Source: a virus (taxonomy: Duplodnaviria > Caudoviricetes). Taken from it: a DNA stretch of 29,439 bases. Numbering within the stretch: position 1 is the first letter of the stretch; each line of letters opens with the position of its first letter. The notes beneath the pieces are model-generated. The model ran no database searches. It worked only from the letters and a program-made list of their open reading frames with translations, and was not told the origin of the DNA. The translations under genes were made by a program, and so were the position numbers. Below, in pieces: positions 1 through 29,439 of this stretch. The DNA is taken from positions 1 to 29,439 of the IMG/VR virus record IMGVR_UViG_3300044297_000136. One strand, written 5' to 3'.

Positions 1-205
1 CAATACCTTTTAATTCTTCTGCATATGAATTAAATTTATCCATAAATCTTTGTACTACAAATAAAGTAGTTTCTCTTGAATTTTTAGATAAGGCTTTAGA
101 TTTTTCCTCTGTTTGCTCTGTCTCTGGTATGGCATTGTACCAACGCATATAAAGTTCGTCAGAAACTTCTTCTATAATTAATTCTAGATATGTTTGATCG
201 TTCAT
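1..205 (-). CDS. hypothetical protein, partial (runs off the window start)
   Basis: Manual translation from ATG at 205 gives MNDQTYLELIIEEVSDELYMRWYNAIPE...AEELKGI, open to the window edge. It starts 3 nt after the upstream stop. Confidence 0.7.
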   Translation of the reverse strand, partial: MNDQTYLELIIEEVSDELYMRWYNAIPETEQTEEKSKALSKNSRETTLFVVQRFMDKFNSYAEELKGI

Positions 206-208
206 TTA

Positions 209-373
209 TTAATCTTGATTTCTTGATTGTCGGTTATACCATTTACCAGAGTCCATAGCCCTAGCATCTTCAAAAGCAAGAATACTTTGTACTGTTTCGT
301 GAAGTATATCTAATTCGATACGCATTTTGACTAACTCTAATTCTAAGAGTCTAAGTCTTTCTGATTTTCTCAT
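209..373 (-). CDS. small hypothetical protein (54 aa, leucine-rich helix)
   Basis: Manual translation: MRKSERLRLLELELVKMRIELDILHETVQSILAFEDARAMDSGKWYNRQSRNQD*. ATGA overlap with the stop of 370..594. Confidence 0.7.
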   Translation of the reverse strand: MRKSERLRLLELELVKMRIELDILHETVQSILAFEDARAMDSGKWYNRQSRNQD

Positions 374-594
374 CTATCTCTTCCGTCATCTATTGGGGTG
401 GGTGCGGTGGCTAATGTACCACAACTAGCGCATTCCATATCTAAAAAGTAACTTGCTATTTCAAAGTTATCAAAAACTACTTTAAGATTCCACACTTCGC
501 AACCACATGGACAAACATGAGTGGGAAATCCCCTGATATCCATAGCGTGTTTATAATCTGGACTCAGCTTGTTGATATCACGTGGTTCATCCAT
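370..594 (-). CDS. small Zn-ribbon-like protein
   Basis: HVCPCGC and CASCG cysteine clusters; a -10 box lies just upstream. Confidence 0.7.
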   Translation of the reverse strand: MDEPRDINKLSPDYKHAMDIRGFPTHVCPCGCEVWNLKVVFDNFEIASYFLDMECASCGTLATAPTPIDDGRDR

Positions 595-602
595 ATAGTA
601 AT

Positions 603-608
603 ATTATA
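603..608 (-). promoter_or_regulatory. -10 box TATAAT, 8 nt before ATG 594 (near-leaderless)
   Basis: Minus strand reads AAGG-TATAAT-ATTACTAT-ATG, with no SD. Confidence 0.55.
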
Positions 609-610
609 CC

Positions 611-1177
611 TTAGACTTCAATTATTGTATAGGGGGGTCTTACTGACATGTTAAACTTTGTAGCGGCTTCTAGGGCCGTTCTAACCCTTTTCTTGGGTAT
701 CCTAAGAGAAGATGAGGTAAACAGGGATCCAAGGGCTAATTCTGCCCCAGCCCCTTCTGACATATATGGAACATCTGCCTCAGCAATATGAAAATCTGAG
801 TCCATGCTAAATATTCTACCAGTACCAGCAACAGATATTATAAATACCCCGCCAAGGTCCCCCTCTTCAGTTCCGCTACCAAAATTACCATATCCATTTT
901 GTTTGAATGCGTCTTTAACCGAATCAACAAATCTAGTTCTCATAAATTTGTCTAGGTTTTTGTTTCCTCTTGTTGGGGTATATTTGGGTGGTGTCCATCC
1001 ATACTGCAGGATTTGACCCATTCTAAAACTATCAATAAAGCCAATTCCATATTGACCTACTTTAAAAACCTTTGGGTCTGTACGCTGGAATATTAATCCG
1101 CTTTTATCATCAGATGCGGCAGCGTCTCCGCCCAAATAAACCTTACCCTCATGGGATAATGCTACTATACAGGTCAT
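611..1177 (-). CDS. Ntn-hydrolase, HslV/proteasome-beta-like peptidase
   Basis: N-terminus M-T-C-I-V-A (Thr1 nucleophile after Met removal), GGD motif, PKVF lysine, G-x-G...ALG helix, 188 aa. Confidence 0.75.
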   Translation of the reverse strand: MTCIVALSHEGKVYLGGDAAASDDKSGLIFQRTDPKVFKVGQYGIGFIDSFRMGQILQYGWTPPKYTPTRGNKNLDKFMRTRFVDSVKDAFKQNGYGNFGSGTEEGDLGGVFIISVAGTGRIFSMDSDFHIAEADVPYMSEGAGAELALGSLFTSSSLRIPKKRVRTALEAATKFNMSVRPPYTIIEV

Positions 1178-1183
1178 AATACT

Positions 1184-1189
1184 ATTGTA
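1184..1189 (-). promoter_or_regulatory. -10 box TACAAT, 6 nt before ATG 1177 (leaderless)
   Basis: Minus strand reads TACAAT-AGTATT-ATG, with no SD. Confidence 0.5.
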
Positions 1190-1195
1190 CTATTT

Positions 1196-1504
1196 CTAAT
1201 CCTCAGGGTCTAGACTTTCTATTTCCAGGGCATCTAAATTAATTATTGCTTTTTCTAAATCAGCTTTTACTGAAATTAATTCCTGAATGGCGGAATAATA
1301 TTTATCTTTCCATTCATATAATTCTTTTTCCAGCTTATATAATTCAATTTTTAAATCTTTTATCTCTAATCTTAATTGATCTTGTTCTTTTTCTTGTCTT
1401 CTTATTTTCTCTTTTTTTGCGTCTTTAAATGAAGAAACAACAGCTGTACCCATTCCGGATAGAACGGCAGCCATTATAGCTACTAAAACGGAATAGATAT
1501 CCAT
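1196..1504 (-). CDS. membrane-anchored coiled-coil protein
   Basis: N-terminal hydrophobic stretch (IYSVLVAIMAAVLSGMGTAVV), then a heptad-rich charged region. TATAAT at 1515-1520. Confidence 0.7.
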   Translation of the reverse strand: MDIYSVLVAIMAAVLSGMGTAVVSSFKDAKKEKIRRQEKEQDQLRLEIKDLKIELYKLEKELYEWKDKYYSAIQELISVKADLEKAIINLDALEIESLDPED

Positions 1505-1534
1505 TATAACTACAATTATACATTATAATCAGTA

Positions 1535-1771
1535 TTAAATTAGTAATTCAGAGGCAGAAATCTCTTGTCCTACATATCGTCTTTTTTGTATGAATTCTTT
1601 CACATGTTCTGCGCCAAATTGTCTACCAGCCAAAATTAATACCCATCGTGGCTCAAATTTGGCATCAATGCATGTTTCACACATCATCAGATTTATGTTA
1701 AGCAGTGATGATTTCTTAGAATTAAGTTTATTCTTATTCTTATTACAGGAATAACACAGTAATCTATCCAT
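1535..1771 (-). CDS. CxxC-CxxC Zn-binding hypothetical protein
   Basis: CYSC and CETC motifs; overlaps the upstream stop. Confidence 0.7.
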   Translation of the reverse strand: MDRLLCYSCNKNKNKLNSKKSSLLNINLMMCETCIDAKFEPRWVLILAGRQFGAEHVKEFIQKRRYVGQEISASELLI

Positions 1772-2096
1772 TTTTTATATTCCTAACTGAGGATGCTACG
1801 CCTTCTAGTTCACATCTTACACCAAAAGATTCTAATTTTGATTTTACTTTTGACACGTAATCAATAACCTTTTCTTTTTCCGTTCCATCAAATTGCATAA
1901 AGTTATCTTCATATAACCTTATTGCTAAAAATTCTGGATATTTAACTATATCCATTAAAAGAAGTAATGGCTTTTTAATCTCTCTGATAGCCTTTTTCAT
2001 TTCTTGGGTATAAAAAACTGGTTTATTGGGTTCGCCAGTCCATAAATTTATTCCATATTTAAAATGGTGATTATCTTTAAAAGCACTATTTAACAT
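1764..2096 (-). CDS. hypothetical protein
   Basis: 110-aa ORF tightly packed between its neighbours. Confidence 0.7.
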   Translation of the reverse strand: MLNSAFKDNHHFKYGINLWTGEPNKPVFYTQEMKKAIREIKKPLLLLMDIVKYPEFLAIRLYEDNFMQFDGTEKEKVIDYVSKVKSKLESFGVRCELEGVASSVRNIKNG

Positions 2097-2385
2097 TTTT
2101 TGCCTTTAATCTTTTCCACACATCTTTAGTTTTATGCGTATTTCTTTGTTTATCTATTTCTCCAGCAGACAAATAAATGCCACCCCAAACTCCATATTCT
2201 TTATTTTTTACTGCCGTCGCATAACATATATCTATAACTGGACAGGATAGGCAAGCCTCATCAACATTTTTTGCTATATTTACATCTAATTCATATTTAT
2301 CAAAAAATAAATTAGTATCCATTCCATGGCATGCGGAGAAGTCTCTCCATTTTAAATCGCTTTTATTTTTTAAAGACTTTGACAT
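2086..2385 (-). CDS. whiB: WhiB-family Fe-S transcription factor
   Basis: W..FSAC, FF, ACLSCPVIDIC (four Cys), GVWGG turn and a basic C-terminus. The start is more likely ATG 2385 (MSKS) than 2412. Confidence 0.9.
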   Translation of the reverse strand: MSKSLKNKSDLKWRDFSACHGMDTNLFFDKYELDVNIAKNVDEACLSCPVIDICYATAVKNKEYGVWGGIYLSAGEIDKQRNTHKTKDVWKRLKAKNVK

Positions 2386-2599
2386 ATTTGATCGGAAGTT
2401 TCCAAACTCCATCTTCGTTAACCGTAAATCGTTCGGTTAATCCCCAGGCACTATTCTTGAACATGCCTTTTTTGCTATAAAAACCAGAATTGTTTTTATT
2501 CCAAATCATTAAGTCATAGTTTTCCCAGAATGTATGGACATGGGAAGACTGAGCCTTTCTAACGAAAAGCTCAGCCCCTTTAAGATTTAGATTTAGCAT
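2363..2599 (-). CDS. hypothetical protein (Trp/aromatic-rich)
   Basis: 78-aa ORF directly downstream of a consensus promoter. Confidence 0.7.
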   Translation of the reverse strand: MLNLNLKGAELFVRKAQSSHVHTFWENYDLMIWNKNNSGFYSKKGMFKNSAWGLTERFTVNEDGVWKLPIKYVKVFKK

Positions 2600-2609
2600 T
2601 GTATATATA

Positions 2610-2639
2610 ATTATACAGTACCGATATCTACCCTGTCAA
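2610..2639 (-). promoter_or_regulatory. consensus primary-sigma promoter for the whiB operon
   Basis: TTGACA (2634-2639), 18-nt spacer, TATAAT (2610-2615), 10 nt before the ATG. Confidence 0.8.
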
Positions 2640-2657
2640 CCCTTTTGTCCAAATTGT

Positions 2658-3578
2658 TTACTTTAATGCATTTTGTAGGTTAATTGCTGGTACATTTAAT
2701 TTAACCATAATGTTTGTAACATTGTTTGAAGTAGACTTAATTAAATTAATTTCATCATCATAAGATAATGATTTTTGATTTTTAATAATAAGCCATTGGG
2801 CTCCAAACACGGCAACAGATAATGATGTTCCATAATCATCAGCCATTGTATTATTTGCCTTAGCCACCTTCATATTTCCGGTGGTTGCAAAATCTACCTC
2901 TGAACTATAATTAGCATATAGGGCAAGTCTACCCTTATCATCAATCGAAGATACTGCGATTGCATCTGGATAACATGCTGGTGACGAAATGTTTTTATAA
3001 TTAAAATTATTTCCAGAAGGCAAGATAACTGGAATGCCAGACTGTTTAATTTTTGTAATTAAATCTGCATGTGCTTTGACTGTATTGCAAATTCCTGGAG
3101 AAGTACCCAATGGAGAAACTACAGCACCAATGTTAAACTTATCTTTATTTTGATATGCCCAGTTTAATGCATTAGTAAATAAATCATTATTACATCCAAT
3201 ATATCCATTTGGAGCAATTAGAGAGGCACAACGAATTTCAATTATTTTAATCGAAGGATCTGTCTGAGTTGCTGCTGATACTACCGATGTTCCATGTATC
3301 CAAGATTTATTAGTTAGAATGTCTGTAGGCAAAGTAGCTGAGCCAGCACCCTCCATTTGATTTTGTCCATTTGGACAGGATTTATAGCCTGCAAAACATA
3401 CCTCATAGACAATATTATTCTTAACTAAATTATGAGTCATATCTATACCAGTATCAATAATAACCATTGTTTTTGTATTACTGGTATCTGCTGATTTTGT
3501 TTGTGCTGCGTATGCTTGTTGTCCAGTCAAAATGACTGATAGCGCAATAAATGCGGTAATAATCTTTTTCATATCCAT
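2658..3578 (-). CDS. secreted subtilisin-like (S8) serine protease
   Basis: Signal peptide MKKIITAFIALSVILTGQQAYA. Catalytic motifs IIDTGID (Asp), HGTSV (His), SGN (oxyanion Asn) and GTS (Ser). Confidence 0.88.
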   Translation of the reverse strand: MDMKKIITAFIALSVILTGQQAYAAQTKSADTSNTKTMVIIDTGIDMTHNLVKNNIVYEVCFAGYKSCPNGQNQMEGAGSATLPTDILTNKSWIHGTSVVSAATQTDPSIKIIEIRCASLIAPNGYIGCNNDLFTNALNWAYQNKDKFNIGAVVSPLGTSPGICNTVKAHADLITKIKQSGIPVILPSGNNFNYKNISSPACYPDAIAVSSIDDKGRLALYANYSSEVDFATTGNMKVAKANNTMADDYGTSLSVAVFGAQWLIIKNQKSLSYDDEINLIKSTSNNVTNIMVKLNVPAINLQNALK

Positions 3579-3603
3579 CCTTTGTTAGTTTTTACTTAAC
3601 TAA

Positions 3604-3632
3604 AGGATACCAAAAAGTATTGGATTATGCAA
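3604..3632 (-). promoter_or_regulatory. promoter for the S8 protease
   Basis: TTGCAT, 17-nt spacer, TGG-TATCCT (extended -10). Confidence 0.55.
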
Positions 3633-3638
3633 TAGTAT

Positions 3639-4583
3639 TTATTTCCAGTTTTCAGGAATCATATTGGTCAGGCCAAGAGATTTTGCTCTTCTTTTAATAT
3701 GTTCCTTTACCTTTGGATCTGCCCCGCCACGGCCCCATGAACGAATTGCATTCATAAGATCATTTTTGTTTGCTATTGGAAATGAGCCGTCTGGCATTGC
3801 CTGTCCTGATTGTGCCATTTCTTCTCTTTGCTTGCTGGAGAAATTGCGCTTAATCATTTCATATGGGTCTAAGTTATTAAATAAGTTTTCAGAGCCTGAT
3901 GCCTTATATGTTCCGCCACGACGCTTATATTCTTGTACCACCCATCCATTCGCATACGCTGAAGGGTATGTGTCAAATTTTCTTTTAGCCTCGGCAATTA
4001 TTCTATTGTATAAATTTTTATCCTTTGGCTCGCCTTTTCTTGGCTTAATTACTTGATCGTATTTATCTTTTGCTTTATCAACTTCTGGGGTTTCATAATC
4101 ATATGTTCCCATTTCGTTTTCTACTTCAAGATTTGTTTGACCGTCTACCTTTGTAATTTCTTGGTCGTCCTCTACGATAATTTCTTCGGTTACTGGATTC
4201 ATGACATCTGAAAGTATTGATTTAATTTCTTCTACAATACCATCAAGCATTTCTGATTTCTTCATATTTTTTTCTCTATTAACAATTTTTCTAGACCAAG
4301 AAAACCCTGCATCTCCGCCCCAAGCTAACCACATAATATAACCATTTGATGGGTCGGATTGATTGCCCCAATTCTTTCCCTTTTTATCTACTTCATGTCT
4401 TGAGAAAAAAGAAAACATTCTTTTAACTGTATCTAGAGATAATGATTCACCACTAACTAATTGATGTGCACGAGTCCAGCCAACAGCTGTGCCAGCTCCC
4501 TTAGCCTTACCATCTTCTTTAAACTTAATTGCTCTTCTTGCTGCTGCCTGCATTCCTGCGGTAGGCTTGTATCCTTCTGCCAT
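3639..4583 (-). CDS. three-module phage protein, possibly head-associated
   Basis: Basic modules (MFSFFSRH...WLAWGGDAG..W; YPSAYANGWVVQEYKRRGG; MPDGSFPI...HIKRRAKSLG) separated by acidic linkers. ATG 4583 overlaps the upstream TGA. Confidence 0.75.
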   Translation of the reverse strand: MAEGYKPTAGMQAAARRAIKFKEDGKAKGAGTAVGWTRAHQLVSGESLSLDTVKRMFSFFSRHEVDKKGKNWGNQSDPSNGYIMWLAWGGDAGFSWSRKIVNREKNMKKSEMLDGIVEEIKSILSDVMNPVTEEIIVEDDQEITKVDGQTNLEVENEMGTYDYETPEVDKAKDKYDQVIKPRKGEPKDKNLYNRIIAEAKRKFDTYPSAYANGWVVQEYKRRGGTYKASGSENLFNNLDPYEMIKRNFSSKQREEMAQSGQAMPDGSFPIANKNDLMNAIRSWGRGGADPKVKEHIKRRAKSLGLTNMIPENWK

Positions 4584-4726
4584 CACTTCTCCAAAATACT
4601 AATAATTTTTACTGACTTAATTTCATCATCGGTACCAAAAATATCATGAACATAATCATCTGCATCCTCACGGCTAAAGGCATCAATCTCTGCCTCTACC
4701 TCTAATTTGACCCGATATGTATTCAT
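4583..4726 (-). CDS. small hypothetical protein (47 aa)
   Basis: Manual translation: MNTYRVKLEVEAEIDAFSREDADDYVHDIFGTDDEIKSVKIISILEK*. TGATG coupling to the next gene. Confidence 0.7.
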   Translation of the reverse strand: MNTYRVKLEVEAEIDAFSREDADDYVHDIFGTDDEIKSVKIISILEK

Positions 4727-4732
4727 GATACT

Positions 4733-4741
4733 AGTATATCA
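4733..4741 (-). promoter_or_regulatory. extended -10 (TGA-TATACT), 6 nt before ATG 4726 (leaderless)
   Basis: Minus strand reads TGATATACT-AGTATC-ATG. Confidence 0.6.
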
Positions 4742-4761
4742 TTTTTTTTATTTTTTAAACA

Positions 4762-4795
4762 ATAAAACTATAGGGCCCCGAAGAGCCCTATAGCC
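4762..4795 (-). terminator. intrinsic terminator
   Basis: Stem CTATAGGGCTC-TTCG-GGGCCCTATAG with a C(UUCG)G tetraloop, followed by TTTTATTGTTT. Confidence 0.85.
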
Positions 4796-4806
4796 TTTAA
4801 ATTGCC

Positions 4807-5175
4807 TTATTTTTTCTTAGATTTTGATGTTCCAAACACTTCGGCTTCAAGATCTTCTATTTCTTTTTTTGCAGAAATAACTATATCTTGACCAGATTGC
4901 TTAGCTTCTACTTGAAGATCGGCCTCTGTTCTTGCCTTTGTGTCAACGGATGCAAATGCTGCATTAATTTCTTCCATATCTAGTTTGCCGTCGTTCATAA
5001 ATCCACGAGCAAGCTTTTCTACAACAGCAGCGACTGCGGTCAATCCAGCTACAGTAACAGCCTTAACAGTAGAGATACCAGCAATTGCACCCGCACCAAT
5101 TACTGACAAACCACTAGCAGCAAATACAGCAACAATTCTCATAAGAATATTCCATGTATTTTTTACCTTTTCCAT
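4807..5175 (-). CDS. membrane protein, holin-like
   Basis: Two Ala/Val/Gly-rich hydrophobic helices, DGKLDMEEIN motif and a basic C-terminus. SD AAGGAG favours ATG 5175. Confidence 0.7.
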   Translation of the reverse strand: MEKVKNTWNILMRIVAVFAASGLSVIGAGAIAGISTVKAVTVAGLTAVAAVVEKLARGFMNDGKLDMEEINAAFASVDTKARTEADLQVEAKQSGQDIVISAKKEIEDLEAEVFGTSKSKKK

Positions 5176-5189
5176 ATTCACTCCTTACG

Positions 5190-5381
5190 TTAATCTTTTG
5201 GATTTCTAAGTCTAAGAGTTATGACCCAAAGAAGAAAAGAAATCAAAGTTACATTTCCGATAACAGTTTTTGCTGAGCCAGTAAGTACAAGCCATGCTGA
5301 AAACAATCCAACGAATGTCCAAATTTCTCCAAAAAAATCTGCGGAAATATCATGAAAGAATTCTTTAATTTTTTTAATCAT
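5190..5381 (-). CDS. small two-TM membrane protein
   Basis: Helices IWTFVGLFSAWLVL and VTLISFLLWVITL; ATGA overlap with the 801-aa gene. Confidence 0.75.
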   Translation of the reverse strand: MIKKIKEFFHDISADFFGEIWTFVGLFSAWLVLTGSAKTVIGNVTLISFLLWVITLRLRNPKD

Positions 5382-7783
5382 TCACCAAACCTCCTTCTTA
5401 GACCTGCAATTTGACCAACAATAACTGTTGTGATCAAAACCTTTTTAGCTTTCTTTCTTGTTATAGGAGACATGTCGTTTCCTATGTTTGCCAATGCTGC
5501 ATATGCTTGTCCAATTGCTTGAACTGCCTGTCCAGCTCCTGGAATAATATCTAAAGCTGCTGGTAAGTATGTGCATTGTTCTACTGGATGCTCATTACCA
5601 TCAATATCAATATGTACTGTTTTTCCATCTTCTTTTGTTATGTCCTTACAAACATATGACGGCAAAACTGGAACAGCAATATCTGGGGCGTTAAATGTTG
5701 TGCCTCCTGGCTGACCAATAAATGTTTCCGTTGTGGTTATAGCTTCTGGTGGAATGGGAAGTCCAGATCCAGGTGGTGGTGGCGGTGGCGTTAATTTTCC
5801 ATCCTCTCCAATGACTTGTGGTTGAGACTTAGTACCAAAAAATTCTATACCGCCATTTGCAACTCCTGGAATATCAACTTGGACATGTGCAACTAATTTT
5901 TCTACTGGTGGCAATTTGGGCTCAGTTTCTGGTAAATCATTTGGGTCCGATGAGGGTTGCAAATCTTCTGTATTATTAGTATCATTAATAGATGGATCGT
6001 CGTTTAGAACAGGCTCTTCAGTTGGCTGATCTACAGTATCAGAAGTTTGAGAGTCCTGAGAGTCTGTTGGAATTTGTGCATCAGGTTCAACAGGAGTGGG
6101 TTCTTCTGTTGGAGCATCAGTTGAATCTGAGGCCTGGTTCGGGTCGTTATTATCTTGATCTACTTGAGGGTCTATTGGGTCTTGAGGAGTGTCAACAACT
6201 GGAATGGGATCAGGTTCTGGAGTGGGTTCGGGAGTTTCTTCGACAGGAGATGGAATAGGTGCTGGAGGAACTGGATCAACTACTGGCTGAGTTGGAACTG
6301 GCCTTGGATTTACTTCAATGGGAGGTTGTGGCGTTGGTGGAACGGGCGGAGATGGATCCGAAGGTGGGGTTGTTGGAACAATCGGCTGCGGATCAACTGG
6401 TGTCGTCGCCGTTACAGTCTCTTGAACTGTTTGAGAATCAATTGGGGTTTGAAGAGTAGATGTATCAACAACCGTTGTGGGTGTTTCAGATACTGTCACA
6501 GTCTCAGTCACCGTCTGAGTCTCAGTTACAGTGCTCGTATCGGGAGTCTGGTTTTGGTTGGTTGGCGGTGTGGGATCGGGTATAAAGGCTTCTACAGAAC
6601 TTGAGTTATCTGAATAAACCATTAAGGTATTGTTGTCTGCTCTAATTCTAAATTGTATGTTTTTATTCCATCCAGAACTGTCTCTAAAAATATTAAATGG
6701 TATGTCTACATTTGTTTGATCGTGTGTCCACCCCCATCCATCTGCCGTAAAGTTGCTTGTTGACCACGAGATGGCGTATGTTAATACAGAAGCATTACTT
6801 GTTTCTGGGACGCTCCAAGTCAAATGCACACTAGCGGTAGATGTGTCTACATTTACTTGTAGATTGGTTGGTGGGTTTAAATATGGTATTGCAGCCAATG
6901 TAGTCCTAGCTGTTTGCAAACTACTATTTATTTGTGATATTAAATCATAGTCATCATTTACTTTTGCTACTGATGCATTATATGTGGACAATGCAGAATT
7001 ATATGCGGATTGTTTTTGTTGAACTATTGCATAAAGTGATTGATCATATGTTGTTGTTACCGTGGTGGTTCCATACCATGATGAAGGGACTTGAGACCAA
7101 TTTGTGCTACTTTGATAATAAAGAGTAGAGCATGCCCCGCCACCCCACTCATAAAACCAAGCATCAAATGGATATGAAACCCCAGCCTCTAATGTTATTG
7201 CCGTACCCCAGTTGCCATTACATCCCTTGTCATACCATTCATTAATGACAACCTGATTATTTAAGGTCATGTAAAAGCCATCGTCGGCTATATTTTTAAA
7301 TCGATAGGTATCCGTGGTTGGTACGGTAATATTCCCGTAATAATGAATTAATACATAATCGCCGTTACATCCAGCAACTGACCCATTTCCCCAGTTATTT
7401 GCAATTACTGTATAAGTGTCTTGTCTACAAAATACTCCATCTGGACGAGAACGATGATAAGCTTGATTATAGACATCAACATGAATTGCGGCACCAGTTG
7501 TAACCGTTTCGGTAACTGCGCTGGCTTGATATGCTGCAGTGGCATTATCTAATTCTATTTTAGCCGATATAACAGTATTGCTATCTGAAATTACTGTTTG
7601 AGTATCTATATTTAATTGGCTTTGTGCGGATGCCAGTTGTGATTCTAAACTCTGTACTGCTGCCCTAGCGGATGCAAGATCATCTTGAACGGATGCCTTT
7701 GAGGATGCGGGAAAAAGAGCCCATCCCATTAATGAAGCAAAGATAAATAGGTTAGATAAAAAATACTTTTTCTTTCCGGTCAA
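5378..7783 (-). CDS. exported PA14-domain + FN3-like + Pro/Thr-rich protein
   Basis: TTG start after GGAGG. Signal-like N-terminus, coiled coil, PA14 motifs (IADDGF, VINEW, YEWGGGA), FN3-like segment (PPTNLQV...LTWSVP...FRIRA), long P/T/D/E linker. Confidence 0.8.
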   Translation of the reverse strand: MTGKKKYFLSNLFIFASLMGWALFPASSKASVQDDLASARAAVQSLESQLASAQSQLNIDTQTVISDSNTVISAKIELDNATAAYQASAVTETVTTGAAIHVDVYNQAYHRSRPDGVFCRQDTYTVIANNWGNGSVAGCNGDYVLIHYYGNITVPTTDTYRFKNIADDGFYMTLNNQVVINEWYDKGCNGNWGTAITLEAGVSYPFDAWFYEWGGGACSTLYYQSSTNWSQVPSSWYGTTTVTTTYDQSLYAIVQQKQSAYNSALSTYNASVAKVNDDYDLISQINSSLQTARTTLAAIPYLNPPTNLQVNVDTSTASVHLTWSVPETSNASVLTYAISWSTSNFTADGWGWTHDQTNVDIPFNIFRDSSGWNKNIQFRIRADNNTLMVYSDNSSSVEAFIPDPTPPTNQNQTPDTSTVTETQTVTETVTVSETPTTVVDTSTLQTPIDSQTVQETVTATTPVDPQPIVPTTPPSDPSPPVPPTPQPPIEVNPRPVPTQPVVDPVPPAPIPSPVEETPEPTPEPDPIPVVDTPQDPIDPQVDQDNNDPNQASDSTDAPTEEPTPVEPDAQIPTDSQDSQTSDTVDQPTEEPVLNDDPSINDTNNTEDLQPSSDPNDLPETEPKLPPVEKLVAHVQVDIPGVANGGIEFFGTKSQPQVIGEDGKLTPPPPPPGSGLPIPPEAITTTETFIGQPGGTTFNAPDIAVPVLPSYVCKDITKEDGKTVHIDIDGNEHPVEQCTYLPAALDIIPGAGQAVQAIGQAYAALANIGNDMSPITRKKAKKVLITTVIVGQIAGLRRRFGE

Positions 7784-7796
7784 CTAAAGACCCTCC

Positions 7797-7832
7797 GCTA
7801 CTATGAATTTACACAGTAGCAAAATTATATCA
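7797..7832 (-). promoter_or_regulatory. extended -10 promoter with a 5' leader hairpin
   Basis: TGA-TATAAT (-10 at 7824-7829), then hairpin GCTACTGTG-TAAATT-CATAGTAGC immediately before GGAGG. Confidence 0.6.
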
Positions 7833-7861
7833 CGATTTGTTGATTAAATTAAACTAGTTTA

Positions 7862-9136
7862 CTATAACCGTTCAATACTAATGAAGTTATTATTATATCC
7901 TCCACCAATAACCATAGTTATTCTCCAAGCAATAGTATTACTTGAATCTCTAATTACCCATGTATCAGTGGCTCCAGCAGTTGCAAAATTATATCCAGAA
8001 TTTAAGTATGTTGGCGTTGTTGTTACCGTACGTGGAGCACCTCCATCAATTGTTGTTCCAGCAATACCACCATTTAATGAATATATACCACTACCATAAA
8101 CATTCATAGTTCCTGAGACTGTAGATATTTGTAAACTACGATTACCAGAGGTAGGTATTCTTGCCTTTAAGTTACCCAGTTGAACGTCGACACCAGCGTT
8201 GACAAATCCACTGGCTTTAAATAATAGTTCTCCACCAACACCATCAGGTGTTTTTGTTAAATCAATAGATACTCCTCTTGCATTACCACCTTGTTCAAAA
8301 AATCTAATTTGATTTCTGTAAACATCTACAGTTACTCCGCCGTTAAGGCTTGTATTAGTTACTGGCTTATTGAAGAACATTTCTCCGCCCTCATCACCAG
8401 CAGAAGCGGTTAGGCTAAGTTTTCCAGCAACAGAGGTATCTGTTCCATCATATGTAAGTCCAGATACTGCTGAAAGAGTTTTGTTTTTCCACAAACCTGA
8501 ATCAGTATCATAAGCAAGTAAATTATTATTTGCAGGAGTGGAAGAATATCCGCTACCAATTAAAACATCATGAATTTCATTAAGTTCAAAACCATTTTGA
8601 ACCTTAACAAATATTTCACCAGTATTGGCGTTGGAGCGAGTAACAACTCCAAGAAATACTAAGTTTGCTGGAGCAACTGGCTTATTTGCCAGTCCATAAA
8701 TAAGGTTTCCATTTGTACCAAGCCATACTGGATCTCCAGCATTTGCTGAGGCGGTATTTAAATTAGTCAGTAATCCTTCTGTAATAACAGAACCCTGCCC
8801 ATTAATAGCAAGATCTGTTGTTATTAATCCCATTGTTTTTGATGATGTAGATTCGGTAGCGTTTGATGCTTTTGAAACAATCATGTTTGTTCCATTAGCG
8901 GAACTTACATATACTGCTTGTCCTTTAGTTAGTGATTCTCCTGCTTTTACTTCATGTGATAGTACAGCAGTTGTTCCAGAAACTCCTGGGTCTCCCTGTG
9001 GGCCAGTTGGGCCCGGGTCTCCCTGTGGGCCAGTTGGGCCTGGGTCTCCCTGTGGGCCAGTTGGGCCTGGGTCTCCTTGATCACCCTTGGGTCCCGATGT
9101 TCCGATTGAAGAGGTGGATGAAAAAGTAAATGGCAT
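7862..9136 (-). CDS. collagen-repeat fibre protein (probable virion fibre or decoration)
   Basis: N-terminal Gly-X-Y repeats, then Gly/Thr/Asn-rich beta-type segments (GESLTKGQAVYV...; GDEGGE). Confidence 0.75.
   Translation of the reverse strand: MPFTFSSTSSIGTSGPKGDQGDPGPTGPQGDPGPTGPQGDPGPTGPQGDPGVSGTTAVLSHEVKAGESLTKGQAVYVSSANGTNMIVSKASNATESTSSKTMGLITTDLAINGQGSVITEGLLTNLNTASANAGDPVWLGTNGNLIYGLANKPVAPANLVFLGVVTRSNANTGEIFVKVQNGFELNEIHDVLIGSGYSSTPANNNLLAYDTDSGLWKNKTLSAVSGLTYDGTDTSVAGKLSLTASAGDEGGEMFFNKPVTNTSLNGGVTVDVYRNQIRFFEQGGNARGVSIDLTKTPDGVGGELLFKASGFVNAGVDVQLGNLKARIPTSGNRSLQISTVSGTMNVYGSGIYSLNGGIAGTTIDGGAPRTVTTTPTYLNSGYNFATAGATDTWVIRDSSNTIAWRITMVIGGGYNNNFISIERL
8985..9076. repeat. 27-bp tandem repeat, about 3.4 copies, encoding collagen GDPGPTGPQ
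   Basis: Units cc(t/c)gggtctccctgtgggccagttggg at 8985, 9012 and 9039, plus a partial unit at 9066. Confidence 0.95.
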
Positions 9137-9396
9137 TATCTCTCCAAAATAAGAACTGACACTGAACCAGCTCCAACGGCATATAATTTATCATAAGGTC
9201 CAAGATCGGCACTCCACATTTGTCCAGGAGCTAATTTTATTCCATATGAACTTGAGGTTACACTTGATTCTCCCATGTATATAGTTTCAGATGGGTCTGT
9301 ATTTTGTACGGAAATTGTATTAGAACCTTCTACTGTGTCAGAAATTGTCAATAGTGTTGGGGTTCCAGACAGGGTTAAATTTCTAGTTCTAAGCAT
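9136..9396 (-). CDS. small beta-rich protein, probable structural partner of the fibre
   Basis: SVQN...IYMG..V...YGIKL.PG pattern; TAATG coupling to the fibre gene. Confidence 0.65.
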   Translation of the reverse strand: MLRTRNLTLSGTPTLLTISDTVEGSNTISVQNTDPSETIYMGESSVTSSSYGIKLAPGQMWSADLGPYDKLYAVGAGSVSVLILER

Positions 9397-9402
9397 AAAT
9401 GC

Positions 9403-9411
9403 ATTATATCA
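9403..9411 (-). promoter_or_regulatory. extended -10 (TGA-TATAAT), 6 nt before ATG 9396 (leaderless)
   Basis: Minus strand reads TGATATAAT-GCATTT-ATG. Confidence 0.65.
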
Positions 9412-9416
9412 TTTAA

Positions 9417-9596
9417 TTAATTATTATCTGTTTTGTAAAATCCATTACCCTTGAACTGTATGCCGAATGAATTATAAACTTTGTTCATAATTAAACCACA
9501 TTTTTGGCATATCTCAGTGGATGATGATTCTTCAAAAGACTTTTGCTTTTCGATAGTATAGTCACATACCATACAGCAGTATTCATATCTTGGCAT
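9417..9596 (-). CDS. FmdB-family Zn-ribbon protein (59 aa, not in the ORF track)
   Basis: Manual translation: MPRYEYCCMVC...ICQKCG..MNKVYNSFGIQFKGNGFYKTDNN*. Matches the MP.YEY.C..C / C..CG / FKG.GFY.TD signature. Confidence 0.88.
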   Translation of the reverse strand: MPRYEYCCMVCDYTIEKQKSFEESSSTEICQKCGLIMNKVYNSFGIQFKGNGFYKTDNN

Positions 9597-9616
9597 TATT
9601 TTCCAATTCTATTTTG

Positions 9617-9648
9617 TGAGCAGTTTATCCACTTGCTCAGGTGGATAA
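9617..9648 (-). other. candidate H-type pseudoknot or inverted repeat in the FmdB leader
   Basis: Stem TTATCCAC/GTGGATAA; loop TGAGCA is complementary to downstream TGCTCA. Confidence 0.5.
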
Positions 9649-9692
9649 TACCTTTAGATAAACCGGATTATCTTAGATATTAATATTATACA

Positions 9693-10106
9693 TTATTTAA
9701 TCTGAATTGTCTTTGGCTTCTTTTCTTCTGGAACGATACGCTCTATGTCAATATTTAGCATTCCATTTTTAAATTCAGCCCCAGTTACTTCCATAAATTC
9801 ACCGAGCGAAAAAGATCTAGTAAATTTACGAGTGGCAATTCCTTTATGTACGACATACTTATCTTCATCTGTTGACAATTCGCCCTTAATAATGAGTGTT
9901 GAATTATCTACTGATATGTTGATATCTTCTTTGTCGAAACCCGCCAATGCAATATCAATTCTATAAACATCATCATTTTCTTTGATGATATTGTATGGTG
10001 GGTAAGAATTTTGTTGATTATATACTGAATTTAATTTGGCTAATGTTCCATTCCAGCCAATAAAAAAGGGGTCATTAAAAATGCCCCATGGATCTTGTAG
10101 AACCAT
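9693..10106 (-). CDS. hsp20: small heat-shock protein, Hsp20/IbpA-like
   Basis: SYPPYNI, IALAGF, HKGIATRKFTRSF and NGML motifs; SD AAGGAGG. Confidence 0.95.
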   Translation of the reverse strand: MVLQDPWGIFNDPFFIGWNGTLAKLNSVYNQQNSYPPYNIIKENDDVYRIDIALAGFDKEDINISVDNSTLIIKGELSTDEDKYVVHKGIATRKFTRSFSLGEFMEVTGAEFKNGMLNIDIERIVPEEKKPKTIQIK

Positions 10107-10174
10107 TATTCCTCCTTCAAGCGAATAAAGTAATATATGCGGACCCCGTTAGGCGATCCGCATATATTATAACA
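10106..10174 (-). promoter_or_regulatory. hsp20 promoter, 13-bp inverted repeat and ROSE-like SD-masking hairpin
   Basis: TGT-TATAAT (-10 at 10166-10171). IR arms at 10131-10143 and 10157-10169. Hairpin UUAUUC-G-CUU-GAAG-GAG-GAAUAA at 10106-10128. Confidence 0.6.
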
Positions 10175-10195
10175 AATTATATTTTTATTGTAAAA

Positions 10196-10693
10196 TTACC
10201 ACTTTGGTCGTGCGACTGCCATGATTTTAGCATACTTACGAGTTTTCTTATAAGCGCCATCACCATTAGCTTGTGAACCAGAGTTATCTGCTGCTGTGTT
10301 TCCTTCGAATGTAACCATTTGTTGCTTGTCTGGTTGGTTTACATAAACAATTCCAACATGCTCTGCAGTAGTTGCATCGTCATCAAAATTGAAGAATACG
10401 ATATCTCCTGGTTGTGCTTGTCCTGGGGCAACTAATTGATTGTTCTTTGCAAACCAGCGAACTCCTGCATTACATGCAGCAAATCCCTTTGGTCCTTGTG
10501 CTGCAACCAACTTTGTAAGTCCAGCTTGATCAAAACAATATGAAACAAACATTGCACACCATGGTTGGTGGTTTAGTCCAAACCACTTACCAAAAATGGT
10601 ATCGTTGTTTTCTCCTTCTTTATATGCCTCATCAACATACTTTTTGGCAACAGCCAAAACCTTGAGGGCATTTGGGTTTCTTTCTTCAGCCAT
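10196..10693 (-). CDS. CHAP-domain peptidoglycan hydrolase (endolysin)
   Basis: QPWCAMFVS (catalytic Cys), PGDIVFF, HVGIV (His) and EGN. Confidence 0.88.
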   Translation of the reverse strand: MAEERNPNALKVLAVAKKYVDEAYKEGENNDTIFGKWFGLNHQPWCAMFVSYCFDQAGLTKLVAAQGPKGFAACNAGVRWFAKNNQLVAPGQAQPGDIVFFNFDDDATTAEHVGIVYVNQPDKQQMVTFEGNTAADNSGSQANGDGAYKKTRKYAKIMAVARPKW

Positions 10694-10877
10694 TATTATC
10701 TCCTTTTAAAATTGACTTCTTTACTTCTTTAGATTTATTTTCTGAGGCATATAGGGCACGTAAATGTGCAAGAGCCCGAGATTTACTTGGATGGCATCCG
10801 ACTAATTCGTTTGTGCCTTCCTTTACTACACCAAAACCTTTACAACCAGCAGCACCCTGCTTAATCTGCCAAGGCAT
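10686..10877 (-). CDS. small phage protein
   Basis: MPW.I......C....VVK......GCH.....A..HLRALYASE; coupled to both neighbours. Confidence 0.7.
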   Translation of the reverse strand: MPWQIKQGAAGCKGFGVVKEGTNELVGCHPSKSRALAHLRALYASENKSKEVKKSILKGDNNG

Positions 10878-11332
10878 TAGTTACTTCCCATTGACTTCAT
10901 TGATGCTCTTAATTTCCAGCCAAGTTTTTCTTGCATATCAATTCTTTCTGCAATAAAATTAGCTAGACCCTGTTCATTTGCTGATGTTGCCACATTAAAA
11001 CATTCTTTAAGGTCAACAAGCATTTGTTCATTTGAATTGTATAGCGAGCTAAGCATTTGAAGTGGGTTATTTGCATTCATATCTAAATCATATTTGATAT
11101 TTGAAGCTGACATGGCATCCATTACAGAGAATGCTGCCTTGATATCAAATCTACGCAACCATTCAGCCCAATCGTCAACGGTTTCCCAAAGATCATTATA
11201 AATTTCGCTAAAGAATGAGTGGAATTGTTCAAATAAAATTCCTTCTACATTCCAGTGATATCCATGTGCTTTGGTATAAAAAATAAATGAATTGGCTTGA
11301 AGGGTCCTCAAGCATAAAATCAATTGTTCCAT
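10877..11332 (-). CDS. dps: Dps-like mini-ferritin
   Basis: Ferroxidase-centre motifs HGYHWNVEG, FHSFF and D..AE; SD GGAGG; extended -10 at 11348-11356. Confidence 0.9.
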   Translation of the reverse strand: MEQLILCLRTLQANSFIFYTKAHGYHWNVEGILFEQFHSFFSEIYNDLWETVDDWAEWLRRFDIKAAFSVMDAMSASNIKYDLDMNANNPLQMLSSLYNSNEQMLVDLKECFNVATSANEQGLANFIAERIDMQEKLGWKLRASMKSMGSN

Positions 11333-11369
11333 ATTTCCTCCAAAATAATTATATCATTTTTAAATTGTG

Positions 11370-11444
11370 TGGAGCCTCCCGTCAGGATTGAACTGACGAC
11401 CTTCCGCTTACAAGGCGGATGCTCTACCACTGAGCTAGAGAGGC
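11370..11444 (-). tRNA. tRNA-Thr(UGU), CCA encoded
   Basis: GCCTCTC..TCCGC-CTTGTAA-GCGGA..GTTCAATC..GGGAGGC-T-CCA. Confidence 0.95.
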
Positions 11445-11448
11445 GTAG

Positions 11449-11522
11449 TGGAGCAGGTAGGACTTGAACCTACGATTACCCGATTATGAGTCGGGGGCTT
11501 TAACCAGCTAAGCTACTGCTCC
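11449..11522 (-). tRNA. tRNA with CAU anticodon, probably Ile2 (lysidine); elongator Met not excluded; no encoded CCA
   Basis: GGAGCAG..CCCGA-CTCATAA-TCGGG..GTTCAAGT..CTGCTCC-A. The paired G1-C72 argues against an initiator. Confidence 0.88.
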
Positions 11523-11950
11523 ATATTTATTTTAAAATATTTTTTTACAGCTTTTTCTAATTTATCAGAACCTTGCCAACCTATTTCACCATCAATATTC
11601 CAAGATAAATCTTTTTTATTTATTCTAGCAAATTCTTTGTACCATTCCAAATATTTAATATCAAAATTTTTTCCAGTTTTAATTACATGTATCTGTATGA
11701 CGCCACCATAATTTACAATTGATGCTAGGCAATCACTTTTATTTGGTTTTAAAAATTCTGGTATTTTTTCTTCTATTATCCATAAACAAAAAAATTCAGT
11801 ACATTGTGGATTAGGCCTTTCATCATAAATTGTACAACCGGAATTTAATATTAGGAAAAAACATGGTTTTCCTGGATAAAAATCATGACCGTATGCCTCA
11901 CCTCTAAGTGAGCCATCACAACATTTGGTACATCCGTTACATTTTTTCAT
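11513..11950 (-). CDS. YkgJ-like CxxCxxCC cysteine-cluster (Zn/Fe-S) protein
   Basis: CNGCTKCC, then PCFFL, GCTIYDERP, C.EFFC.W and KP motifs. Confidence 0.8.
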   Translation of the reverse strand: MKKCNGCTKCCDGSLRGEAYGHDFYPGKPCFFLILNSGCTIYDERPNPQCTEFFCLWIIEEKIPEFLKPNKSDCLASIVNYGGVIQIHVIKTGKNFDIKYLEWYKEFARINKKDLSWNIDGEIGWQGSDKLEKAVKKYFKINMEQ

Positions 11951-11953
11951 AAG

Positions 11954-12025
11954 CTGGAGATGTGGGATTCGAACCTACAACCGCCCGATTAACAGTCGGG
12001 TGCTCTGCCGTTGAGCTAATCTCCA
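11954..12025 (-). tRNA. tRNA-Asn(GUU), no encoded CCA
   Basis: TGGAGAT..CCCGA-CTGTTAA-TCGGG..GTTCGAATC..ATCTCCA-G73; one A-C mismatch in the T stem. Confidence 0.92.
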
Positions 12026-12028
12026 ATG

Positions 12029-12101
12029 CGCCCCTAGAAGGAATCGAACCTCCGACGCAGACCTTAGAAGAGTCTCGCTCTATCCGCTGAGCTATAAGGG
12101 C
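12029..12101 (-). tRNA. tRNA-Arg(UCU), no encoded CCA
   Basis: GCCCTTA..AGACT-CTTCTAA-GGTCT..GTTCGATTC..TAGGGGC-G. Confidence 0.93.
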
Positions 12102-12391
12102 CTATCAATATTCATAGGAATTATTCCGATTTTTTTTGCCTCTTCTAATCCTTCTTCGGTAAAATGAACTATGGCTTCAAGATTTTCATCATATTCAATC
12201 TCTGCTAAATCTCTTTTATATAAATCTAAAACCATATCATCAATATGTTCGATATGTACCTTCCAAAGTTCTGGTGCAACTTCTTTTGCTTTTTCTAGAA
12301 TAGTATACAAAAATTGACCATCTTCGTCAATACCAGAAACTTCTATAGCACCAATTTTGCTGTAATAAGCAATTAATAAATCATTGTCCAT
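12092..12391 (-). CDS. acidic hypothetical protein
   Basis: 99-aa ORF whose stop codon lies inside tRNA-Arg. Confidence 0.75.
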   Translation of the reverse strand: MDNDLLIAYYSKIGAIEVSGIDEDGQFLYTILEKAKEVAPELWKVHIEHIDDMVLDLYKRDLAEIEYDENLEAIVHFTEEGLEEAKKIGIIPMNIDRPL

Positions 12392-12399
12392 AATAACCC

Positions 12400-12639
12400 C
12401 TATTCTTTATTTCTAGAGTTGAACTGCTCTACAGTTTTTTGAACATATTCGGAAAAATGTTTTCTAATATTTCCGGGAGGTCGTGATCCCGTAACAGACC
12501 ATAGTCTTTGATATTCCATAATGTTTGAAAATGTTGTGGGGCAAACTATTATTCCATTAAAATCTTTTAAAACTGTAGGCAAAGGAACATGCTTGTTACA
12601 GCACTTACATTCTTTTGCTAATTCTTGGTATTTGCTCAT
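12400..12639 (-). CDS. Cys-rich hypothetical protein
   Basis: CKCC and CPTT motifs; ATGA overlap with the terminase stop. Confidence 0.7.
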   Translation of the reverse strand: MSKYQELAKECKCCNKHVPLPTVLKDFNGIIVCPTTFSNIMEYQRLWSVTGSRPPGNIRKHFSEYVQKTVEQFNSRNKE

Positions 12640-14441
12640 ATAACTTCCATATCGCTACTTATATCATAGTCTGATAAATAATTTGCTAACTGTTCCGGCA
12701 TTCTTGGTGCCCGAATCATATTTGTAACAATTGTATCATCTGCTTCGGACTCAAACATCATTGAATCATATGTATGAATATTTATTTCTCCATTTGTATC
12801 AACTTTTGTTTTGGTTATTGCATTATATATGGATCCACATACAGCATCAGCCAAATCTTTTGAACCTTTTCTTGGATGATCTACTCTGTCCCTCATTATT
12901 TTTAATTGCAACAATTCATCTATTAACAATGGAATATGTGGTCCAGATAATCTTTCTTCCAAAACAATCATAGCCATATCATCATAATGCTTTTTGGCAA
13001 CTGATAAAGTTTCTGTATTAATTCCATATTGTTTTAATTGTTGCATCATGTCGTGGGAGTTCCATCTATCAAAAGTACAAACACGAATTTTAAAGCCAGC
13101 CGTTCTTAAAGATAAAATATAATCTTTTACTTCTGTAAAGTCTACCGACTTATCAGCTGTTGGTGTCCAATATCTTACAGCATCAACTTCAACTATTGGT
13201 GCTGGTTGTGAATATGTATCGGTAACTCTTACATTAACCCATTTCTTTACATGTGACATTGATACGGCACAATGGTCGTGTTTCTGTGCAAGGTCAACGT
13301 GCAAGAAATATTCTTTATCTGGATCGGGTGCAAACCAAGGTTCTAATCTTCCAAAAGTATCTACGGCTAATGCCATATTATTAAATGCTTTTTCTATTTT
13401 CTCTCTTGATTTAAAAAATGCATCAATTGCTTCTGGTGGCATACACGCATATCGAGATAGAGCATCTGGCATATTTTTATAAAATTCAATTTTAAAATCT
13501 TCAATTTTTTTAGTCGGATTGACATCCCATGTAGGTCTTTTTAATGCATACACTTTTGGTATATTATAAGAAACTATATGATCTTCTTCCCACTCTACAT
13601 CTATTTCATTTCCTTGTGTTCCATCCGGCAAATCTTCATCCATTTTTAATCTTTTAGATCTTACAATAGTTTCTTTTTCAGCAATAACTGAGTCATAAAA
13701 CTTTTGAATTGGATCATTCTTGAATCTAGGAAATGATAACAAAATTACTTTACCATAATCTGGAAAACGAGAAATAACAGATCCTCTATACATATCATAT
13801 ATGGCATCTGCTGTTTTAGCTTGATCATGTCCGGTAGTATTTTCTGTGGCAAATCCAGAAATTTCGTCTAGAATAACAGCAATTACGTTATATCCTTCGA
13901 ATGCTTCTCGTTCTGAATGACCAGAATAAACATTTATATTCTTATCAAACCTAATCTCAGAGGCTTTGGGATCGTACTTTCCAACAAACCAAGGTGATCT
14001 TTCGATGCGTGTTTTTAATCCTTTAAAAAAAACATTGTTTGCTTGTTGTGCGTTAACAGCAATGTTAATGATATCTATTGTATCTCCGGGAGGTTTCCCG
14101 TAATATGTTGCCGGATCTTTTAAACATAATAATAAATAAACCATATATGAAACTGAAATTGTAGATGTGTAATCTTTTCCGGAACCTTTTCCAAGTTGTG
14201 CAATGATTTCAGTACAGGTCTGCTTATATCTCTTTTTACCCTCTTCTTGTCCAAAAAGTTTAATGAGTGTAGATTCTTTATAAATTTGAGATCCCTTTTC
14301 AATGAGTGAATACTGATATTCTGACAATGGTGGAAGGGCAAGATAGTCTGGACTTGTTACAAATGTTTTTAAATCAACAGGTCTCTCATCAAATTCTTCA
14401 CCATCGAGAATATCAATAAGATCATCAAAATTAAGATCCAT
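12636..14441 (-). CDS. terL: terminase large subunit
   Basis: Walker A GKGSGKD, Walker B VILDE, coupling motif LLSFP. RNase-H-like nuclease acids in HVDLA, FDRWNS and KDLADA. Confidence 0.9.
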   Translation of the reverse strand: MDLNFDDLIDILDGEEFDERPVDLKTFVTSPDYLALPPLSEYQYSLIEKGSQIYKESTLIKLFGQEEGKKRYKQTCTEIIAQLGKGSGKDYTSTISVSYMVYLLLCLKDPATYYGKPPGDTIDIINIAVNAQQANNVFFKGLKTRIERSPWFVGKYDPKASEIRFDKNINVYSGHSEREAFEGYNVIAVILDEISGFATENTTGHDQAKTADAIYDMYRGSVISRFPDYGKVILLSFPRFKNDPIQKFYDSVIAEKETIVRSKRLKMDEDLPDGTQGNEIDVEWEEDHIVSYNIPKVYALKRPTWDVNPTKKIEDFKIEFYKNMPDALSRYACMPPEAIDAFFKSREKIEKAFNNMALAVDTFGRLEPWFAPDPDKEYFLHVDLAQKHDHCAVSMSHVKKWVNVRVTDTYSQPAPIVEVDAVRYWTPTADKSVDFTEVKDYILSLRTAGFKIRVCTFDRWNSHDMMQQLKQYGINTETLSVAKKHYDDMAMIVLEERLSGPHIPLLIDELLQLKIMRDRVDHPRKGSKDLADAVCGSIYNAITKTKVDTNGEINIHTYDSMMFESEADDTIVTNMIRAPRMPEQLANYLSDYDISSDMEVI

Positions 14442-14970
14442 CTACATCCTCATTATTAATTACTACTGGCTCAACCACTCCAGTAATTTGTGACAATCTT
14501 CTGGCTACTTCTAATTTACAATGTGAACAAGTGGCTGTAACCTCTTTTAATATTTTAATTAAAATATCTTGTTTTCTTTCGGTCTCTGCTAGTTGGGTGG
14601 CTAGTTCAGCATTATCAAGTAGTCCGACCTGTTGAAGCATACCTATTCTTTTGGACTCAATATCAGCAATTAATTTGAGAGCTGTGGCCTTAACATTTAA
14701 CTGCCCCTGCTGGTCGGCGTCCTCTACTGTCTTCCATGCTTCCTTGATAAGCATTGCATAGTGTTGGTCTGCCCCAGAGACGGCTTCCTTTGCCCTCTCA
14801 CGAGCCGTAGAATCGTTTCTAACGACACTTTTCCACTCGTCTATATATCCTATTACATCTGACCTCTTAAAGCCCGTTATAGAGGCAATTTGGCTCGGAG
14901 AGTTACCCCTCAGTAATTGCTCTACGACTTTATTCATTCGATCAAAATGATCTGCTAATTCAATTTCCAT
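14431..14970 (-). CDS. probable terminase small subunit (N-terminal HTH)
   Basis: HTH-like SPSQIASITGFKRSDV, helical body, directly upstream of terL. TATAAT at 14979-14984. Confidence 0.6.
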   Translation of the reverse strand: MEIELADHFDRMNKVVEQLLRGNSPSQIASITGFKRSDVIGYIDEWKSVVRNDSTARERAKEAVSGADQHYAMLIKEAWKTVEDADQQGQLNVKATALKLIADIESKRIGMLQQVGLLDNAELATQLAETERKQDILIKILKEVTATCSHCKLEVARRLSQITGVVEPVVINNEDVDGS

Positions 14971-15003
14971 ATAATACTATTATACCTTTTAGTTGACTAG
15001 AAA

Positions 15004-15327
15004 TCAAATACTTTTGGCTACTTTATATAGAACCAAGTATCCAATTAAATCATCAATATCATTATCGCCTGGATAACCCTCGGCATTTTTAATTCTATTT
15101 AGTTTATCATCTATTCTAACTTTTAATTGTTCTAGGTTATCCGCCGAAGAAAATATTCTTATTGGTTTAATTGCAGAATCGCCATAAGATTTATTTTTTT
15201 CTATTAGCATATGGGCAATTTCGTGACATGTATCTAAAATATTTAATCCAGATGGGGCACTACGAGAAAGTAAATATAGGTCCTCACAAAAAAATGTTTT
15301 TGTATCTTCAAATACTGGCTTTAACAT
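15004..15327 (-). CDS. DUF1599-like (nucleotide-modification-associated) helical protein
   Basis: EKNKSYGDS, VRIDDKLNRI and DIDDLIGYLVL motifs. The likely start is ATG 15327 (TAATG overlap). Confidence 0.7.
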   Translation of the reverse strand: MLKPVFEDTKTFFCEDLYLLSRSAPSGLNILDTCHEIAHMLIEKNKSYGDSAIKPIRIFSSADNLEQLKVRIDDKLNRIKNAEGYPGDNDIDDLIGYLVLYKVAKSI

Positions 15328-15470
15328 TATTTTCTCAACAATCCAAACTTTTCTAAATATCTCTGAATCGTCATTGCAGAGACCCCGCACTCAAAAGCAA
15401 TTTCAGTAACTGTTTTTTTCTGAACTACATACCTACGATATAACCAATCTTTACTTAAATAAAGTTTCAT
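15327..15470 (-). CDS. small HTH DNA-binding protein (47 aa, not in the ORF track)
   Basis: Manual translation: MKLYLSKDWLYRRYVVQKKTVTEIAFECGVSAMTIQRYLEKFGLLRK*. Coupled at both ends. Confidence 0.8.
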   Translation of the reverse strand: MKLYLSKDWLYRRYVVQKKTVTEIAFECGVSAMTIQRYLEKFGLLRK

Positions 15471-16033
15471 CTTTTTGTAAGCACCTCATTGGCATAGTAG
15501 GCTATACCCATAGAATCAGCAACATCAAAATCATCAAGACCAAGAGAATATTTACTATTAAAATAATCTACTGTTCTTTGTTTTCTGATATTTCTCATTT
15601 TATTTTTATACCAAGAATCTGCATATCCTGGATTTTCTAATCTAAGTTTTTCTTTTTCTGCTTTTGTTGGATTCTTATTTCCGATATGTGCTTGCCAAGC
15701 TGTCGGAGATATTGTGATAACCCTAGCGCCAGTAGACATGAGCTCAGCAATAACCACACCATAGACATATGATAATTTTATCACGGCATCTGGGGATCTG
15801 ACAAGTACCGCACCCTCTACCGCTATATAATCAGACTCTAATTTTTTAAGCATTGCATGTGTCTTTACTTTTGCATCATATATTTTTTCGTAAATATCTG
15901 CACCAACAAATTCAATCTTGCCCCATTTGACTGGTTTATTATTTTCAATAATTGAAAAGGCTATGGAATTGGTGGAGGCATCTATTCCAAGAACACGCTT
16001 AGCCTCTACTTTAACTAATTTAGCTAAGCTCAT
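15467..16033 (-). CDS. ruvC: RuvC-like Holliday junction resolvase
   Basis: VLGIDAS, IAVEG and DVADS acidic motifs. Confidence 0.8.
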   Translation of the reverse strand: MSLAKLVKVEAKRVLGIDASTNSIAFSIIENNKPVKWGKIEFVGADIYEKIYDAKVKTHAMLKKLESDYIAVEGAVLVRSPDAVIKLSYVYGVVIAELMSTGARVITISPTAWQAHIGNKNPTKAEKEKLRLENPGYADSWYKNKMRNIRKQRTVDYFNSKYSLGLDDFDVADSMGIAYYANEVLTKR

Positions 16034-16298
16034 TTAAAATTTCCGATACAATTTCTTTAATATCCAGCCCTATATCTTTGCTACAGGTAGAACAAACATT
16101 GTCTTGATTATATCTACTTAATCTAGCCTTACATATTTTACATGTACGCTTTAAACCTTTTCTGATTGCTTTTTTCTCGTAATATTTTTCCATTATTCTT
16201 TTATTGGTTGCTATTCTACAACATTCATCAGAACAATATTTTTGATTATGTGTTTTGGGTTCGAAGTCTTTTAAACATTCTCTATTTGAACATATCAT
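16020..16298 (-). CDS. Cys-rich Zn-finger protein
   Basis: C....C, F, QKYCS..C, CKIC and CSTC motifs. Confidence 0.75.
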   Translation of the reverse strand: MICSNRECLKDFEPKTHNQKYCSDECCRIATNKRIMEKYYEKKAIRKGLKRTCKICKARLSRYNQDNVCSTCSKDIGLDIKEIVSEILNELS

Positions 16299-17068
16299 TC
16301 TGCCACCGAGTATGGTTCTATCTGAACTGTTCCAGATTCACTAGACCAACATTCTTTATATATTGGACAGTTCTTGCACGTATACGAAGATTTTGTATAT
16401 GGTCTAAATGGAAGGTCACCCTCTAGAATATTATCATGTACTTCAGATAGCCATAAAAATAAATCATCAATTATTTTCTTATTCTTTTCATTCATTTGAA
16501 CGGGTATCACCAGAAGTTCTTGGGTATTCTTATTCTCGTATAAAAAGAAACCCTCGCTTATATCCATTAATTTCATATAAGTTAATATTTGAAGTAGGTG
16601 GTTTTCTGATGGGGTCATTGATGCTTGCTTTGAGTCCCAGACCTCTTGCTTTGCTGTCTTTATTTCACCAATAACATCTTTATCGTGCCAGTCAATAATA
16701 ATATCTATAAATCCTCTTATTGGTGGGCGTACATTGGTTACTTCTAATTCTTCATGCTTAAGTATTCCAATAGACTTAATTAGTTTCTGTATTCTTTCAT
16801 GAGCCTGTGTTCCCTGCTTCATATTAGCAATTGCTATTGAATCATTGTTATCAATAAACATTGCACCTTTGAATGCCATATACCAGTATCTTGAACAATT
16901 TCCATGGCCATATCCAAAAGAGCTAGGACTAAATGATGTTTTTGTGGTGATTTGATTTGCTCTTTTTGTATTTAAATATGCTTCATCCATTAATTCTGAA
17001 AACTCTTTAGGATCAAAATCTCCGGCATATTTTTTAAATTTAAGATTGTTTACAATTTTTCTAGCCAT
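16295..17068 (-). CDS. Cas4-like PD-(D/E)xK exonuclease
   Basis: CSR, GT..HE, GFID and EIKT motifs; Q..TYM; C-terminal CKNCP....C Fe-S motif. Confidence 0.85.
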   Translation of the reverse strand: MARKIVNNLKFKKYAGDFDPKEFSELMDEAYLNTKRANQITTKTSFSPSSFGYGHGNCSRYWYMAFKGAMFIDNNDSIAIANMKQGTQAHERIQKLIKSIGILKHEELEVTNVRPPIRGFIDIIIDWHDKDVIGEIKTAKQEVWDSKQASMTPSENHLLQILTYMKLMDISEGFFLYENKNTQELLVIPVQMNEKNKKIIDDLFLWLSEVHDNILEGDLPFRPYTKSSYTCKNCPIYKECWSSESGTVQIEPYSVAE

Positions 17069-17402
17069 TATATCTCACAACATATTTTAGAGCATCAACT
17101 AATTTATCTATACATTCTCTTGTTGAGTAGTAGATATTCTTTTTATTATTATTTGCCGTTCCAGCTTTATCTTTGGCTATTGTTGAGTAGTAGGCTGCCA
17201 ACATTCCAAACTTTGTTGACAAGGCCTGTAATTCTATAATAAGATGTGGTGCTTTTGCAGCGGGTACATCTGGATTCATTAATAGTTTAACAACAATAGA
17301 TAAAGCCTTATCTAGGCTTTCATCCTGCATGTAATCATGCAAATCATTAAACTCTGTTATCGAGCTTATTAGCTCTAATGTATTTTTATCTTCTACTGAC
17401 AC
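17061..17402 (-). CDS. hypothetical helical protein
   Basis: 113-aa ORF overlapping both neighbours in the recombination block. Confidence 0.7.
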   Translation of the reverse strand: MSVEDKNTLELISSITEFNDLHDYMQDESLDKALSIVVKLLMNPDVPAAKAPHLIIELQALSTKFGMLAAYYSTIAKDKAGTANNNKKNIYYSTRECIDKLVDALKYVVRYNG

Positions 17403-17689
17403 TGCTCCACCATCTGTTCAAATAAAGACCACTCTATAACAGCAAGTCTTGTTTTATTATTATCTTTACCCAGTATTAGTTTGAGTACTGGATATTTATC
17501 CCTACTGACCTTAAAAGTATCAGTACAAATTTTTGCCCAAATGTTTTGCGATATGGAAATACTCTTTTCATATTCTTTGTAATCAACCACAAAATCATTC
17601 CACTGGGCATCACCCTTTTGGTAATTACCACGCCCACTATTTTTTTGTTGTTTTGCTCCGTCACGCTTAGCCTCTGATCTTTCAGACAT
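17393..17689 (-). CDS. small PD-(D/E)xK nuclease, Hjc-like resolvase
   Basis: E...NSGRG..KGD...VDYK pattern. Confidence 0.6.
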   Translation of the reverse strand: MSERSEAKRDGAKQQKNSGRGNYQKGDAQWNDFVVDYKEYEKSISISQNIWAKICTDTFKVSRDKYPVLKLILGKDNNKTRLAVIEWSLFEQMVEQCQ

Positions 17690-17886
17690 TAATTATTCAC
17701 CCTAAATGTATTGCTATGTCCATTTGTGCAATTCCAGATCATGGTATATGTTAACGGATCCCAATAATAAAATTCAGCATCTAGATCGCATTCGTAACAT
17801 GGTTTAGATCCATTTATTTTTTTCCAACCAACAGGTACCTCCGATTTTGGTGGCTCTGGGTTAATGAATTCATTAATATTTGGCAT
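17689..17886 (-). CDS. Zn-ribbon hypothetical protein
   Basis: CYEC and WNCTNGH motifs. Confidence 0.7.
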   Translation of the reverse strand: MPNINEFINPEPPKSEVPVGWKKINGSKPCYECDLDAEFYYWDPLTYTMIWNCTNGHSNTFRVNN

Positions 17887-18877
17887 CTATTTCTTTTCTA
17901 AGAATGTCTACAACATCTGGATTATCTTTTAAATACTGTACTGCTTTTGCCCTACCTTGTATTCTTTCTCCATTGACTGTGTACCATGCCCCGCCCTTTT
18001 CAACAATTCCACACATTTCTGCAATGTCTAGGGTTTCTCCAATATAATCAATACCAAGCATATCTCCTTGATAATAAAAGTCATATTGACCCGATAGGTT
18101 TGGCGGACCAACTTTATTATAATCAACAATCCAGTTTACTGGGCGACCAACCTTTTGTTCAATTATTTTATCGCCAACTCTAATTCCAGATTTAATTGCG
18201 TTTGCTTCAGCCTCTGAGCTCCACAATTTAATTACGGTTGATGAGAAGAACTTGACTGCCATTCCTCCGGTAGGTATATGGCTGGCATGCATTGAGCCAA
18301 ATTGATTTCTTTGTTGAGATATTAGGACAAGCAAAGTATTTTTATTTGCATAGTTCAACATCTTGACTGCATGTGTCATATCCTTTGCCTCAGCGCCAAT
18401 TTGTTTTGTATCTTCTAGTTTTTTGAGTTCCGTACTATCTTTTTCAAAATAAATAGCTGGAAGTAAGGCTGAAATAGAATCAACAACAATCATGTCAACA
18501 TTGGCTTCCATGAGTTGGGTTGCTACATCTACCATATCATTAACTGTTTTTGCTTGTGAGTAGATAAGGGAAGACGAATCTACCCCAAGAGATTCTGCCC
18601 ATTCTTTAGAATAAGAATGTTCCGCATCAATCCAAGCACAAGTTTTTCCAGCTTTTTGTGCATTGGCTATCATCTGCAAACAGAATGAAGATTTACCAGC
18701 AGACTTATTTCCCCAAATGAGAACTTGTCTACCAAAGGCTAATCCGCCTTTTAAAGCAAAATTCAATCCAACGCTAGGGGTTGCTTGTTTTTCTATGTTT
18801 ACTTCTTGTGCAGATTTTACTCTTGCTCTTGTTTTTGGATCTAGTTTTGCTAATAAATCTTCTAATATAACAGTCAT
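17873..18877 (-). CDS. recA: RecA/UvsX-like recombinase
   Basis: GNKSAGKS, WIDAEHS, IVVDSISAL, PTGGMAVKFFSS and GAWY motifs. Extended -10 TGG-TATAAT at 18897-18905. Confidence 0.93.
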   Translation of the reverse strand: MTVILEDLLAKLDPKTRARVKSAQEVNIEKQATPSVGLNFALKGGLAFGRQVLIWGNKSAGKSSFCLQMIANAQKAGKTCAWIDAEHSYSKEWAESLGVDSSSLIYSQAKTVNDMVDVATQLMEANVDMIVVDSISALLPAIYFEKDSTELKKLEDTKQIGAEAKDMTHAVKMLNYANKNTLLVLISQQRNQFGSMHASHIPTGGMAVKFFSSTVIKLWSSEAEANAIKSGIRVGDKIIEQKVGRPVNWIVDYNKVGPPNLSGQYDFYYQGDMLGIDYIGETLDIAEMCGIVEKGGAWYTVNGERIQGRAKAVQYLKDNPDVVDILRKEIDAKY

Positions 18878-18905
18878 TATCTTCTTTCTTTATAATATTA
18901 TACCA

Positions 18906-19247
18906 TTAAAATGCGTTTCCGTGAAGTCTTGGTCTGTCTTTATTTATACAAATTTTATTATGAAGAACTTCATCTAAACTATGTAATATCACTTCTTCAT
19001 TTTTCATTGCTGCATATACATCGAGCAATCTAATAATTACATCTGCAATTTCTTCAACAATTTTTTCAGAACCATGACTTTTTCTTAATGCTTCTAAGAC
19101 TTCAGTAACTTCTGAATGTACCAATGCAAGTTTTAAACCAACTTTGTCATTAGTATATTCACCATCCCAAAAGCCTTTTTCTATTGCTGTGTCGTGCAGA
19201 ATTTGAGAAAGTTCATCAAATCCTTTACTCTTCAGTAGATTGTTCAT
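18906..19247 (-). CDS. MazG-like NTP pyrophosphatase
   Basis: HSEVTEVLEALRK...EEIADVIIRLLD, and a terminal N..RP..HG. Confidence 0.82.
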   Translation of the reverse strand: MNNLLKSKGFDELSQILHDTAIEKGFWDGEYTNDKVGLKLALVHSEVTEVLEALRKSHGSEKIVEEIADVIIRLLDVYAAMKNEEVILHSLDEVLHNKICINKDRPRLHGNAF

Positions 19248-19446
19248 CCTCTGCGACCTTTTCTCTCAACTTAAATTCAAAGCAATTGGTGGCATCATCA
19301 TAGCTAATCATAAGTTCTTTATCTACATTTGTATACTCTATAAATGAGTTTACTGAAATAGATACTGTTTTTACCTCTGCTAATACTGCCGACAAAATTC
19401 TTGATGCCGTCATAGTCTTTAATACATCTTCAACTTGCTGATTCAT
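19225..19446 (-). CDS. hypothetical protein
   Basis: TAATG coupling to the dnaE stop. Confidence 0.7.
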   Translation of the reverse strand: MNQQVEDVLKTMTASRILSAVLAEVKTVSISVNSFIEYTNVDKELMISYDDATNCFEFKLREKVAEDEQSTEE

Positions 19447-22400
19447 TATTTTATTTCTCCTATCATTAATGTTCCATCATCTAATTTAGACAATTTTGGT
19501 TTACAAATCATTCCTTCTCTCATTTTTGCAAGAGTAATCTTATACATGGATGAAAAGGCAATTGCTCTAGTCAGAGTTTTATCTTTATCTGACATTATAA
19601 TATGTGACATCATTTTACCCTTACTGGTTTTATAAGGGTTGAAATTAATCACAATTTGTTCATCTTCTTTTATATCGTATGAATTTAAGTATAGATATCT
19701 AACAAATGGATCGTCTGATTCTCTATTAATATCTGATACCTTTACATATCTTGCGATACGATTATCTCCAACTAATATAAAATACATCTGGTTTGTTTCA
19801 ATCTGTGTTTGTTCATGGTGGAATAATCCTATAGAACCAGTTTCATCAACCAACTCTATTCTAGCCCATCCATTTCCTCTTTTAATATTTTTAACCATAC
19901 CAAACATTACAAAAGAACCAAGCGGATCAAAGTCTTCGATTGGTCTGGCTTGAGCTTTAATCTTGGGTGGTATGGAATCTAGATTAAATGTTGGTATTCC
20001 AAGATATTCATAATAATTATCTTTTTCATTTCCGGATCTTTCATTGTCTTTAAAAGCTGCACCACCGATAGCATTTAAAGCCGTTACTGCTCTTGAATTT
20101 ATACCGCTACCCTTTTTGGTTGCCTTTGTAATAAATTCTGAATAATTTTTATAAGGTCTTTTTTCTATAATCTTGTTGGCTATGCTATCTGAAATAAATT
20201 TAACTTGTGCCAAACCAAATCGAATTGAGTCTCCTTGTAATGAGAAATCAACATCTGATTCATTAATGTGCGGTAAAAGTATTTTGATTCCAAGTCTTTT
20301 GGACTCAATCAGGTATTCCGTTTTAGCATCCTTGTCACTTTCATTTTTAAGAACAGAAAACATAAACTCAGTAGGATAGTAGTACTTAAGCCAAGCCGTA
20401 TAATAACTAAGCATACTATAAGCGATAGCGTGACTGCGATTAAACGAGTAGCCCGCATGAGCTTCAAAAGTCTGCCATAGCGTTTCTGCTTGTTTCTTAG
20501 AAATGTGTTCTGAAGCGCCATCAATAAACTTATCCTTGAATTGGTCGAATTCTCTTGCATCCTTTTTCTTTCCAATAATTTTTCTAACTTTGTCGGCCTC
20601 CGACCAACTCATTCCACCTAAATGCACACATGCTTGCATAACTTGTTCTTGATATATAATTACGCCATATGTATTTTCTGTAAATGGTTTCATGATCGGG
20701 TGAATATATTGTACTGCTTGCTTTCCATTTTTTCTATCAATATATAAAGATCCAACAGTATTCATTGCTCCTGGTCTTACAAGAGCATTAGATGCTGCTA
20801 GGTCTTCGAATGAACTAATTCCCATCTTTATTAAAAGATTAGTATAGGGTGTTGCTTCCGCTTGGAATACACCTTTAGTATATCCGTCGCTTAACATCTT
20901 AAAAACATTTTTATCATTTAATTCTAAATCAGATAAATTGATTTTTTTACCATGACGAGATTCAATAGCTTGTAAGGAATCAGAAATAATTGATAGGGCT
21001 TTTAACCCAAGAGCATCGAGTTTGATTAGTCCTATGTCTGCTACAGTATCCATATCATATGCCACTACTGGTATTCTTCCAGAAACTTTATCTTGTGGAT
21101 CTTCTCTAGATTCCATGGGAGCATATTTTCTAATCTCATCTTTAGCAACAACGACTCCGGCAGCATGTACTCCAACGCTTCTGATCTTGCCACGCAATCT
21201 TTCGGCTAGCCAAGTTACTTCTGGATACTTTGTTCTAAATTCTTTAGTGTTTGGTGATTCTAGATAATCTTCAAAAGTATCAACAGACTTTAATGCCTTA
21301 TTCACATCCTGAAGCGGAACCATAAATACTCTAGCAGCATCACGAATAACACCTTTATCTTTAAAGTATGTAAAGGTAGAAATTGATGCCACATTTTTAA
21401 ATTTCTTTTTTAAATAATCTTTAACTTCTTTACGACGGCGATCTTCAAAATCAGTATCAATATCTGGAAAATCATTACGCTCTGGATTAATAAATCTAAA
21501 AAACAATAAGTCGTGTTCAATTGGGTCTACGTCAGTAATACCTAAACAGTAGCAAACTAACGATCCCGCTGCAGAACCTCTACCTGGGCCGACCATAATA
21601 TTATTTGTTTTTGCCCAGTTAATCATGTCAGCAACTACTAAAAAGTATGAAGCAAACTTTTTCTGTGAAATAACTCCAAGCTCTTCATTAAGTCTATCTA
21701 TATATTTTTCTTTTGAATCTAATCCAAGGCTTTTTAAACCTGACTCTGCAAGTTCACGCAACTTCTTATCCGCATTTGTCTTGGGTACAGGCAAGAGGTC
21801 TAGGTTACTATTAAACTCATATTCAGAAACCTTTTCTGCAACCTCTAATGTGTTTTCATAAATATCTTTTCTAAGAATCCCAGCCTTTTTAAAATCATCT
21901 TCGATTTCTTCTCTAGACTGTATAAATAAATTAAAATCTTGAAAAGATATTCTTCTATCTGGATAGATATAATTAAATCTATCAAGCATATTTGGAATAT
22001 TGCGTGACATTTCAAACTCTGAATCTTTATTCATTTTTGGATTAGTAGATAGGATCAGCATTGCTTCTTCTAAAACTTTATCTTCGCCTTTAGCAAAATG
22101 GGCATCTCCAGTTGCTACCGATTTTATGCCAAGTTCATCTGCAAGATCAAGTAAAGTTTGATTAATATTTAATGGATTATGTGACTGTACTTCCACATAA
22201 AAATCTTCTTTAAATGTTTGTTTAAACCATTTTAATAAAAGTCTGGCGGAAGATAGATCTTCTTTTTCTATAGCCTTACTAATTAATCCATTAAGGCAAC
22301 CGCTTAAAACAATAATGCCTTCGGCATATTCTTTTAATACTTCACGATCAATTCTTGGTTTATGATAAAATCCCTCATTCCAAGCAATTTCTTGTAATGC

Positions 22401-22715
22401 GTTTATATTCTTTAATCCAGTATTATTTTTAGCCAGTAGGATAATGTGATTATATGCTTGGGTGGTTTTATCTGTTTTAGAACTCTTATCAAACCTATCT
22501 GTTGGTGATATGTAGGCTTCCACTCCAAGTATTGGCTTTATATCTAATTCTTTACATGCTATTTGAAAGTCTCTATGTGATGATAATGTTCCATGATCTG
22601 TTATTGCTATAGAATTCTGTCCTGCATCTTTTGCTGCTTTAGCAAGTTCGGCAGGAGAGTTAAGGCCATCCATTAATGAGTAATAGGAATGAACATGAAG
22701 GTGTACAAATGACAC
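19446..22715 (-). CDS. dnaE: DNA polymerase III alpha subunit (family C)
   Basis: PHP domain (HLHVHSYYS, ITDHG, DAH), GRGSAAGSL, PDIDTD, HAAG, KLDALGL and YSFNRSH. GTG start after GGAG. Confidence 0.96.
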   Translation of the reverse strand: MSFVHLHVHSYYSLMDGLNSPAELAKAAKDAGQNSIAITDHGTLSSHRDFQIACKELDIKPILGVEAYISPTDRFDKSSKTDKTTQAYNHIILLAKNNTGLKNINALQEIAWNEGFYHKPRIDREVLKEYAEGIIVLSGCLNGLISKAIEKEDLSSARLLLKWFKQTFKEDFYVEVQSHNPLNINQTLLDLADELGIKSVATGDAHFAKGEDKVLEEAMLILSTNPKMNKDSEFEMSRNIPNMLDRFNYIYPDRRISFQDFNLFIQSREEIEDDFKKAGILRKDIYENTLEVAEKVSEYEFNSNLDLLPVPKTNADKKLRELAESGLKSLGLDSKEKYIDRLNEELGVISQKKFASYFLVVADMINWAKTNNIMVGPGRGSAAGSLVCYCLGITDVDPIEHDLLFFRFINPERNDFPDIDTDFEDRRRKEVKDYLKKKFKNVASISTFTYFKDKGVIRDAARVFMVPLQDVNKALKSVDTFEDYLESPNTKEFRTKYPEVTWLAERLRGKIRSVGVHAAGVVVAKDEIRKYAPMESREDPQDKVSGRIPVVAYDMDTVADIGLIKLDALGLKALSIISDSLQAIESRHGKKINLSDLELNDKNVFKMLSDGYTKGVFQAEATPYTNLLIKMGISSFEDLAASNALVRPGAMNTVGSLYIDRKNGKQAVQYIHPIMKPFTENTYGVIIYQEQVMQACVHLGGMSWSEADKVRKIIGKKKDAREFDQFKDKFIDGASEHISKKQAETLWQTFEAHAGYSFNRSHAIAYSMLSYYTAWLKYYYPTEFMFSVLKNESDKDAKTEYLIESKRLGIKILLPHINESDVDFSLQGDSIRFGLAQVKFISDSIANKIIEKRPYKNYSEFITKATKKGSGINSRAVTALNAIGGAAFKDNERSGNEKDNYYEYLGIPTFNLDSIPPKIKAQARPIEDFDPLGSFVMFGMVKNIKRGNGWARIELVDETGSIGLFHHEQTQIETNQMYFILVGDNRIARYVKVSDINRESDDPFVRYLYLNSYDIKEDEQIVINFNPYKTSKGKMMSHIIMSDKDKTLTRAIAFSSMYKITLAKMREGMICKPKLSKLDDGTLMIGEIK

Positions 22716-22734
22716 TTAACTCTCCGCCTCTACT

Positions 22735-23400
22735 TTACCAGTCTAAATCGCTAGAAGATTTAGAATCTTGCTCAGAATCTTCCCCATTAAAGAATGACTC
22801 TTGCTCATCATATGGCAAATCACGAACTGCAACTTCTTCAAGTTTGTACAGTTCTAATGCACTATGATCAAATGGAGCTTCATCTTTTGCTAGAGGAATT
22901 GCGGTATAACTTGTATCTGTTTTGAGTCCGGTTCTTTTGATTCTCCACATTAGATTACTAATGCTTCCCATTTCTCCGGCATACTCAATTAGCGTTGGTG
23001 TAATTGTCTTGCCACTTGAACCTTGAGAAAGAATAGCGACATATGGATCTTCCTTGCCATCATCAACTAGAACATTAATGTATAGGCGTGACTTGCCCTT
23101 CCATCCTGCCTTGTAATTCTTTCTGTGTTGTTCACAGCCCCAGCACTTGCCTTGATCTTCCATTGTGCATAGAGCTTTCTTTCTATAGTCTGCTGGATTG
23201 GTGTGCTCTACGGCAATAAACCCTAGACCAGATGAATCAATATAACTTTCTGAATCAGGATCCAGCTCCTGAAGAAATCTTACTTTAACGCTTTCGCCAT
23301 CTTCTAACTTTACCCATCTGGCTTTGCTTCCATCTCCACCAGATGATTGTGGCTTGTCTAATGCTTTATTAAGTTGTTTTAGTCCTTTTACGATACCCAT
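22735..23400 (-). CDS. probable single-stranded DNA-binding protein (gp32-like)
   Basis: KVRFL...H...C...C..C Zn motif, IKRTG...DTSY, acidic tail ending in Trp; located between primase and polymerase. Confidence 0.7.
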   Translation of the reverse strand: MGIVKGLKQLNKALDKPQSSGGDGSKARWVKLEDGESVKVRFLQELDPDSESYIDSSGLGFIAVEHTNPADYRKKALCTMEDQGKCWGCEQHRKNYKAGWKGKSRLYINVLVDDGKEDPYVAILSQGSSGKTITPTLIEYAGEMGSISNLMWRIKRTGLKTDTSYTAIPLAKDEAPFDHSALELYKLEEVAVRDLPYDEQESFFNGEDSEQDSKSSSDLDW

Positions 23401-23445
23401 TTCTTCTCCTTATATTTGACGGTATAGATCCGACTGTTTGTTTTT

Positions 23446-24420
23446 TTAGGGGTTCCAATTTCGATACTCAAAATCAGATACCGAGTTTTTGATACAGAGT
23501 TTTATTTCATCCTCTGTCATATCCCCGGCATCTTTTGCATCGTGTGGATATATCTTACCATAAGAATGCGAAGCCCACAAGATCTCCTTGTTTTTTAACC
23601 TTGAAGATATTGCATTTCCTAAAGCTCTACCAGCCTCATCTGAGTCTGTCATGATGATAATTCTGTTAAAGTACCTATTTAACAAATTAATATTATCTTG
23701 GGATATGTGTCCACCTAGCGTGGCAACAACATTTGGGAATCCGGATTGATGTACTCTTATGGCGTCAAAACTAGATTCTACAATGATAACATTGCCACCA
23801 ATTCTTTTTGCTCTATGAATATTAAATAGTGTTTTGTTCTTGGGTAGGTCATTGCTATTTTTAAATTTTTTACTTTCTATTGATCTGCCTACAATTCCTA
23901 CAGGAATTCCGTCTGGACTATGAACTGGTACTGTAACCATTTTACGCTTTTCAGAATACCCCAATTCAAAATAATCCATAGATTCATTATTAATTCCTCT
24001 AGAGATAAAATAGTCACAAGCTTCTTTACTACCCTGTCTTTCCTGTAACAATTTAACCAATGTGTCTTTAGAAAATTCTATAAAGTCTTCTTTTTCCTCT
24101 ATCGCATTTTTCAATAACTCATCAAAATTATCTTCTATTTGTTTTTCTTTTGATGCTATAAATCTAATTGCTTGGTAATCATTGACATGCATTACGCCTT
24201 TGACTAGTTCTATAAGAGTTCCAGATTGACCGCAGGATGGATTAAAGCATATCCATGCACCGGATGCCTCATTAATGCTACAACTTGGTGTGTGTATATT
24301 GTTATGGAATGGGCAATAGAACGGTATCTGATCGCCGGATTCATTAAAATGATGTACGCCTAAAGATTTAATTATTTCTAGGACGTGGCCCGGGGCATAT
24401 TGCGTGGAACTAATTTCCAT
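23446..24420 (-). CDS. dnaG: DNA primase (Zn-binding + TOPRIM)
   Basis: CPFH...PS...CFNPSC, LFN, VES.FDA, ATLG and DSD.AG motifs; KDAGD. Confidence 0.9.
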   Translation of the reverse strand: MEISSTQYAPGHVLEIIKSLGVHHFNESGDQIPFYCPFHNNIHTPSCSINEASGAWICFNPSCGQSGTLIELVKGVMHVNDYQAIRFIASKEKQIEDNFDELLKNAIEEKEDFIEFSKDTLVKLLQERQGSKEACDYFISRGINNESMDYFELGYSEKRKMVTVPVHSPDGIPVGIVGRSIESKKFKNSNDLPKNKTLFNIHRAKRIGGNVIIVESSFDAIRVHQSGFPNVVATLGGHISQDNINLLNRYFNRIIIMTDSDEAGRALGNAISSRLKNKEILWASHSYGKIYPHDAKDAGDMTEDEIKLCIKNSVSDFEYRNWNP

Positions 24421-24674
24421 TGTGCTATACCATCAAACTTTCTTGCTTTCCTTTTGCCAACATACATTCCGTACATTGTCATTTTGAACTTCCACCTATT
24501 TAATAAATTATTATAATCTATTTGCCAGATTGGGTCAAGGTCTAGTATTCTTACATATCCTGTATCCATCATCATGTTATCAATAATGTTTTCAACATTT
24601 TGCTTTGTTGAGTGGATTACTGAATCGTCTTTTAGCTCACCGTCAACAGAAAACATCTTGATAGGTTTATGCAT
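24378..24674 (-). CDS. hypothetical protein
   Basis: 98-aa ORF between helicase and primase. Confidence 0.7.
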   Translation of the reverse strand: MHKPIKMFSVDGELKDDSVIHSTKQNVENIIDNMMMDTGYVRILDLDPIWQIDYNNLLNRWKFKMTMYGMYVGKRKARKFDGIAQWKLVPRNMPRATS

Positions 24675-25908
24675 TCTTTCCTATTTCTGGTAAATTATCA
24701 TAGATTGGTGTTACCACGCCACGATTAATATCCCAGTCTAGGTAAAAATCAAACTCTTGTCCATGACGATTCTTTCTAGATACAACCTCAATTAAATTTG
24801 TATTGGGGTATCTGTGAATTGCCATAGCCATATCGGCATCATATTCAATTGCTTTTGACCAAGCAACCTGGCTCATCATTGGTGGTTCATCTTGATCTGA
24901 AATGTCATCTGCTGTAGCAGCAGTAATATCAATAATTGGTATGTTGTTAGATACTGCAAGCAACTTAAATTCACGAGAAATATTTCTATTTCTTTCTACT
25001 TCCGAATGACTTCTTTTATTATCATTAAATAATTGGTGATAGTCCAAGATAACCAAATCTGGTTTATGCTGATCTATCTTTGCTTGTACCGTTGCTGGTG
25101 TTACTTCTGAGGTTCCCTCGTTTGATACAAGGATAAAACTATTTTTGCCATCGAATTTTTTATTGCTCCATGTTCTAAAGTCATCAATATTTATGTCACC
25201 CTTAGACAAATCGCTTGCACGGAATATTCCAGATCCGAGCATGGTATAAATGCGATCACGCATATTTTCTGGAGACATTTCAAGGGATATGATCATGGGC
25301 TTAAAACCCTGCTCCCAAGCCTTACAGGCGATGTAAGAGGTAAACCATGTCTTTCCCCTTCCGGGCCAGCCGATAGCGACTATAAGATGCCCTGGAGCCA
25401 TTCCTGTGGGGTATGCTTTGTCTATTGCCTCAAAGCCAGTGAGGATGCCTGGGCTTCCGCCCATAATTGCCGATCTATCTTTAACTGCCTGGAAATGCCT
25501 CTCAGCAGAATCTATATCTATAACATCAATATCTCTGACCGTATTTGTAAATCTTGATAAATTTGCCAGCTTGCTTTGCATTTCATCTAATACTTTAGAT
25601 GCAGCATTTTCTTTTAGGGCAGCACCTGATTGAAGCAGGATATTTTTAATCCTTGCAGAGATATATTCATTCTTTAACTTATCTAAGTAGTAAGCAGTTT
25701 CTCCGTTTACCTCTACTGGATCAAAGTCTCTATGCTTCTCCATAAGAACGCCAGAATCCGGAACCGCTTTAAACTTGTAGTAATATGACTTTAGGGATTC
25801 CCAAACATCTTTATGTGATGTAAATATATCATCAACATTGTGTGCAAGTAGCGTACTTATATCCTTATTCTTGCATACTGCAGATATTACCTCTGCCTCA
25901 ATATTCAT
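24667..25908 (-). CDS. dnaB: DnaB-like replicative helicase
   Basis: GWPGRGKT, SLEM, ILDY, ISREFKLLA, IEYDAD and KNRHG motifs. Confidence 0.92.
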   Translation of the reverse strand: MNIEAEVISAVCKNKDISTLLAHNVDDIFTSHKDVWESLKSYYYKFKAVPDSGVLMEKHRDFDPVEVNGETAYYLDKLKNEYISARIKNILLQSGAALKENAASKVLDEMQSKLANLSRFTNTVRDIDVIDIDSAERHFQAVKDRSAIMGGSPGILTGFEAIDKAYPTGMAPGHLIVAIGWPGRGKTWFTSYIACKAWEQGFKPMIISLEMSPENMRDRIYTMLGSGIFRASDLSKGDINIDDFRTWSNKKFDGKNSFILVSNEGTSEVTPATVQAKIDQHKPDLVILDYHQLFNDNKRSHSEVERNRNISREFKLLAVSNNIPIIDITAATADDISDQDEPPMMSQVAWSKAIEYDADMAMAIHRYPNTNLIEVVSRKNRHGQEFDFYLDWDINRGVVTPIYDNLPEIGKNA

Positions 25909-26219
25909 TACGCCTCCTCCACTAACTTTTTAGTAAGCCTTCTTAAGTTTTCTCTATTCTGTATATCTTTATCAATCTCTTGTTTCATAAAATCTAGACG
26001 ATCAAAGTTATAAAAGAAAAAAGAAATCGGATGACTTGATCTACCTGTTTTAAAGTAATATTCTAAAAGCTCTTTAGTTCTGTCGAACCCGATAGAATCA
26101 ATAACATCTTGCATAGCCCACTTTTCTCTATACTTATTTAATTTTGGCTTCTTGTTATACTTAGCAAAATATAAAGACTCATAGATACCTAATAAAATAT
26201 AAGGCTCTTGATTAGCCAT
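25908..26219 (-). CDS. hypothetical protein
   Basis: TAATG coupling to dnaB. Confidence 0.72.
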   Translation of the reverse strand: MANQEPYILLGIYESLYFAKYNKKPKLNKYREKWAMQDVIDSIGFDRTKELLEYYFKTGRSSHPISFFFYNFDRLDFMKQEIDKDIQNRENLRRLTKKLVEEA

Positions 26220-26418
26220 TATTCTTTAACTCTTTTTCTATCTCTTGTGTTTTTTCTATAAGCTTATTTTCTACAAAAGCATATACTCTTTCGGTGGCAG
26301 ATTCAACAGTTTCTCCAGACCTTACAAAATCCTCAATACCAATTCCAATTTTGATACTTTCATAATTTCCAAGGTTTCGTGTAAAAGATAAGTCTACCTT
26401 TACTTTTGTGTCTGACAT
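26212..26418 (-). CDS. hypothetical phage protein (TRNLGNYES motif)
   Basis: The likely start is ATG 26418, overlapping the upstream TAA. Confidence 0.7.
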   Translation of the reverse strand: MSDTKVKVDLSFTRNLGNYESIKIGIGIEDFVRSGETVESATERVYAFVENKLIEKTQEIEKELKNNG

Positions 26419-26900
26419 TAATCCGCCTTCCATACTGGCACAAAGTTGCCTTCTGAGGTTTTAGTATACAATATAATATTGTGTTTGAGAAGAGCACTTA
26501 GCTCTGTCTTTGAAAGTAAATTACCGCTATAACCAGAATCTATTATAAATTCATGCAAATCAAATATGTCTTTCTGATTAAACATAAACTTGTAGTATTT
26601 GCTTTCCGGCTTTCCTATTGGGTATATTTTTTGTGGCTGCCTAATCTTGCCCTCTAATATATACTCTTCAATGGTAACCTTATGCCTTTGCAGAATATCT
26701 GCCACTTCTTTTGTGCTGTATGCATTCTCCATATACTTTTTTACCTGAGAATATGAATACAAAACTCTAGTATGATCTGGATAGCACCATGCTATCAATT
26801 CATCTTTTGCCTTCGATGCTTTTAATACACGATGAATTTTATCGTTTAAAAAGAAATAGACAAATCTTTTTGATGAATTATTTCTAGTCGCTCTAGCCAT
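26418..26900 (-). CDS. MerR/excisionase-like HTH DNA-binding protein
   Basis: AYSTKEVADILQRHKVTIEEYILEGKI..P. Confidence 0.7.
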   Translation of the reverse strand: MARATRNNSSKRFVYFFLNDKIHRVLKASKAKDELIAWCYPDHTRVLYSYSQVKKYMENAYSTKEVADILQRHKVTIEEYILEGKIRQPQKIYPIGKPESKYYKFMFNQKDIFDLHEFIIDSGYSGNLLSKTELSALLKHNIILYTKTSEGNFVPVWKAD

Positions 26901-27034
26901 CTACCCAATCCGTTTGTGTCTTTGTTTAACATCCAGCGTTTGCCACAACCAATACAAAAAAGCTCCATATGTAGTTTTTGGGAGAATACACGATCAATAA
27001 AAACTCTTCCCCCGCATTTTTGGCAATGCATCAT
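26846..27034 (-). CDS. Zn-ribbon protein
   Basis: CQKCGGR and CIGCGKRW motifs. Confidence 0.75.
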   Translation of the reverse strand: MMHCQKCGGRVFIDRVFSQKLHMELFCIGCGKRWMLNKDTNGLGRWLERLEIIHQKDLSISF

Positions 27035-27834
27035 AACTTAAACACCTTACCATCAACAACACAAGAATACTCTGGAGATATTTGAATCATTTGTATATGT
27101 GGCCATTGTCCATTTTCGATATGAGCAATAGCAAATCCCTTTTGCCAGTCATGATGTTGCATATATTTCATGCCAGAGCTTTTTTCATCACACATGTGAC
27201 CTATCTCAAAACCTCGGATTGTTTCACCATTCCCATCATTTCTTAATTCATAAGTTTGGAAATGTGATGCCATTCTGTGAGAGTGGCCTCTAATCAAAGA
27301 AATTTGTAGATCATTCATATCTTTGCGTACAGCACCTGTTTCTGAAATAGATAATCCATGATGCACATGTATATCGCCAAATCTATGCTTGGGTAATTCA
27401 TTGTAGTAAATATATTCGTATCCTAATGAATCTAGACTCCACAAAGATTCTGGAGTTACCTGTGATATATAATCTGGCAACTTTGCATCTACATAATTAA
27501 ATATTCTAACATCGTGATTTCCAAGAGCAGAGAATAACTGTGCGTTCGGAAGCATCTCTCTTGTCTTGATATAGAAATCCCTTGCTCCCTTTGCTTCGTG
27601 TCTCATGGTTGGAACAATTAAATCTTTGCTATCTGTTTTATGTAGATTTAAAAACTCAGCTGATCTTCCTTCAGTATACTTACTATAACATGCTTGATCG
27701 TCTGTATCGCCAAGATAATCTACAACATCCGGCTTAAACCATTTCATAACCTTAAACCAAAGCTCAATAGCTTTGTCATCTTGGTATGGAAATTGTTGAT
27801 CTGACGATAACATCCATTTCAAATCATTGCTCAT
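27031..27834 (-). CDS. calcineurin-like metallophosphoesterase
   Basis: SD, LGD..D, GNHD, HG and GHSH motifs. Confidence 0.88.
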   Translation of the reverse strand: MSNDLKWMLSSDQQFPYQDDKAIELWFKVMKWFKPDVVDYLGDTDDQACYSKYTEGRSAEFLNLHKTDSKDLIVPTMRHEAKGARDFYIKTREMLPNAQLFSALGNHDVRIFNYVDAKLPDYISQVTPESLWSLDSLGYEYIYYNELPKHRFGDIHVHHGLSISETGAVRKDMNDLQISLIRGHSHRMASHFQTYELRNDGNGETIRGFEIGHMCDEKSSGMKYMQHHDWQKGFAIAHIENGQWPHIQMIQISPEYSCVVDGKVFKL

Positions 27835-27885
27835 TATATACCTTAATACTAAAAAGTTATCTGATAATAACTCTATACTTCGTAT

Positions 27886-27913
27886 AGTGTATCAAATAAC
27901 GTGAGTTTGTCAA
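27886..27913 (-). promoter_or_regulatory. promoter at the head of the replication block
   Basis: TTGACA (27908-27913), 16-nt spacer ending in TGA, TACACT (27886-27891). Confidence 0.65.
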
Positions 27914-27916
27914 TTA

Positions 27917-28330
27917 CTATTTTAACTTGATTATTTTTGTTTGAGCTGCAATCCAGTTAATTACAAATGGATCTTCTTTTGCAGTTGATTTAACATATAC
28001 AGTAAATTTATCATCTGATAAAACTTCAGATACGGATACTGATACATTTCCTTTTGTTTTTCCTACTACAGTTGCTGTGACAATCGGAAATGTCTTCTTA
28101 TCAATATATGAAAATATTCCATTAGGCATTGTTACCGATTTTGCAATTTCTTTAGGGCCAGCTCCAGTAATATCAATTGTACCCTGTGCTGTAATTGCTA
28201 TTTGTGCTTCAGTTGCTGTAGAACTCGCAGTCTTAAATGCTTGGATGGCGTCCTCTAACTTAATTATACGGCTTTGCATATCATTAAGTTTAGAAATATC
28301 TAACGGTTCTCCGTCGGTAAAAGTTGCCAC
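27917..28330 (-). CDS. probable minor tail or fibre-associated protein
   Basis: F.DGEPLD..KLN N-terminus, coiled coil, and a beta-rich C-terminus ending INWIA. Confidence 0.6.
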   Translation of the reverse strand: MATFTDGEPLDISKLNDMQSRIIKLEDAIQAFKTASSTATEAQIAITAQGTIDITGAGPKEIAKSVTMPNGIFSYIDKKTFPIVTATVVGKTKGNVSVSVSEVLSDDKFTVYVKSTAKEDPFVINWIAAQTKIIKLK

Positions 28331-28737
28331 TACAGATTCTCTCCTAATTCATGCATATTAGTTTCTATATCTGAAACTTCGATAACCCTAGATCTATCTA
28401 AACCATATCTGGTAAAAGAATCCGGACTAACGATATGCCTTCTTTTGTTTTGCGATATCAAATACATTTTACCATCTGCTATATTCTTTATCAATGCCCC
28501 ATCACGAAAACCTAGCTTTCCCACCAATTTCATATGGGTTACCGCAGATTCGGTGGCCTCTATTGTATTAAAAGACCAAGAGTCTGCTGCACGATCAGAA
28601 ATTAACTTATATCTCTTTCCATCTTTAATCCAGTAAGTTCCTTTATCGGTTTTTACTGCAAGACCGGAAGGGAAATTAGTCGTTTGGGTTACTAATGATA
28701 TCGCTAAGGTGGTCTTCGTATTCTTGAATAGCCCCAT
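28330..28737 (-). CDS. hypothetical protein with two internal beta repeats
   Basis: GLAVKTDKGTYWIKDGKRY resembles GALIKNIADGKMYLISQNKRR. The likely start is ATG 28737. Confidence 0.7.
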   Translation of the reverse strand: MGLFKNTKTTLAISLVTQTTNFPSGLAVKTDKGTYWIKDGKRYKLISDRAADSWSFNTIEATESAVTHMKLVGKLGFRDGALIKNIADGKMYLISQNKRRHIVSPDSFTRYGLDRSRVIEVSDIETNMHELGENL

Positions 28738-28867
28738 CCTTGGCAGTCCTCTCATTAACAAGCATTGTTATTTCTGCTCTCAAAATAGCAATTTGAGTTT
28801 CATAATTTGATGTAATTTCACCAATTCTTTGTTGCAAGGCTGCAACAACTAATTCTGCTTTATCCAT
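28676..28867 (-). CDS. small coiled-coil protein
   Basis: SD AAGGAG; heptad pattern. Confidence 0.75.
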   Translation of the reverse strand: MDKAELVVAALQQRIGEITSNYETQIAILRAEITMLVNERTAKDGAIQEYEDHLSDIISNPND

Positions 28868-28887
28868 TATTCTCCTTAGACATTACC

Positions 28888-29439
28888 TTATGATACCATA
28901 TTCTTTTCTAGATTTTCAACCCTAGCAGCAAGTTCTTGGATTGCTTTAACAATGGGGGAAATAAATTCAGTATAATTAAGACTTTGATTGGAATTAGGAT
29001 CATTTAAGTCTGCAATAACCCAGCCTCCAAAATCTTCTACTCCTATCTGATCAATAGATTGTTTAACTTCTTGTGCTATGAATCCCCAATGAGTTCTTTT
29101 TCCTGGAACTGATTTAGTATAACTATCAAGGTTATTTCTATCTATCACAGTTTCATCTTTATTAATTAATTCATTTCCACCCTCTATCCATTTATAACTT
29201 ACTGGATTTAAAGTTTTTATAAAGCTAAGTCCTAAACTTGATGGTTTAATGTCAGTTTTTAATCTTTGATCTGATGGGTTAACTGTAGAAAAAGCATATA
29301 AAGTTTTCCATGCATAAGTACCATATACTCCAGAATATCCTAAATCATATGTGTTATTAAATGTTGGAGTCCAGTTTGTGGTAACAGAATTAATATAATA
29401 CATAAGATAATTATCTACTTGCAATGAATTATATATTCT
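28888..29439 (-). CDS. tail fibre/spike C-terminus with S74 intramolecular chaperone (partial)
   Basis: SDQRLKTDI, L.PVSY.W, GFIAQEV, LNY......VKAIQEL. The frame is open to the window end. Confidence 0.9.
   Translation of the reverse strand, partial: RIYNSLQVDNYLMYYINSVTTNWTPTFNNTYDLGYSGVYGTYAWKTLYAFSTVNPSDQRLKTDIKPSSLGLSFIKTLNPVSYKWIEGGNELINKDETVIDRNNLDSYTKSVPGKRTHWGFIAQEVKQSIDQIGVEDFGGWVIADLNDPNSNQSLNYTEFISPIVKAIQELAARVENLEKNMVS

Follow-up and report, generated by a model that had tools for sequence, protein, structure and literature searches.

Two genes of a lake phage end on the U8-A9-G10 of the following tRNA, probably as scars of a packed and fast-changing tRNA array

The DNA analysed here (29,439 nucleotides, referred to below as the window) is a phage fragment carrying genes for a terminase, DnaE, a primase, a helicase, a RecA-like protein, Hsp20, a Dps-like protein, an endolysin and WhiB. 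Its terminase large subunit is 62% identical to that of Streptomyces phages such as Gilson (Stanwilliamsviridae, MK061412.1) and kin, and the sequencing runs containing the contig are freshwater or aquatic; the source is a lake phage with large Streptomyces phages among its relatives, and we infer an actinobacterial host. Downstream of the terminase, the relatives carry a highly variable tRNA array with cargo genes packed between the tRNAs, mostly a few bases away from the next one. In the window this variable tRNA/cargo region lies on the minus strand and is opened by the terminase large subunit gene and a conserved 79-aa gene (12400..14441). There follow ORF A (12092..12391; 99 aa, conserved), the last 10 nt of which are nucleotides 1-10 of tRNA-Arg(UCU) (12028..12101; no encoded CCA), and tRNA-Asn(GUU) (11954..12025), whose discriminator is followed by CTT and then by the start codon of ORF B (11513..11950). 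ORF B encodes a 145-aa CxxCxxCC cysteine-cluster protein (PHROG 9155), and its last 10 nt are likewise nucleotides 1-10 of a tRNA, in this case one with a CAU anticodon (11448..11522) that ARAGORN assigns to Met, the choice between Met and Ile2 being ambiguous. The last tRNA of the cluster is tRNA-Thr(UGU) (11370..11444), after which a Dps/ferritin-like gene comes. This gene and Hsp20 constitute stress-type cargo beside the tRNAs (9693-11332); relatives have other inserts at that place, including a carbamoyltransferase gene. Most relatives have a tRNA-Met between the 79-aa gene and ORF A; in the window lineage it is absent (12392-12400), and the region is therefore compacted. Joints from sequencing run X12 (window 11287-12439) point to the possible co-occurrence of relatives that lack both ORFs and have the order 79-aa gene, tRNA-CAU, tRNA-Arg and Dps; these may be other organisms.

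Read on the minus strand, ORF A ends in GAT AG|G CCC TTA TAG and ORF B in AAT AT|G GAG CAG TAG, where the bar precedes nucleotide 1 of tRNA-Arg and of tRNA-CAU, respectively. Both stop codons (12094-12092 and 11515-11513) correspond to U8-A9-G10 of the tRNA that follows, so that each gene ends at tRNA nucleotide 10 (position +10). This arrangement, first noticed in a preliminary description of the locus, is confirmed by the tRNA 5′ ends obtained from ARAGORN and Rfam: RF00005 detects four tRNAs in the order Arg, Asn, CAU and Thr with the same 5′ ends as ARAGORN, scoring 60 and 72 bits for tRNA-Arg and tRNA-CAU, and the 7-bp acceptor stems of these two both fold. The interval given at that time, 11513-12101, omits most of ORF A. 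Both ORFs are real coding sequences, co-oriented with the tRNA cluster, and their stop codons lie 3′ of the tRNA 5′ processing site. ORF A is weakly related to PHROG 36770 (E 5e-4) and ORF B to PHROG 9155 (E 4e-23), and a Pfam search returned no match for either protein. No terminator-like site was found between ORF A and tRNA-Arg, and the two are bridged by contigs from two RNA libraries of one study, libraries of a kind that can hold DNA and contigs that lack RNA-end information.

The RNase P cleavage site is tRNA nucleotide 1, and ribosomes stranded on mRNA without a stop are rescued by tmRNA. Maturation of either tRNA would leave the upstream message without its stop, and ribosomes on such a cleaved message would come to a halt after D96 in ORF A or N142 in ORF B, to be rescued by tmRNA with the release of tagged products and a somewhat lowered output. 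The formation of stop-less mRNA, as claimed in the preliminary description, follows logically from established biochemistry and is probably a side effect. The accompanying statement that tRNA maturation and complete translation are mutually exclusive on a given transcript is too strong, as translation could come first and maturation after, one transcript giving both protein and tRNA.

The shared register of the two overlaps is true, but it is weaker evidence than it appears, because TAG occupies positions 8-10 in 383 of the 577 distinct tRNAs present at the loci collected in this analysis. For a gene running into a tRNA it is the first conserved stop, and the register is largely forced: random-frame entry into a tRNA results in a stop at +10 in 22% of cases, and two such outcomes out of two have a probability of about 5%. 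Overlaps in general are uncommon. When ORFs of at least 240 nt were called mechanically and gaps of up to 60 nt to the next tRNA were admitted, 207 raw junctions, collapsed at 80% identity, gave 95 distinct ones, 11 of which reach more than 2 nt into the tRNA. Seven of these 11 run-ins end at +10, against the random-frame expectation of 22% (p 0.004), in junction samples that are small and were collected non-randomly, by homology or motif; run-ins ending at +8, +17 and +23 were seen as well. Five run-ins belong to families other than that of ORF B, namely ORF A itself, three nuclease genes (HNH, GIY-YIG and endonuclease VII) and a carbamoyltransferase gene. In a generic viral sample, none of 40 junctions ends at +10. 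We read the +10 excess among run-ins as filtering, although selection for the overlap would give an identical picture.

For ORF A, the overlap is limited to one lineage. The family comprises 37 distinct C-termini, 19 of which have tRNA-Arg within 200 nt, and the stop lies between -186 and +1 in 17 of these 19; only the window and a strain 99% identical to it, of the same lineage, end at +10. Conservation of the overlap among homologues, on which a functional role would depend in the preliminary description, is therefore not found for ORF A, and for this gene the idea of a selected device fails. The window and its relative L045 match codon by codon through PM(N/D)I(D/E)(R/K), up to the residue that overlaps G1 of the tRNA, past which the window continues as tRNA sequence and L045 as DIPNN followed by a stop. 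A further relative (P0006, 87% identical) shares the first 72 residues of ORF A and ends two residues earlier, without the tRNA-encoded tail; no match to ORF A was found among cultured phages. The simplest history, as reconstructed from these diverged relatives, would be a deletion of the tail, stop and spacer. Alternatively, the gene may once have had a TA|G stop of the type found in L060 and L077, where it shares the frame of +10, and lost it through a point change.

ORF B is a real gene. It is matched by 663 representatives, including homologues in cyanophages, and eight cysteines of the family (C4, C7, C10, C11, C30, C39, C50 and C55) are invariant in 138 sequences. In an independent contig, 14 of the 18 differences in ORF B are at third codon positions, and the AlphaFold model has a mean pLDDT of 94, the last residues being the least confident (69). 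The protein shares a CxxCxxCC...CxxYxxRP pattern with YcgN and the CxxCxxCC family (PF03692), to which 9 of the 138 family members match at E 0.01 or better, with weak matches also to YcgN; however, all these scores lie far under the curated cut-offs (15 bits against 232 for YcgN), and the window protein itself has no Pfam match, PF03692 included. Profile searches of ORF A and ORF B gave no match to an HNH, GIY-YIG or other nuclease domain, and a wide fold search gave no clear match, a result that leaves room for such a family. The gene is optional, present or absent between strains: a near-identical strain (L001) has tRNA-Asn, a single C and then tRNA-CAU, without ORF B, and run X12 contains, besides an ORF B contig, a joint from 11522 to 11953 that skips the gene, which has only 27 letters on its shorter side and was flagged as unsure. 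A homologue that is 61% identical (P0002) ends four aligned residues earlier. The end of an out-of-frame TAA in ORF B lies 4 nt from G1, a usual spacer length, and the gene's own stop may therefore have been bypassed through slippage by one base in an A/T run.

The 5′ end of ORF B also lies close to a tRNA. Its ATG stands 3 nt after the tRNA-Asn discriminator (window 11950-11954, minus strand) without a Shine-Dalgarno-like motif, and, judged by N-termini, five of the eight shortest tRNA-to-ATG leaders among 104 precede ORF B-family genes. The same 3-nt leader is found at another locus (L020) before an unrelated 337-aa gene. Gilson resembles the window in having a tRNA-rich region after the terminase, where three CDSs (122, 132 and 187) are annotated as starting at the first base after a tRNA; it differs in that, within 38 kb, no annotated CDS ends inside a tRNA 5′ end. 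tRNA 3′ processing may create leaderless mRNAs in this phage group. Leaderless initiation, as described in a review, requires a 5′ phosphate and declines with distance from the 5′ end (PMC9031893).

At its 3′ end, the ORF B family presents a different picture from that of ORF A. A tRNA start was detected within 60 nt for 11 of the 119 distinct C-termini and for none of the other 108. Five of these 11 stop at +10, one at +8 and five before the tRNA; the five +10 cases involve five different tRNA types, namely CAU, Ile-UAU (L414), Thr-CGU (L394), Pro (L390) and Ala (L421). An additional homologue (L372) reaches +17 of a tRNA truncated by the contig end. After collapsing, 5 of 10 ORF B-family junctions end at +10, as opposed to 2 of 85 junctions of other genes (Fisher p 8e-5); without the window, the values are 4 of 9 compared with 1 of 22 for same-locus neighbours (p 0.017), or 1 of 16 (p 0.040) at a stricter length. 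Because the five +10 rows are scattered over a poorly resolved family tree, on which they take 4 changes for 5 rows, and involve five different tRNAs, these junctions arose separately, in a pattern much like that of homing-endonuclease genes. In L414 the homologue stops at +10 of tRNA-Ile(UAU), where related phages have a spacer of 5-8 nt. In L036 (3420-3445) a homologue that is 38% identical ends in an 11-nt exact match to nucleotides 2-12 of tRNA-CAU, preceded by the same 9 nt as in the window, and no such tRNA follows. At L394 (238-3500), three related GIY-YIG-like genes with a shared N-terminus are interleaved with tRNAs around the ORF B homologue.

We consider it probable that both genes end on the TAG of the next tRNA as insertion or deletion scars in a packed, fast-changing array, among which those reaching the nearest stop have been retained. 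Genes that are mobile or were inserted recently, and whose tails are loose, would arrive in minimal tRNA leaders or be deprived of their spacers, deletion or insertion events would remove or bypass their own stops, and the TAG at positions 8-10 would then be the nearest conserved one. For ORF A, about five tail codons, the stop and the spacer may have been lost in one deletion in an ancestor of this lineage. ORF B would have inserted where two tRNAs are 1 nt apart, probably through recombination that brought flanking tRNA sequence along, its own stop being bypassed, perhaps by the slip described above; both histories are reconstructions from diverged relatives. Junctions at +10 would add three residues to a dispensable tail and outlast deeper run-ins, and the constraint on the tRNA itself would subsequently keep the borrowed stop in place. 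The simpler reading offered in the preliminary description, genome compaction that uses a ready-made TAG, fits best once it is refined in this way. Against scars stand the retention of both overlaps by the variants seen within the window lineage, the excess of run-ins at +10 and the recurrence of +10 in the ORF B family; the last favours the functional idea put forward originally.

That idea, a selected limiter or timer of expression, is most plausible for ORF B and overall seems unlikely to us. ORF B mRNA would be freed, almost without a leader, by 3′ processing of tRNA-Asn and would lose its stop when RNase P cleaves at tRNA-CAU; synthesis of the protein would be confined to the interval between these two steps. 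The position of ORF B between two processing sites, its 3-nt leader and the short leaders of its family, as well as the scatter of the five +10 junctions over tree and tRNA types, are all as this idea would have them, and the same logic has been proposed for T4 segB (PMC2330249) and selB/selC (PMC8124441). However, 108 of the 119 family C-termini have no detected tRNA within reach and five of the other 11 stop before it, short motif-less leaders also precede unrelated genes at the same loci, and the ORF A overlap is confined to one lineage. The limiter fails for ORF A (17 of 19 stop by +1) and may hold in part for ORF B. A little less likely again is a gene-plus-tRNA unit in which ORF B is firmly joined to a tRNA and recombination in the neighbouring tRNA genes spreads the two together, with the borrowed stop as the hallmark of the unit. 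The boundary between presence and absence of ORF B falls exactly between two tRNAs, the L036 homologue retains a tRNA-CAU remnant without that tRNA, and at L388 (553-1100) an HNH gene lies between a 5′ fragment of tRNA-Val and an intact, different tRNA-Val, nucleotides 8-10 of which are its stop. Yet a 1-nt spacer makes any viable insertion precise anyway, five different tRNAs in five +10 cases mean that no single cassette is spreading, and searches of ORF B gave no nuclease or recombinase domain; moreover, such a unit would account for transport and not for the origin of the overlap, and it is compatible with scars. We would also like to mention, as a long shot, that the ORF B family might be tRNA-punctuated cargo whose expression begins with 3′ processing of the tRNA before it and ends with RNase P cleavage of the tRNA after it, a timer evolved independently in at least five tRNA types in unrelated lake phages, with a product that perhaps acts on RNA or is harmful in excess. 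Hardly credible is an artefact, with ORFs that are unreal or mis-ended or tRNAs that are pseudogenes: the lack of Pfam matches for both proteins and of a visible ribosome-binding motif at ORF B would agree with it, but it is largely refuted by the many ORF B homologues, the third-position differences, the confident structural model, the tRNA scores and the presence of both junctions in independent contigs.

The limiter idea itself is already published, for T4 segB (PMC2330249) and for the bacterial selB/selC pair (PMC8124441). As would be the case in the window, segB is an ORF in a phage tRNA operon, before tRNA-Arg, with an mRNA cut just before the stop at tRNA maturation, which its authors proposed to limit expression (PMC2330249). 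Differently from ORF A and ORF B, segB encodes a homing endonuclease and the cut falls between its last codon and the stop (PMC2330249); in the window genes the cut would come three codons earlier, the stop is U8-A9-G10 and no nuclease is recognisable. For selB/selC of Proteobacteria, the model described is that processing leaves the upstream mRNA nonstop and the downstream one leaderless, and the same paper reports that ORF tails contain tRNA remnants and that close relatives have lost the overlap (Mukai 2021, PMC8124441). There, the overlap is conserved widely and joins functional partners, selB and tRNA-Sec (PMC8124441), whereas ORF A and ORF B have no known functional link to their tRNAs. 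The tRNA region of T5 (NC_005859) also has small genes and HNH genes interleaved with tRNAs, and a table of 11 junctions, drawn from 16 of its 25 tRNAs, has four in which the stop lies inside the next tRNA (+6, +14, +23 and +24); none is at +10, and T5 belongs to another phage group with another host. Literature searches, at the level of listings, brought up neither a survey of the +10 register nor any report on the ORF B family, and they did not surface a direct test of the 2008 proposal for T4 segB that processing removes the stop.

The observation is real and ordinary in kind; what is new, one small fact, is a cysteine-cluster cargo family that ends repeatedly on U8-A9-G10. The ORF B family offers a small non-nuclease gene of which alleles with and without the overlap exist in nature, which makes the limiter idea cheap to test; should output be unaffected by the overlap, the case would be an evolutionary ratchet of modest interest. 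Gene callers and annotators often disallow overlaps between coding sequences and tRNAs. In practical terms, the genes described here are real yet end inside tRNAs, contrary to this common rule. Another stop of this kind occurs in tRNA-Gly(UCC) at L368 (2400-2420) and L471, where an A instead of U at position 8 creates a TAA at nucleotides 6-8 that is the stop codon of two unrelated genes.
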